Source: Dehalococcoidia bacterium (GTDB lineage: Bacteria; Chloroflexota; Dehalococcoidia; UBA2979). From it: a stretch of 64,000 nucleotides of DNA. A model generated the notes under the pieces. The model was not told where the DNA came from. It saw only the letters and a list, made by a program, of their open reading frames with translations, and searched no databases. Below are positions 1 through 64,000 of the stretch, piece after piece. Numbering within the stretch: the first letter of the stretch is position 1; every line of letters starts with the position of its first letter. The stretch spans positions 704,001-768,000 of the forward strand of contig OZ244720.1 of NCBI GenBank assembly GCA_965219085.1, read 5' to 3'. Made by a program: the position numbers and the translations under genes.

Positions 1-181
1 CGATGATCTCGTGGCCTGCGCGCAGAGCCTGGCCGTCACGGCCCTCTACACGCTCGACGAGGGCGAGTTCGTCTCCTACATCCTCGGAGCGCCCGAGTTC
101 GTGAACCGCAAGTTCAGGGAGTTGTTCCCGCACGGCGTTCCGCCCCTCACGCCGCTGGTCGCCGCAAGCGACGGGCGGTAG
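1..181 (+). CDS. 3' end of a surface-protein gene (runs off the window), ending in the same C-terminal domain as the giant adhesin
   Basis: Frame from nt 2 reads DDLVACAQSLAVTALYTLDEGEFVSYILGAPEFVNRKFRELFPHGVPPLTPLVAASDGR*, closely matching the last ~60 aa of 871..14910. Confidence 0.85.
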   Translation, partial: DDLVACAQSLAVTALYTLDEGEFVSYILGAPEFVNRKFRELFPHGVPPLTPLVAASDGR

Positions 182-307
182 GCCCCCTCGGAGCGCGACA
201 CCGCTGCCACTGAGCGCGGCCGAGTTCGCTCCGCCTTCCGCGCAGAACGCTCTTGCCCGGCAAGCGGCGTGACGGCTGCACTCCGCAGCGCGCCACCGCG
301 TCGCTGG

Positions 308-336
308 TTCTCAGGCAGTCGCTCATTGCCTGAGAA
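308..336. terminator. Stem-loop downstream of the upstream gene (possible terminator)
   Basis: TTCTCAGGCA-N9-TGCCTGAGAA 10-bp inverted repeat; no clear U tract. Confidence 0.35.
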
Positions 337-590
337 GAGGCCACACGGCCCTCAATCCATGACATTCACGATATGTTCATAGAGCAGAGTCGTAAGTTCA
401 CGCCCCGTGCACTGACACCGAGCCAACGAACAGGAAGAATTGCCCCGTTGAACCCGGGAGAGCGCAACACGCTCGCGCGAGGGGGGCACTGGTGCGTCCG
501 ATGGTCGCGAAGTCGAACGGGAACGCGCGGCAGGCAAGCGCAACGGCGCTGCTGACCGCGTCCGGCGCTGCCTGCGCGCATCGCGCTACT

Positions 591-604
591 AGAACAAACG
601 TACC
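591..604. promoter_or_regulatory. LexA/SOS-like box (GAAC-N4-GTAC variant)
   Basis: AGAAC-AAAC-GTACC, intergenic, ~270 bp upstream of the adhesin ATG. Confidence 0.35.
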
Positions 605-621
605 CCCCCCCCCCCCCCCCC
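603..621 (+). repeat. Poly-C homopolymer (C19)
   Basis: 19 consecutive C residues counted directly. Confidence 0.9.
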
Positions 622-870
622 ATTTTTCCGTCGGCGGCCCGTAGCCGGGCCTCGCTCGTTCGCTTCAACCGCCTCCGCCGCAGCGCCGCACGCCCGGAGC
701 ACACGCCCGTCCGCCGTCTCTCATCCGAACCGTCGCCGCCCCCGGCGCTCCAGTAGGGGCGCGCCCGTGCGTACCACGCCTCGTCTGCCGGCGTAGGCGC
801 ACGCCGCCGCCCCCGTTGGACGGAGGCTTGACGACGGGGCCATGCGCAACACGCACCAGGAGGAGCAACG

Positions 871-3800
871 ATGGCCCACACAGCCAGACCCAGGCTCGCC
901 ATCCTCTTCGCCGCCCTGGCCGCCCTCTTCCTGTGCCTCACCGGCCCGCCGGCCCAGGCCCAGGGCGGCTCCGTTCCCGAGAAGCCCACGGGACTCTCCA
1001 GCGAGGCGTCCCACGACTCGGTCAGCCTGACCTGGGACGACCCCGGCGACGACAGCATCACCCACTACCAGGTCTTCCGGCGCGACCGCGACGTCCACGC
1101 CGCCGGCGAGTTCGTCACCATCACGGAGAACACGGGCTCGGCGGCAACGGGCTACACCGACGACACCGTGGAACCCGAGCGGCGCTACGTGTACCGGGTG
1201 AAGGCCGTCAACGCCCACGGCGCGAGCACTTGGTCGGGGTACCGCAGGGCCAGCACCCCGGCGGCGCCCGCGCCCGATCCCACTCCCACCCCGACGCCGA
1301 CCCCGGACCCCGCCGACCTGGCCCCCAGCGGCCTGACCGCCGAGCCCGCCAGAGGGCGGGGGGTGGCGTTGCGCTGGACCGCCCCCGCCGAGGACGCCGC
1401 TTCCGTGACCGGGTACGAGGTCCTGCGCGCCCAGGGCAAGGCGGAGTTGACGACCCTGGCGGACACCGACAGCACGGACACGACCTATACCGACGAGACG
1501 GCCACCGCGGCCGGGGAGACCTACGCCTACCAGGTCAAGGCGCTGCGGGGCGAGGAGAAGAGCCAGGGGTCCAACTACGCGGTGGCCGGGATCCCCGCAG
1601 TGCGCGAGCGGAACGATCCCCCGATCGCCGTGCGGCAGAGCGGCATGACGAAGGTTCTCCCCAGCTGGAGCCTGATACCCAGCGGCGTCGGCCCTGGCGA
1701 CCAGTTCCGCCTGATGTTCCTAACCACCAACAGAGACGCCAGGCCAACAGACATCGATGTCTATAACGAGTGGGTGCAGGGCCGGGCCGCTGGCGGCCAT
1801 GACGACGTCCGGTATTACGCCGAGACCTTCAAGGCGCTCGGTTGTACCGCCGCCGACGACGCCCGAGACAACACGGGCACCACCCACACCAACGACGATA
1901 AGGGCGTGCCCATCTACTGGCTGAACGGCCCCAAGGTTGCTGACGAATACGACGACCTGTACGACGGGGATTGGGACGAAGAGGCGAAGATGCGGACCCG
2001 GGGCGGCAGTGAAAGGAACAATCCCCAGTATGTTTGGACGGGCTGCAACCACAATGGTACCAAGTATTCAGGCGCCCATTTGGGTTCCACCGAACCGTTG
2101 CTTGGAAGGCCGAATACTTCGGACGGCCCTCTCTCCAGTAGCAACGTCCTGCATAAGGCGAACGATCTTAACTTGTACGCCCTTTCCGACGTGTTCGAGA
2201 CGGCCTTCCCCAGTTATGCCGTGTGGTCTGCCACCCTCACGGTGGGAACCGAAAGCGCGACGCCCGACGACTTCTACGGATTCATGGGCAGCACCGGCGA
2301 CCTCGACCCGGACAACTTTATCTATGACACGTCCACGGTCACCGTCACGGAGCTGGGGTACCGGGGCGATACGGCCTACTTCGATATCGGCAGCGGCAAG
2401 GACGCGCTGGGATCGGGCGAATTCAGCCTGTACGTGGGCGGGACCTATCTGCGGATCTCCAACCCTGCCGCGGACTCCGACGGTCGACTCACGCTGCAGG
2501 ACCACGGGCTCAGCTGGAGCGCCGGCGACACGGTTGTTGTCTTTCTGACGGAGAACCAGGAAGCGTCGGGCGAGCCCACCATCATTGGCGCCCCCCAGGT
2601 CGGCGAGAGATTGAGCGCCGACACCTCGTCCGGCATCACCGACCCCAACAATAGCCCGCCCACTGCCGACGGATTCAGCTACCAGTGGATCCTCGTGGAT
2701 GGGGGCGTCGAGACCGACGTCCCCGGCGCCACGGCCTCCATCTACTGGCCCTCGCCGGCTGACGTGGGCAAGCGCCTGAAGCTGAAGGTCAGCTTCACCG
2801 ACGATGCCGGCTTCGACGAGGAGGTCACCAGCGAGGCCACCAACCCGGTGGCGCCGGTGGCGGTGACATGGGTGTCGTCCGACTGGAGCCTGATCCCCGA
2901 CGGCCTCGGCGCGGGCGACCAGTTCCGGCTGCTGTTCGTCTCCTCGGATGACCGCAAGGCTGGCGCTTCGGACATCGACGACTACAACGACTGGATCCAA
3001 CAGCAGGTGGCCGACAACGGCCATGCCGGCATCCAGGGCTACAACGGGCTGTTCCGTGCAGTGGGCAGCACGAACGACGTGGACGCCCGGGACAACACCG
3101 GCACGCGGTTCACCGCCGGCGAGACTGGCGTGCCCATCTACTGGCTCAATGGCGCCCAGGTGGCTGACGACTACGAGGACTTCTACGACGGGGATTGGGA
3201 CGACGAGGTGGATGTGCGCGACGAGACCGGCGCGGCGCCCACCAGCATCGGCCGGGTATGGACAGGCAGCGACCACGACGGTACGGAGCAGTTCACAAAT
3301 GGCGCCAGCCGCGCCCTGGGCAACAGCGGGGGCGCCTGGGTCAGGCAGGGCAGCCTGAATTCCGCCAGCGGCGGGCCGCTGTCGCGCGACACCGCCGACA
3401 GAAACAGTAACAACGAAATGTACGGCCTGTCGGGCGTGTTCCGGGTCGCCGACGCGCCGGTGGTTCCCTTGGACTGGGGCCTGCTACCCAGCCGCCTCAG
3501 CGAGGGCGACCAGTTCCGGCTGCTGTTCCTTTCTTCGGAAACGCGCACCGCCGAGTCTACGGACATCGCCGACTACAACACCTGGGTCCAGGCTCTGGCC
3601 GGCGCGGGCCATACCGACATCCAGGGCTACAGGCCGTATTTCCGCGTCGTCGGCAGCACTGCCGACGTGGACGCCCGGGACAACACCGGCACCACCTTCA
3701 CCGACGCCGACACTGGCGTGCCCATCTACTGGCTGAACGGCAGCAAGGCAGCCGACCACTACCGGGACTTCTATAACGGCAATTGGGACCAAGAGGCGTC

Positions 3801-6800
3801 CATGCGGGACGAAGCGGGAACCATCGTTTTCACTTTTCACCCCTGGACGGGCAGCAAACACGACGGCACCGAGGCGTTCAGCAGTGGCGACAGCCGCGCC
3901 CTGGGCGCAGCTTCCGTGAGGCGGGGTCAGCCAAACTCGACCGTAGCGGGGAGCGGCCCCCTGTCCAGCAATTCCGACGCGTCAGCCAGCGAGGTTGGGA
4001 AATTCTACGCCCTCTCGGACGTGTTCGAGGTATTCACGAACAGCCGGCCCACGGCCGGGCCCACGATCAGCGGCTTCCCCCAGCTGGGGATGACGCTCAC
4101 CGCCGACGCCTCGACCATCGTCGACCCCGACGGCACGAGCGGCGCCAGCTTCAGCTACCAGTGGGTGCGCAGCGAGGCGGGGACCGACAGCGAGATCAGC
4201 GGCGCGACCGCGACCAGCTACACCCTGGTGGAAGCCGACGTGGGCACGTTGATCAAGGTGACCGTGAGCTACAGCGACGGTGAAGACATGGCCGAGACGG
4301 CGACCAGCGAGCCGCTGGGTCCGGTGGGGCGCGTGGTGATCGACTCGGCCGGCAACGTCGACGCCAGGGGCGTCTGGCTCGAGAGCGCCGCCGCAGGAGG
4401 CTTCATCATCCGCTTGAGCGATGACGAGGACGACCGGGTCTACGGCTACACCACCGGCCCCCTGACGCACAGTCCCGCCCATGGCTTCGACCTGCACGCG
4501 GACAACGGCGACGCCACAGGCATCGCCGCCGCGGACGGCGTGCTGTGGGTGGCCGACCGCGGCGATGACCAGCTCTTCGCCTACAACGTGGGCGCCAGCG
4601 GCACGTTCGGCGCGCGGCTGACGGCCAAGGAGTTCGACCTGCACGCGGACAACCAGCGGCCCGCCGGCGTCTGGACGGACGGCGAGACCCTCTACGTCGC
4701 CGACCCGGACGAAGCCAAGCTCTTCGCCTACCGCGTGGGCGCCGGCGGCACGTTCGGAGAGTCGCTGGCGGACCAGGACGTGGCGCTGCACGCGGACAAC
4801 GACGCCCCCTGGGGCGTCTGGTCGACCGGCACGGTGATCTGGGTGGCGGACCGGTCCGACGACTTCATCTACGCCTACAGCCTCAGCGCCGGCGGCGCGC
4901 GGCTCGACGCCGTCGCCCTGCGCTGGGAGTGGCCTCTCGACACGGCCGACGGCAACACCGACCCCTGGGGCATGTGGTCCGACGACGACAGGCTGTGGGT
5001 GCTTGACGATGGCCGATCGAAGCTCTTCGCGTACTACCTGCCGCTGCCCTCGGCGCCGGACCCGCCGGCTGCAGTCGCGATCAGCGGCGATGGGGTCGGC
5101 GAGCTGACCGTGGAGTGGGAGGCGCCCGGCGACGACGGCGGCAGCGCCATCAGCGGCTACACGGTGCAGTGGAAATCGGGCGCCGAGAGCTTCGATTCGT
5201 CGCGCGAAGGGACGGCCGCCGCGACGGCCCGGTCGCAGACCATCCCGAACCTGACCAACGACACCGAGTACACGCTGCGGGTGCAGGCGACCAACGCGAA
5301 CGGCGGCAGCGACTGGGCCGAGACCACGGGCACGCCGCGCGCGGCGGCGGTCTCGATCACGGGGGATACGGAGTTCGTGCGGGAAGGCACGGCGGCGGCC
5401 TTCACGCTGTCGCGCACGGGCCCGGCCGCGGCGGCGCTGACGGTGAGCGTGCTGGTGACGCAGGAGGGCAGCTTCATCGACGGCACGCTGCCGACGTCGG
5501 TGACCATCGCGGCGGGCGATGCCGAGGCGCCGCTGCGCATCGCCACCGAGGACGACGACCTGGGCGAGGACGACGGGTCGATCAAGGTGACCATCACGGG
5601 CGTCTCGTCCGCCATCGCGATCAGCCAGACGGCGGGCTCGGCCACGGTGGCGGTGCGTGATGACTCGGACCTCAAGGCGAAGGTGTCGGTGGACGTGGAG
5701 TCGCTGACCTTCGCGGAGAGCGTCGGCACGGTGACGCTGAAGTACGCCGCGCGCATGGAGCCGAACGTGTCGCCGTTCGCGTTCGCGGTGTCCGTCCTGA
5801 CCGACCGCGGCACGGCGAGGACCCTCGACGGTGACTTCGAGGGCTTTTCCGAACACGTCACGGTCGCCGCGACCGATTTCCAGATCGAGAACGGGCAGCA
5901 GGTGGCGCACAAGACGGTCGACATCACGATCAACAACAACCATGCCGGGCGCTGGGAGGGCGACGAGACGTTCGACTTCCTGGTGCAGCGCGCTCCCGGC
6001 ACTCCCGGGTCCGTCCTGGTCGTCGACGGCGACGGGAACAACGCCGTGGGCGGCGCGACCACGACGATCACGATCGCCGACAACGATGCGGCGCCGTCGC
6101 TGGATATGTCAGTCAGCCCGTCGCTCGTCGAGGAGGGCGACAGCGCGACGCTGACGGTGACGATCGCCGACGGGTCGGCGTTCGCGGCGGACCAGACCAT
6201 CGCCCTGACCTTCTCGGGGACCGCGACGCGGGACGTGGATTACACCGCCGACCTCGCTACCGCCGACGTCGATGCGCTGACCCTCGCGGCGGGCCTGACC
6301 GAGGTCGCCGCAACCGTCACCGTTCTCGACGACGCCATCGACGACGATACGGGCGAGACGATCGTGATCGAGGCCGCGCACGCCGGCACGTCGTTCTCCG
6401 AGACCTACACGCTGACGATCGGCGTCGCGTCGCTCGCCAGCGACACGGCGCTGAGCGCTCTGGTGCTGAACGACGGCACGGACGACCTGACGCTCACCCC
6501 GGCCTTCGCCAGCGGGACGACGAGCTATGCGGCCTCGGTCGGCAACGCCGTCGCGCAGATCACGGTGACGCCGGCGAAGCGCGACACGGACGCCTCGCTT
6601 GAGTATCTCGACGCGGACGACGCGACCATCAGCGACGCCGATGGCATGACCGCCGGCCAGCAGGTCGATCTGATCGAGGGCGAGAACACGATCAAGGTCA
6701 AGGTCACCGCCGAGGACGACGCTACGACCGAGACCTACACGGTCGTCGTGACCCGCGCGCAGCGCTGCGATGGAACCCAGCTGTGGTGCGAAACGATGAC

Positions 6801-9800
6801 TGTTGGGACCGGCGCCGGGACGATCCTTGGTTGGTCTGCATCTGGGATAGTAATTGCCGGAGGTTCCCTCGGCGGCGGCGACCAGGATTTCGACTACGGC
6901 ACGCATACGTACAGTTTCGCAATCATTTTCTTGAGCGGCACAACGTTGGGTATCGAATTCGGCGCAGGCGCGGCAGGCGACCTCGCGAGCACGAGGACCC
7001 GGGACAAACTGGTGTTCACCGTGGACGGCCAGGCGTTCGGGCTGGGGGCGGGAAACCTTGCTGCCAATGGCAGAGGCGTGAACTGGACCTCGACCGGCCT
7101 GACCTGGATGGCCGGCGGCACGGTGGATCTCGAAGTCGTCGAGGCCGCCGTGTCCACCGACGCAGCGCTCAGCGACCTGAGCCTGAGCGACGGCACGCTC
7201 GCCCCCGCGTTCGCGAGCGATACGAACACCTACACCGTTGGAGTCGCGAACAGCGTCGAGACGATCACGCTGACGCCGGCGGCGAGCCACTCGTGGGCCT
7301 CGGTCGAGTATCTCGACGCGAGCGACCTGCCGATCACCGACGCCGACGGAATGACCGATGGCCAGCAGGTGGCGCTCGTGGTGGGTGCGAACACGATCAA
7401 GGTCAAGGTCACGGCCGAGGACGACGCCACGACCCAGACCTACACGCTGACGGTCACCCGAGCGGTGGCGGGGGCTGCCACCGAGGCGACGCTGAGCGAT
7501 CTGGTGCTGGACGACGGCACGAGCGAACTGGCGCTCACGCCGGCCTTCGCCAGCGGGACGACGAGCTACACGCGCTGGGTCGGCAACGGCATCGATCAGA
7601 TCACGGTGACGCCGGAGACGAGCGATGCGAATGCATCGGTCGAGTATCTCGACGCGGGCGACGCGACCATCAGCGACGCCGACACCATGACCACCGGCCA
7701 GCAGATCGATCTCATCGAGGGCGAGAACACGATCAAGGTCAAGGTCACCGCCGAGGACGACGCCACGACCGAGACCTACACGGTCGTCGTGACCCGCGCG
7801 GCCCCTGCCGCCTCGACCGACGCAACACTGAGCGGCCTGGTGCTGAACGACGGCGCCAACGACCTGACGCTCACCCCGGCCTTCGCCTCGGGGACGACGA
7901 GCTACGCGGCTTCGGTCGGCAACGCCGTCTCGCAGATCACGGTGACGCCCACAAAGAGCGACACGGACGCCTCGGTCGAATATCTGGACGCGAGCGACGG
8001 GGCCATCACCGACGCCGATGGCATGACCGCCGGCCAGCAGGTGGCGCTCGTCGAGGGCGCGAACACGATCAAGGTGAAGGTCACCGCGGAGGACGTGATC
8101 ACGACCGAGACCTACACGGTCGTCGTGACCCGCGCGGCCCCCGCCGCCTCGACCGACGCGACCTTGGTCTCGAACGAAGACGCAACGGCTGGGACGGGTA
8201 ACTCAAGCGTCATTCATGCGCAGAGCTTCGTCACCGGAACCAATGCCGGCGGATACACGCTCTCCGAAATCCAGATCCGGCTAGGAGATTCCAGTGCGGT
8301 GCCAGGCGTTACCGGCGTCATCGCGGCCGTCAAGGCCGATGACTCCGGCGCACCGGGCGCCCTCGTCGCCAATCTCGTCAATCCCGGCAGTCTGACCGCG
8401 GACGCATTCAATGCGTTCACCGCGCCGGCCGGCACGACGCTCTCCGCGAACACGACGTACTGGGTGGTGATAAACGAGGAGCGGAGCAGCAACTCCGACC
8501 GGGTGAGGTTGTTCTCTACCGCAGACGATGACGAGGACATAGCCCTGACGGGGTGGAGCATCGGGGACGGCCGCCTGTGGAAGTCCAACGCATCAGACGC
8601 CAGTTGGAACACCTCCGCTGACTCGAATCTGATCATCGTCAAGGGCACCGTGAAGGGGGGCGCCACCAACAACGCGCCGGTCTTCGCCGACGCCACGACG
8701 ACGCGCAGCGTGCCCGAGAACAGCGCCGTGGGCACGAACGTCGGGAGCGCGGTCACCGCCACCGACGCCGACAGCGACACGCTGGAGTACACCCTGGAGG
8801 GGACGGATGCCGCGTCCTTCACCATCGTCTCGACTTCCGGCCAGATCCAGACCAAGACGGGGGTGACCTACAACCACGAGGGCACGTCCAGCTATTCGGT
8901 GACGGTCAAAGCCGACGACGGCAACGGCGGGACCGACACGATCGGGGTGACGGTCACGGTCAGCGACGTGAACGAGGTGCCGTCGGCGCCGGAAGCGCCG
9001 GACGTTACGGCGGCCTCGGGGACGACGGACAGCCTGGTCGTGGACTGGAAGGAGCCGGCCAACACCGGACCGGCGATCACCGACTACGACGTGCAGTACC
9101 GAAAAGGCAACAGCGGCGCCTTCACCGCCTGGAGCCACACGGACGCCACCACGTCCGCGACGATCACGGGGCTGGAGGCGAGCACGTCCTACCAGGTGCA
9201 GGTGAAGGCCCGCAACGACGAGGGAGCGAGCGCCTGGTCGGCCAGCGGCACGGGGAGCACCGGGTCGCCAGCCAGCGACGCGGCGCTGACCGCTCTGGTG
9301 CTGAACGACGGCGCCAACGACCTGACGCTGACGCCGACCTTCGCCAGCGGGACGACGAGCTACGCGGCCTCGGTCGGCAACGGCATCGATCAGATCACGG
9401 TGACGCCGGAGAAGAGCGACACTGACGCCTCGGTGGAGTACCTCGACGCGAGCGACGGGGCCATCAGCGATGCCGACGGGTCGGCCAGCGGCCAGCAGGT
9501 GGCGCTCGATGTGGGCGCGAACACGATCAAGGTCAAGGTCACCGCCGAGGACGCGACGACGACCCAGACCTACACGGTCGTCGTGACCCGCGCGGCCCCC
9601 GCCGCCTCGACCGACGCGGCGCTGAGCGGTCTGGTGCTGAACGACGGCGCCAACGACCTGACGCTCACCCCGGCCTTCGCCTCGGGGACGACGAGCTACG
9701 CGGCTTCGGTCGGCAACGGCATCGATCAGATCACGGTGACGCCAACCAAGAGCGACACGAACGCCTCGCTCGAGTATCTCGACGCGAACGGCGCGATCAT

Positions 9801-12800
9801 CAGCGACGCCGACGGGTCGGCCAGCGGCCAGCAGGTGGCGCTCGATGTGGGCGCGAACACGATCAAGGTCAAGGTCACCGCCGAGGACGCGACGACGACC
9901 CAGACCTACACGGTCGTCGTGACCCGCGCGGCCCCCGCCGCCTCGACCGACGCGGCGCTGAGCGGTCTGGTGCTGAACGACGGCGCCAACGACCTGACGC
10001 TCACCCCGGCCTTCGCCTCGGGGACGACGAGCTACGCGGCTTCGGTCGGCAACGGCATCGATCAGATCACGGTGACGCCAACCAAGAGCGACACGAACGC
10101 CTCGCTCGAGTATCTCGACGCGAACGGCGCGATCATCAGCGACGCCGACGGGTCGGCCAGCGGCCAGCAGGTGGCGCTGGAGGTGGGCGCGAACACGATC
10201 AAGGTGAAGGTCACCGCCGAGGACGCGACGACGACCGAGACCTATACGGTCGTCGTGACCCGCGCGGCCCCCGCCGCCTCGACCGACGCGGCGCTGAGCG
10301 GTCTGGTGCTGAACGGCGGCGCCAACGACCTGACGCTCACGCCGGCCTTCGCCAGCGGGACGACGAGCTACGCGGCCTCGGTCGGCAACGGCATCGATCA
10401 GATCACGGTGACGCCAACCAAGAGCGACACGAACGCCTCGCTCGAGTATCTCGACGCGAACGGCGCGATCATCAGCGACGCCGACGGGTCGGCCAGCGGC
10501 CAGCAGGTGGCGCTGGAGGTGGGCGCGAACACGATCAAGGTGAAGGTCACCGCCGAGGACGCGACGACGACCGGGACCTACACGGTCGTCGTGACGCGCG
10601 CGGCCCCCGCCGCCTCGACTGACGCGGCGCTGAGCGGTCTGGTGCTGAACGACGGGACGAACGACCTGACGCTCACCCCGGCCTTCGCCTCGGGGACGAC
10701 GAGCTACGCGGCCTCGGTCGGCAACGGCATCGATCAGATCACGGTGACGCCGGAGAAGAGCGACACGGACGCCTCGGTCGAGTATCTGGACGGTAACGAC
10801 GCGGCGATCAGCGACGCCGACGGGTCGGCCGCCGGCCAGCAGGTGGCGCTCGATGTGGGCGCGAACACGATCAAGGTCATGGTCACCGCCGAGGACGCGA
10901 CGACGACCGAGACCTACACGGTCGTCGTGACCCGCGCCATGGCGGGTCCGGTGGCGCCGCTGCCGCGGCCAGACACGCTGGTCAGCAATATCGGTAAAGC
11001 TAACACCGGCATCGCCCCCCTGGACGCATATGATTTTACCCAGGAGTTTACGACCGGCGACAACAGCGACGGCTATACGCTAACCAGCGTCGACATCGAG
11101 TTTGGCCAAGTTGAGGAAGCCAGGATCACCTACGCGGTCAGCATCCGGGAAGACAAGACCGGCGAGCCGGGAAGGAAAATCGAAAGGCTCACCGACCCGG
11201 CCAGGCTCTCGGCCAACGCCCTCAATACGTACACGACATCCGGCATCGCTCTGGCGGCGAACACGACCTACTTCGTACTGGTGAACAGTAGCACTACCCA
11301 CACTACCTATCTGCGGTACACCAGTTCGGATGCGGAGGATTCCGGGGCTGCGAGCGATTGGACGATTGGCGACGCCAGCCTCTTACGGTTCCAGCACGGA
11401 GGCACCTGGGGCACTTCTTCCGAGACCATCAAAATCCGCATCAACGGCACGGTGACGGGGGCCGACGCGACGCTGAGCGGTCTGGCGCTGCACGACGGCG
11501 CCAACGAGCTGACGCTCACGCCGACGTTCTCCTCGGGGACGACGAGCTACGCGGCCTCGGTCGGCGACGCCGTCTCGCAGATCACGGTGACGCCCACGAA
11601 GAGCGACGCGGACGCCTCGGTGGAGTACCTCGACGCGAGCGACGGGGCCATCAGCGACGCCGACGGGATGGCCAGCGGCCAGCAGGTGGCGCTCGTCTTG
11701 GGCGCGAACACGATCAAGCTCAGGGTCACCGCCGCGGACGCGATGACGACCGTGACCTACACGGTCGTCGTCACCCGCGCGGCGACGGCCTCGAGCGACG
11801 CAACGCTGAGCGGTCTGCTGCTGAACGACGGCGCCAACGAGCTGACGCTCACCCCAAGCTTCGCCTCCGGAACGACGAGCTACGCGGCCTCGGTCGGCAA
11901 CGCTGTCTCGCGGATCACGGTGACGCCGGAGAAGAGCCACACGGACGCCTCGCTCGAGTATCTCGACGGAAACGATGCGGCGATCAGCGACGCCGACGGG
12001 GCGGCCAGCGGCCAGCAGGTGGCGCTCGTGGTGGGCGCGAACACGATCAAGGTCGAAGTCACCGCCGCGGACGCGATGACGACCGTGACCTACACGATCG
12101 TCGTGACCCGCACCACTGGCCCCGGCACGGAGCCCGGCCCGCCCACCAACGTGCAGGCGTCGGGCAACGCCGAGCTCGGCGTCACCTGGGACGCCCCCGA
12201 CGACGGCGGCAGCGCCATCAGCGGCTACACGCTGCAGTGGAAGTCGGGCGCCGAGAGCTACAGCACGACGCGGCAAGCCACTGTCACGACCACCACCCAC
12301 ACCATCCCGGCGCTGACCAACGGCACGACCTACACGGTGCGGGTCAAGGCGACCAACACCCACGGCGACAGCGGCTGGACCGAGATCACGGCCACGCCGG
12401 GATCCGGCGCCGGCGTGGCGTCGGTGACGGTGGACCAGGCCAGCATCACCCAGACCAGCGCAGACGTCATCGTGACGGTGGAGAACCTCCAGGGCGTAGG
12501 CCACACGGTGTACGTGCGCTACCGGGAGGCGGGCGCTAACTGGCCGGGGAGCGCGAACCTGCTCCTGGCGACCAGCGGGACTGCCATCACCGTCACCCTG
12601 GCCGGCCTGAGCGGGAACACGGACTACGACGTGGCGGCGTCCCTGGACAGCGGCATCGCCCCGGGAGTCCGGACCGCCAGCTTCACGACCTTGCGCACGA
12701 AGCCGGGTAAGACCAGGGCGGTGAACGTCACCTTCGAAGGGGACGGCCAGTTCAGCATCGGCTGGACCCAGCCCGAGAACGACGGCGGGTCGCCCATCAC

Positions 12801-14910
12801 CGGTTACCAGGTGCAGTGGAAGTCGGGCAGCCAGAGCTTCGGCGGCGATCCGTCGCGGGAGGACACCACCGGGGCTTCGCCGAGGACCTACGTCGTCACC
12901 GGGCTGACCAACGGCACCGCGTACACGGTGCGGGTGATTGCGGTGAACGCCGTCGGCGACGGCCCGCCGTCCGATGAGCAGACAGCCACCCCCGTCGTCG
13001 GCAAGCCGGACGCGCCCGGCAACGTGCAGGCATTGTCGGGCAACGCCGAGCTGACCGTGACCTGGGACGGCCCCTACGACGGCGGCAGCGCCATCACCGA
13101 GTACACCCTGCAGTGGAAGTCGGGCAACCAGAGCTTCGGGGGCGATCCGTCGCGGGAGGACACCACCGGGGCTTCGCCGAGGACCTACGTCGTCACCGGG
13201 CTGGCCAACGGCACCCAGTACGCGGTGCGGGTCAAGGCGACCAACACCAACGGCGACAGCGGCTGGTCCGTCGAGGCGACGGGCACTCCCCGTTCCAGCA
13301 TCACCACCGGCGGCGGAGGCGGCGGTGGTGGTGGTGGCCCGTCGGGGCCCTCGCCGAGCGAGCTGGACTTCGAGTGGAACGTGAAGCGCGACCTCGAAGC
13401 GCTGGACGGCGGCCACGACACGCCGACCGGCTCCTGGTCCGACGGCACGGTCCTCTGGATCGCCGAGAACGGCCCGGGCGCCGGCGACGCCGTCTACGCC
13501 TACGACCTCCAGACCGGCGAACGGGTGGAGGAGCGCGAGTTCGAACTCGACGAGCGCAACCGCGCGCCGCGCGGCGTCTGGTCCGACGGCGAGACGGTGT
13601 GGGTCTCCGACAGCGGCCAGGACCGCCTCTTCGGCCATGACCTCGAGACGGGCGAGCGGCTGCCGGAGCGCGACCTCGAGCTCGACGAGGACAACGGCGC
13701 CGCCCGCGGCATCTGGTCGGATGGCGAGAGGATGTGGGTGCTCGACGGCGGCAAGGACAGCCTCTTCGCCTACGACCTCGGGAGCGGCGCGCTGGTGGCC
13801 GAGTACGCCCTCGACGACGCCAACGGCGACCCCCACGGCATCTGGTCGGACGGCGTCACGATCTGGGTCTCGGACCACGGCGCGAAGCGGCTCTTCGCCT
13901 ACCGCCTCGATGATGGGGCGCTCGTACGCAACAGCGAGGAGGAGTTCACGGAGCTGAGCAAGGCCTCCAACAACAGCCCGCGCGGCATCTGGTCGGACGG
14001 CGAGGTGATCTACGTGGCCGACGAGAGCGACGACAAGGTCTACAGCTACAACATGCCCGACGCGATCGACGCGCGCCTCGCCTCGCTGACGCTGAGCGGC
14101 ATCGAGATCGGGGAGTTCTCGGGGGACCGCACGGAGTACGACGGCGTCGCCGCCGAGGGCGTGACGGAGACGACGGTCGAGGCGGAGGCGCTGCAGCGCC
14201 GCACGACCGTCCTCATCGAGCCGGCCGACGCCGGCGGCGACGACACGAACGGCCACCAGCTGGCGCTGGAGGGCATCGACGCGATCACGGTCACCGTGAC
14301 CTCGGCCGACGGCAGCCGCACGCGCGTCTATCGCGTGCGGCTTGAGGGCGGCGCGGCGCAGGAAGCGCCCTGGACGCACTGCTTGCGCGGCGACATCGCT
14401 GAGGGCTTCAGCCTCGTCGTCTATGAGGGCGGCGGCGTCGAGGAACTGGTCACCTGCGCGGAGAGCCGCGATGTCGTGGCCCTCTACGCGCTGCACGGCG
14501 GCGAGTTCGTCTCGTACATCCTTGGAGCGCCGGAGTTCGTGAACCAACCGTTCGTCGAGCTGTTCGCCGATGGCGTCCCCCCGGTCACGCCGCTGGTCGC
14601 TGGGAGCAGCGGACCGCCATCAACGGACCCGAACCTCGGCGACGGCGCCCTGTTGCCCTGGCCGGAGTGCCTGCGCGGCGAGATCGCCGCGGGCTTCAGC
14701 CTCGTCATCTATGAGGGCGGTAGCGTCGATGATCTCGTGGCCTGCGCGCAGAGCCTGGCCGTCACGGCCCTCTACGCGCTCCACGACGGCGAGTTCGTTC
14801 CCTACATCCTTGGTGCGCCCGACTTCGTGAACCGCGACTTCAGGGAGTTGTTCGCCGACGGCCTGCCCGCCATCGCAGCACTGGTCGCCAGGAGCGAGGG
14901 GCACCCGTAG
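871..14910 (+). CDS. Giant secreted modular adhesin/surface protein (4679 aa): signal peptide, FN3, 3 lectin-like domains, Ig-like, 2 beta-propellers, Calx-beta-like, ~12 cadherin-like beta-sandwich repeats, cadherin, 2 choice-of-anchor-R-like domains, Gly linker, 2 C-terminal ~80-aa repeats
   Basis: RBS AGGAGG; hydrophobic N-terminus ending AQA; FN3 motifs (LTWDDP..Y.YRVKAVN); repeats DAALSGLVLNDG..LTPAFASGTTSY..GANTIKVKVTAED..TYTVVVTRA; GIWSDG propeller repeats. Confidence 0.92.
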   Translation: MAHTARPRLAILFAALAALFLCLTGPPAQAQGGSVPEKPTGLSSEASHDSVSLTWDDPGDDSITHYQVFRRDRDVHAAGEFVTITENTGSAATGYTDDTVEPERRYVYRVKAVNAHGASTWSGYRRASTPAAPAPDPTPTPTPTPDPADLAPSGLTAEPARGRGVALRWTAPAEDAASVTGYEVLRAQGKAELTTLADTDSTDTTYTDETATAAGETYAYQVKALRGEEKSQGSNYAVAGIPAVRERNDPPIAVRQSGMTKVLPSWSLIPSGVGPGDQFRLMFLTTNRDARPTDIDVYNEWVQGRAAGGHDDVRYYAETFKALGCTAADDARDNTGTTHTNDDKGVPIYWLNGPKVADEYDDLYDGDWDEEAKMRTRGGSERNNPQYVWTGCNHNGTKYSGAHLGSTEPLLGRPNTSDGPLSSSNVLHKANDLNLYALSDVFETAFPSYAVWSATLTVGTESATPDDFYGFMGSTGDLDPDNFIYDTSTVTVTELGYRGDTAYFDIGSGKDALGSGEFSLYVGGTYLRISNPAADSDGRLTLQDHGLSWSAGDTVVVFLTENQEASGEPTIIGAPQVGERLSADTSSGITDPNNSPPTADGFSYQWILVDGGVETDVPGATASIYWPSPADVGKRLKLKVSFTDDAGFDEEVTSEATNPVAPVAVTWVSSDWSLIPDGLGAGDQFRLLFVSSDDRKAGASDIDDYNDWIQQQVADNGHAGIQGYNGLFRAVGSTNDVDARDNTGTRFTAGETGVPIYWLNGAQVADDYEDFYDGDWDDEVDVRDETGAAPTSIGRVWTGSDHDGTEQFTNGASRALGNSGGAWVRQGSLNSASGGPLSRDTADRNSNNEMYGLSGVFRVADAPVVPLDWGLLPSRLSEGDQFRLLFLSSETRTAESTDIADYNTWVQALAGAGHTDIQGYRPYFRVVGSTADVDARDNTGTTFTDADTGVPIYWLNGSKAADHYRDFYNGNWDQEASMRDEAGTIVFTFHPWTGSKHDGTEAFSSGDSRALGAASVRRGQPNSTVAGSGPLSSNSDASASEVGKFYALSDVFEVFTNSRPTAGPTISGFPQLGMTLTADASTIVDPDGTSGASFSYQWVRSEAGTDSEISGATATSYTLVEADVGTLIKVTVSYSDGEDMAETATSEPLGPVGRVVIDSAGNVDARGVWLESAAAGGFIIRLSDDEDDRVYGYTTGPLTHSPAHGFDLHADNGDATGIAAADGVLWVADRGDDQLFAYNVGASGTFGARLTAKEFDLHADNQRPAGVWTDGETLYVADPDEAKLFAYRVGAGGTFGESLADQDVALHADNDAPWGVWSTGTVIWVADRSDDFIYAYSLSAGGARLDAVALRWEWPLDTADGNTDPWGMWSDDDRLWVLDDGRSKLFAYYLPLPSAPDPPAAVAISGDGVGELTVEWEAPGDDGGSAISGYTVQWKSGAESFDSSREGTAAATARSQTIPNLTNDTEYTLRVQATNANGGSDWAETTGTPRAAAVSITGDTEFVREGTAAAFTLSRTGPAAAALTVSVLVTQEGSFIDGTLPTSVTIAAGDAEAPLRIATEDDDLGEDDGSIKVTITGVSSAIAISQTAGSATVAVRDDSDLKAKVSVDVESLTFAESVGTVTLKYAARMEPNVSPFAFAVSVLTDRGTARTLDGDFEGFSEHVTVAATDFQIENGQQVAHKTVDITINNNHAGRWEGDETFDFLVQRAPGTPGSVLVVDGDGNNAVGGATTTITIADNDAAPSLDMSVSPSLVEEGDSATLTVTIADGSAFAADQTIALTFSGTATRDVDYTADLATADVDALTLAAGLTEVAATVTVLDDAIDDDTGETIVIEAAHAGTSFSETYTLTIGVASLASDTALSALVLNDGTDDLTLTPAFASGTTSYAASVGNAVAQITVTPAKRDTDASLEYLDADDATISDADGMTAGQQVDLIEGENTIKVKVTAEDDATTETYTVVVTRAQRCDGTQLWCETMTVGTGAGTILGWSASGIVIAGGSLGGGDQDFDYGTHTYSFAIIFLSGTTLGIEFGAGAAGDLASTRTRDKLVFTVDGQAFGLGAGNLAANGRGVNWTSTGLTWMAGGTVDLEVVEAAVSTDAALSDLSLSDGTLAPAFASDTNTYTVGVANSVETITLTPAASHSWASVEYLDASDLPITDADGMTDGQQVALVVGANTIKVKVTAEDDATTQTYTLTVTRAVAGAATEATLSDLVLDDGTSELALTPAFASGTTSYTRWVGNGIDQITVTPETSDANASVEYLDAGDATISDADTMTTGQQIDLIEGENTIKVKVTAEDDATTETYTVVVTRAAPAASTDATLSGLVLNDGANDLTLTPAFASGTTSYAASVGNAVSQITVTPTKSDTDASVEYLDASDGAITDADGMTAGQQVALVEGANTIKVKVTAEDVITTETYTVVVTRAAPAASTDATLVSNEDATAGTGNSSVIHAQSFVTGTNAGGYTLSEIQIRLGDSSAVPGVTGVIAAVKADDSGAPGALVANLVNPGSLTADAFNAFTAPAGTTLSANTTYWVVINEERSSNSDRVRLFSTADDDEDIALTGWSIGDGRLWKSNASDASWNTSADSNLIIVKGTVKGGATNNAPVFADATTTRSVPENSAVGTNVGSAVTATDADSDTLEYTLEGTDAASFTIVSTSGQIQTKTGVTYNHEGTSSYSVTVKADDGNGGTDTIGVTVTVSDVNEVPSAPEAPDVTAASGTTDSLVVDWKEPANTGPAITDYDVQYRKGNSGAFTAWSHTDATTSATITGLEASTSYQVQVKARNDEGASAWSASGTGSTGSPASDAALTALVLNDGANDLTLTPTFASGTTSYAASVGNGIDQITVTPEKSDTDASVEYLDASDGAISDADGSASGQQVALDVGANTIKVKVTAEDATTTQTYTVVVTRAAPAASTDAALSGLVLNDGANDLTLTPAFASGTTSYAASVGNGIDQITVTPTKSDTNASLEYLDANGAIISDADGSASGQQVALDVGANTIKVKVTAEDATTTQTYTVVVTRAAPAASTDAALSGLVLNDGANDLTLTPAFASGTTSYAASVGNGIDQITVTPTKSDTNASLEYLDANGAIISDADGSASGQQVALEVGANTIKVKVTAEDATTTETYTVVVTRAAPAASTDAALSGLVLNGGANDLTLTPAFASGTTSYAASVGNGIDQITVTPTKSDTNASLEYLDANGAIISDADGSASGQQVALEVGANTIKVKVTAEDATTTGTYTVVVTRAAPAASTDAALSGLVLNDGTNDLTLTPAFASGTTSYAASVGNGIDQITVTPEKSDTDASVEYLDGNDAAISDADGSAAGQQVALDVGANTIKVMVTAEDATTTETYTVVVTRAMAGPVAPLPRPDTLVSNIGKANTGIAPLDAYDFTQEFTTGDNSDGYTLTSVDIEFGQVEEARITYAVSIREDKTGEPGRKIERLTDPARLSANALNTYTTSGIALAANTTYFVLVNSSTTHTTYLRYTSSDAEDSGAASDWTIGDASLLRFQHGGTWGTSSETIKIRINGTVTGADATLSGLALHDGANELTLTPTFSSGTTSYAASVGDAVSQITVTPTKSDADASVEYLDASDGAISDADGMASGQQVALVLGANTIKLRVTAADAMTTVTYTVVVTRAATASSDATLSGLLLNDGANELTLTPSFASGTTSYAASVGNAVSRITVTPEKSHTDASLEYLDGNDAAISDADGAASGQQVALVVGANTIKVEVTAADAMTTVTYTIVVTRTTGPGTEPGPPTNVQASGNAELGVTWDAPDDGGSAISGYTLQWKSGAESYSTTRQATVTTTTHTIPALTNGTTYTVRVKATNTHGDSGWTEITATPGSGAGVASVTVDQASITQTSADVIVTVENLQGVGHTVYVRYREAGANWPGSANLLLATSGTAITVTLAGLSGNTDYDVAASLDSGIAPGVRTASFTTLRTKPGKTRAVNVTFEGDGQFSIGWTQPENDGGSPITGYQVQWKSGSQSFGGDPSREDTTGASPRTYVVTGLTNGTAYTVRVIAVNAVGDGPPSDEQTATPVVGKPDAPGNVQALSGNAELTVTWDGPYDGGSAITEYTLQWKSGNQSFGGDPSREDTTGASPRTYVVTGLANGTQYAVRVKATNTNGDSGWSVEATGTPRSSITTGGGGGGGGGGPSGPSPSELDFEWNVKRDLEALDGGHDTPTGSWSDGTVLWIAENGPGAGDAVYAYDLQTGERVEEREFELDERNRAPRGVWSDGETVWVSDSGQDRLFGHDLETGERLPERDLELDEDNGAARGIWSDGERMWVLDGGKDSLFAYDLGSGALVAEYALDDANGDPHGIWSDGVTIWVSDHGAKRLFAYRLDDGALVRNSEEEFTELSKASNNSPRGIWSDGEVIYVADESDDKVYSYNMPDAIDARLASLTLSGIEIGEFSGDRTEYDGVAAEGVTETTVEAEALQRRTTVLIEPADAGGDDTNGHQLALEGIDAITVTVTSADGSRTRVYRVRLEGGAAQEAPWTHCLRGDIAEGFSLVVYEGGGVEELVTCAESRDVVALYALHGGEFVSYILGAPEFVNQPFVELFADGVPPVTPLVAGSSGPPSTDPNLGDGALLPWPECLRGEIAAGFSLVIYEGGSVDDLVACAQSLAVTALYALHDGEFVPYILGAPDFVNRDFRELFADGLPAIAALVARSEGHP
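9274..10940 (+). repeat. Five near-identical tandem 336-bp units (112-aa cadherin-like domains)
   Basis: Units start at 9274, 9610, 9946, 10282 and 10618. Confidence 0.9.
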
Positions 14911-15244
14911 GTGGCTCGACGGGGACTACGGGTGATGCGCTGTCCGGGTAGGCGCTCGCACCTGCGCGTATGAGGGCCGTTCTCCCCGAGGACAACCCGG
15001 GATGAGGCCGTCCGTTCGGCCTCACGTTCGCGTACGGGATGGCAGCGCAGACGGTCGCCGAAGGCTCGCGGTGACCGCGGTCGAGGACAGCGACCGGCCG
15101 AACCTGGCCTACGGCGCGCCCGGGCCGGCTCAGGCTCATACGGGGTGCTGGAGTAGGGGCAGCGACCCGGCCTGAGCGGGCCGGGACCTGCCGCTGTGCG
15201 GCGTCCGTGGCTGTCCGGCAGGGTTTCGGGCGACAAAGGAGCCC

Positions 15245-15340
15245 GCATACATGGACGTGCCCCGTGTCTTGCGGCCTTGCGGCCTTGCGCCCGCGCCGGC
15301 CGGCTCCTTAACGGCGAAACGGCTGCATACATGGACGTGC
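15245..15340. repeat. Perfect 16-bp direct repeat GCATACATGGACGTGC
   Basis: Copies at 15245-15260 and 15325-15340. Confidence 0.8.
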
Positions 15341-15341
15341 G

Positions 15342-15376
15342 GGGGAGGCCATCGCTCTGACAGCAATGGCCTCCCC
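15342..15376. terminator. Hairpin after the helicase stop, between convergent genes
   Basis: GGGGAGGCCAT...ATGGCCTCCCC 11-bp stem. Confidence 0.5.
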
Positions 15377-15394
15377 TCCCTCGTGCCCCCCGGC

Positions 15395-17677
15395 CTATCC
15401 GGGTGTGCCGACCAGGCCCTCCTCGTGTTCCCGCTCCAGCGCCCACTCGAACAGGGAGAGCGTCGGAGCCTCGTCCCGACGCCGGCGCTTCGGATCGCCG
15501 GGCTCCCCGGCCATGAACTCCGCCCACGAGAACAGCGTCTGCTGCCGCTCCGGGGTTTCGTCATCGGCGTTGCCGCCAATGGGAAGGGCGGTGTGGCCGT
15601 TGCCATCGGCCCTGTTGGCGTGGACCTCGACGATCACCGGCTCGGGCGCACGCCAGCCGTCGTCGACCAGCAGCGCCTCGGCCTCCGCCGCGACCTGCTG
15701 CGCCTGGGCGAACACCGACTCGACCGAGCCGGCGTCCTCCTCCCCGGCGACGATCTTCCTCGCGAGCGCGAGCATCAGGTCGTCACCGTCGTCCCCATAG
15801 GCGGCGAGGCCGTCCTCGGGCAGCTCACCCTCAACCGCCAGCGACGATTGGAGCTTCTTCGCCACGAGCTTGAGGGCGTCGGCCTGCAGGGTGTTCCGGT
15901 AGGCCATGAAGACGACCTGCACGGGCTGCGTCTGGCCGATGCGCCAGGACCTGCGGGAGGCCTGGCGCATGGTGTACACGCTGTAATCCGTTTCGTACCA
16001 GCAAATCGTCGGGAACTCCACGAGGTCGAGTCCCGTCTGCACCAGCCGCGGGTGGCAGACGAGCACGTCGACGCCCTCCTCGACCCGCTGCGCCACCCAC
16101 GCCTCGCGGCGCTCGGGCGGCACGGCGTCCGCCTTCATCACCGCGACCCGGAAGCCGTGGCGGCCGAGGAACTCCTCCATGCGCCCGGTGATGTCGCGCG
16201 TGCCCGTGTGGGTCGCGTAGACGAGCACCCTCCGGCCCGCCAGACGCTCGGCGGCGACGAGGTCGACGAGCGCCTGCTCCTTCGGGTAGAGCTTTTCCGC
16301 AGGGAGGGGCGGCACCTGCACGAGCAGCTCCTCGGTCTCCGGGTCGAAGACCGCCTCGCCGCGCGTGCAGCCGTCGGGGTAGGCGAGCAGCGTCTGCAGG
16401 TAGGTGGCCAGCAGCCGCCGCGAGCCCTTCGAGAGCGCGTCCGCGAGCGCCGCCCGCAGCGTCTCGAAGAGCGTGTCGTAGCCACTGCGCTGGGAGAGCC
16501 CCGTCGCATCGGCTTCCGTGTCCATCGAGGAGAGCAGCACGCGCTCCTCGTAGGGCGGGAGCCCCGAGGCCACGTCCGAGAGCCGCAGGAACACCGCGTT
16601 GCCGATGAGGTGGAAGAGGGCGGCGGGGGCGAGCCCCGGCCGCTCCCTGATCACCTTCCGGTACTTGCGGCGGCGGCTCGTGCGTCCGTCCTCCTCCGCG
16701 ATGTCGTCGTCCCTGCCGATCGTGTGCTCGACGAAGCCGTAGCGCTCGATCCAGCGGCCCTCCTCGGAGCGCCCGAACTCCCCCCGGATCTCCGGGCTGA
16801 ACCGGTAGAGCAGGTGGAAGAGCGTCGAGGAGTAGCCGCCCATCAGGGTTCCGCTGAGGCTGAGCGACTTGCCGCAGACGTCGGCGAGGATGCCGGCGGC
16901 GATGCCCTGGGCGGAGCCGCGCCCCTTGTACTCGTGCACCTCGTCACCGACCAGCAGGTCGAAGAACCGCTTCAGGCGGAGCTTCACGTAGTCCGCCAGC
17001 GGGTAGCGCTTCGGGCCCGAGCGGTCGGCCTGCCAGAGGCCGGAGCCGCACTCGCCGCAGCGGCGCTTGCGGCGGGCGAGGTCGCGGGCGAGCAGGGGCA
17101 CGCCGTCCTTGTCCACGATCTGCGCATGGCAGTCCGGGCAGCACGGCACCTGGAACGGCTCGCCCGTCTCCTCGTGGCGCACCAGTCCCCGCGCGGTGGT
17201 GGCCCAGCGCTGCACGACGGCGGGCTGCCAGCGGTAGGAGAGCTTGGCGCGCTCGCGCGACATGATCGCGAAGAGCGGCCCGGTGCCGGTCGTGGCGCGC
17301 AGCCGCTCCAGGTCGGTGATCGAGGCGACGATCACGGCGCGGGCGCCGGGCACCGTCGCCTCGACCTCGCGCTTCCACTTGCGCGTGAGGTGCGGCGGGC
17401 AGAGCACGAGCACCCGCTCGAAGCCGGCCATATAGGCCGCCGAGGCGGCGATGAAGGTCTTGCCTGTGCCCATCTCCCCGACGACGGTCGTGCCGCGCTG
17501 CGCCTCGAGCGAGAGCGCCGCGCCGCGGATGGCGTCGGCCTGCGCGCCCAGGGGAGCGCGTAGCAGGGGCGGGAGCGCCCGGTCCTGCTCGGAGGGCCGA
17601 TAGCGGGGCGGGTACGACTCCACCACCCGCCGGGCGATGGCGTCGCGGTAGGCGTCGATGAATCCTGCGAGGTCCAT
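15395..17677 (-). CDS. SNF2-like SF2 helicase with Zn-ribbon insert
   Basis: GEMGTGKT, DEVH, LSGT and QASRRSWRIGQ motifs; CCPDC..CGEC insert; RBS AAAGGA before MDLAGF. Confidence 0.88.
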   Translation of the reverse strand: MDLAGFIDAYRDAIARRVVESYPPRYRPSEQDRALPPLLRAPLGAQADAIRGAALSLEAQRGTTVVGEMGTGKTFIAASAAYMAGFERVLVLCPPHLTRKWKREVEATVPGARAVIVASITDLERLRATTGTGPLFAIMSRERAKLSYRWQPAVVQRWATTARGLVRHEETGEPFQVPCCPDCHAQIVDKDGVPLLARDLARRKRRCGECGSGLWQADRSGPKRYPLADYVKLRLKRFFDLLVGDEVHEYKGRGSAQGIAAGILADVCGKSLSLSGTLMGGYSSTLFHLLYRFSPEIRGEFGRSEEGRWIERYGFVEHTIGRDDDIAEEDGRTSRRRKYRKVIRERPGLAPAALFHLIGNAVFLRLSDVASGLPPYEERVLLSSMDTEADATGLSQRSGYDTLFETLRAALADALSKGSRRLLATYLQTLLAYPDGCTRGEAVFDPETEELLVQVPPLPAEKLYPKEQALVDLVAAERLAGRRVLVYATHTGTRDITGRMEEFLGRHGFRVAVMKADAVPPERREAWVAQRVEEGVDVLVCHPRLVQTGLDLVEFPTICWYETDYSVYTMRQASRRSWRIGQTQPVQVVFMAYRNTLQADALKLVAKKLQSSLAVEGELPEDGLAAYGDDGDDLMLALARKIVAGEEDAGSVESVFAQAQQVAAEAEALLVDDGWRAPEPVIVEVHANRADGNGHTALPIGGNADDETPERQQTLFSWAEFMAGEPGDPKRRRRDEAPTLSLFEWALEREHEEGLVGTPG

Positions 17678-17798
17678 GGTTCCGTTCCTTTCGTCCTGTA
17701 GGGTTTGGCGAGCCGCGCGATGCGGCTTGTGACAGAGCGAGGCCCCGTCCCACGCGGGTGGTGGGGCGGGGCCTCGTGGTGCCGCTCGGAGTGAGCGG

Positions 17799-18832
17799 TC
17801 AGGCGGCGATGTCGGTGATCTCGCCGATGTCGAGGTCGAGAGCGACGACGGTGGTGCGCAGCCGCTCCCGGTAGACCTCTTTCTCAGGCGTGGTTTCCAC
17901 CAGCACCATCTCCTTTGATGTCTTCCCCTTGACGAGGATGCGACTGCCCTCGGCCTCGAGTTGCAGGTTGTCGAGGAAGCCGGCCGCCACCAGCATCGCG
18001 AGGTGGCCGCGGCGCAGCGGCATGAGTGGCGCGTGCGCCCGTCCTCGGCCGGCCAGAGCGCGTCGGTCACCGTCGCGCTGACCCAGAGCCCGGAGCGCCG
18101 CGACTCCGCAGCCGCGGCCACCGGGTCGATAGTGCGGGTGGCGAAGAGCACCTCGCCGCCGGCGGTCGCCCGGGCGTTGTAGACCGGATAGCGCTGGCGG
18201 CTCAGCTCCTCGACGTTGCCCTCCATGCACTCCTGCAGCCGCACGGCGCTGTACTGGTCGTACTGCACCTCGGCCTTGCGCGTGCCCATGACGACGACCT
18301 GGTCGAAGGCCTCACGCTCCGGGTCCGGGAAGGCCCAGCAGCGCAGCCGCGCGTAGTGCGAGGCGAGGTAGTTGGCGGAGCCCGCCAGCCGCCGCCTCGG
18401 CACGACGAACACGAGCAGCCCGTGCTCGGCCAGGTAGCGCGTGCAGTGCCTGAGGAACGCGTGCTCGGTGCGCTTCTCCTCGCCGGCGTCGTCGTCGTAC
18501 GGGGGATTCAGGTAGAGCAGCCCGAACGCCCCGTTGGCGATCGACGTCTGGAAGAGGTCCGTGCCGAGCACGTGGTCGAGGCGGTCCTGCGCCTCCTTCG
18601 CGCGCTCGGCGTGGAGCTCCACTCCGTAGGTCTCGACGGCGGAGCCGTCGGGACGGTCGATGCGGGCGGCGAGCTGCGCGAGCGCATCCCCGGCCCCGCA
18701 GCAGGGGTCGAGGATGCGCAGCGTGGTCTCGCCGCGGGCAGTGCTGCGAGCCTGCATCAGGCTCGCGATCATCTCGGTGACGCGTGGCGGCGTCGGGTAG
18801 AAACCGCCCTTCGCCTGGGCTGCCAGTCTCAT
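17799..18832 (-). CDS. N6-adenine DNA methyltransferase (DUF6094-like), 1-bp frameshift near 18030
   Basis: GFYPTP, ILDPCCGAG (motif I) and LYLNPPY (motif IV); the C-terminus PLMPLRRGHLAMLVAAGFLDN lies in another frame and is restored by adding one C. Confidence 0.8.
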
Positions 18833-19494
18833 CTCGTGTCTCCTTCCCTGGTCAGGGTTGTCGTGGGCTCCGCGGGCTCCTCCCGCGGCAGCGTGAGCGT
18901 CCCGGCCGCCACGGCGTGCGAGAGGTCCTCGCGCAGCGCCTCGGCATTCGGGGTGCAGCGGTAGGCGGCGATGCCTGCCGACTGCAGCGGTACGACCTCG
19001 GCCTCCGCCAGTCCCCGGTGCCACAGCCAGTCCGCCCAGCTGCGGTGCAGGGGCAGCGGGCTGCGACGATCGAGGAAGCGGTGGTGCAGGGCGGGTGCCT
19101 CCTCCTCGCCCGGGGCGAGCAGCAGGAACGCATCCCGCTCGAAGGCGTACTCGGCCATGCGCGTGTAGACGAGGGCGTGCCAGCCTCCCGAGACGGGCAG
19201 GCGGCCGATCTTCGTCGTCCACGTGCCGAGCGTCTCGTAGGGGACCTCGCAGCGGTGGAATCCGCCCGAGAGCACCGCCCCGTCCGTGCCGGCGAGCAGG
19301 TGCGCGGTCTCCGGCGGGTGCTTGAGGAGGGCGGCCCAGATTGCCTTGAGGGCGCTCTGGGCTCCGACCATCGAGAGGAACCAGAGTCCCTCCGAGTCGG
19401 GGTCGCGCGCGAAGGCGTCGGCCGTGGCCGAGAAGCCGTTCGCGCTGATCGTGTAGAGGTCCTGGGTGTCCGGGGCGGCGTGCGCCACGAGCAT
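18829..19494 (-). CDS. Hypothetical protein coupled to the MTase
   Basis: RBS AAGGAG; ATGA overlap with the MTase start; globular composition. Confidence 0.75.
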   Translation of the reverse strand: MLVAHAAPDTQDLYTISANGFSATADAFARDPDSEGLWFLSMVGAQSALKAIWAALLKHPPETAHLLAGTDGAVLSGGFHRCEVPYETLGTWTTKIGRLPVSGGWHALVYTRMAEYAFERDAFLLLAPGEEEAPALHHRFLDRRSPLPLHRSWADWLWHRGLAEAEVVPLQSAGIAAYRCTPNAEALREDLSHAVAAGTLTLPREEPAEPTTTLTREGDTR

Positions 19495-19556
19495 GGGCTG
19501 TCTCCTTCCGTACGTATCTGGTTGGTGGATTGCGCGGGCGAGCGCCCGCGTCTGCG

Positions 19557-20054
19557 TCAGCCGCCGAAGAGCCCGCGCTCCCGGAGGCTGACGGCTTCGT
19601 CGCCGATCACGATGTGGTCGAGCAACTCGATGCCGAGCAGCGTCGCCGCCTCCTCCAGCGCCTTCGTGACGTCGACGTCGTTCGTGCTCGGCGTCGCGTC
19701 TCCGCTGGGGTGGTTGTGGACGACGATCAGGTTCGGGACGGCCTCGACGACCGCCGGGCGCAGCACCTCGGCCAGCCTCACGACCGCCGAGTAGCAGTTG
19801 CCGAGGTAGATCACCCGCTGGCCGACGACGCGGTTGCGGCGGTCGAGCAACAGCACGCGCAGTTGCTCCTGCGCGAGCGTCCCCATCTCCGGCCCCAGCA
19901 GGCGCTGCACGTCCTCGGGAGAGCCGATGATCGGAGCGTCGGGCTCGCGGTCGGGCCGCGTCTCGACCTCGTAGCGCACCGCCAGCTCGTTGAGGACATC
20001 GAGGTTGCTGCGCAGCGCCGCGAGCAGCGCGTCGGCGTGCCCGGTGGCGGTCAT
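19557..20054 (-). CDS. radC: RadC-like JAB-domain protein
   Basis: QEQLRVLLLD, HNHPSGDATPS..D and LLDHIVIG motifs. Confidence 0.88.
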   Translation of the reverse strand: MTATGHADALLAALRSNLDVLNELAVRYEVETRPDREPDAPIIGSPEDVQRLLGPEMGTLAQEQLRVLLLDRRNRVVGQRVIYLGNCYSAVVRLAEVLRPAVVEAVPNLIVVHNHPSGDATPSTNDVDVTKALEEAATLLGIELLDHIVIGDEAVSLRERGLFGG

Positions 20055-20587
20055 GCCGCCACCTCCACGGGCAGCGCCTGCCCGAGCGGGCAGATGCAGT
20101 CCTGGTGGTCGGGAGAAGCGTCGTCGTCGCAGTCGAGGCAGTTGCCGCAGTTGCGGCAGGCCACCCGCTGGTGCGCCGCGTCGCGGGCGTGACGCCGGGC
20201 GACGGTGTCCTCCCAGCAGCAGTTCAGCTCGCAGTTGTCGCCGTGGTCGTCCCCTGCCGCGGCGGCGTCCTGCTCGCAGTCGCGGCAGTGCGTGCGCCCG
20301 CGCACGACGGGGTGGCCGCAGCCGGCGCAGTCCCCGCCGTAGTCGCCTGTGGCCTCGAGCTCGGCCCTCACCGTCCTCTGGATGAGGGGGTGGCCGTCGG
20401 GGCCTTCGGACTCGGCGACGTAGTGCCAGGCCCACTTCATCCCGAGGTCGGCCCAGTCCGCGGTGCGGTAGGACCAGCGGTCGCAGGTGCAGTGGCCGTT
20501 GAAGTGGTCGGGACCCTCGAGCAGGGTCATGACCAGGTCGTGCCTGCTCACGACCGGCAGCTCGTGGTGATTGGTCGTCCGTGACAT
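20051..20587 (-). CDS. Cys/His-rich hypothetical protein
   Basis: RBS AAGGAG; CTC, CAGC, CRDC, CRNCGNCLDC and CIC motifs; ATGA overlap with radC. Confidence 0.7.
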   Translation of the reverse strand: MSRTTNHHELPVVSRHDLVMTLLEGPDHFNGHCTCDRWSYRTADWADLGMKWAWHYVAESEGPDGHPLIQRTVRAELEATGDYGGDCAGCGHPVVRGRTHCRDCEQDAAAAGDDHGDNCELNCCWEDTVARRHARDAAHQRVACRNCGNCLDCDDDASPDHQDCICPLGQALPVEVAA

Positions 20588-20706
20588 GGTCGGGTTCTCC
20601 TTCGTGGTTGATGGTGTCCGTGATGGATGCGGCGAGGCCGCCCCCTGAGGGAGCGGCCCCGTGTGCGCCCGCGTGTCGGCGGGCGGCGTCTGTGTGCCGT
20701 GGGTGG

Positions 20707-21105
20707 CTAGAAGGGCTGGTCGTCCGCCGTCGCGGCGGCGGCCTCCCGGCTGCCGTTCCCGTTGCCGTTCGTGCGCCCGTTGCCGTTTGAGTCGAGGAAG
20801 ATGACCTCCTGCGCGTGCACCTCGCTGCGGTGGCGGCGCTGGCCGTCCTGCGTCTCGTAGCTGTTCTGCGCGAGCGAGCCCGCGACGAAGATGCGGTTGC
20901 CCTTCTTCACGTACTCGGCGACGGCCTCGGCCTGCTTGCCCCAGCAGACGACGCTGTGCCAGTCGGCCTCGGTCTCGCCGTTCTGACGGCGGCGGTCGGT
21001 CGCCAGCCTGAGCTGGCAGATCGCCGTGCCGTTCTGGCTGTACTTGAGCTCGGGCTCCGTGCCCACGCGGCCCAGCAGCTCGATGCGGTTGATCGTGCGT
21101 GACAT
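20707..21105 (-). CDS. ssb: Single-stranded DNA-binding protein, copy 1
   Basis: NRIELLGRVG, WHSVVCWGKQAE, KKGNRIFVAG; acidic tail DDQPF. Confidence 0.93.
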   Translation of the reverse strand: MSRTINRIELLGRVGTEPELKYSQNGTAICQLRLATDRRRQNGETEADWHSVVCWGKQAEAVAEYVKKGNRIFVAGSLAQNSYETQDGQRRHRSEVHAQEVIFLDSNGNGRTNGNGNGSREAAAATADDQPF

Positions 21106-21251
21106 GTTCAGTCTCCTTCTGGTGATGGTTGTCACCGTGGCGGTGCGGCCTCGCCGCACCTGGTTCGAAACGACGGCGGGGCCGCCCCCGTCAGGGAGCG
21201 GCCCCGTGTGCGCCCGCGCGCGGCGGGCGGCGTCTGTGTGCCGGTGGTTGG

Positions 21252-21644
21252 CTAGAAGGGCTGGTCGTCCGCGACCTCGGCGGCGGCCTGCTGGCCACCG
21301 TTGCCGTTGGAGCGCCCGGTGCCGTTCGAGTCGAGGAAGATGACCTCCTGCGCGTGGACCTCGGTGCGGTAGCGGCGCTGGCCGTCCTGCGTCTCGTAGC
21401 TGTTCTGGGCGAGCGAGCCCGCGACGAAGATGCGATTGCCCTTCTTCACGTACTCGGCCACGGCCTCGGCCTGCTTGCCCCAGCAGACGACGTTGTGCCA
21501 GTCGGCGTCGGTCTCGCCGTTCTGGCGGCGGCGGTCGGTCGCCAGCCTGAGCTGGCAGATCGCGGTGCCGTTCTGGCTGTACTTCAGCTCGGGGTCGGTC
21601 CCGACCCGGCCCAGCAGCTCGATGCGGTTGATCGTCCGTGACAT
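21252..21644 (-). CDS. ssb: Single-stranded DNA-binding protein, copy 2
   Basis: Near-identical OB fold to copy 1; tail DDQPF. Confidence 0.93.
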   Translation of the reverse strand: MSRTINRIELLGRVGTDPELKYSQNGTAICQLRLATDRRRQNGETDADWHNVVCWGKQAEAVAEYVKKGNRIFVAGSLAQNSYETQDGQRRYRTEVHAQEVIFLDSNGTGRSNGNGGQQAAAEVADDQPF

Positions 21645-21837
21645 TTCAGATTCTCCTTTTGGTGTTGGTTGTCACCGTGGTGGTGCGGCCTCGCCGCACC
21701 TGGGTTCGAAACGACGGCGGGGCCGCCCCGAAGGACGGCCCCGTGTGCGCTCCCGGAAGGGAGCGTCTCTGCAGCGCGTGTGCTCCAGGCACCTGCGATG
21801 GGCACCTCCTTCCGTTTGCTTGTTGGCCTTCAGGCGC

Positions 21838-22557
21838 TCAGGCGGCCTTCGGCGTCTCGGTCGCGCCGTCCTCCCGGAGCTTGCCGGCCGCGGCCTCCAC
21901 CAGCGGGGTGAGGGCCGCGACCGGGAGCTCGTCGAGATCCTGGCCCGTGCGCTCGCGCACGGCGGACCGCACCTTCGCCTCGTCGAAGCCGCGGCAGTTG
22001 CCGAGGTCGACGAGGGTCTTGCGCAGCGACGGCGCGAGCTCGCCCGTCGCCCCGTCGCCGTAGAGGCTGTTCCCGAACTGGTCGCCGTAGCTCCGCAGCG
22101 CCCGCTTGAGCGCATCCGTGACCGCGCCCTTGTGCGCGGTCTCGTGGCCCTCGACTGTCTCGTCCGCGACGGCCTGGAAGCCGACGTCGGTACGCGAGGG
22201 CGAGCCGGGAACGGTCACCCGCACGGTCGCGGTGTAGGCGCGCCAGGGCTTGGCCTCGCCCGTCCTCGGGTCGACGCTCTCGCCCTCCCGTAGTTCGACG
22301 GGAGCGACCAGCTCGTAGCCCCAGCCGCCGTGTCCGAAGACGCGGTTGGCCTGGTCGATGACGGTGTACCCCTCGATGTAGGCGTAGCTGCGGTTGCCGC
22401 GCCCCTTGCGCTGCGAGACGAGACCCTCGTCGAGGGGCTCGCCGAGCCGCTGCGTGACGGCGGGTGGGAGGCTGTCCCACACGAGGTCGCGCTCCGGGAC
22501 GGGCTCGGGGTGGACGCCGTTGCGGCTGCCGTTGACGGTCGGTGTTGCGTTCGTCAT
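21838..22557 (-). CDS. Rad52/Rad22-family single-strand annealing protein
   Basis: SQRKGRG..YAYIEGYTVIDQANRVFGHGGW, RTDVG and KGAVTDALKRALRSYGDQFGNSLY. Confidence 0.88.
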   Translation of the reverse strand: MTNATPTVNGSRNGVHPEPVPERDLVWDSLPPAVTQRLGEPLDEGLVSQRKGRGNRSYAYIEGYTVIDQANRVFGHGGWGYELVAPVELREGESVDPRTGEAKPWRAYTATVRVTVPGSPSRTDVGFQAVADETVEGHETAHKGAVTDALKRALRSYGDQFGNSLYGDGATGELAPSLRKTLVDLGNCRGFDEAKVRSAVRERTGQDLDELPVAALTPLVEAAAGKLREDGATETPKAA

Positions 22558-22759
22558 GTGTCGCTCTCCTTCGTGCTGTGCATGGCTGGATGGACTGGTT
22601 GCGGGCCTCCCCAGGGGGAGACCCGTGCGCGGGGCGGAGCCCCGTCGGTCAGCGGTCATCGCGCCTCCTTCCGGTTGGCGGTTGGCCGGCGGGCACACGG
22701 AAGCGGCCCGGCCCCTTCGGGGAGCCGGGCAGTCAATGCCCGTCGGTGGGATGGGTTGG

Positions 22760-23806
22760 TTAGCGGGCGGCGCGAGCCGCCCGTTCGAGCAGGCGCAGGA
22801 AGACTTCCCGCCCCTGCGGCTGGGTCGCAAGTTCGGCCACGTCGGCGATGCCCTGGGGCAGGGCCACGACGGCGGCGCGGCGGCCAAGCAGGCTGGTGAG
22901 CCGCGCCGCCGCCTCGCGTCCGGCGCTGTCTGCATCGAAGGCGATGAAGACGTTGGGGCAGCCCCGCAGGGCGGCGGCCACCCGCTCCATGCCCTGCGTG
23001 CCGAGGGCGGCGCAGGCGGGCAATCCCCACTCGCTCAGGACGAGCCAGTCGAAGACGCCCTCGGTCACGACCGCCCACGGCGAGGCGTGACCGACCCGTC
23101 CCAGCCCGAGCACGGGCTTGGGGCCGGGCAGCGACTGGAAGCGGGGCGAGCGCTCCGGGTCGATGGCGCGTCCCGTGAGCCAGCGGACGCGACCGCCCGC
23201 GACCTCGGGGACGACCACCATGCCGCCGAAGCGCTCGCCGTGCTCCGTGAACAGCCCGCTCTCGCGGATCCGTCCGGAGGTGAAGCCCGCGGACGCAAGT
23301 GCTGTCCGCAGCCCGCGCCCCGGCGCATGGCCGAGGCCGAGCCGCATGGCCGTGTCGAGGTCGATGCCCCGCGAGGCCAGGTACGCCCTCGCCTTGGCAC
23401 TGCGGCGAAGCTGCCCCGCGTAGTACCTCGCCGCCGCCGTCGCGATCGCCGGGTCGGGCGGCGGAACCGCCGTCCGAGCAGCGGCCCGTCGAGAGGCTCC
23501 GAGGTGGGCAGGAGCGGTCGTGGGCGGAGAGGCGTCGAGCCGCCGGATCGCCTCCGGCAGGCTCACGCCCTCGGCGCGCTGGATGAAGTCCAGCACGTCG
23601 CCGCCCTCGCCGCAGCCGAAGCAGTACCAGCGCTCGGTGTCGGCGTAGACGGTGAAGCTGCCCTCGGCCTCCTCGTGGAAGGGGCAGATGCCCTGCCGGA
23701 CGCGGCCCCTGCCGTGCAGGCGAACGCCCGACGCCTCCACCACGTCGCCCAGCGGGTGACGCGCCTTCAGCGCCGCGATGTCGACGCGCGCTTGCGCGGC
23801 GACCAT
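22760..23806 (-). CDS. DnaG-like primase (CHC2 Zn finger + TOPRIM)
   Basis: CPFHEE..SF..WYCFGC; YLASRGI; VTEGVFD; FDADSAG. Confidence 0.9.
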   Translation of the reverse strand: MVAAQARVDIAALKARHPLGDVVEASGVRLHGRGRVRQGICPFHEEAEGSFTVYADTERWYCFGCGEGGDVLDFIQRAEGVSLPEAIRRLDASPPTTAPAHLGASRRAAARTAVPPPDPAIATAAARYYAGQLRRSAKARAYLASRGIDLDTAMRLGLGHAPGRGLRTALASAGFTSGRIRESGLFTEHGERFGGMVVVPEVAGGRVRWLTGRAIDPERSPRFQSLPGPKPVLGLGRVGHASPWAVVTEGVFDWLVLSEWGLPACAALGTQGMERVAAALRGCPNVFIAFDADSAGREAAARLTSLLGRRAAVVALPQGIADVAELATQPQGREVFLRLLERAARAAR

Positions 23807-24270
23807 CACGAGCTGCCCTTCGCCAGGGGCCGCAGTCCCCGCAGGCTGCGCCGCGAGACGACCTTGCCGGAGTGCCAGCGCATCCCGAGGACGGCCAGCA
23901 CCTCCAGTGCCCCGCCGGGCTGCGGGGCGAGCACCGCCGCTCGCCCGGTGGCGGGGCTGTAGACGACCGCCTCGCGCCCCGCGAAGCGCCGCCGTGTGAC
24001 ATCGAGCCATTCGGCGTACGCCCAGCGCGCCTCCTGCTCCGTGACCCTCTTCAGGTCCGCGCCGGCGAGCACCGCGAGCGCCCCGTCGAGGTCGCCCTGC
24101 CGCCTCAACCGCCGCGCCTCGTGGACGCTGCGGGCGATGCTCGGTTCGGGTTCCGGCGACGCTCCGAGGAGCGCCTCGAAGACCCGGTCCACCAGCTCTT
24201 CGAGGCTGCGGCCGGGGCGGTCTCCCGCCACCTCCGCAGCCGTGTTCAGCGTTCCCGTTGCCATCGTCAT
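23806..24270 (-). CDS. Hypothetical protein
   Basis: RBS GGAGG; stop overlaps the primase start. Confidence 0.7.
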   Translation of the reverse strand: MTMATGTLNTAAEVAGDRPGRSLEELVDRVFEALLGASPEPEPSIARSVHEARRLRRQGDLDGALAVLAGADLKRVTEQEARWAYAEWLDVTRRRFAGREAVVYSPATGRAAVLAPQPGGALEVLAVLGMRWHSGKVVSRRSLRGLRPLAKGSS

Positions 24271-24394
24271 TTCGTGTCCTCCTGTGGTGTGGTTCCTGGT
24301 GCCGGGTCGTGCGCCCTCGCGGGCATGAAGAGGGCCGCCTCCAAAGAGGCGGCCCCATGGCTGGGTGGATACGGTGGGCCGGAGCCCAGGGTCG

Positions 24395-24898
24395 CTAGCG
24401 CCGGACCACCCTCGTGCGGCGGCGGCCGGCAAGCAGCCGTGCGACGAAGATCGCCCCGGCACCGAGCCCGGCCGCGTTGAGCACGGCCAGTTCACCGCCG
24501 TGGCCGAACAGCAACGGCGCCGCGAGCAGCGCCACCAACCCGACGACCACCGCGGGCTTCCGCCCACGCCTCGTTGGGCGAACTGCGGGAGCCTCGGGCA
24601 TCAGCTCGTAGGCCGTCCAGATGGGCAGCCCGATGACGCCCTCGACCGCGGTGACGGCGTGGGCGCGCGTGCAGCCGCCGGTGTGGCAGCGCACATCGAT
24701 GCCGTTGCCGTCGGGCCGCTGCCGGAACGCCAGCCCGTCCGACGCGCCGCCGTGGCAGATGGCGGTAGTCGTCCAGAACCAGCCCCGCTCGAAGCTCACC
24801 CGCTGCGGGATGAGGTTCGCGATGCGGCCGGCGCTCGGTCCTGTGTACTGCTGCGCCGTGGCTCGCATCTCCATGGCGTCCCTCTGCTCTGTGTTCAT
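24395..24898 (-). CDS. Zn-finger-like protein with two C-terminal TM helices
   Basis: RBS AAGGAGG; CH..(20 aa)..CHTGGC; hydrophobic C-terminus with RRR tail. Confidence 0.65.
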   Translation of the reverse strand: MNTEQRDAMEMRATAQQYTGPSAGRIANLIPQRVSFERGWFWTTTAICHGGASDGLAFRQRPDGNGIDVRCHTGGCTRAHAVTAVEGVIGLPIWTAYELMPEAPAVRPTRRGRKPAVVVGLVALLAAPLLFGHGGELAVLNAAGLGAGAIFVARLLAGRRRTRVVRR

Positions 24899-25429
24899 GT
24901 CTCGTGACCTCCTTCGTCACTGCTGCGTTGCTGGTGACCCGTGTCGGCATCCGTGGCTCGGGTAATGGCTGGGTTGTCGCTGCACGCACTCCGCCCACGG
25001 TCGGATGCCGGACCGGGGAACGGGGTGGCTGGGCCGCGCTCGTGCGAAGCGGCCGGCCTGCGAATCACTCGCGGACGGGCTCGGTGCAGGGGCGGCGGAC
25101 GTGAGGAACGGGCCGAGCGCAGGACGCACTCCGCCCAGAGACTCCGGGGCCGAGTGCAGGATGCAACTCGCCCGCGGTCTCCCGGCGTTCGAGGCAACGT
25201 CGGGGGAGCAGCGCTCGACCCTTCTGCTGCCTCCCGCTGCGGGAAGGCGGTTGTCCCTCACTGGATCGCCGTCGGGAGAGCAGGGCTCTATCCGTCGGGT
25301 CGGTCCGGGTCCGGGATGGACCCTCCAGGTTTCTACGGCAGGAAACGCTGGCAAAGCCGGAAACTGCTTGGCAGTGTCGCCTAGTCCCCGCACCGATGGA
25401 AGGGGGTTTGGGCCTCCCGCGCCGAATCA

Positions 25430-25456
25430 CTTGCTGCGATGTAGCTGCGATGTAGC
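25430..25456. promoter_or_regulatory. Operator-like motif CTTGCT-S-CGATGT-N5-CGATGTAGC, copy 1
   Basis: The same 27-bp pattern recurs at 38990-39016. Confidence 0.55.
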
Positions 25457-25473
25457 GGGGGCCGACCGGGGCC

Positions 25474-26439
25474 CTACTTCCGCCACAACCCGAGGGTCAG
25501 CACGCGGCGGACGCAGCGCCAGAACAGCGCCCAGCGGCGCTCCGCCCGCGCGTCTGCCAGCGACTGCTCGCGCCGCCACATCTCCTTGTCGCGTTCGAGG
25601 CGGTCCCAGGGGTAGTAGGCCGGCAGCAGCGTCAGTGCGTGCTCCCGGATGAGGACGAGCTCCAGCTCCCGCATGCGCACCCAGGCGGTGGCGCGGGCCA
25701 GCCTGCTTCTGCCCTGGTCGATGTGCTCGACCCGCACCCGCCGCCACTCCACGATGAGCGGCATCGCCTCGCAGTAGACGAGCTCCTCGCCGGGCTCCGG
25801 CTCCAGCGTGACGATGTCAGGGTACGTTCGCCGGGGCGGGGTGCCCGCCGGTTCCCCGCCGACCGCCGGCCGTGTGTCCGGGTCGACCGGGGGCAAGGTT
25901 GCCAGCCGCCGTTCCCACTGCCTGAGTGTCTGCGCCTGCGCCTCCCGCAGATCCGCGAGGTCGCCGCGGACGGCGTCGAGCCCGCTTCGCACCGTCTCCT
26001 CCAGCGCTCCCGTGCGCTGCTCGAGGGCGCTGAGGCGCTCGCCTTGCCGCACCACCTCGGAGCGCTGATCGGCCAGCAGCCGCCGCTCCAGTGCCGAAGC
26101 CAGGCGCGGCACGAGCCGCCCCGAATTCATGCTCCGCCAGAGCGTCTTGCGGTCGACGCCCAGTTCCTCCGCCGCCTTCACGCGGCCCACCCGCTTCACG
26201 AGGTCGTGCAGCAGCGCCATCAGCCGCAGCTCGCGCACGCTCTCCAAGCTCGGCGTCTCGCCCGTTGCGTCCGGCGCTCCGCCGTTTGCCGCGCCTCCGT
26301 CCATGTTCCCGTTTGCCCCATTTCCCGGCTGTTCTGGAACATCGCCCCGCGCCCGGGGATGTGCCCGATGCCCCATATCCCGGCGCTCCTGCCCCATGGC
26401 GGTGGAATCCGCACTGGAACCGGATTGCTTGCTCGTCAC
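25474..26439 (-). CDS. HTH + coiled-coil hypothetical protein (start uncertain)
   Basis: RVKAAEELGVDRKTLWR HTH-like segment followed by a heptad-rich region. Confidence 0.7.
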   Translation of the reverse strand: MTSKQSGSSADSTAMGQERRDMGHRAHPRARGDVPEQPGNGANGNMDGGAANGGAPDATGETPSLESVRELRLMALLHDLVKRVGRVKAAEELGVDRKTLWRSMNSGRLVPRLASALERRLLADQRSEVVRQGERLSALEQRTGALEETVRSGLDAVRGDLADLREAQAQTLRQWERRLATLPPVDPDTRPAVGGEPAGTPPRRTYPDIVTLEPEPGEELVYCEAMPLIVEWRRVRVEHIDQGRSRLARATAWVRMRELELVLIREHALTLLPAYYPWDRLERDKEMWRREQSLADARAERRWALFWRCVRRVLTLGLWRK

Positions 26440-26555
26440 GTCCTGTAGGGGCGCTTTCCCCTTGTCCTGCCTGGGTTCTGACCGCTGGGCCGTTCCGTTA
26501 CCAACGTCGCTTCTCCTTACACGGCTACCACACCACGACCGGCCCCGTGCCGGCC

Positions 26556-26599
26556 ATGCCTCATAAGGGAGGTCACGCGTGACCTCCCTTATGAGGCAT
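26556..26599. repeat. Perfect 44-bp spacerless palindrome
   Basis: ATGCCTCATAAGGGAGGTCACG|CGTGACCTCCCTTATGAGGCAT. Confidence 0.95.
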
Positions 26600-26640
26600 T
26601 ACCTCGCGCCGGCTGAGCCGCGACACTCCTCACCCCTGCA

Positions 26641-26654
26641 AGAACGCTCGTTCT
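26641..26654. promoter_or_regulatory. LexA/SOS box upstream of the transfer operon
   Basis: AGAAC-GCTC-GTTCT, a perfect match to GAAC-N4-GTTC, just before RBS AAGGAGG and ATG 26672. Confidence 0.7.
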
Positions 26655-26671
26655 GTAACAAGGAGGCGTCC

Positions 26672-27289
26672 ATGAGGCGGCAACCAGGAACAACAGCCGG
26701 TAGGGCGAGGCGGCTGAGGACGCTGGCGGCGGCGCTGCTGCTGGCGGCGCTCGCCACCATCCCCTCGAGCGGCGTCGCCCTCGCCCAGGAGCCGCCCGCG
26801 GAGGCCATCGTGCTCGTCAACGAGACCGCCGAGGATCTCGTCGAGCGCAAGGACGACGGACGCTTCATCGCACGCCCCGTCTTCGACCGCGAGGTCCCGC
26901 TCCTCTACTACGGCGTGCGCGACGGCGACACGGGCGATTGGCTCACCGTCGTCTTCCGGGTGCGCGACGACGGCGAGGAGCGGCGCGACGGCCGCGAGTA
27001 CTCCTTCGAGTACCCCTTCGAGAACGGCCAGCCCGAACTCGACCCGGAGCGTCCCTACCTGCTGGTGATGCTCGCGGGCGAGCTGGCGGAGTCGCCGCAG
27101 CCCTTCTACGCCGTCATCCCGCCCCACCAGCCCGGCGGTCTCTGGAACAGGGTTCTCGGCGCGCTCGACCCCGAGCGCTGGGGCAAGGCCGTCGCCCGCT
27201 GGGTGATCGAGGGCGCGCACGGGACGCTCTGCGGCGTCGTGGAGCGCGCCTCAGGCGACGACACCGATGTCTGCGAGGTCGCCCCGTGA
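26672..27289 (+). CDS. Exported protein, first gene of the transfer operon
   Basis: RBS; Arg-rich N-region, hydrophobic core and ALA cleavage site; GTGA overlap with the next gene. Confidence 0.75.
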   Translation: MRRQPGTTAGRARRLRTLAAALLLAALATIPSSGVALAQEPPAEAIVLVNETAEDLVERKDDGRFIARPVFDREVPLLYYGVRDGDTGDWLTVVFRVRDDGEERRDGREYSFEYPFENGQPELDPERPYLLVMLAGELAESPQPFYAVIPPHQPGGLWNRVLGALDPERWGKAVARWVIEGAHGTLCGVVERASGDDTDVCEVAP

Positions 27290-28272
27290 GCGACATCTTC
27301 ACGGGCACGCCGCCCGGCCTCACCTACGACCACGAGATCGTCCGCCAGGCGTGGACGGCGGTCTGGATCATCACCTCCGGCGCGCTCGTCGTGATCATCG
27401 GCTGGATGGGGCTGAGCCTCATCATCGGCGACCACCTCGGCCGCGCGCAGGCGGGCTGGCGCGAGCTGGTCCCGCGCCTCGGGCTGGGACTCGTGGCCGC
27501 CGCCGCCTCGCTGTGGTGGTGCGCGCTCGTCATCGACGTGGCCGACGCCATCTCCGGCTTCATCGCCGCCGAGCTGGGCGTGACCGCCGGCGACATGCTG
27601 CGCTCGACGCTGCGCACGCTGCTGACGGCGGTGGCGGCGGGCAGCGTGGGCATGGGCCTGCTGCTGGCCTTGCTCTACCTCGTCTACGGCTTCTTCGTGC
27701 TCTACCTCGTGGTGCAGATGGTGCTGCGCCTCGCGCTGATCGACATCCTGCTGGCGCTCGCGCCGATCGCCCTCGGGCTCTGGATCCTCCCGCACACGGC
27801 GGGCTGGGGCCGGCACTGGCTGCGCCTCTTCATGACGACCGTCTTCCAGCAGGCGATCCAGCTGATCGCGCTGGCCCTCGGCATCGGCTTCCTCAACGAG
27901 TACGCCGCGATCGGCGGCGGCGAGCCGATCCAGGACCTCGTCTGGAAGCTGCTGATGTCGCTGGCCTTCATCTACCTGGCGACGCGCGTGCCCTCGCTGC
28001 TCGGCAACGTCGGGACCTTCGATGCCTGGCTGCACACCCTCCACTTCGGCATGTCCCTGCCCGGCTCGATGGCCCGCTCGGCGCGCTCCGTGGGGCTGCT
28101 GGTGGGCGGCGGCGCGGCGGGCGGCCCGGTGGGTGCGGCGGTTGCCGCCGGGGCCGCGGGCGGAGTGGCCTCGGCGGCGACCTCGGGCGTGCGCTCGGCG
28201 GCCGAGCTGGCGACCCCCTCTTCGGGCGGTGGCGCCGCTGGCGGCGGCGCGCCCAGGAGCAGCAGCGAGTAG
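27286..28272 (+). CDS. VirB6/TrbL-like polytopic membrane protein
   Basis: Several TM helices, LAPIALGLWILPHT..W..W pattern, Gly/Ala-rich tail; T4SS context. Confidence 0.75.
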   Translation: MSDIFTGTPPGLTYDHEIVRQAWTAVWIITSGALVVIIGWMGLSLIIGDHLGRAQAGWRELVPRLGLGLVAAAASLWWCALVIDVADAISGFIAAELGVTAGDMLRSTLRTLLTAVAAGSVGMGLLLALLYLVYGFFVLYLVVQMVLRLALIDILLALAPIALGLWILPHTAGWGRHWLRLFMTTVFQQAIQLIALALGIGFLNEYAAIGGGEPIQDLVWKLLMSLAFIYLATRVPSLLGNVGTFDAWLHTLHFGMSLPGSMARSARSVGLLVGGGAAGGPVGAAVAAGAAGGVASAATSGVRSAAELATPSSGGGAAGGGAPRSSSE

Positions 28273-28417
28273 CGACAACAACAACCGCAACCAGGCAGCG
28301 CGGCCTCTTCGCGCCGATCGAGACGCAAACGGAGGTGGGAGATGTGCCGGTAGGCGAACGAGCAGCAGCACCGAGAGACGAACGAGAACACGCAAACGCG
28401 AGAGGAGCGAAACACAA

Positions 28418-28711
28418 GTGGAAGACCTGACTCAGACCATCTCCAACCTGGTGGGCATCCTGCTCGGGGTCGTCGGCGCGATCGGCGTCGGCTTCTTCAT
28501 CTACGGGTCCTACCTCTACCTCACCGCCTCGGGCGCACCGCACCAGATGGAGCGCGGCAAGAGCGCGATGATGACCGCTTTGGCCGGGATCGTCCTGGCG
28601 ATGGTGGCCTTCGGCGTCGTCGAACTGGTGATGGACGCCGTCGTCAACCCCGTCGTGGATGTCGACGTCCCCGAGCCCACGGGCGCGACCACGACCACAG
28701 AGGGGGGATAG
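28418..28711 (+). CDS. TrbC/VirB2-like pilin
   Basis: Two TM helices with YLTASG..QMERGK..ALAG; RBS GAGGAG. Confidence 0.75.
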   Translation: MEDLTQTISNLVGILLGVVGAIGVGFFIYGSYLYLTASGAPHQMERGKSAMMTALAGIVLAMVAFGVVELVMDAVVNPVVDVDVPEPTGATTTTEGG

Positions 28712-28714
28712 GCC

Positions 28715-30472
28715 ATGCGAGAACACGAGGTTCCCACCCACGTGCAGGCCGAGGACCGCGTCCTGCTGTGGTTCACGTTTCCCCAGATCGTGGCGATGAC
28801 GGCCGTCTGCGCCCTCGCCTACGGCGTCTACCGCTACGCCCCGTTCGGTCCTTCCGAGGTGCGCATGGCGCTGGCCGTGCTCTTCGGGCTGGCGGGGCTG
28901 GCGGTCGTCGCGGGGCGGATCGGCGGCAGGCGGCTGCCGCTCGTGGCGGCCGACCTGCTGCGGTACGGGCTGGGGGCGCGGCGCTACGCCGGGCCTCCGG
29001 CCGAGCTGGTGCGCAGCGAACAGCCCGCGCCGGCGCAGCCCGCCGAGCGGAATGCCGATCCCGTGCGGCTGCTGGCGCGGCGCGTGCTGCGCCGGACCCG
29101 CCGCGTGAGCCAGCGGCGCAAGGAGGGCGAGCGCCGCAACGGGCGCATGCCCTTCCGCCCCCACCGCCTCTTCGGCAAGCGCCGCCGCGGCGGCGAGGAG
29201 CCCGAGAGCGACAAGCGGGCAGCGACCCGGGAGGACCGGGAGCAGCGGCTCGGCTCGCAGCGGCGAGGCCGGCGCGGCTTCTGGAAGACCTTCCTGGCGG
29301 CGGCCGCGCTGGCGCTGGTCGTCCTCACCGCCCTGCCGCTCGCGGCGGCGCTCGCCCAGGAGCCCGGCGGGGAGGGCTGGAGCTCGGACGAGATCGAGTT
29401 CCAGCCCCCGCCGGAGGTTCCCGGGCGGCGGCTCTTCGTCGAGGAGCTGACCGTCGGCGGCGAGCGGGCCGAGGTCGTCCTGCGGGCGGCCACCGACCTG
29501 GACCTGCGGGTGCGGGCCTACGGCGGAGCCGAGGGGCGCTCGTCCCGCTACTACGCGCTGGCCTCGCTGGAGGCGGGCGAGCGCGTCCGCTACGACCTGC
29601 CCCTGCATGGCCCTTCCCCTTCGCTTGTCTTCTCCTGGCAGGACGAACTGGGGCAGGCCGGGGCCGTCAGCCTCGACGGTGAGCGGCTCCCCTGGCCGCT
29701 GCCCGCCGTCACGGGCGAGCTGTGCGTCCTGCGCGTCGTCTCGCTCGGCTGGACGCCGGGGGCCGTCGAGGGGGCGATCACCTCGGAGTGCGTGAGCACG
29801 ACCGAGGAAGCGGTCGTCCTGCAGACGGTCACCGGGCACGCCGACGTGACCACGACGGCCCTGCTGGAAGGCGAGGTCGTTGCCGTCACCGGGACCATCA
29901 CGGTCGGCGGAGACGGCTCTGAGACGAGCGTCACGTTTGTCACCGGCGGCAAGACCCGCTTCCGGCTCCCGGTCGCGGCGGGCGAGGCCGTCCACGCCCT
30001 CGCCATCGAGGCGGACCTGGAGGCGTCGCTGCGCATCGCTCTGCCGCCGCTCGTGGAGCTGACGCACTACCCGCGGCGCGTCGAGCAACTCACGGAGACG
30101 GCGGAGGTCAGCATCCCCGCCTTCGGCGACACCGTGACGGAGACGTTCGCGGTGCCCGGCGAGGACGGCGCCTTCACGGAGCACAGCGTGACGGCCAGCT
30201 GCCACGTCCCCGCCTCGACCGTCCGCCAGGACGTCGTCTTCAGCGTCGTCCACGACGAGCGCGTCGAGGCCGCGGTCACGGAGCGGGCGCCGCTCGCGCG
30301 CAGCCGCGAAGAGGCCCTGGCGCTGGCATCGAGCATCCGGGCAGACGACGCCTACGTGGCGCTGGTCGTGCCGGAGCCCGAGCCCGAGCCGGACCCGGTC
30401 ACGCAGACGCCCGCCGGAGACGGCGAGCTGCGGGGTCTCTTCGACCAGCTCGGCTGGGAGTGGGTCTGGTGA
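28715..30472 (+). CDS. PrgI-like N-terminus fused to a large extracellular domain
   Basis: HEVPTHVQAEDRVLLWFTFPQ plus two TM helices, an Arg-rich linker, a further hydrophobic segment and a beta-rich region. Confidence 0.65.
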   Translation: MREHEVPTHVQAEDRVLLWFTFPQIVAMTAVCALAYGVYRYAPFGPSEVRMALAVLFGLAGLAVVAGRIGGRRLPLVAADLLRYGLGARRYAGPPAELVRSEQPAPAQPAERNADPVRLLARRVLRRTRRVSQRRKEGERRNGRMPFRPHRLFGKRRRGGEEPESDKRAATREDREQRLGSQRRGRRGFWKTFLAAAALALVVLTALPLAAALAQEPGGEGWSSDEIEFQPPPEVPGRRLFVEELTVGGERAEVVLRAATDLDLRVRAYGGAEGRSSRYYALASLEAGERVRYDLPLHGPSPSLVFSWQDELGQAGAVSLDGERLPWPLPAVTGELCVLRVVSLGWTPGAVEGAITSECVSTTEEAVVLQTVTGHADVTTTALLEGEVVAVTGTITVGGDGSETSVTFVTGGKTRFRLPVAAGEAVHALAIEADLEASLRIALPPLVELTHYPRRVEQLTETAEVSIPAFGDTVTETFAVPGEDGAFTEHSVTASCHVPASTVRQDVVFSVVHDERVEAAVTERAPLARSREEALALASSIRADDAYVALVVPEPEPEPDPVTQTPAGDGELRGLFDQLGWEWVW

Positions 30473-30786
30473 GGCGGCTCACGACCGCCCTGCTCTTCGC
30501 CGGGGTCGCGCTGGTCACCACCGGCGCGGCCCCGGCCGAGGAGCTGGCAATGCTCAACGCCTTCGACGAGGCGCTGACGGCGATGGCCTACGCCGCCGCC
30601 GGGGTCTGCGTCTTCGCCATCGTCTGGGCGGGCTTCCTGCTCATGGCCGACGGCGCCGACGAGCGCGGCGGCGGACGCGCGAAGAGCGCTGTCTTCCTCG
30701 CGGTGTTTGGGCTCGCCCTCGTGCTCTCGGCCAAGGGCGTGGCCGCGCTGCTGCGCCTGGGCGTCGTCCCGATCCCGATCCCCTAG
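30469..30786 (+). CDS. Second TrbC/VirB2-like pilin
   Basis: Signal-like N-terminus; IVWAGFLLM..G..RAKSAVFLAVFGL. Confidence 0.65.
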   Translation: MRRLTTALLFAGVALVTTGAAPAEELAMLNAFDEALTAMAYAAAGVCVFAIVWAGFLLMADGADERGGGRAKSAVFLAVFGLALVLSAKGVAALLRLGVVPIPIP

Positions 30787-30805
30787 CACCAAGGAGCACA
30801 CCCCC

Positions 30806-33109
30806 ATGAGACCACTACTCGAACTCGCGAAGCGCGCGGCGGCGATCCTGCCCGGCGGGGCCGCCGCCCAACGGATCGAACCCGAGGCGGAGACCCCGGT
30901 GCCGAAGCCCCCGCCGGGGCTGCCGCTCGCCTTCATGCTCTCGCACCTGGAGGAGGACGGCCCGGTACGCCTCGACGGCGTGAAGCTCGGCGTCTGCGAG
31001 GTGCTGGGCCTCGAGCTGGACGAGCCGAAGCTGGGGGCCTTCGCGGGCGCGCTCAACGCCTGCGACTTCCCGTTGCAGCTGCTCGTGCGCCAGCACCCAC
31101 CCGGGCTCGGGAAGCTGCGGGAGGATCTCGCGGAGTCACAGCCCGAGGACCTGCCCCCGCAGACGGAGGCCGCCGCGGACTCGCTGCGGCGACTGCTGGG
31201 CGAGCTGGAGCGCCGCGACGGCATCCTCGACCGCCGCTTCTACGCTGTCTGCGAGCACGAGCGGATAGGCGAGCTGCGGGGCCTGCTGGCGCGGGCCGGA
31301 CTCTCCGTCCACCCGCTTGTGGGCCGCCAGTTGCGCATGCTGCTGCTCGCCTCGGCCCTCGGCGGCTCGCCGCGCGAGATCGACGAAGACACGCCCACCG
31401 AGGTCACGGTCAACCGCCGCGACATCCGCGTCGGGGACCGCCTCGTGCGCTCGCTGCATCTCGGGAAGTGGCCGCGCTCCCTCTCGCCCGGCTTCCTCCA
31501 GAACCTGATGGCGACCGGCGCGCCGATGGACCTCTCCCTCCACCTCGGGCCGATCCCCGCCGCGCAGGCGGCGCGCACGCTGGAGTGGCAGAAGGTCCGC
31601 TTCGAGTCGGCGCAGAGCCTCTCCTTCAAGCGCGGGCGCTCGATGTCCTCGGAGGCGGAGATCGCCCTCGAGGACGTGATGCGGCTGCGCGACGAGGTGC
31701 AGCGCGGGCGCGAACGCCTCTTCCACGCCTCCCTCTCGGTCACGCTCCACGCCGATGACGAGGAGTCCCTGAAGGAGCTGACCCAGCGGGCCAAGGCCCA
31801 CTTCGCGGCCTCCCTGGGGAAGCTGGACGCCCTTCCCTTCCGCCAGCGCGAGGGCCTGCTCGCGACGCTGCCGCTGGCGCTCAACGCCGTCGCCGTCTGG
31901 CGCACGCTCGACACCTCGTCGCTGGCCCGTCTCTACCCCTTCTCCCCGCCCGACCTCGACACCCGTGGCGGCACGCTCTACGGCATCGACATGCGGGCGT
32001 CGTCGCCCGTCGTCTACGACCCCTGGGACGGCACGCACCTCAATGCCAACACCGCCGTGCTCGCGCGCTCGGGAAGCGGGAAATCGTTCGCGACCAAGCT
32101 GGGCGTGCTGCGCGGGCTCTGCCGGGGCGTCACCGCCTACGTGATCGACCCCGAGGGCGAGTACGCGGACATGGCCCGCGCCGCGGGCGGACGCGTGCTC
32201 TCGCCGGGCGTCGCGGGCGAGGGCATGAACCCCTTCGTCATCGACTCGGGCGATCCCGAGGAGCTGCTGCTGCGCATCGGCAGCCTCAGGCGGCTGATCG
32301 AGGTGATGATCGGGGAGTCGCTCGGCGCCGAGCGGCGAGCCGCCCTCGACCACGCCCTCGCCGCCTACTACGCGCAGCCGCGCGAACGCACCGGCTTCCG
32401 CGACTTCTACGCGTTCCTCAAGGGCGACGAAGCCGATGGCGACCCCGGCCTTGCCAGGCTGCTGCGGCCCTTCGCCACGGGCAGCCTCCGCCACCTGCTC
32501 ACCGACGAGGGCGACGACCTGCTCAAGAGCGAAGCGCTGGTGACGGTCTTCGACCTGCGGCTGCTGGAGCCGGAGCTGCGGCCGGCCGCAGCGATGGTCT
32601 GCACCGAGACGGTCTGGGCCGCCGCCGCGCGCGACCCGAAGCCGCGATTGCTGGTCGTCGACGAGGTCTGGTCGATCATGCAGCACCCCGAGGGCGCGGC
32701 CTTCATGGTCTCGCTGGCGAAGCGGGCGCGGAAGCACCGGCTGGGACTGCAGTTCATTACCCAGGACGTGCAGGACCTGCTCTCCGAGGACCCCTCGCGC
32801 GCGATCACCGGCCACTCGGGTCGCGCGCTGCTTCAGAACGCCGCCTTCAAGCTCCTCCTCCAGCAGGACGCCGCCGCCATCTCGACCGTCGGCGACGCCT
32901 TCGACCTCCCCCAGGACCTGCAGCGCTGGCTGCTGTCGTGTCCGCGCGGCGACGGGCTCCTCCTCGCCCGCGGCAACCGCTTCCCGATCCGCATCGAGGC
33001 GACGCCCGAGGAGGCGGAGCTGATCGAGTGGCGGCCCGGCTCGCACCGGCAGGGCAGCGCGACCCCAGCGCCGCAGGAGCCGGCCGTTCCCGAACCGGGC
33101 GACCGATAG
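30806..33109 (+). CDS. VirB4-like T4SS ATPase
   Basis: Walker A ARSGSGKS, VIDPEGEY, Walker B LLVVDEVW, KRARK..ITQ. Confidence 0.9.
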   Translation: MRPLLELAKRAAAILPGGAAAQRIEPEAETPVPKPPPGLPLAFMLSHLEEDGPVRLDGVKLGVCEVLGLELDEPKLGAFAGALNACDFPLQLLVRQHPPGLGKLREDLAESQPEDLPPQTEAAADSLRRLLGELERRDGILDRRFYAVCEHERIGELRGLLARAGLSVHPLVGRQLRMLLLASALGGSPREIDEDTPTEVTVNRRDIRVGDRLVRSLHLGKWPRSLSPGFLQNLMATGAPMDLSLHLGPIPAAQAARTLEWQKVRFESAQSLSFKRGRSMSSEAEIALEDVMRLRDEVQRGRERLFHASLSVTLHADDEESLKELTQRAKAHFAASLGKLDALPFRQREGLLATLPLALNAVAVWRTLDTSSLARLYPFSPPDLDTRGGTLYGIDMRASSPVVYDPWDGTHLNANTAVLARSGSGKSFATKLGVLRGLCRGVTAYVIDPEGEYADMARAAGGRVLSPGVAGEGMNPFVIDSGDPEELLLRIGSLRRLIEVMIGESLGAERRAALDHALAAYYAQPRERTGFRDFYAFLKGDEADGDPGLARLLRPFATGSLRHLLTDEGDDLLKSEALVTVFDLRLLEPELRPAAAMVCTETVWAAAARDPKPRLLVVDEVWSIMQHPEGAAFMVSLAKRARKHRLGLQFITQDVQDLLSEDPSRAITGHSGRALLQNAAFKLLLQQDAAAISTVGDAFDLPQDLQRWLLSCPRGDGLLLARGNRFPIRIEATPEEAELIEWRPGSHRQGSATPAPQEPAVPEPGDR

Positions 33110-33192
33110 GGATGAGCAGGGAGGACGCAGCGATGACCAGCACGGCCCGGCCGTAACGCCAACCCGACCAACACACCGAGAGGAACACCAAG

Positions 33193-35772
33193 ATGAGACT
33201 CAACCCCTTCCGCAGAGCGACGCCCAGGCCGCCTGTCCTGCTGGCGGTGACGCCGCCGCGCTCGGGCGAGCGCACGCTGCTCGGCGTCGAGAACCTGCTC
33301 GCCTCGATCGCCGTCCCTGAACCCTTTGCCCTCGAGCTGGCCGGCGACGAGGACGGCGTCACGCTCATGGCGCGTTGCCTCGACGAGCAGGTCGTGCGCG
33401 GCCAGATCGCCACCCACTACCCGCAGGCCCGCATCCAAGCGCTGGAGCCGGAACAGGATCCCCTGCGCCTCGCCGAGGGCGAGCAAGCCTGGGGCACGAC
33501 CGTGCGCGCGAGCGGCCCCGAGTATGTCTCCCTGCGCGTCTTCCGCGACGACGACCTGCTCGACGCCGGCTCCGACCCGCTCCTCTCCCTGCTTGGCGCG
33601 CTCTCGTCGCTGCGGGAGGGCGAGCGCGTCGTCGCCCGCCTGCTGCTGCGCTCGCTCGGTCCCGACTGGTCCCAGGCCCACCAGCTCAAGGCCCACCAGC
33701 GGCCCGTGCAGGAGCCGCATGACAGCGCCTACACGAGCCAGGTCCGCCAGCACCGCAACGACGGCGTGGCGATGGCCGTCCTCGGCGCTGGCGCCATCGC
33801 CGCCATCAAGGGCTACCAGTGGTGGCAGGCTGGCGAGACCTGGAAGGCGGTCGCCCTCGGCGGCGGCATCGCCCTCACCCTCGCGGCCGCTGGCTGGGCC
33901 TGGGCGCGCTTCCAGCGCGCCCGCAACCGCATCCACGACCCGCTCCTGATCAAGGAGAAGGTCTCGCGCATCGCCTTCGACGCCGAAATCCAGATCGTCG
34001 CGATCCTGCCGGCGAAGAGCGCGAAGGACGGGAGGCGACGGGCGCGGGAGCTGCTCGAGCCGGTGGCGGCCGCCTACCGCCACTACGACCACCCCGCGGG
34101 CGCCCGCCTGCGGGCCGGGAAGGTGCGGGCCGTGGCGCCCGACCCCGCCCTGCTGCACCCTTCCGGCCCCCGGCTGCTCGGCGGGCGCAGCGTGCTCGGC
34201 GTGCGCGAGGCGGCGGCCCTCTGGCATCCGCCCGGCGCGCGCGACGAGACGCCGCTCGTGGAGCGCTCCGGCGCCAGGGTGCTGCTGCCCTCCGCCCGGG
34301 GCGTCAGGGGCGGCGCGCACGTGGGCGACACCACCGCGGGCAATCCCCGGCCCGTGCACTTCCCCGACGACCTGCTGCGCCGCCATCACTTCTACGTGGC
34401 GCGTACGCGCATGGGCAAGTCGACGCTCATGCACCACCTCGTCGTCCACAAGCTCCGCGAGAAGGCGGCGGGCCGCGACGGTGACGCGATCGTCGTCGTC
34501 GACCCACACGCCGACCTCGTGGGCGCCCTCCTCGGGCAGGTGCCCGAGTCGCTCGCCGGCCAGGTGCGCCTCGTCGACCTCGCCGCCCCGGGCGGCTACC
34601 CGGGCATCAACCTGCTCGACACGCGGGTTTTCGCCGACCGCGACCGCACCGCCGACTCGGTCGTGCGCGTGGCGAGGGGCCTCTGGGAGCAGTGGGGCCC
34701 GCGCATGCAGTCGATCCTCGAGCAGACCGTGAAGACCCTGCACGAGGCCAACGCCCACCCCGCCACCGCCGCCGACGAGCAGCACACGATCCTCGACGGC
34801 CTGCCGCTGCTCTCCGACGACGGCTTCCGCGGACACGTCCTGGAGCGGGTCTCCGACCCCTTCCTGCTCGACTGGTGGGCGCGCGACTTCGGGGGCTGGC
34901 GACGCGAGTACCGCGCCGAAGCGCTCGCGCCCGTGCAGACGCGCCTCTCCTACTACGCCTCCTCGAAGCGGGCGCGCGCCATTCTCGGTCAGCCCCGCTC
35001 CACCATCGACCTCAGGCGCACGATCCTCGACGGCGGCATCCTCTTCGTCTCCACCGCGCAGGGCACGGCAGGGCGCGACGTCGCCGCCCTCGTGGGCGCG
35101 TCGATCCTCAACCTCGTCGACGCCGTCATCCGCGAGCAGGGTGACCTGCCGCCGGAACGGCGACGCGGCGCGCTCGTCGTCGTGGACGAGATGCAGTCGA
35201 TGCCGGGCGTCGACTACGAGTCGATGCTCTCCGAGCTGGGCAAGTTCGGGGCCTCGTTCGTGCTCGCCACGCAGAGCCTCGACAAGCTCGAGGACCTCTC
35301 ACGCACGATGCGCAACACCCTGCTCGCCAACGTCGGCTGCCTCGCCGTCTTCCAGGTGGCCGGCTCCGACGCGCGCGAGCTCGTCTGGGAGCTGGACCGC
35401 GACCGCATCTCCGAGGAGGACATCGTCTCCCTGCCCGTGCACCACTGCTACGTGCGCGCCACCGTGGGAACGGAGCGCATGCCGGCCTTCTCGATGCAGG
35501 TCCTCAAGCCGGAGGAGGGCGACGCGGATGTCGCCGCGGGCATCCGCGCCGAGGCGTCCTCCTACCTCCTCACCGAGGAGGAGATCGCCGCCGGCCAGGC
35601 GGAGGGCCGCAGGCGCGTGGAGGAGTACCGCAAGGGCGTCGAGGCGCTCCGCGCCGGCGAGGCTCCCCCGGCAGCGCAGGGCGACGGCGCGTCGGTGGAC
35701 CCCGTGCGCGGGAAGCCGCGCAGCAAGCACTTCCAGCCGCCCGCCGGGGGCTCCGGGGAGGATGAGGCGTGA
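33193..35772 (+). CDS. VirD4/TraG-like coupling protein
   Basis: Internal TM pair, ARTRMGKST, VVDPHADL, VVVDEMQ, LATQ. Confidence 0.85.
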   Translation: MRLNPFRRATPRPPVLLAVTPPRSGERTLLGVENLLASIAVPEPFALELAGDEDGVTLMARCLDEQVVRGQIATHYPQARIQALEPEQDPLRLAEGEQAWGTTVRASGPEYVSLRVFRDDDLLDAGSDPLLSLLGALSSLREGERVVARLLLRSLGPDWSQAHQLKAHQRPVQEPHDSAYTSQVRQHRNDGVAMAVLGAGAIAAIKGYQWWQAGETWKAVALGGGIALTLAAAGWAWARFQRARNRIHDPLLIKEKVSRIAFDAEIQIVAILPAKSAKDGRRRARELLEPVAAAYRHYDHPAGARLRAGKVRAVAPDPALLHPSGPRLLGGRSVLGVREAAALWHPPGARDETPLVERSGARVLLPSARGVRGGAHVGDTTAGNPRPVHFPDDLLRRHHFYVARTRMGKSTLMHHLVVHKLREKAAGRDGDAIVVVDPHADLVGALLGQVPESLAGQVRLVDLAAPGGYPGINLLDTRVFADRDRTADSVVRVARGLWEQWGPRMQSILEQTVKTLHEANAHPATAADEQHTILDGLPLLSDDGFRGHVLERVSDPFLLDWWARDFGGWRREYRAEALAPVQTRLSYYASSKRARAILGQPRSTIDLRRTILDGGILFVSTAQGTAGRDVAALVGASILNLVDAVIREQGDLPPERRRGALVVVDEMQSMPGVDYESMLSELGKFGASFVLATQSLDKLEDLSRTMRNTLLANVGCLAVFQVAGSDARELVWELDRDRISEEDIVSLPVHHCYVRATVGTERMPAFSMQVLKPEEGDADVAAGIRAEASSYLLTEEEIAAGQAEGRRRVEEYRKGVEALRAGEAPPAAQGDGASVDPVRGKPRSKHFQPPAGGSGEDEA

Positions 35773-37442
35773 GGCCCGAGCGCGACCTGCCGCGGCTGCT
35801 CGCGGCCATGCCTTTCCTCGACCGGCTGGAGCTGGTCGCCGTCTCCGGCTGGTCTCGGGGCGCGGTCTACGGGAGCATCCGGGCGCTGGAGGAGGCGGGG
35901 CTCGTGGCCTCCCTCCCCCACGCCTCGGAGCTCGTTGCCCCGACGCGCCGCTACGCCCTCACTGCGGCCGGCCTGCGCCGCCTCGCCGCCGAGGAGCGCG
36001 TGGGCATGCACGAGTTACTGCGCTCGCGGCCCCTCTCGGCGCATGGGCGGCGCATCCTGCTGGAGCGGCTCGACGCCGTCGCCGTCATCTACCGGCTCGC
36101 CTCCGAGATCGCCAACCTCCACTACCCGATCCGCTTCCGCTGGTACCGGGCGATGCCGATGGACGCCGCCATCGCCCTCCCGGACGGCCGCACCGTCGCC
36201 GTCGTGCGACAGGGGCATACCGCCGATCGCACAGCCTACGCCAAGCGGCTCTGGCGGCTGCGCGAGGGGCCGCGGCCGGGCGCGTTCCTGCTGCTCGCAC
36301 CCGATGAGGTGCGCCTCCGGCACACGCGCCGGCTGATGACGGGAGCGCCCGCGCCCGCCTTCCTCGCCCTGGAGCGCGATGCGATCTCGTCAGGGCCGGG
36401 CGCCCGCATCTGGCGCACGGCGTCCGGCTCGCCCCTCCTTGGGCTCGGCGAGGTCCTGTCCCACGTCGCGGCGCGCGGCGCGTGGCCCGAGGAACAACCG
36501 CCCGCTCTGGCCTCGTTCCCGCGCGACCTGCCTGCCGATCCCCCGGGGTCCCCTGCCGACTGGATGCTCCCCGCGCTGCTCAAGCCCACCGAGAAGCGCG
36601 TCCTCGACTTGCTCTGCGACTGGCCGTGGATCACGCCCGCGCACCTCGGCGTCCTGCTCGGGCTCGGACGGTCGCGGCTCTCCGCGATCGTGCAGCGGTT
36701 GGAGGCGATGGGCCTGCTGGTCGACTCCGCTGTCGCCGGCCGCCGCCGGCTCGGCCTCAGCGACCGCGGGCTGGCGGTGCTCTCCCGGCGTGACCGCGCG
36801 TCTGTGGGCGACGCTAGAAAGCGCTGGAGCATCGCACCCCTCGATCCCGGCGCCGCCGGCTGGCGCAACGTCTCCGGCCGGCGCAGCCGCCAGCTCCTGC
36901 GCAACATCGAGCACACCGCGTCCGTGCACGCCTTCATCTCGGCGCTGGCCGAGCAGGCGCGGGCTTCCAGCTGGGAGGTCGGCGAGCTCGACCCTCCGCG
37001 CCGCGCCTCGCGGTACTTCCCCTACGACGACCGGCTGCACTCCATCCAGCCCGATGCCTTTGGGATGCTGCACCGCGGCGACGAGATTTGGCCCTTCTTC
37101 CTCGAGTGGGAGCGGCGCGCCGTGCACCCGGCCACGATGGCGGCCCGCCTCGCCCCCTACCTGCGCTACTACGCCTCCCACCGGCCCACCGACGACCACG
37201 GCGCCCGGCCGGCTGTCCTCGTCGTCTTCGACGACGAGCTCGCGGCGAACCACTTCCTGCGCGTGGCGCAGGGGGAGCTAGAGCGCGCGAGGGTCGCGGT
37301 GCCGCTGCGAGTCTCGTTCGAGCGGCTCCTGCGGGCAGAGGGGCCGCTGGGACGTGCCTGGCGCGTTCCGGGCGCGCCTCATCAACAGGCGGGGCCGCTC
37401 TCCGGCCACGCCGTCGCCTCCAGTGGGGATTCCGGGCGCTGA
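35769..37442 (+). CDS. Replication-relaxation (Replic_Relax/MOBC-like) protein with two tandem modules
   Basis: Two wHTH-like segments; PDAFG..FFLEWER (D..ExE) in the second module; GTGA-coupled to the coupling protein. Confidence 0.75.
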   Translation: MRPERDLPRLLAAMPFLDRLELVAVSGWSRGAVYGSIRALEEAGLVASLPHASELVAPTRRYALTAAGLRRLAAEERVGMHELLRSRPLSAHGRRILLERLDAVAVIYRLASEIANLHYPIRFRWYRAMPMDAAIALPDGRTVAVVRQGHTADRTAYAKRLWRLREGPRPGAFLLLAPDEVRLRHTRRLMTGAPAPAFLALERDAISSGPGARIWRTASGSPLLGLGEVLSHVAARGAWPEEQPPALASFPRDLPADPPGSPADWMLPALLKPTEKRVLDLLCDWPWITPAHLGVLLGLGRSRLSAIVQRLEAMGLLVDSAVAGRRRLGLSDRGLAVLSRRDRASVGDARKRWSIAPLDPGAAGWRNVSGRRSRQLLRNIEHTASVHAFISALAEQARASSWEVGELDPPRRASRYFPYDDRLHSIQPDAFGMLHRGDEIWPFFLEWERRAVHPATMAARLAPYLRYYASHRPTDDHGARPAVLVVFDDELAANHFLRVAQGELERARVAVPLRVSFERLLRAEGPLGRAWRVPGAPHQQAGPLSGHAVASSGDSGR

Positions 37443-37518
37443 GGGCGGCGCGCCGTACGCTGGCCGCTGTTGGGGTCACCCGGCAGGCGGCGGGGACAGG
37501 CGCTCCCGCAATGGGACG

Positions 37519-37842
37519 CTACGCGACCGCCCGACCCGCCTCCAGGCGCTCTGCGCAGGTGGGACACACGGCGGTACTGGGCTCCCCGGCCGCCGGCAGC
37601 AGGTGATGCAGCAGCCCCAGCTCGAGGGCGAGATTGAACAGCGCGACCAAGTGCCCCTGGTCCGGTCTCGTGCCCGACCGCCAGCGCCGCACGCAGCGGG
37701 CGTTCAGGCGCAGCCGCCGCGCAAGCCCCCGCCACGACAGCCCGGCCGCCTGCAGGAAGCGCTCCAGCCGCTGCGGGAAGTCCGGCGGGAAGGGCGATGG
37801 CTCCACATGGTAGACCCACTGCTGTTGCCGACCCACGTTCAC
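37519..37842 (-). CDS. XRE-like HTH protein
   Basis: FPQRLERFLQAAGLSWRGLARRLRLNARCVRRWRSG. Confidence 0.7.
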   Translation of the reverse strand: MNVGRQQQWVYHVEPSPFPPDFPQRLERFLQAAGLSWRGLARRLRLNARCVRRWRSGTRPDQGHLVALFNLALELGLLHHLLPAAGEPSTAVCPTCAERLEAGRAVA

Positions 37843-38096
37843 GCCGTCCCACCGCCGGAGCCAGCCGCCTCGGCATCGAGAACGGCCAGCGTCAGCCGCA
37901 TCATGGTGCACATGCCGCCTTCCGTCAGGCCCGGCCGCGGGGCCGCCTCCTCCAGCCGCTCCTCGAACGCGCACAGCTCGATCGCGAACTCGTCGGGCGA
38001 AGCGTCAGCGAGCTCGTCCATTCGCCGCACCCACGCACCAAGTTCCTCCGGGAAGGGCGGCGCGCGGAAGTCCGCGCTCCGATCTCGACGTTCCAC
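37839..38096 (-). CDS. Small hypothetical protein
   Basis: Tightly packed in the operon; GTGA overlap. Confidence 0.5.
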   Translation of the reverse strand: MERRDRSADFRAPPFPEELGAWVRRMDELADASPDEFAIELCAFEERLEEAAPRPGLTEGGMCTMMRLTLAVLDAEAAGSGGGTA

Positions 38097-38101
38097 GGTT
38101 C

Positions 38102-38392
38102 CTATCTCCCCCGTCGGTATACGACGGTCACGTCCTCGCCCGTCAGGGCCGCGAGGCCCCCGGGCACGCGCATCGCCAGCCGCACCAGCGAGAGCATCGC
38201 CCCGCCGTTGGGGGCCGCCCCCTGACGCCAGCGCAGCAGCTGGCGGCTGTCCACCCCCAGCGCCACGGCCAGCCCCTCCCAGGAGAGCCCTGTCAGCTCC
38301 TTCAGCGCCGTCAGCCGCTCGACGAAGTCCTCGGGGACCAGGGCGACGCCCGGCGGAAACGACGCGACGGCCGCGGGACCTCCGCTAGACAT
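38102..38392 (-). CDS. XRE-like HTH protein, paralog of 37519-37842
   Basis: FVERLTALKELTGLSWEGLAVALGVDSRQLLRWRQG. Confidence 0.75.
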   Translation of the reverse strand: MSSGGPAAVASFPPGVALVPEDFVERLTALKELTGLSWEGLAVALGVDSRQLLRWRQGAAPNGGAMLSLVRLAMRVPGGLAALTGEDVTVVYRRGR

Positions 38393-38627
38393 CGGTCCGC
38401 TCAAGGAAGAACAGTTCGTCGAACTCGGCGATCCCGAGCTCCGCCATGAGGCGCGCCCGCACCTTCGCCGAGGGGCTCCGCCTGCCGCTCATCAGCTGCG
38501 ACAGGTAGCCAGGGTTGATGCCGACGCGCCGCGCCAACTCGGTCTGGGTCATGTTGTGGCGGGCGAGGTGCTCCCACACGACCTCGGGCCTGAGCCTCAC
38601 CCGCAGCGACGGCTGCCTGCGCTTCAT
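38385..38627 (-). CDS. XRE/Cro-like HTH regulator
   Basis: MTQTELARRVGINPGYLSQLMSGRRSP. Confidence 0.85.
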   Translation of the reverse strand: MKRRQPSLRVRLRPEVVWEHLARHNMTQTELARRVGINPGYLSQLMSGRRSPSAKVRARLMAELGIAEFDELFFLERTDV

Positions 38628-38821
38628 GCCGCGTCGTCCCTCCGCGGCGGCTCGCTGCCGGCTCGAGTGTCGCAGCCGGACGTGGGCGGTTGCCCCGCCG
38701 CGCCGTCTCCGTAACCGTCGGGGTGGGCGAGGGCGTGGCGCGCGATGATGCGGGCCAGTGCCCGCAGGCCCTCGAGGCGCATTCGCTCCTGTTCGTCGGT
38801 CAGCCGCTGCTTCGTACTCAC
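38624..38821 (-). CDS. Small hypothetical protein heading the regulator operon
   Basis: EGLRALARIIAR amphipathic helix; ATGA overlap with the XRE gene. Confidence 0.6.
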   Translation of the reverse strand: MSTKQRLTDEQERMRLEGLRALARIIARHALAHPDGYGDGAAGQPPTSGCDTRAGSEPPRRDDAA

Positions 38822-38899
38822 GCTTGGGTCCCACTGAACAACTCGCTGCCGGCACCGCGCGGGGTGACAGGCTTGTGAACCACGGGTGTACACTCGGAT

Positions 38900-38913
38900 A
38901 GTACATCCGTTCG
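38900..38913. promoter_or_regulatory. LexA/SOS-like box upstream of the regulator operon
   Basis: AGTAC-ATCC-GTTCG. Confidence 0.5.
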
Positions 38914-38989
38914 TTTCACGAGAGATTAGCGATTCTCGGGCGCCGAGGCAACAGTTCTGTGACCGATCCGGCCTTTTTGCAAGGAATTG

Positions 38990-39016
38990 CTTGCTCCGAT
39001 GTCACAACGATGTAGC
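38990..39016. promoter_or_regulatory. Operator-like motif, copy 2
   Basis: CTTGCTCCGATGTCACAACGATGTAGC. Confidence 0.55.
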
Positions 39017-39104
39017 TGGGACGCGGCAGGCGACCTCGATCACGCTAAGGTGAACACGCAGATGAGGAGAAGGAGGCGAGGCTAACGCATCGCGGGACCC
39101 TGGA

Positions 39105-39260
39105 GTGCAGTGCGCGATCTTGGACGGGCTGCCCATGCTCTCAGAGCCCGCGTTCCGGAAGGGGGTGCTGCGCGGCGCGCGCCTCTTGGACCCGCCAGCA
39201 ATCAGGCCGACGCCTTGGCACCCGTCCAGACCCGCCTCGCCTATCTCGGGATGGGGCGGG
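39105..39260 (+). pseudogene. Degenerate fragment of a VirD4-like gene
   Basis: ILDGLPMLSEPAFRKGVL and ADALAPVQTRLAY match ILDGLPLLSDDGFRGHVL and AEALAPVQTRLSY of 33193..35772. Confidence 0.7.
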
Positions 39261-39539
39261 CGGCCCCGCGCTCGCCGCGTCATGGGGTAAGCCTAGAACC
39301 CCGCGCCGCGATTTTCCCTACCCGGCATCCCTCTGACTGAACACGGCGATCTCCAGTTGGCGGGGTTTCGAGTCGGCGGCAGCCCGAAGCGCTTGGCGCG
39401 CCTGAATCTGCCGAACAGGCGCTTGACCGACCCGCAGCCCGGAACACGGGCTGACACCGAAGCACTTGCGGCATGTAGCTGGCAGCCCCCGACGCCCAGA
39501 ATTCCCCTTGCGCGGCCTTGCTCCCGCGCGAACGCCCCG

Positions 39540-39752
39540 CGCTCGAGGTGGGGCGCGGGAGGAGTAGCGGTTGCGGTCGCTACAGCTAGCGACACCTGAG
39601 TGGCGACTGGCTCGGGTGTCCGGTGCGCTGTGACGGTCGGAGGCTGACGCCTCCTGACTCGGGGCCGAGACTGTGGTCTCGCCGCCGCAGGCCGTCGCCA
39701 GTAACACCAGCGAGCAGGCGAGCCCCGGCAAGAACGATCGGCTCCCCGCATG
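39540..39752 (-). pseudogene. Frameshifted lipoprotein N-terminal remnant
   Basis: SLVLLATACGG lipobox; ATATATPP linker in another frame. Confidence 0.45.
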
Positions 39753-40039
39753 ATGGCCCACCTCCGGGTGCCCGGTCTTAGAGACCGGGCGGCACATCGC
39801 ACTGCGTGTCAAGGACCATACCGTGGACGCGTTGCACCGGGGAGAGAGTTCACCGAAGAAGCACCAGCAATGTCCGCGATGTCACACCACGTTCACTTCC
39901 AAAATGTATATCGTAACTGGCGGGTAACTCAGTTCGGGCGGCGTGAGTTCGACAGGCCGATCGCCGGGCCGGAGAAGCGGTGTGGGATCACCGGAATCCA
40001 AGAGCGGGTGCGCGGCAGACGGGCTACTCAGAGATGGTC

Positions 40040-40140
40040 CCGGCCCGGACCACGTCGTGGCGACGCTCGACAAGCGGGATGCCCTCGACGGGCTGGACGT
40101 GCTGCCGGGCTTCTCCTGCGCGGTGAGCGCCGTCGTTGGC
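40040..40140 (+). pseudogene. Uma2-family endonuclease C-terminal remnant
   Basis: DALDGLDVLPGFSCAV resembles the LDG.DVLPGF end of Uma2 proteins. Confidence 0.55.
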
Positions 40141-40180
40141 GCCCGTTCCGTCCCGGAGCGCTCTGGACACGAGCGAACGC

Positions 40181-40723
40181 ATGACCGCGGACGCGACTGA
40201 TCCGCAACTGGCGAGTCAGGGCCGACGCCTCGCCGGGGCCGTGCTCGACGGCCTGCTGTTCGTCCTCACCCTCGGTATCGGCTGGGTCATCTGGTACCTG
40301 TTCACGGCGCGCGGTGGGCAGAGCCCGGCGAAGCGGCTGCTGGGCATGCGCGTCATCCTCGATGACGGCGCGGTAGCCAGCCGGAGCTGGATGCTCATCC
40401 GCGATCTGGCAGTGCGCGTCATTGCCTTCGGCGCGGTCAACCGGGTGCTGGTCGCGGTGCTCGGTGCGGACGCGGGCGGTGCCATCTACGGGCTCGTCTT
40501 CGTCGTGGCGGCGCTGTGGTGCGTGTGGGACGCGGACCGCCAGTGCCTCTGGGACAAGATCGTGCGGACGCGCGTCGTGTACGGCCTGCGCGCCCCCGCC
40601 AGCGCCTCAGCGGGCCGCCGCAGGATCCTGCCCGACCTCCGCACTCGCTGGGATCCTCTCGACGCTTCGGCGTACACTTGTTCTGAGAGCGTACGGAACC
40701 TCGCCGATCCTGTAGGCGAGTAG
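40181..40723 (+). CDS. RDD-family membrane protein
   Basis: RRLAGAVLD, GQSPAKRLLGMRV, RQCLWDKIVRTRVV. Confidence 0.85.
   Translation: MTADATDPQLASQGRRLAGAVLDGLLFVLTLGIGWVIWYLFTARGGQSPAKRLLGMRVILDDGAVASRSWMLIRDLAVRVIAFGAVNRVLVAVLGADAGGAIYGLVFVVAALWCVWDADRQCLWDKIVRTRVVYGLRAPASASAGRRRILPDLRTRWDPLDASAYTCSESVRNLADPVGE
40671..40684. promoter_or_regulatory. LexA/SOS-like box upstream of the recombinase
   Basis: CGTAC-ACTT-GTTCT, ~88 bp before ATG 40772. Confidence 0.5.
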
Positions 40724-40771
40724 CGCGGCAGGGCGGTGCCAGTCCGGCCGCGAGCCAGGGAGCACGAACCG

Positions 40772-42385
40772 ATGAACGACCGACCCGACCCCACGCCGGC
40801 AGCGCTTTATGCCCGCGTCTCCAGCGACCGCCAGGACGTCGACCTCTCCGTCTCAGCCCAACTCCGGGCGCTGCGCGACTACGCCGAGAAGAACAACTAC
40901 CTCGTCGTCCGCGAGTACGTCGATGAGGCCGAGAGCGGGCGCGTCGCCGACAGGCCCCAGTTCCAGAAGATGCTCGACGAGGCCAGCGGCGCGGACGCCC
41001 CCTTCCGTGAGATCCTCGTCTGGAAGTTCTCGCGCTTCACCCGCAAGCGCGAGCATGCCGTCGCCTTCAAGTCGATGCTGCGCCGCCGCGGCGTCCGCGT
41101 CGTCTCCATCACCGAGCACGCCGACGACACGCCCACCGGCAAGCTCATGGAGGCGATCATCGAGAGCGTCGACGAGTTCTACAGCGAGAACCTGGCACAG
41201 GAGGTCATGCGCGGCCTGCGCGAGTCGGCCTCTCGCGGATTCTGGGTCGCTCCCCGCGCTCCGTACGGCTACCGCAGGGTGCAGGTCCAGGACGGCCCGA
41301 GGACCCGACCGAAGCTGGAGCTGAATCCGCCCGCTGACGGCATGGTCCGCCGCATCTTCGAGATGGCGCTGCAAGACCGGAGCGTCCTCGACATCAGCAA
41401 GACCCTCAACGCCGAGGGCATCCCGAGTCCCGCAGGCAAGCGCTGGAACAAGACGACCATCCACCAGATGCTCGCCAACGAGACCTACACGGGGACCCTG
41501 CTCTGGGGCGTCACCGCCAAGGACGGGCTGCCACCCGTGCGCGTGGACGACGCCTTCCCGGCCATCGTTTCCCGGGAGGAGTTCCGGCAGGTCGCGGCGC
41601 TGCTGCGCGCGAGGGCGCCCGCGCAGGTCCACCCCCGGCGCGCCGGTAGCCCCTACCTGCTGAGCGGGCTGGTCAAGTGCCATCGGTGCCGCAGGGCGCT
41701 CACGGCCGCCGAGGCCAAGAGCGGCAAGTACACCTACTACGTCTGCCAGTCGTTGCTGAAGCGGGGCAGCGGCACGTGCGAGACGCCGCGCCTCAACGCG
41801 AAGCGCTTCGAGCAGCTGATCATCGACCAGATCCGGGAGCACGTCCTCACCGAGTCCAACATCCGCGACCTCGTGCGGCTCGTCGATGAGGAGATGGACG
41901 GAGTGGCCCGCGAGGAGCGGGCGAAGCTCGAGAGCATCGAGGCGGAGCTGGCCGAGGTGCGCCGCCGGATGGACCGGCTGTGGCACGCCGTCGAGACCTC
42001 CGACCTTGAGGTGAACGACATCCTGCCCCGCATCAGGCAGCACCAGGAGCGCCAGGGACGCCTCGAGGCGGCGGCCCAGGATGCCCGCACGGCGCTGTCG
42101 GAGCGTCGCGTGGTGCTGGACAGCGTGGAGACCATCGCCGCCTTCGCCCGGGAGATGAGCGAGTTCCTGAGGACGAGCGACCTGACCGAGTCGAAGGCCT
42201 TCATCCGCTCCTTCGTGAAGGAGATCGCGGTGAAGCCCGGGACGGCGACGATCCGCTACACGATCCCGACGCCTCCCGACAGCACAATCGGCGGTCGAGA
42301 TGCCGCGGAGGTTGAGTTGCCCGAGGCAGTTCGCAGTACAGTCCAGTATGGCTGGGGACCAGGGATTCGAACCCCGACCTACTGA
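40772..42385 (+). CDS. Large serine recombinase (ICE integrase)
   Basis: YARVSS, DEAESG..RPQF and SRFTR motifs; recombinase domain; CHRC..YYVC..C Zn ribbon; coiled coil; last codons overlap tRNA-Gln. Confidence 0.93.
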   Translation: MNDRPDPTPAALYARVSSDRQDVDLSVSAQLRALRDYAEKNNYLVVREYVDEAESGRVADRPQFQKMLDEASGADAPFREILVWKFSRFTRKREHAVAFKSMLRRRGVRVVSITEHADDTPTGKLMEAIIESVDEFYSENLAQEVMRGLRESASRGFWVAPRAPYGYRRVQVQDGPRTRPKLELNPPADGMVRRIFEMALQDRSVLDISKTLNAEGIPSPAGKRWNKTTIHQMLANETYTGTLLWGVTAKDGLPPVRVDDAFPAIVSREEFRQVAALLRARAPAQVHPRRAGSPYLLSGLVKCHRCRRALTAAEAKSGKYTYYVCQSLLKRGSGTCETPRLNAKRFEQLIIDQIREHVLTESNIRDLVRLVDEEMDGVAREERAKLESIEAELAEVRRRMDRLWHAVETSDLEVNDILPRIRQHQERQGRLEAAAQDARTALSERRVVLDSVETIAAFAREMSEFLRTSDLTESKAFIRSFVKEIAVKPGTATIRYTIPTPPDSTIGGRDAAEVELPEAVRSTVQYGWGPGIRTPTY

Positions 42386-42422
42386 TCCAGAGTCAGCTGT
42401 CCTACCATTAGACTAGTCCCCA
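42349..42422 (-). tRNA. tRNA-Gln (CTG)
   Basis: TGGGGACTAGTCTAATGGTAGGACAGCTGACTCTGGATCAGTAGGTCGGGGTTCGAATCCCTGGTCCCCAGCCA; cloverleaf, TTCGA loop, CCA end. Confidence 0.95.
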
Positions 42423-42458
42423 GCGGTCGATCCACCCTAACAAACAGCGGCCGACGGG

Positions 42459-43973
42459 TCACGATCCCGCCGCATCATCCTCGACGGCCTCGGGCGGGTA
42501 CGCCTCGACGAGCACGGGCACGGCCGCGCGCATGCGCTCGAGGCAGGGCGTCGCGCCGACGATCTCCATCGTCTCGAACAGCGGCGGGGTGACGCGCTTC
42601 CCGGTCACCGCGACGCGACACAGCATGAACAGGTCGCCGGCGCGCAGGCCGATCTCCTCGGCCGCAGCGCGGAGCGCGGCCTCCAGCGGCTCGGCGTCCC
42701 ATGTGTCGGCGAGGGGTTCGAGGGCGGTGATCGCGGCCTCCAGCGCGGGGGCGGCGCGCTCCGGCGTCTTGCGCATGCCGCGCGCGATGAACTCGCCCGG
42801 CTCGGCCACCTCGACCTCCTCGGTGAAGAAGAAGTCGGTCATCGGCGCGACCTCGGAGAGCAGCTTCACGCGCTCCTGGATGAGCGGCGTGAACGCGTCG
42901 ACGAGCTCGCCGTCGAGGGGGCGGGCGACCTCGGCGGGCAGGTCGTCGTCGAGGCGCTGCGCGAAGCGGCCGGCGAGGTCGTCGAGCGACAGCGAGCGCA
43001 TGTACACGCCGTTCATCCACTCCAGCTTCTCGGTGTCGAACGTCGCCGGCGCCGGGTTGAGGCGGGCGAGGTCGAACGAGGCGACGAGCTCGTCGCGCGA
43101 GAGGATCTCGGTCGAGTCGTCGAGCGCCCAGCCGGTGATGGCGAGGAAGTTGCACAGCGCCTCGGGCAGGTAGCCGTCGGCGGCGTAGTCGAGCACGGAC
43201 TTGGCGCCCTGGCGCTTGGAGAGCTTGCCGCCGCCGGGGCCGAGGATGACCGGCGTGTGCACGAAGATCGGCGGCTCGTAGCCGAGCGCCTCGAACAGCC
43301 GCACGTGGCGCGGCGTCGACGGGATCCACTCGTCGCCGCGCGTGACGTGCGTGATCTCCATCGCATGGTCGTCGACGACGTGCGCGAGGTGGTACGTGGG
43401 GAAGCCGTCCGACTTCAGCATCACGAAGTCGTCGAGGACGCGGTTCTCGTAGGTGATGGCGCCGCGGATCAGGTCCTCGAACGTCGTCGAGCCCTCGCGC
43501 GGCATGCGGAACCGCACGACGTGCGACTCGCCCGCCGCGGCGCGGGCGGCTGTCTCGTCGGGGTCGAGGGCGCGGCAGCGGCCGGCGTAGCCGGGCGGCT
43601 GTCCGCTCGCGCGCTGCTGCTCGCGCAGCGCGCGCAGGTCGTCGGGCGTGCAGAAGCAGCGATAGGCGTTGCCGTCGGCGAGCAGCCGCTCGATCGCCTC
43701 GTGGTAGCGCTCGAGGCGCTGCGACTGGATGTACGGGCCGTACGGCCCGCCCTCCGCCGGCCCCTCGTCCCACTCGATGCCGAGCCAGCGCAGGGAGTCC
43801 TCGATGCGCTGCAGCGAACCCTCGACGGCGCGCGACTGGTCGGTGTCCTCGAGCCGCAGCACGAACGCCCCGCCGAGGCGGCGCGCGTGCAGCCAGCTCC
43901 ACAGCGCGGTGCGGATGTTGCCGACGTGTGGGTCGCCGGTCGGGCTGGGCGCGTAGCGTAGTCGCACGGTCAT
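42459..43973 (-). CDS. gltX: Glutamate--tRNA ligase
   Basis: RYAPSPTG.PHVGN, LRLEDTD, AYRCFCT, KLSKR. Confidence 0.95.
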   Translation of the reverse strand: MTVRLRYAPSPTGDPHVGNIRTALWSWLHARRLGGAFVLRLEDTDQSRAVEGSLQRIEDSLRWLGIEWDEGPAEGGPYGPYIQSQRLERYHEAIERLLADGNAYRCFCTPDDLRALREQQRASGQPPGYAGRCRALDPDETAARAAAGESHVVRFRMPREGSTTFEDLIRGAITYENRVLDDFVMLKSDGFPTYHLAHVVDDHAMEITHVTRGDEWIPSTPRHVRLFEALGYEPPIFVHTPVILGPGGGKLSKRQGAKSVLDYAADGYLPEALCNFLAITGWALDDSTEILSRDELVASFDLARLNPAPATFDTEKLEWMNGVYMRSLSLDDLAGRFAQRLDDDLPAEVARPLDGELVDAFTPLIQERVKLLSEVAPMTDFFFTEEVEVAEPGEFIARGMRKTPERAAPALEAAITALEPLADTWDAEPLEAALRAAAEEIGLRAGDLFMLCRVAVTGKRVTPPLFETMEIVGATPCLERMRAAVPVLVEAYPPEAVEDDAAGS

Positions 43974-44905
43974 GCGGCATCCTCCTCGGTGTACGCGGCT
44001 ACCTCGTGGTCAGCGCGGAGCGCCGCGATGGCGTCCTCGACGTCCTCGGGGAGCGGCGCGACGAACTCGCGCCACTCGCCTGTCGAGGGCAGGCACAGCC
44101 CGAGCCGGCGGGCGTGCAGCGCCTGGCGCGTGATGCGCGGCGAGGGGGAGCCGTAGAGGCTGTCACCGATGATCGGGTGGCCGATGGCGTCGAGGTGGAC
44201 ACGGATCTGGTGCGTGCGGCCCGTGAGGATGCGCACCTCGACCAGTGCTGCCTCGTCGCCGTACTGCTCCAGCACGCGGTACTCGCTGAACGCCGGCTCG
44301 CCCTTCTCGACGACGGCGCGCCGCGTGGGGTCGGCCGGATCGGGCCCGAGCGGGGCGTCGATGCGGCCGGCGGCCGGCTCGACGAAGCCCTCGGCGATGG
44401 CGTGGTAGACCTTGAGGATCTCGCGCGCCTTCCACTGCGCGCGCAGCAGGTCGCGGGCCGCCTCGGTCTTCGCGAACGCGATCGCCCCCGAGGTGTCGCG
44501 GTCGAGGCGGTGGACGAGCCCGGAGCGCGCACCGCCGATGGCGGCGACCTCCGGCCGGTGCGCGCGCACGACGTGCACGAGCGTGACCGCGGGGCGCCCC
44601 TGCACCGGGTGGACGAGCAGGCCGGCCGGCTTGTTCACGACCAGCAGCTCGTCGTCCTCGTACAGGACGTCGAAGTCCGCCTCGGCAGCGAGTGCGTCAA
44701 GGTCGGGGGTCGTGGGCAACCGGATCGTGATCTGGGCGCCCGAGCGCACGCGGCGGCCGGGTCGGGTTTGCGGCTTGCCGTCGATGTCGGCGTGTCCGGC
44801 CTCGATCAGCCGCTGCGCCTGCGAGCGCGAGAGGTGCGTGAGGTGCGCCCCGACGAGCTGGTCGAGGCGCTCCTCGGCGTCCGCGGTGAACCGCTCGACC
44901 TGCAT
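43970..44905 (-). CDS. RluA/RluD-family pseudouridine synthase
   Basis: S4 domain, NKPAGLLVHP, HRLDRDTSG, TGRTHQIRVH, ALHA. Confidence 0.93.
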   Translation of the reverse strand: MQVERFTADAEERLDQLVGAHLTHLSRSQAQRLIEAGHADIDGKPQTRPGRRVRSGAQITIRLPTTPDLDALAAEADFDVLYEDDELLVVNKPAGLLVHPVQGRPAVTLVHVVRAHRPEVAAIGGARSGLVHRLDRDTSGAIAFAKTEAARDLLRAQWKAREILKVYHAIAEGFVEPAAGRIDAPLGPDPADPTRRAVVEKGEPAFSEYRVLEQYGDEAALVEVRILTGRTHQIRVHLDAIGHPIIGDSLYGSPSPRITRQALHARRLGLCLPSTGEWREFVAPLPEDVEDAIAALRADHEVAAYTEEDAA

Positions 44906-44918
44906 CAGGCGCCTCGCG

Positions 44919-45443
44919 TCACTCGGCCGCTTCGTCCGGCGCGTCGGGCCGTAGCGAGAGCAGGATGAGCGCGATCACGCCGACGACGATCGAGGAGTCG
45001 GCGAGGTTGAACGCGGGGTAGTGGGTCGGGTCGATGAAGTCGGTGACCTCGCCGCGCAGCAGGCGATCGATGAGATTGCCGACCGCCCCGCCCAGCACGA
45101 GCGCCAGCGCCACCGTGTAGAGCCGGTCACCGGCGGGCGCGACGTACAGCAGCACGAGCACCACGGCGACCCCGACGAGAGAGCTGACGACGAGCAGCGG
45201 ACCTGCGCCCTGCAGGATACCGAAGGCCGCGCCGGTGTTCTCGACGTGGGAGATACGGATCAGCTCGAAGCCGGCCGGCCACGTCTCGCCCTCGGCGAGC
45301 CAGCCGCGGATGAGCGCCTTCGTCGCCTGGTCCAGCACGACCGCGGCGATCGCGATCGTGGCGAAGAGCCGCGCCTGCGGCGCGTGCGAGGCCGGTGCGG
45401 ACTCGCGCACGGAGGCGCCGGGGCTGGCTTCGATGCGTTCCAT
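44919..45443 (-). CDS. lspA: Lipoprotein signal peptidase II
   Basis: DQATK, NTGAAFG, GGAVGNLIDR, VTDF, FNLAD. Confidence 0.93.
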   Translation of the reverse strand: MERIEASPGASVRESAPASHAPQARLFATIAIAAVVLDQATKALIRGWLAEGETWPAGFELIRISHVENTGAAFGILQGAGPLLVVSSLVGVAVVLVLLYVAPAGDRLYTVALALVLGGAVGNLIDRLLRGEVTDFIDPTHYPAFNLADSSIVVGVIALILLSLRPDAPDEAAE

Positions 45444-45623
45444 GGGGTCATCGTAGCCGAGCGCGCGGTTCCAGTCCGAGGCGGGCGCGCGCGGCCGGGG
45501 AGCTCGCGAGCCGCCCCACTACGTGGGTAGTAAGCGCGGTTGTGACCCCCTCGCAACGCCCGATACGATGGATCGGCCGCGAGGATCTCCCGGGCGTGGC
45601 CGCCCGAGACGAGAGGGGGAGCC

Positions 45624-46229
45624 GTGACGACCCAACAGGCCGGCAACAAGCCGAGTCGCCCACCCGAAGCCGACCGACTGCCTCCGGGGCAGCGGCTCAC
45701 CGACGGCTGGCCAGTGCTCACCTACGGCTCGACGCCTCGTGTCGACCTCGCGACGTGGGAGTTCCGCATCTTCGGCCTGGTCGAGGGGGAGCAGCGCCTG
45801 AGCTGGGATGAGTTCAACGCGCTCCCGCAGATCGATACGACCACGGACATCCACTGCGTCACCACGTGGAGCCGCTACGACAACCGCTGGCAGGGCGTCC
45901 GCTTCCGCGACCTCCTGGAGCTGGTCACGGTGCTGCCCGAGGCGAACGAGGTGATGTTCCACTCCTACGGCGGCTACACGACGAACGTGCCGCTCGACGA
46001 GCTCATGGGCGACGACGTGCTCCTCGCGCACAGCCACGACGGCCAACCCCTCGGACCCGACCACGGCGGCCCGCTGCGCGGGGTGATCCCGCAGCTCTAC
46101 TTCTGGAAGAGCGCGAAGTGGGTGCGCGGCATCGAGTTCCTGCCCGAGGTCCGCCCGGGCTTCTGGGAGATGTACGGCTACCACATCCACGGCGACCCGT
46201 GGAAAGAGGAGCGCTACGTCGGCGACTAG
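45624..46229 (+). CDS. Sulfite-oxidase-like molybdopterin oxidoreductase
   Basis: LPPGQ, DIHCVTTWS, HGGPLR, YFWKSAKWV, GFWE..GYH..GDPW. Confidence 0.9.
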   Translation: MTTQQAGNKPSRPPEADRLPPGQRLTDGWPVLTYGSTPRVDLATWEFRIFGLVEGEQRLSWDEFNALPQIDTTTDIHCVTTWSRYDNRWQGVRFRDLLELVTVLPEANEVMFHSYGGYTTNVPLDELMGDDVLLAHSHDGQPLGPDHGGPLRGVIPQLYFWKSAKWVRGIEFLPEVRPGFWEMYGYHIHGDPWKEERYVGD

Positions 46230-46299
46230 CCTCGTCTGTAGCCGCCTGCCTCGTCTGTCGAGGAGCCCCGAAACTCGGCCCACTCCCCCGCATGGCAGA

Positions 46300-46325
46300 G
46301 AGAGGCCCGCGTGAGCGGGCCTCTC
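46300..46325. terminator. Hairpin between convergent genes
   Basis: GAGAGGCCCGC-GTGA-GCGGGCCTCTC. Confidence 0.6.
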
Positions 46326-46347
46326 CGTGTGCGACCGCTGCCGTGGT

Positions 46348-47120
46348 TCAGGCGATGCGGCGTCGGGTGTAGACGGCCGCGCCCGCGACGAGCATGACGG
46401 CCGCGGTGAGCGCTGCCCACTGCCACGCGGCGGGCCCGCTGGTAGCGGTCACCAGCCCGGCGTTGCCGGTGTTGGGACGCGGCATGGTCTGCTGGACCAC
46501 CTCGATCGTGGCGGTCGCCTGCGTGCCGCTCACGAGGTCGAGCAGGCGGATCGTCTCGGTGGTGGCGACGCCGTGTCGACGTTGTCGACGCCGCGCGAGG
46601 GGTCGGGCTGGCCGCCGTCGAAGCCCGTGAACAGCCCGGTGTTCTCCTCGGTGCCGGCCTCGTAGGCTCGCAGCTCGATGGTCTGGCTGAGCGGCGTGTC
46701 GCCGTCGAAGAGCGCGACCGACTGCAGCCCGACGAAGCCGTCGTTCGTCGCGACGAGCATCTGCGCCGTGGGGAGCAGGTCACCAGGCTCGGCCGTCACC
46801 TCGAAGACTACCGTCGCGCCGCTCGCGGGGGCTGCGTCAATCTCGCCCGCGCCGAGCGCGGACACCGCCTCGGCAGGGTTGCCGATCTCGGCGATACGCT
46901 CGATGGCGAGCGACGCCTCGGCGTCGCGGGCCCAGAGCGCGCCGGAATCGGTGTGCACGAGCCAGGCCCCGGGACTGAGGATCTGCTCCGGGTCGCTCGC
47001 GTTGGTGATCGTCACCCGGAACGTCACCGGGCGGGCGGCCTCCGTGGTACTCGCGAGGCCGGACAGCATTGCCGCGGCCAGGGCGAGCACCAGGATCGCT
47101 GTGATGGGGGTACGGAACAT
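46348..47120 (-). CDS. Spondin_N-domain surface protein with PxTG-TM-basic tail; 1-bp frameshift near 46575
   Basis: Signal peptide; VTITN..LSPG, IAEIG, MLVATNDGF, YEAGTEEN; tail PNTGNAGL + TM + RRR. Confidence 0.75.
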
Positions 47121-47195
47121 GTTGCACCCCTCCTTTCTCGCACCTTTCCAATACCTAGTCTCGCACATTTCAAGACCAAGTATCACACTGGGGCG

Positions 47196-47227
47196 AAAAA
47201 AAACGCGCCGGCCAAGAGTCGGCGCGT
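47196..47227 (-). terminator. Intrinsic terminator (probably that of the malic enzyme gene before IS insertion)
   Basis: ACGCGCCGAC-TCTTG-GCCGGCGCG followed by T8 on the minus strand. Confidence 0.75.
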
Positions 47228-47258
47228 CGGGCGATCGGATCGGAGTTGGCGCTGCTAG

Positions 47259-48438
47259 ACCGTATGGAGTGACCGGCTCCGAGTTCGCAAACTCGCGGGT
47301 TACAGACGCGAGGCATGCAGAGCCGCATGCGAAAGGAGCCGGTCAGGAAGATGACTACCACATACGCAGGGATGGATGCACACGCGCGGGCGATCCACGT
47401 GGCGGTGCTGGCGCCGGGGGCCGAGCGGCCCGAGGAGTGGCAGCTGGCGAACGAGCCGAAGGCGGTGAAGCGGCTCGCGCAGCGCCTGCGGCGCATGGCG
47501 CCGGGGCCGCTCGTGGCCTGCTACGAGGCCGGGCCGGGCGGCTTCGCGCTGCAGCGCCGGCTGGAGGCCGAGGGCGTCGAATGCCGGGTGATCGCCCCGG
47601 CGCTGATCCCCAGGCGACCCGGCGACCGCGTCAAGACCGACCGTCGCGACGCACGGAAGCTCGCCGAGCTGCTGCGCGCGGACCTGCTCACGGCGGTGCA
47701 TCCCCCGACCATCGACCAGGAGGCGGTGCGCGACCTCTGCCGGGCGCGCGAGGACGCCGTGACCGACCGCACGCGGGCGCGCCACCGCCTGGCGAAGCTG
47801 CTGCTGCGGCGCGGCATCGCCTACGACGGGCGGAACTGGACGCTGCGGCACCGCCGCTGGCTGCTGACGCTGCGCTTCGAACACCCGGCCGCGCAGGCCA
47901 CCTTCGACGACTACCTGCGCGCGCTCGAGGGCGTGGAGGAGCGGCTGCGCACGCTGGAGCAGGAACTGGCCGCGTGTGCCGCCAGCGACGACTACCGCGA
48001 GGCGGTGGGGCTGCTGCGCTGCTTCCGCGGGGTCGACACGGTGACGGCGATGACGGTGCTGGCCGAACTCGGCGACGTCACGCGCTTCGGCAGCGCCCGG
48101 CAGCTGATGTCCTACCTCGGGCTGACGCCGAGCGAGCACAGCAGCGGGGCGCGCCAGCGGCGGGGGCCGATCACGAAGACAGGGAACAGCCACGTGCGCC
48201 GCATCCTGGTGGAGAGCGCCTGGCACTACCGCCACCCGCCGCGGGTCGGCGCAGCCCTGCGCAAGCGGCGGGAGGGCCAGCCGGGCTGGGCCGTGGTGCT
48301 GGCCGACCGGGCGCAGACCCGGCTCTATCGCCGCCACCGGCGGCTGGCCGCTCACGGCAAGCCGTCGGTCGTGGCGAACACCGCCGTCGCCCGCGAACTT
48401 GCGGGCTACCTGTGGGCGGTGCTGCGGCGTATCCCCGC
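47259..48438 (+). mobile_element. IS110/IS1111-type element, copy 1, 3'-truncated (transposase from 47351; bridge RNA and right end deleted)
   Basis: Matches copy 2 from the left end to 48438; GMD, YEAG, KTDRRDA and GLTPSEHSSG motifs. Confidence 0.92.
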
Positions 48439-48595
48439 CGGCCTCGACCTCCCGAACCATCTCCAGCCGGGCAGCCGGTGTCAGACGCGCGTTAGGATGT
48501 GCCACGAGAGGCTCCTCTCCTGCTCCTGGTGCGTTCGTGACACACACAGCAGCAGGCGGAGCCCCTCACCTGCAACAACCTACGTGGGAACTACA
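48439..48595 (-). mobile_element. IS481-family left-end fragment
   Basis: TGTAGTTCCCACGTAGGTTGTTG identical to the end at 51252; encodes VAHPNARLTPAARLEMVREVEAG; flanked by CTAG at 48597-48600. Confidence 0.85.
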
Positions 48596-48596
48596 C

Positions 48597-50075
<1,479 letters not shown>

Positions 50076-50287
50076 GTACTGCACTCCTGTAGCGCAGTGC
50101 GGGGCGGTGGCGCGTAATGTTGCGGCAGGTTTCCGACTGGCGCTAGTACCCCGCGCAGAGTTCGTCTGCGTTGCGGCCAACACGTGCTAGAATGCATGCG
50201 CTGGCCCCCGGAACGCCGACCGGGAAGCCACTCCCCTCTGGACGCCGAGTCGAATCGAGGCATGCACTCGTGAGAGGGAAGAACCAC

Positions 50288-50755
50288 GTGAGATCCTTGA
50301 ACATGCCGGGCGGTCGCCGCGGAGGCGGCGGTCTGGTCTTCGTGACGGTGGTCGCCGCTGCCGCGGTCGCCGTGTTCCTGTGGTGGCGACGCCGCCAGGA
50401 CGCACGGATGCGGGAAGCCGCCGAGACGCCGCAGGCGTGGGCGCCGCCCGCCGCGCCCGCGCCAGCCGCGCAACCCGAGCCCATGGCCGCTCCGGCCCAG
50501 CCCATGGCGGCTGCTCCAGCCGCGCCCGCGGCGCCGCCGATGGCGCCACCGGCGCCGGCCGCGCCACCGGCGCCGGCCGCCCCGCCGATGGCTCCTCCGC
50601 CAATGGCGGCGCCCATGCAGGCGCCGGCGGCGCAGCAGCCCGTGGCGGCGGCGGTCCCTAACGGGAACGGGCACCCGCCGATGGCTGCCGCCCCCGACGG
50701 CAGTGGCGTGCCGATGTATGCGCAACCGCTCGGAGCGATGCCCGTCGCCCGGTAG
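50288..50755 (+). CDS. Single-TM Pro/Ala/Met-rich protein (start uncertain)
   Basis: TM helix LVFVTVVAAAAVAVFLWW followed by RRR and a low-complexity tail. Confidence 0.6.
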   Translation: MRSLNMPGGRRGGGGLVFVTVVAAAAVAVFLWWRRRQDARMREAAETPQAWAPPAAPAPAAQPEPMAAPAQPMAAAPAAPAAPPMAPPAPAAPPAPAAPPMAPPPMAAPMQAPAAQQPVAAAVPNGNGHPPMAAAPDGSGVPMYAQPLGAMPVAR

Positions 50756-50954
50756 CGGGCAAGCAGACCCTCAGGAACTGGTTCACGGCCTCGCTCGGCA
50801 CTCCGGGCGGGGCCGTTTTCTCGTATCGCAGCCCATTCGACGCGCGCCGGACACGACAGCGTGGGTCGCGCCCGACGGTGACCGGCCCGCCGAGCGCGGT
50901 CCGGATGCACGTATGACCGTGGGTGCGGGCGTTGGTATCCTCGGAGAGTCAGCA

Positions 50955-51030
50955 GCCCCCATCGTCTAGGGGACCAGGACGCCACCCTTTCAAGGTGGAA
51001 ACAGCGGTTCGAATCCGCTTGGGGGTACCA
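50955..51030 (+). tRNA. tRNA-Glu (TTC)
   Basis: GCCCCCATCGTCTAG...CCACC-CTTTCAA-GGTGG...GGTTCGAATCC...GGGGGTACCA. Confidence 0.95.
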
Positions 51031-51098
51031 AGGTTTTTAGGGGTTCCTGCAATTTACCGTTCGGTCGATCGCACGAAATGGGGCCATTTTGGGGCCAT

Positions 51099-51251
51099 CT
51101 ACTCAAGCATGTCGTCGAGCGCTTCGGCCGCCGCGTCCTGTTGGCCAGGCAGCACATGGGTGTAGACGTCGAGCGTGAACGCTGCACGAGAGTGCCCGAG
51201 CCGCTGCGCAACCGTCTTGGGGTCGACGCCTGCCCGGATCCATTGGCTAGC
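51099..51251 (-). pseudogene. Tyrosine integrase C-terminal remnant
   Basis: ASQWIRAGVDPKTVAQRLGHSRAAFTLDVYTH; convergent on tRNA-Glu; cut by IS481. Confidence 0.85.
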
Positions 51252-52321
51252 TGTAGTTCCCACGTAGGTTGTTGACACCTGCAGGGCGTCTTGAACCCTG
51301 CAGGGGTTGCTCGTGAAGGGAGCCTCCGGGAGAAGGTGTGAGTAACAAGCCAGCACCTTGCACCTGGAGGCTCCGATGCATCGTAACGCCCGACTGACCT
51401 TCCTCGCCCGCCGCACGATGGTGGAACGCATCGCCGCGGGCCGCGCGGTCGCGCACGTCGCCGCCGAGATGGGCGTCTCCCGTCCGACCGCCTACAAGTG
51501 GTGGCGACGCTGGCTGGAGGAGGGCGAGGCCGGTCTCGAGGACCGCCCCAGCCGCCCGCGACGCTCCCCGGCGCGTGTCCCGGCACGGCTGGAGCGCGCG
51601 ATCGAGCGCCTGCGCCGCCGCGAGAAGCTCGGTCCGGCACGCATCGGCTTCCGCCTCGGGATGCACGCCTCCACCGTCCACCGCGTGCTGTGCCGCCGCG
51701 GCCTCAACCGCCTCGCCTGGCTCGACCGCCCGAGCGGGCAGCGGATCCGCCGCCCCCGGCGCTACGAGCATGCCCGCCCGGGCGACCTGCTGCACATCGA
51801 CGTCAAGAAGCTGGGGCGCATGCCCCCGGGCGGCGGCTGGCGCGCCCACGGACGGGGCCAGGCGCCGCGCAGCCGCGCCGGCTACGCCTTCATCCACTCC
51901 GCCGTGGACGACCACACGCGCCTCGCCTACAGCGAGATCCTCGCGGACGAGCGCGCCGTCAGCGCAGCCGCCTTCCTGCAGCGGGCGTGGGCCTGGTTCG
52001 CCGAGCTCGGCATCGAGGTGCGGGCCGTGCTCACCGATAATGGCGGCGCCTACAAGAGCCGCCTGTTCAGCTCCGCCTGCCGCCTCAGCGGCGGGCGGGC
52101 GAAGCGGACCCGGCCCTACCGCCCGCAAACCAACGGCAAGGTCGAGCGCTTCCACCGCACGCTGCTCGAGGAGTGGGCCTACGTCCGCGTCTACCGCAGC
52201 GAGGCCGAACGCGCAGCCGCCCTCGGACCTTCGCTGCACCGCTACAATCATCACCGTTGCCACACCGCGATCGGAGGTGAACCCCCGATCAGCCGTGTCA
52301 ACAACGTCCCGGGACACTACA
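51252..52321 (+). mobile_element. IS481-family element
   Basis: TGT...ACA ends with imperfect IR (TGTAGTTCCCACGTAGGTTGTTGACA / TGTCAACAACGTCCCGGGACACTACA); CTAG beside both ends once later insertions are removed. Confidence 0.92.
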
Positions 52322-52326
52322 CCTGA
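51376..52326 (+). CDS. IS481 DDE transposase
   Basis: HRNARLT, LLHIDVKK, VLTDNG, PQTNGKVERF; stop codon lies outside the element end. Confidence 0.92.
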   Translation: MHRNARLTFLARRTMVERIAAGRAVAHVAAEMGVSRPTAYKWWRRWLEEGEAGLEDRPSRPRRSPARVPARLERAIERLRRREKLGPARIGFRLGMHASTVHRVLCRRGLNRLAWLDRPSGQRIRRPRRYEHARPGDLLHIDVKKLGRMPPGGGWRAHGRGQAPRSRAGYAFIHSAVDDHTRLAYSEILADERAVSAAAFLQRAWAWFAELGIEVRAVLTDNGGAYKSRLFSSACRLSGGRAKRTRPYRPQTNGKVERFHRTLLEEWAYVRVYRSEAERAAALGPSLHRYNHHRCHTAIGGEPPISRVNNVPGHYT

Positions 52327-52399
52327 TATGGAGTGACCGGCTGTCAAGCAGCACCGGCGGTGGTCGTGGCGATCCGGCTCCGGAACGGGGGGAGATGGA

Positions 52400-52600
52400 C
52401 GAACGAGGGCGCTGCTTCGACGACGTGTCACTCTGATATTCGCGGGTTGCCTGTGGCCTTGCCGCATGACCGTGCTTCGCCGGGAGGGGTCGCCGTCTAG
52501 CATCGCGGGTTGACGGCGCCGGGCGCCGCTGCCGCATAGGTGTACCGCGCATCCTCCTGAGCCTGCCCTCGCTCATCCACCCCCTCCTGCTCCGGAACGG
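52400..52600 (-). ncRNA. Predicted bridge/seek RNA (ends approximate)
   Basis: Two parallel loops [guide]AUGCGGCA...CAACCCGCG[guide]AG; the guides match the element ends and the insertion site. Confidence 0.8.
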
Positions 52601-52643
52601 CGTACCGCCGTCTCCGCCCTCGCCGCGGACCGGGCGCGTTGTA

Positions 52644-53780
52644 TCAGGCCGCCGCCTGCTCCCGGGCGCCGGCCTTCGGCTCTCCCGCGGATGCGGGGAT
52701 ACGCCGCAGCACCGCCCACAGGTAGCCCGCAAGTTCGCGGGCGACGGCGGTGTTCGCCACGACCGACGGCTTGCCGTGAGCGGCCAGCCGCCGGTGGCGG
52801 CGATAGAGCCGGGTCTGCGCCCGGTCGGCCAGCACCACGGCCCAGCCCGGCTGGCCCTCCCGCCGCTTGCGCAGGGCTGCGCCGACCCGCGGCGGGTGGC
52901 GGTAGTGCCAGGCGCTCTCCACCAGGATGCGGCGCACGTGGCTGTTCCCTGTCTTCGTGATCGGCCCCCGCCGCTGGCGCGCCCCGCTGCTGTGCTCGCT
53001 CGGCGTCAGCCCGAGGTAGGACATCAGCTGCCGGGCGCTGCCGAAGCGCGTGACGTCGCCGAGTTCGGCCAGCACCGTCATCGCCGTCACCGTGTCGACC
53101 CCGCGGAAGCAGCGCAGCAGCCCCACCGCCTCGCGGTAGTCGTCGCTGGCGGCACACGCGGCCAGTTCCTGCTCCAGCGTGCGCAGCCGCTCCTCCACGC
53201 CCTCGAGCGCGCGCAGGTAGTCGTCGAAGGTGGCCTGCGCGGCCGGGTGTTCGAAGCGCAGCGTCAGCAGCCAGCGGCGGTGCCGCAGCGTCCAGTTCCG
53301 CCCGTCGTAGGCGATGCCGCGCCGCAGCAGCAGCTTCGCCAGGCGGTGGCGCGCCCGCGTGCGGTCGGTCACGGCGTCCTCGCGCGCCCGGCAGAGGTCG
53401 CGCACCGCCTCCTGGTCGATGGTCGGGGGATGCACCGCCGTGAGCAGGTCCGCGCGCAGCAGCTCGGCGAGCTTCCGTGCGTCGCGACGGTCGGTCTTGA
53501 CGCGGTCGCCGGGTCGCCTGGGGATCAGCGCCGGGGCGATCACCCGGCATTCGACGCCCTCGGCCTCCAGCCGGCGCTGCAGCGCGAAGCCGCCCGGCCC
53601 GGCCTCGTAGCAGGCCACGAGCGGCCCCGGCGCCATGCGCCGCAGGCGCTGCGCGAGCCGCTTCACCGCCTTCGGCTCGTTCGCCAGCTGCCACTCCTCG
53701 GGCCGCTCGGCCCCCGGCGCCAGCACCGCCACGTGGATCGCCCGCGCGTGTGCATCCATCCCTGCGTATGTGGTAGTCAT
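52644..53780 (-). CDS. IS110-family DEDD recombinase (378 aa)
   Basis: RuvC-like D/E/D/D residues and C-terminal GL.P....SG serine motif. Confidence 0.93.
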   Translation of the reverse strand: MTTTYAGMDAHARAIHVAVLAPGAERPEEWQLANEPKAVKRLAQRLRRMAPGPLVACYEAGPGGFALQRRLEAEGVECRVIAPALIPRRPGDRVKTDRRDARKLAELLRADLLTAVHPPTIDQEAVRDLCRAREDAVTDRTRARHRLAKLLLRRGIAYDGRNWTLRHRRWLLTLRFEHPAAQATFDDYLRALEGVEERLRTLEQELAACAASDDYREAVGLLRCFRGVDTVTAMTVLAELGDVTRFGSARQLMSYLGLTPSEHSSGARQRRGPITKTGNSHVRRILVESAWHYRHPPRVGAALRKRREGQPGWAVVLADRAQTRLYRRHRRLAAHGKPSVVANTAVARELAGYLWAVLRRIPASAGEPKAGAREQAAA

Positions 53781-53876
53781 CTTCCTGACCGGCTCCTTTC
53801 GCATGCGGCTCTGCATGCCTCGCGTCTGTAACCCGCGAGTTTGCGAACTCGGAGCCGGTCACTCCATACGGTCTAG

Positions 53877-55052
53877 GGATGGTCTGAACAACTCGCCTGA
53901 GCGGGTGAGCAGATGCGATCATGGGGCGACCCGGAGAGGGGCGGCCCATGCAGCAGCGTTCGTTCGGCAGCGTCGAGTACGAGCACAAGAAGGTCAAGAC
54001 GAGGCGGCAGGCGTTCCTCGAGCGCATGGACGGGCTCGTCCCCTGGGCTGAGCTGGAGCAGCGCATCGCGCCCGTCTACCCGAAGCGCGGCCGCGGACGC
54101 CGCCCCTACGCGCTGCGCGTGATGCTGCGCATCCACTGCCTGCAGCTCTGGTTCAACCTCAGCGACCCCGGCATGGAGCAGGAACTCTACGACTCCCGCT
54201 CGATGCTCGAGTTCGCCGGTCTCAGCCTCTCCGAGCCGATCCCCGATGAGACGACGATCCTCAACTTCCGCCACCTGCTGGAGCGCCATCAGCTGGGAAC
54301 GGCGCTGTTCGCGACGATCAACGCGCACCTGGCACGGCAGGGGCTGCAGGTGTGCGAGGGCACGATCGTGGACTCCACGATCATCAGCGCGCCGTCATCG
54401 ACGAAGAACCGCGAGCGTGCGCGCGACCCCGAGATGCACCAGACCAGCAAGGGCCGGCAGTGGTACTTCGGGATGAAGCTGCACGCCGGCACGGATGCGC
54501 GGACGGGGCTGGTCCACAGCGTGAGCACGACGGCGGCGAACGTCTCAGACGTGACCGAGGCGCATCGCCTCTTGCACGGCGGCGAGACGGAGGCGTGGGG
54601 CGATGCCGGCTACCAGGGAGTGGAGAAGCGCCCGGAGCACGCGGGGTCGGAGGTGAGCTGGCAGGTGGCGATGCGTCCGGGTCTCAGGCGGCAGCTGGCG
54701 CCGGGGGGCGAGGAGGCGCAGGCGGAGCGGCGCAAGGCCTCGGTGCGCGCCAAGGCTGAGCATCCGTTTCTCTACGTGAAGCGGCACTTCGGGTACGCGC
54801 AGGTCCGCTACCGGGGTCTTGAGAAGAACCGCCAGCGTCTCATGCTGCTGCTCGGTTTCACGAACCTGTTGCGAGCCGAGCCTCAGCTCGCCTGATCGCG
54901 GGAGCGCTGCGTCCGGAATCGCTCCCGCAGGCGAGCCCGCAGCGGAGTGGGAACGGGATCGCCCCCTGAACCGCGGCATCGGCCCCCGCAGCGCGGCTCG
55001 GCACGCCGATCGGCCCGCACCGCGCCCGATACGCCACCTGTTCAGACCTTCC
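53877..55052 (+). mobile_element. IS5-family element with CTAG target duplication
   Basis: IRs GGATGGTCTGAACA / TGTTCAGACCTTCC; CTAG at 53873-76 and 55053-56. Confidence 0.93.
53948..54895 (+). CDS. IS5 transposase
   Basis: PDETTILNFRHLL, IVDSTII, WYFGMKLH, GDAGY, VRAKAEHPF, RYRGL. Confidence 0.93.
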   Translation: MQQRSFGSVEYEHKKVKTRRQAFLERMDGLVPWAELEQRIAPVYPKRGRGRRPYALRVMLRIHCLQLWFNLSDPGMEQELYDSRSMLEFAGLSLSEPIPDETTILNFRHLLERHQLGTALFATINAHLARQGLQVCEGTIVDSTIISAPSSTKNRERARDPEMHQTSKGRQWYFGMKLHAGTDARTGLVHSVSTTAANVSDVTEAHRLLHGGETEAWGDAGYQGVEKRPEHAGSEVSWQVAMRPGLRRQLAPGGEEAQAERRKASVRAKAEHPFLYVKRHFGYAQVRYRGLEKNRQRLMLLLGFTNLLRAEPQLA

Positions 55053-55239
55053 CTAGGTCATCGACGGGCTGGACACAGCAGCCCATGCTGCCATCGCAGC
55101 AGCGCCGACATGGCGACGCGGGCGTGCAAAAGGGGTCTTCCCGGTTCTACGTAATGCTCTCGTCCTGAGGCCCCCCGAGCGGGGGCCAGGGATCAGTCCT
55201 TGGGGGCTCCCGCAGCCACGCCGGAATGTCTCGCACCGC

Positions 55240-55560
55240 ATGCGCCGCTGGTGGCCCAGAGCAACGGACCGCCCTGGGTGGACCCATTCGGGGACGACGA
55301 CCGCCAGACGTGGGCGGAGTGCCTGCGCGGCGAGGTCGCCGAGGGCTTCAGCCGCGTCGTCTTCGAGGGGGCAGCGTCGACGACCTCGTGGCCTGCTCGG
55401 AGCGCCTGCAGGTGACGGCCCTCTACGCCCTGCACGACGGCGGGTGGGTCTCCTGCATCCTCGGCGCGCCGGAGTGGGTGAACGCCGAGTTCCGGGAGTT
55501 GTTCGCCGAGGGCGTTCCCTCGATCACGCCGCTCGTCGTCAGGAGTGAGGGGCCTCCGGA
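55240..55560 (+). pseudogene. Orphan frameshifted copy of the adhesin C-terminal domain
   Basis: WAECLRGEVAEGFS.VVFEG/GSVDDLVAC..VTALYALHDG..ILGAPEWVNAEFRELFAEG. Confidence 0.8.
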
Positions 55561-55624
55561 AGCCAACTGCCTGAGCTTGGCGGGTTCGAGCGCTGCAAGA
55601 GTTGCTCAAACGCAGCCCGCGTGG

Positions 55625-56281
55625 TCAGTCATCCAACAGACCGTTCCGCACGGCCCAGACCACGATCTCCTGCTTCGTGGCAACGCCGAGCTTGTTCTGA
55701 ATCGTGTAGATGGCGTTCCTGATGGTGACGGGCTTGACTCCCCTGGCCTCCGCAATCGCGCTGTATGACGTGCCCCGGGAGAACGCCGCCAGTATCTCCC
55801 GCTCCCTCCGCGTCAGCTCGTCGTGCTGCTCGTCAACTTCCGCCCCGCTTCGTATCCGGCCGAATACCCGCCTCACCACCTCGTTCGGCACATGCATCTC
55901 ACCGGCAGCCACGACCTTCACCGTGCTCAGGAGCTGGTCCATTCCGGATGTCTTCTGAAGATAGCCGGTCGCACCGGCGGCCAGCGCCTCGATCACCGCG
56001 TCCTCCTCGGTTGAGGCGGTCAGCATGATCACTCGTGTGTCGGGCGCGGAATCCATGATCTCCCGGCACGCCTCCACGCCGTCCTTCCCGGGCATCATGA
56101 CGTCCATGACGACCACGTCGGGTGACAGTTCTGAGGCTGCTCGCACCGCCTCCACTCCGTCCCTGGCCTGTCCGACCACCTCGAACTCCTCAGTCTGCTC
56201 GAGCATCGACTGGAGACCTTCCAGCATGATCGAATGGTCGTCGACGAGCAGGACCCTGATGCGGCTAGACTCTGTCGACAC
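55625..56281 (-). CDS. NarL/LuxR-family response regulator
   Basis: LLVDDH, VMDVMMP, GYLQK; LTRRE.. HTH. Confidence 0.92.
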   Translation of the reverse strand: MSTESSRIRVLLVDDHSIMLEGLQSMLEQTEEFEVVGQARDGVEAVRAASELSPDVVVMDVMMPGKDGVEACREIMDSAPDTRVIMLTASTEEDAVIEALAAGATGYLQKTSGMDQLLSTVKVVAAGEMHVPNEVVRRVFGRIRSGAEVDEQHDELTRREREILAAFSRGTSYSAIAEARGVKPVTIRNAIYTIQNKLGVATKQEIVVWAVRNGLLDD

Positions 56282-56282
56282 G

Positions 56283-57539
56283 CTACGCCTCCTGTACCTC
56301 GCGACCCAACGGCATCACGCAGGTGACGCACGCGCCACCATCCGGCCCCCGGGGCTCGACGATGAGGCGTCCGCCCAGGCGCTCGGCGCCCGCGCGCATG
56401 TTTGCGAAGCCGTGGCCGCGCTCCTCGTAGTCGCCGGGAAGTCCCGGCCCGTCGTCCGACACCGAGAGCCTGATCTCACGCCGTCCGAAGTCGAGCCCGA
56501 TCAGCACCCTGCTCGCGTCGGCATGGCGGAAGGCGTTGGTGAGGGCGTTGTGGGCGATCGTGAACAGCACACTCCTCGCCTCGATCGGAAGAGGCGGCTC
56601 CACGCCGTTCTGCGTCAGCTCCGCCGGCACCGAGGTAACGGATGTGAACGTCGCAACGTGGGAGTCCAGGGTCCTGCCCAGCTCCCTGCCGTCGAATATG
56701 CGGCCCATGTCTATCGGGTGTCTCAGCTGCCAGATGGCGGTCTTCGACAGCAGGGAGGTCGCTTCGAGCCTGGCGCTGAGCTCCTCATTGGAGTCCCCGG
56801 CAAGCCGCCTGGCGGCATCGATACCCAGGCCGATCAGGTACGCGGACTGCGCCGTCGTGTCGTGAACGGACTGGGAGAGCTCGATCCGCTCGCGTTGAAG
56901 TACCTGCTCCCGTTCCGCCGCGGCCCTCCACCTGGTCCGCTCGAAGCCGACGATCAGGTTGACCGATGCAGCCACCGCGTACATGACGAAGAGTCTGGCC
57001 AGGAGGGGCTTCTCGTCGCGTACCCCTGTGTCGATTCCGTCCCCAACCGAGAGGCTAATCGCAAGATAGAGGAGGGCCACGCTCGTCACACAGGCCATGG
57101 TCAGCCTGAACGACGTGAAGACCACCGCGTACCCGGCCAGCGGGGGGTAGTAGAGCAGGTGCAGGAAGTAGTGGTTGAACCCTCCCCCGACCACCGTGGC
57201 GCCCGAGATCATAGTGAGATCCATCACGGCGAGCGCGACGAGCCAGCGCCAGGTGATGGCCGTGTTCGCGAGCCGGTAGTGCGTGTATCCGTTGAACGCG
57301 ACCAGCAGCAGGGCCAGCGGTACATACACGACGTACATCTCCGGCCAACCCACAGGCCGGTAGGCCAGCTGCACGAGCACGAACGCGACCACGAACCAGT
57401 GCAGCCAGACCAGGACGGTCGCGACGTATCTCAGCCCGTCCGGGTCGAGCCGGATGAGCGCCGAGCCGCTGAGCCGGACGGCGCTGGAGGGTGTCCCGAT
57501 CGGGTCCAAGCCCCGGCTCTGGCGGTGCGCCTGAGACAT
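56283..57539 (-). CDS. Membrane sensor histidine kinase (HisKA_3 type)
   Basis: Multiple TM helices; ER..LSQSVHDTTAQ; ALTNAFRHA; DDGPG; GHGFANM. Confidence 0.88.
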   Translation of the reverse strand: MSQAHRQSRGLDPIGTPSSAVRLSGSALIRLDPDGLRYVATVLVWLHWFVVAFVLVQLAYRPVGWPEMYVVYVPLALLLVAFNGYTHYRLANTAITWRWLVALAVMDLTMISGATVVGGGFNHYFLHLLYYPPLAGYAVVFTSFRLTMACVTSVALLYLAISLSVGDGIDTGVRDEKPLLARLFVMYAVAASVNLIVGFERTRWRAAAEREQVLQRERIELSQSVHDTTAQSAYLIGLGIDAARRLAGDSNEELSARLEATSLLSKTAIWQLRHPIDMGRIFDGRELGRTLDSHVATFTSVTSVPAELTQNGVEPPLPIEARSVLFTIAHNALTNAFRHADASRVLIGLDFGRREIRLSVSDDGPGLPGDYEERGHGFANMRAGAERLGGRLIVEPRGPDGGACVTCVMPLGREVQEA

Positions 57540-59092
57540 GTTCTCCCCGGGATGCACACGAGAGCAGGGAGCATCTAGCTGGTCCAAGCAGTGCACCCCT
57601 GCCTGCAAATCTCGCTGACGCGGGTTGAGTCCACAAGAGCAGGCGTACCTGTCTCAGTCGCAGAAGGGCACTCCCTCAGAGCAAACAAACTTGCCTCCTC
57701 ATTGTGTCGCTCGGCACTTACCAGTAGCTCGAGCGATCTTCACGATCGACCGGACACGGAGTGGATCGTTTCGTCCAACCAGCCGGACCAGGGGTAGGCG
57801 CGCGGACACCCCAGACCGTGCGTGGAAGGCATTCAGATGGCGCTCGGCAGACCAGTCGATGCACCTGTAGGCGCGGGCGGAACGCCGGCCCCGGCCGTCG
57901 TTGCGCCGCTCGGTGTGGCCACCGTGCACGTCGAAGCACTGACCCCCTTTTTATGTCATCTATTCGTCGGCTGTCAATGACGCCTGCTGCGTCCGATCCC
58001 GCCAGGCCGCACCTCGGCACCGCGCCTGCTGGAGTAGTGCGCCATGGCCTCTAGCCGACAGGCCGCCGCTCGCGCCGTCCGGAACGTCCCCCTGACGTGG
58101 GCCCGTCGCACCGTCCCATCTCGCTGGTGCTGGCTGCGCTCGCCTTCACATGCATGCTGTCGGGCACCCGCACGAGTTCGCTGACGGCCTGAGGCTACAG
58201 CTGGTAGGTCAGCGGCATGGGTGAGCTGAGCGAGGACACGTTCAGCTGGGGGGACCAGACGATCGAGGTGAAGCCGGTGTTGCTGCAGTCCGGCCACCTG
58301 CTGCTGAGCGTAGCGCCGGAGCCGGCCGACGGGTTCGTGCTCGACATGGACGGAACGGGGTTTGCCTCGGCCGACGCCACGTTGCGCCGGAATGACACGT
58401 TGATTGGGTACCTCTGGACGGCCCCGGACCTGAGCTGGGCGAAGGACGACACGGTCGCGCTGCGCCTGAGCTGGGTGGAGGCGGAGGAGGACCCCGCGTC
58501 GGCGCAGGAAGTGGTGACGGTGGTGAAGGATGCGACGGCGACACCCACACCGACACCCACGCCGACCCCCACACCCACGCCAACGCCCACGGCCCCGCCG
58601 GCCCGGCCCACGGGACTCTCCGCCACGGCCTCCCCTGGCGCGATCGCGCTGAGCTGGGATGACCCGTCCGACGCGACCATCACGCACTACGAGGTGTTCC
58701 GGCGGGACACCACGATCCACGCGCTCGGGGAGTTCATCACGCTCGAGGCGAACACGGGCTCGGCGGCCACCACCTACACGGAAGTGAGCGTGGAGCCAGA
58801 GCGCAAGTACGTGTACCGGGTGAAGGCCGTGAACGCCCACAGCGCCAGCCAGTGGTCGAGCTTCGCCAGCGCCACCACCCCGCCCGCGCCCGTCCCGCCT
58901 GCCACCGAGGACCTGGCCGCAGCCGGCCTCACCGCCACGCTTCCCGAAGGCGGCGGCGTGGCCCTGAGCTGGACCGCTCCGGTGGAGGACGCCGATAGCG
59001 TCACCGGCTACGAGGTCCTGCGCGCGGTGGGCAACGGGGAGCTGACCACCCTGGTCTCCGACACCGGGAACACAGCCACCAGCTACACCGAC

Positions 59093-59122
59093 GCGACCGC
59101 GACCGCGACCGCGACCGCGACC
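59093..59122 (+). repeat. (GCGACC)5 in-frame microsatellite
   Basis: Encodes ATATATATAT where sister repeats have ATAT. Confidence 0.8.
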
Positions 59123-62019
59123 GAGGCGGGCGAGACCTATGCCTCCCAGGTGAAGGCGATCCGGGGCGAGGAGCGCAGTCAGCCATCGGGCGAGGCCCAG
59201 GTGCAGGTCCCCCACGCCGCCGCCGACCTCGCCCCCAGCGGGCTGACCGCCACGCTGGTCGAAGGCGGCGGCATGAGCCTGAGCTGGACCGCGCCGGCGG
59301 AGGACGCCGCCAGCGTCAGCGGCTACGAGATCCTGCGCGCCGTGGGCGACGGAGCGCTGACCACGGTGGTGTCCGACACCGGGAACACGGCCACCGCCTA
59401 CACGGACGCCACCGCGACCGAGGGGGGCCAGACCTACACCTACGAGGTGAAGGCGATCCGGGGCGAGGAGCGCAGCCAGGCCTCGGGCGAGGCCCGGGTC
59501 CAGGTCCCCCATGACGCCGTTGACCGCGCCCCCAGCGGTCTGACCGCCACGCTTGTCGAAGGCGGCGGCGTGAGCCTGACATGGGCCGCCCCGGCGGAGG
59601 ACGCCGACAGCGTCAGCAGCTACGAGATCCTGCGCGCCGTGGGCGACGGCGAGCCGGCCACGCTCGTGGCCGACACCAGTTCCACGGCTAGCACGTACGC
59701 CGACGCCACGGCGACCGAGGCGGGGGAGACCTACGCCTACCGTGTGAAGGCCATCCGGGACGAGGACCGCAGCGGGGCGTCCGGCGAGGCCCAGGTCCAG
59801 ATCCCCCATGCCGCCGTTGACCGCGCCCCCAGCGGCCTCGTCGCCACGCTGGTCGAAGGCGGCGGGGTGAGCCTGAGCTGGACGGCCCCGGCGGAGGACG
59901 CCGACAGCGTGACCGGCTACGAGATCCTGCGCGCTAAGGGCCAAGGCGGGCTGGCCACGCTGGTCGCCGACACCCAGTCCACGTGACCACCCATACGGAC
60001 GCTGCGGTTACGGAGGCCGGCGAGTCCTACACCTACGAGGTCAAGGCCATCCACGGCACCGAGAAGAGCGACGCCTCCAACCAGGCCGTGGTGGCCGTGC
60101 CACAGGCCGCCGAAGATCTGGCTCCCTCCAACCTGACAGCCGCGGTTGCCGAAGGCGGCGGCGTGACTCTGAGCTGGACCGCCCCTGCGCAGGACGCCGA
60201 CGGCGTCAGCGGCTACGAGATCCTGCGCGCCGTGGGCGGGGGAGAGCTGACCACCCTCGTGTCCGACACCGAGTCCACCGACGCGACCTACACCGACGTC
60301 ACCGCGACCGGGGCGGGCGAGACCTACGCCTACCAGGTGAAGGCCGTCCGCGGCGAGGACCGCAGCGAGCCCTCGGCCGAAGCTTCGGTCGCCCTGCTCG
60401 CGGCCGCCGTCGCGGCGTGCGAGTTCGATGCCGAGGGCGGTGATCTGCCCGCGGACAGGAGCACGGCCTGCACGCTCGAGGTCGGCGGTTCCGTGCGCGG
60501 CGAGCGCGGAGCGGCCAGCGATGTCGACTGGGTCCGGGTCGACCTGCAAGCCCTCGCCACCTACCAGTTCGACATGCGCGGCAAGTCGACCGGCTCCTGG
60601 CAGCTGGTCGACGGCGTGCCCGCCTTCGTCTCCGTGGGCACACTGGAGGATCCAAAGCTGCTGGGCATCTACGACGCCAGCGGCGCCCTGGTCGCGGGCA
60701 CGGACTCGGAGGTGGCGGGCACGGGCAAGGACAGCCGCATCGCGTCGTTCAGTCCCGCCGCCGACGGCGTCTATTACATCTCCGCCTCGGCCGAGGGCGC
60801 CTGGACGGGAACCTACGAACTCTCGCTGACGGTGACGGCCGGCACGCACGTGGCGGATCTGGCGTTGCTCGCCCCGACCGGCCTGACCGCCACCATTGCC
60901 GACGGCGGCGGATACACGCTGACGTGGACGGCCCCCGCGGAGGCGGCCGATTCGGTCACCGGCTACGAGATCCTGCGCGCCGTCGGCGAGGGAGCGCTGA
61001 GGACCCTCGTCGCCGACACCCGGTCTACGGCGACCGCCTACACGGACGCGACCGCCAGTCAACCGGGGACGAGCTACGCCTACCGCGCGATCGCCCTGCG
61101 CGACGGGGTGAAGAGCCAGCAGTCCAACGAGGCATCGGTCGACCTGCCGGTACGCGGCGGCGTGACGCTGACCTGCCCCGCGACCGACACCGATTGCAGC
61201 GGGACGGGACCGGCGGACCTGGCGGTCACGAAGACGGCCGCCGGGCTGCGGCTGAGCTGGAACCCGCCGCCGGAACCGACGCTGACCGGCGCCGAGACGA
61301 CGGTGCTGCAGTACCAGATCATGCGCTCGCCGGGCGATGACGACTACGGCCTCATGACCCGCGTCGACGCCGATGCGCGCAGCTACCTCGACACCACGGC
61401 GCGGCGCGGCCAGTACCGCTGCCAGGTGCGCGCGATCTATTTCGTGAACGAGGCCTGCGCCTCGCTGCGTGACATCGATGTGGACCTGATGATCGGCGGG
61501 ACCGAGTACGAGCCGGTCGACGGGCTGAGGTCGGACGGCACGACGCTGTGGGCCAGCGACCGTAGCAGGGCCGCCATTCTTGCGTTCAGGCTGTCAGACG
61601 GCGTCCGCGACGGTAGCAGGGACATCATCGCCGAGGACAACTCAGACCCCCGTGGTCTGTGGGGGCGCGAGGGCACGCTCTGGGCGCTGACCGAGTCCGG
61701 GTCCGGGAGCACGAAGATCACGCTGGATGGCTACTCCCTCACCGACGGGACATTCGGTAACCGCACGGCGCGGCTCACGCTGGGGCCCAAGGCGGACACC
61801 ACCGGTGCGCCGACATCGGGATACGGACTGTGGGCGGACGAGGACACCTTCTGGATATCGGAGGTGCCGTCCTCGTCCCTCTTCGCCTACGACTGGGCCG
61901 ACAGCGGGACGCTGGCCAGGAACCCGGGGAAGGAGCTGAGCCCGAGCATATCGTACGCCAGCCTCTCCACATCGATGTGGGGCGATGGGACGACGATGTG
62001 GATGGCCACCTCGCTCTCC

Positions 62020-62258
62020 GGGTCTTGAGAAGAACCGCTAGCGTCTCATGCTGCTGCTCGGCTTCACGAACCTGTTGCGAGCCGAGCCTCAGCTCGCCTG
62101 ATCGCGGGAGCGCTGCGTCCGAAATCGCTCCCGCAGGCGAGCCCGCAGCGGAATGGGAACGGGATCGCCCCCTGAACCGCGGCATCGGCCCCCGCAGCGC
62201 GGCTCGGGACGCCGATCGGCCCGCACCGCGCCCGATACGCCACCTGTTCAGACCTTCC
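62020..62258 (+). mobile_element. IS5 right-end fragment
   Basis: Nearly identical to ~54814-55052; followed by CTAA. Confidence 0.9.
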
Positions 62259-62565
62259 CTAACGTACGCGGGGGCGAGCGTCGCCGCGGGGAGCTTCGCC
62301 GCCGCAACCGCGCTCGACACGACGTGGACGGCGCCGGCGGCGACCACCGCCGATCAAGAGATCACGCTGACGCTGACAGTGACCGACGACAGCAGCCCCA
62401 CCAACAGCGCGGCGAGCACGGTGGTCGTGATCGTCAGGCCGGATCGGGCGCCGCTGGTGGAGGTCAGTCCAACGGCGGCGATCGTCGCCGGCGTCGCCCC
62501 CGAGGTGAGCCTGGAGGCGACGGTCACGGACCACGAGACCGACAGCGACGACCTGACTTACTTAA

Positions 62566-64000
62566 GCCCTGATCCACCGAAGAAGAGCGCGCGAGGGGCT
62601 GCGGTTGGGTGCTCCGCTGTAGCTGGGACAATGGGTTTTGAGAATTCACGTCACAGCCACAGGGAGCACCCATTCGATGCTAGCAGCGAGTAACCCCGAG
62701 CGGATAGACATCGCCTCAGGCGACGACCGCCTCGTGGACCACGCGGGCCTGCTGCTCCCCGCCACGCTCGCTGGCCGGCTCGGCCTCCGTGCACTGGCGG
62801 ACGCCCACCTCGACCTCGGTGACGCAGCGGGGCGCGCGAACGCCGGCGACAAGCTGCTGACCCTGGTCGCCTCGGCGCTCGCGGGCGGCGACTGCATCGA
62901 CGACGCCGCTGCGTTGCGCGCCGGCGGGACGGCGAGCGTGCTGGCTTGCACGGTCAAGGCGCCGTCCACCCTGGGCACGTTCTTGCGCAGCTTCCGCTGG
63001 GGCCACGTCCGCCAGCTCGACCGCGTCAGCCGCGCATTGCTCGCCCGCGCATGGGCGGCCGGGGCGGGACCCGGCGCGGCGCCGTTCACGATCGACCTCG
63101 ACTCGACGATCTGTGAGACCTACGGCCTGGCGAAGGAGGGCGCCCGCCACCACGGCTACACGGGCGTGCACGGCTACCACCCGCTGCTCGCCGTTGCGGC
63201 CGGGACGGGTGACGTGCTGATGGCGCGACTGCGCGAGGGCCGCGCCAACACCGCCCGCGGCGCCGCCCACTTCCTGCGTGAGACGGTGGCGCGGGTCCGC
63301 GACGCCGGGGCGAGCGGGCAGCTCACGGTGCGCGCCGACAGCGGCTCCTACAACCACGCGGTCGTCGCCGTCTGCCGCAAGCAGGATGTCCGCTTCTCGG
63401 TCACGATCCGCCAGCAGCCGAGCGTGCGTAGGCTGATCGAGGCGATACCGCAAGCGGACTGGACGCCGATCCCGTACTGGCTGCCGGGCGGCGCCGATGT
63501 CGCCGAGACGACCTACACGCCGTTCCAGCACACGGGGGACGCCAGCGCGGTCCGGCTCATCGTGCGGCGCGTCAAGCCGGCGCCCGGCTCACAGCTCGTA
63601 CAGCTACCACGCCTTCATCAGCGACCGCGCGGGGGAGATGATGGAGCTCGAGGCGGACCATCGCCGTCACGCCGAGGTCGAGAACGCGATCCGCGACCTC
63701 AAGTACGGCGTCGGGCTCAACCATCTCCCCTCGGGCCGCTTCGCCGCGAACGCGGCGTGGCTCGCGGTGCAGGTGATCGCGCACAACCTCGCCCGCTGGA
63801 CGGCACGGCTCGGGCTCGGCGAGGGAATCGTCACCACCAGGACGCTCAGGCGGCGCTATTTCGCCCTCGCCGGACGGCTCACCCACTCGGCACGGCGCTG
63901 GACCCTGCACCTCCCCAGGCGCTGGCCCTGGGCCGGTCAGCTGGCAGCCGCGCTCGCGCGACTACGGGCGATACCGCTCCCGGCCTGACGCCCGCTCACA
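62566..64000 (+). mobile_element. IS1380-family element (transposase 62677-63988, frameshifted near 63597; right end outside the window)
   Basis: APSTLGTFLRSF, IDLDST, GYHPL, VRADSG, VENAIRDLK..LPSGRFAAN; starts GCCCTGATCCACC after TTAA. Confidence 0.88.

Follow-up and report, generated by a model that had tools for sequence, protein, structure and literature searches.

The window, a stretch of 64,000 nt, comes from a GC-rich genome assembled as a single 3.3-Mb contig whose closest public relatives are MAGs of the Dehalococcoidia/Tepidiformaceae. Within it, an insertion sequence of the IS110 family abuts an element of the IS481 family, which raises the question of how the one came to lie at the end of the other. 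The first-pass annotation held that the 3′ non-coding region of the IS110-family element encodes a bridge RNA with four readable guides, and that its target loop is programmed against IS481 ends. The answer depends on what kind of element this is, on whether the RNA and its guides hold up across relatives, and on what the guides specify in this genome. The element in the window, called copy A, comprises the following features.

52325 to 53872, minus strand: IS1111-type (IS110 family) insertion sequence, copy A; 1548 bp, or 1550 bp with one CT copy
52323 to 52324, no strand: CT core at the junction adjoining the IS481-family element; the second CT is at 53873 to 53874
52325 to 52327: 3-bp terminal extension, right end
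52328 to 52342, no strand: subterminal inverted repeat, right-end copy, ATGGAGTGACCGGCT, 15 bp, the reverse complement of 53853 to 53867
53853 to 53867, no strand: subterminal inverted repeat, left-end copy of the pair ATGGAGTGACCGGCT / AGCCGGTCACTCCAT, 15 bp
53868 to 53872: left-end extension ACGGT, 7 bp once the core is counted
52644 to 53780, minus strand: DEDD recombinase gene, encoding 378 aa when read from the ATG at 53780 and 390 aa when read from an ATG further upstream, at 53816
52325 to 52643, minus strand: 3′ non-coding region of 319 nt between the stop codon (52644 to 52646) and the right end

The boundaries follow from an empty paralogous site at genome position 1670620, which reads GGGACACTACACCTAGGGATGGTCTGAAC, that is, the two flanks of copy A minus the element. 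The insertion therefore consists of 1548 bp plus one duplicated CT. CT is the sole sequence common to both junctions and the empty site, and the same core dinucleotide is found in target and donor. A contig from run X1 joins 52322 to 53873 with 1550 skipped, in agreement with these boundaries. We considered this contig as proof that copy A had been excised and rejected that reading, since its simplest source is the empty paralogue.

The recombinase matches DEDD_Tnp_IS110 (PF01548, E 2.8e-20) and Transposase_20 (PF02371, E 2.1e-22) in Pfam, and scores 256.5 bits against a cutoff of 140 for the NCBIfam model NF033542, ‘IS110 family RNA-guided transposase’. When it is aligned to the IS621 and ISCro4 transposases, for which structures are solved, the GxD, E, KTDxxDAR and LTPxxxxSG motifs are kept. 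Its translation contains LGLTPSEHSSG, an instance of the GL-P----S(T)G motif of the IS1111 C-terminal domain (PMC11187229). The remaining anatomy is also that of the IS1111 group. Read in gene orientation, the terminal extensions are AGACCGT on the left (core AG included) and ATC on the right, matching the 7 bp (or 6) and 3 bp described for IS1111 (PMC11187229). The 15-bp subterminal inverted repeats of copy A lie within the range of about 7–17 bp that characterizes the group (11–16 bp in the relatives collected here), and the non-coding DNA is, as in the group, mostly downstream of the gene (319 nt versus about 90 nt upstream). Taken together with the RNA described below, these features confirm, as far as sequence can, that copy A is an IS110-family, IS1111-group insertion sequence with a DEDD recombinase and a downstream bridge (or seek) RNA.

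Other copies occur in the same genome, one of them in the window.

47258 to 48438, plus strand: copy C, truncated; the end of the gene is missing, as are the RNA and the right end of the element; the flank on the left ends in ...CTGCTAG

Copy B (genome positions 3084442–3085990) differs from copy A at 2 of 1549 bases and, like copy A, is intact; copy C is identical to copy A across 1181 bp. Copies D and E are variants (89% and 95%, respectively), and the donor-loop DNA is interrupted in each. Given that A, B and C are identical save for the 2 bases between A and B, the element appears to be active or recently active.

We then examined the proposed RNA. Re-reading of the minus strand of 52325–52643 confirmed two parallel loops with a common scaffold, both of which carry AUGCGGCA...CAACCCGCG. 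The interval first assigned to the RNA proved to be the whole 3′ non-coding region, right-end repeat included; the RNA core itself occupies only about 52418–52549. The core and its four guides are placed as follows.

52418 to 52549, minus strand: bridge/seek RNA core, target-loop domain followed by donor-loop domain, delimited by the consensus structure of 39 homologues
52537 to 52544, minus strand: 5′ guide of the target loop, UACACCU(A), the same sequence as TACACCT(A) in the empty target
52497 to 52503, minus strand: target loop, 3′ guide AUGCUAG, complementary to CTAGCAT; 4 of 7 positions at copies A and B, 6 of 7 at copy C
52468 to 52474, minus strand: donor loop, 5′ guide (C)ACGGUC, identical to the plus-strand end ACGGT-C at 53868 to 53873
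52433 to 52440, minus strand: donor loop, 3′ guide (A)AUAUCAG, complementary to plus-strand CT-GATAT at 52323 to 52329

A search for relatives of the recombinase gave 105 confirmed matches, of which 79 distinct loci were retained, and the 170-nt RNA core was compared with these loci and copy A (80 sequences). This returned 72 homologous RNA matches, copy A included; a collection by sequence pattern gave 41 stretches. The alignment contains 39 distinct sequences and reaches relatives at about 41–50% protein identity in other phyla. The RNAalifold consensus consists of two parallel domains, in each of which an internal loop separates a proximal stem from the distal stem UGCGG/CCGCG, and has 24 pairs, 12 of them with compensatory changes. 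In the five helices, which comprise 22 named pairs, 97.1% of cells across the 39 sequences are paired and 11 pairs show compensatory change. None of 500 shuffles had covariation as high for these pairs, and slid controls were only 25–47% paired. The guides are the variable columns within an otherwise conserved RNA. Because the two-loop scaffold recurs in 72 matches, in which guides vary, stems covary and guides track flanks and ends, the arrangement cannot be put down to chance.

It could be argued that the motifs of the 3′ region are DNA sites bound by the recombinase protein rather than parts of an RNA. A scan of 51000–55000 with the Rfam 15 families at E up to 1 gave no match, and none of the contigs of the two RNA libraries among the four runs (each available as contigs) lies over 52325–52643, an absence that neither shows nor excludes expression; metatranscriptome contigs cover pieces of the gene only (53098–53432, 52733–53105 and 53437–53586). 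Binding sites in DNA would not account for compensatory changes that maintain five helices in 39 sequences, nor for the fact that each loop has one top-strand and one bottom-strand guide, the published pattern for such RNAs, in which the two guides overlap on the core (PMC11187229; PMC11208160). We therefore regard the DNA-site reading as extremely improbable and the bridge RNA reading of the 3′ region as secure on comparative grounds. Bridge RNAs have been predicted in 93.0% of IS1111 elements (PMC11208160). A scan of 52250–53950 found neither a sigma-70-like promoter nor an intrinsic terminator; a TTGACA lies 17 nt from the right end, and in the joined form it is followed by no good -10. We infer that the RNA would be produced and bound by the recombinase, and that a circular intermediate and catalysis would follow.

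All four guide matches of the first-pass annotation were recovered. In the target loop, UACACCU (52538–52544) is identical to TACAC-CT at 52318–52324, and (A)UGCUAG (52497–52503) is complementary to CT-AGCA at 6 of 6 positions in the right flank of copy C (CTAGCAG) and at 4 of 6 in that of copy A (CTAGGG). In the donor loop, ACGGUC (52468–52473) is identical to the element end at 53868–53873, and AUAUCAG (52433–52439) is complementary to CT-GATAT at 52323–52329.

The covariation between guides and DNA that had been suggested as a check was evaluated across the relatives. Element ends were located through their subterminal repeats and the guides were compared with the flanks, leaving out 22 matches without recognisable ends and the 10 second-module rows of loci L039–L050. 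The resulting set has 29 different combinations of guides and site, and 18 different guide pairs. The 5′ target guide agrees with its own flank at all five non-core positions in 14 of the 18 guide pairs, and its mean match is 4.50 of 5, as opposed to 1.26 when guides and flanks are cross-paired (0 of 20,000 permutations as high). For the 3′ target guide the signal is weaker but present, with means of 2.94 and 2.09, respectively (1 of 20,000 permutations as high). The flanks vary greatly from element to element, as in AGGTGTA, AGCTGTA, AGTTGTC, AGTCTCT, AGCGTTC, ATCGCAC, AGAACGT, AGGGGCG, AGGGTGT and AGCCAGG. Within the host genome, copy E has the guide UACAGCU and the flank TACAG-CT.

The donor loop covaries with the element ends as well. 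At the left end, the 5′ donor guide is CACUGUC with ACAGT in L035 and L037, and AAGGGUC with ACCCT in L039–L048; at the right end, the 3′ donor guide of L039–L048 is AUAUGAG with ATATG. The 5′ donor guide is hard to read in the most distant relatives (L062, L084, L085 and L090). In the L029-type lineage the pairing register is shifted by one nucleotide, which counts against the model. Elements that share 87% or more amino-acid identity have a nearly constant scaffold, with at least eight variants of the target loop. As a separate observation, L039–L050 have two bridge-RNA modules in tandem; the first module has the target loop that fits the flanks, and the second has the donor loop that fits the right end.

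What the target loop specifies in the host genome is best seen from the neighbours of copy A and from the other sites of the same sequence.

51252 to 52321, plus strand: element of the IS481 family that adjoins the insertion with its right tip, ...GGGACACTACA; NCBIfam IS481 model, 327.6 bits against a cutoff of 224
53877 to 55052, plus strand: IS5-family element on the other side; NCBIfam IS5 model, 331 bits; CTAG duplication at 53873 to 53876 and 55053 to 55056
48592 to 48600, plus strand: TACACCTAG site without an insertion, at the tip of a fragment of IS481

The IS481-family element has the Pfam domains rve and LZ_Tnp_IS481, and its tips, TGTA...TACA, are flanked by NCTAGN, the sequence that follows IS481-type tips in this genome. 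The genome contains 27 IS5 ends of the form GGATGGTCTGA, nearly all of them after CTAG, TTAG or CTAA. Removal of the IS5 from the right flank restores TACA/CCTAGG, a normal 6-bp IS481 duplication. The crossover CT thus lies inside the IS481 target duplication, 1 bp outside the IS481, and the element lands beside the IS481 rather than on it. Reading TACAC-CT-AG as the IS481 tip (TACA) plus its duplicated NCTAGN site, as the first-pass annotation did, therefore holds for the window element in its host genome.

There are six TACACCTAG sites in the genome, four empty and two occupied. Five of the six are at IS481-type tips, with 11 to 40 nt identical to the inverted repeats of transposase-bearing IS481 copies; among the four empty sites, three carry 16–40 nt of IS481-type repeat. 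One empty site is the near-match noted earlier in the window, TACACCTAG(A), which was found at 48592 as described and whose 40 upstream nt are identical to the inverted repeat of the IS481 copies at genome positions 418360 and 1679098. The sixth site (1428198) is uncertain and has a 36-bp tip-like remnant between two CTAGs. The occupied sites are those of the intact copies A and B, which have the same orientation; each lies within the duplicated CTAG, 1 bp beyond the tip. Copy B adjoins a 19-nt remnant (AACGTCTGTGGACGTTACA) that is an exact match to the other inverted repeat of this IS481 type, and on its other side is the opposite end of another IS5. The same AG-C-TGTA geometry is found in a second genome at L032, where the recombinase is 82% identical and the guides are UACAGCU and GUCCUAG. 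L032 adjoins the left tip of a different IS481-family element, which has the LZ_Tnp_IS481 domain and shares 43% identity with the one in the window.

Part of the pattern of occupancy involves IS5. Three TACACCTAG sites have an IS5, including both occupied ones, and 0 of 3 sites without IS5 are occupied; the guides leave this pattern unexplained. The both-guide perfect site TACACCTAGCA, at genome position 1428196, is empty. Two candidate explanations that involve the IS5 were rejected. That its end is the real target does not fit, as the guide matches nothing in IS5 beyond CTAG. A later IS5 insertion that displaced the true right target is not favoured either, since the bases past the far CTAG (GTCAT for copy A, CGTCG for the paralogue and TGTCC for copy B) fit AGCAT poorly.

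Copies A and B differ in their upstream repeat sequence and in the IS5 end, and their shared flanks are short; thus, we treat them as separate insertions. Leftward they share TACACCT only, followed by GGGACAC in one and GGACGT in the other, and rightward they share 13 nt before opposite ends of IS5 begin. A dependent origin, in which one insertion was copied through recombination among the many IS481 and IS5 copies, would be in keeping with the patchwork character of the region: the hexamers flanking the window IS481 are unequal (GCTAGC and CCTAGG), the IS481-CCTAG-IS5 junction is present at two loci with differing outer flanks, and copy C is fused to an IS481 fragment. The sequence shared by A and B nevertheless offers no long homology that could have carried the element, and there are no long identical flanks beyond the IS tips, which makes copying by recombination unlikely in our judgement.

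The proposed mechanism is as follows. The donor loop (ACGGUC / AUAUCAG) would pair with the two strands of the joined ends, TACGGT-CT-GATATG, and the target loop (UACACCUA / AUGCUAG) would pair with TACAC-CT-AG(CAT). Strand exchange at the common CT would then give insertion in one orientation with no other duplication. In the host genome this address exists only where an IS481-type TACA tip meets a duplicated NCTAGN, so that the element would land 1 bp beyond the end of an IS481. The 5′ target guide and CTAG would supply most of the specificity, the remainder of the 3′ guide being loosely matched, as in IS621. We consider it quite probable that this is an IS1111-type insertion sequence, active or recently active, whose downstream-encoded bridge (seek) RNA guides its DEDD recombinase to junctions of IS481 tips and NCTAGN.

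The sites used by relatives show how far this address extends. Most of their insertions are not at IS481 ends, so the IS481 adjacency expected by the first-pass annotation did not hold across the family. Its proposal of IS481-end targeting stands for copies A and B, for L032 and for five of the six TACACCTAG sites; as a rule that is general or exclusive it is not supported. Relatives are most often found at TACAG-CT-ACCAC, a site that falls between residues 327 and 328 of a transposase of the IS1380 family (332.4 bits with NCBIfam) and is occupied in 13 loci of two genomes and by copy E. Two relatives have UACACCU with CUGCUAG: L038 (82% amino-acid identity) is in a short palindrome flanked by CTAG, and L061 (71%) lies within a gene for an ABC-2 transporter. 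A thiolase gene is disrupted by L025. Ten flanking ORFs were scanned, and six of them matched no family. A scan of metagenomes for the exact UACACCU target loop returned one stretch, an AT-rich chance match without an element, and thus no extra copies of this guide type.

These sites also bear on whether the guide is real while the link to IS481 is a by-product. On that reading a 7-nt left match plus CTAG would suffice (a half-match), IS481 ends would merely be the sole supply of TACACCTAG in a GC-rich genome, and the ancestral or preferred address would be elsewhere, for example TACAC-CT-AGCAG, which is also encoded by the distant L038 and L061. It would explain why, at A and B, the 3′ guide pairs with no more than CTAG. 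Both L038 and L061 keep their guide pair, yet one of them is in the ABC-2 gene, and the sisters with UACAGCU are in the IS1380 gene at CT-ACCAC though some encode ...CUAG (ACGCUAG in copy E); half-match insertion has in addition been reported for IS621 (10.64898/2026.08.31.748434). A by-product would not lead one to expect three separate insertions (A, B and L032) in two genomes with the same geometry at three IS481-family repeat sequences, nor 3′ guides that, across the clade, very often end in CUAG, the IS481 target. We give this alternative an appreciable but clearly minor weight. Guidance to the junctions themselves remains our preferred reading, and we infer that they may be a selected address rather than only the places where the motif exists.

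The interruption of the donor-loop DNA in copies D and E is a second IS110-family element, 1506 bp long, with a 419-aa DEDD recombinase and its non-coding region upstream of the gene.

52443 to 52444, no strand: insertion spot of the second element in the donor-loop DNA, empty in copy A and occupied in other copies

All six close copies found of this second element are at one donor-loop spot, between ...CTGATATTCGC and CGGGTTGCC, in donor-loop DNA that reads CTGATATTCGCGGGTTGCC. They are found in D and E (host genome), L031, L138 and L139 (second genome) and L146 (third), and thus span at least three genomes and at least four host variants. The next relatives of the second element are 56% identical or less and belong to the Actinomycetota. 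A loose end of run X4 at 52443 reads its first bases. The predicted fold of its left-end RNA has two stem-loop domains. In our reading of the first domain, GAUAUUCGC would be identical to the left target and CAAUCCG would be complementary to CGGGTTG (one G.U), with a small hairpin between them; in the second domain, AUAGGAAC and CAUCGCU would fit the element's own ends. The left guide is invariant in all six copies and the target in L146 has one mismatch, so that these copies offer no covariation test for the second element.

A possible reading is that Dehalococcoidia-type genomes such as these contain a small network of RNA-guided insertion sequences that land on each other and on other insertion sequence families. 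The target loops of IS1111-type elements would be set to IS481 tip/CTAG junctions or to one codon position of an IS1380 transposase gene, and the target loop of an IS110-group element (GAUAUUCGC / CAAUCCG) would be set to the conserved scaffold DNA of the IS1111 donor loop, so that it would break the guide-RNA gene of another transposon. We lean slightly towards this view. The homing of the second element to donor-loop DNA points to guide-RNA genes as possible targets in their own right. We found no description in the literature of an insertion sequence landing in a bridge-RNA gene, with the qualification that supplementary target tables may hold cases.

The window element provides a natural IS1111-type recombinase/bridge RNA pair outside the Proteobacteria that is well documented by sequence, and the target-loop variants on a near-constant scaffold offer useful material for working out which positions of the loop can be altered at will. 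A junction beside another insertion sequence, or a position inside an insertion sequence gene, would be a low-cost landing place, in DNA that the host can lose. CTAG is a landing mark common to three insertion sequence families in the host genome, namely IS481, IS5 and that of the window element. The tetranucleotide is rare in many genomes.

The kind of element is already known, and the IS481-junction address is new. We found no description of IS481 ends as a target of IS110 or IS1111 elements in the literature, including 10.64898/2026.08.14.744561, with the reservation that supplementary target tables (the logos of PMC11187229; Supplementary Data 2 and Table 5 of PMC11208160) may hold cases; in the accessible text of 10.64898/2026.08.31.748434, IS481 is named only within a list of circle junctions. 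The IS1111 elements with described seekRNAs, ISEc11, ISKpn4/ISPst6 and ISPa11 (Siddiquee et al. 2024, PMC11187229), resemble the window element in the DEDD transposase with GL-P----SG, the subterminal repeats, the 7+3 extensions and the long downstream non-coding region, and in having an RNA segment for each target strand, with the complement of the top strand first. They differ in their targets, which are a short linear site, attC sites or REP rather than an IS481-type tip/CTAG junction, and the family is quoted at 330–350 aa for the recombinase, as opposed to 378 aa in the window element.

IS621 (Durrant et al. 2024, PMC11208160; structures 8wt6 and others) likewise has two internal loops, each with two guides that overlap a CT core, and a strong left and short right target guide, the native right target guide being 4 nt (PMC11208160); the catalytic motifs of the two recombinases align. 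In contrast, its RNA is upstream, in the left end, and it has almost no subterminal repeats, whereas the RNA of the window element is downstream and its repeats are 15 bp. The two proteins show low similarity (a partial match with E 2.8e-11). The IS110-family element ISPpu9 of Pseudomonas putida (PMC12288879) has a downstream small RNA and RNA modules that also occur apart from the gene, comparable to the tandem modules of L039–L050, but it targets REP and belongs to another lineage.

Insertion at the ends of Tn21-family transposons is known for some members of IS1111, and these share with the window element a fixed address at the end of another mobile element. Those members insert inside the 38-bp repeat of a Tn3-family transposon. 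The window element, in contrast, lies within the duplicated CTAG, 1 bp outside the IS481 tip, and does not disrupt the end of the IS481.

The target guides vary, while the scaffold around them is nearly constant. Where copy A, the intact IS1111-type element in the window, has AGGTGTA as its 5' target guide (window 52537-52544), a contig of sequencing run X1 that accounts for approximately half of the depth reads GGGTGAG. The 3' guide of that contig is changed too (window 52500-52502) and the scaffold is unchanged, and we therefore conclude that a guide-swapped variant, of the type found at locus L029, co-occurs in the same sample. Within the genome itself, a variant copy carries a different pair of guides.

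Genome 3172967-3175986: copy D, target guides AAGCACU / ACAUCAG

The guides of copy D match neither of its flanks, and its 3' target guide, ACAUCAG, is similar to the donor guide AUAUCAG. When copy D is compared with copy E, the other interrupted copy, the first 119 bp and the left flank are identical. Copy D seems to have arisen by recombination.

A second IS110-group element, 1506 bp long, encodes a 419-aa DEDD recombinase and has an upstream non-coding region. It occupies one identical spot in the donor-loop DNA of IS1111-type elements in all six close copies, from at least three genomes.

L093:2801-4306 and L094 (the loci of copies D and E), L031:3809-5314, L138, L139 and L146: copies of the second IS110-group element
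Window 52443/52444: its insertion spot, empty in the window

The putative RNA of this element contains GAUAUUCGC and CAAUCCG, which match either side of the insertion spot; the junctions have just 1 nt (C) in common, not 2.

Another arrangement of the bridge RNA is found in the L039-L050 elements, whose recombinase is 61% identical. These carry two tandem modules with no internal end between them.

L041:3680-4355, and equivalents in L039-L050: tandem bridge-RNA modules

In module a, the target loop matches the flanks (CCCAG | AGGTCCC) and the donor guide is off by 2. In module b, it is the donor guide that matches the right end, and the target loop differs (GGAACC / AUAUCAG).

The transposase ORF of the neighbouring IS481 reads through the IS481 right inverted repeat (window 52300-52326; genome 1670620). 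At the empty paralogous site (genome 1670620) its stop is the TAG within the flanking CTAG; at copy A the stop is TGA, whose T comes from the core and whose remaining bases are the start of the insertion. Directly adjacent to the left of the near-identical copy B (genome 3084380-3084441, L095) are two neighbouring 22-bp perfect palindromes, TGTAGTGTCCCGGGACACTACA and TGTAACGTCTGTGGACGTTACA, flanked by CCTAGG and CCTAG. Each is composed of the tip of an IS481 repeat with its internal hairpin, together with the same tip inverted, and they could be IS481 footprints or miniature IS481 derivatives. The truncated copy C is itself fused to an IS481 fragment.

Window 47258-48595: copy C and the fused IS481 fragment

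Copy C ends at the equivalent of 52693, where it is joined to the final 157 bp of an IS481 copy, and a deletion reaching from one IS element into the other seems to have produced the fusion. A malic-enzyme-like gene (48597-50183) shares bases of its stop codon with the tip of this IS481 copy (TACA|CCTAGA).

CTAG also precedes a repeat end, TGTCCTGAGTTGTTAACGCG (genome 1939789 and 3087175; L035:4050-4090). A Pfam search with the 351-aa ORF flanking this repeat end gave no match. Both copies of the repeat end in this genome have an IS5 inserted within the preceding CTAG, and at L035/L119 an IS1111-type relative whose guide is GGACACU occupies the same CTAG / TGTCCTGAGTTGTTAACGCG junction.
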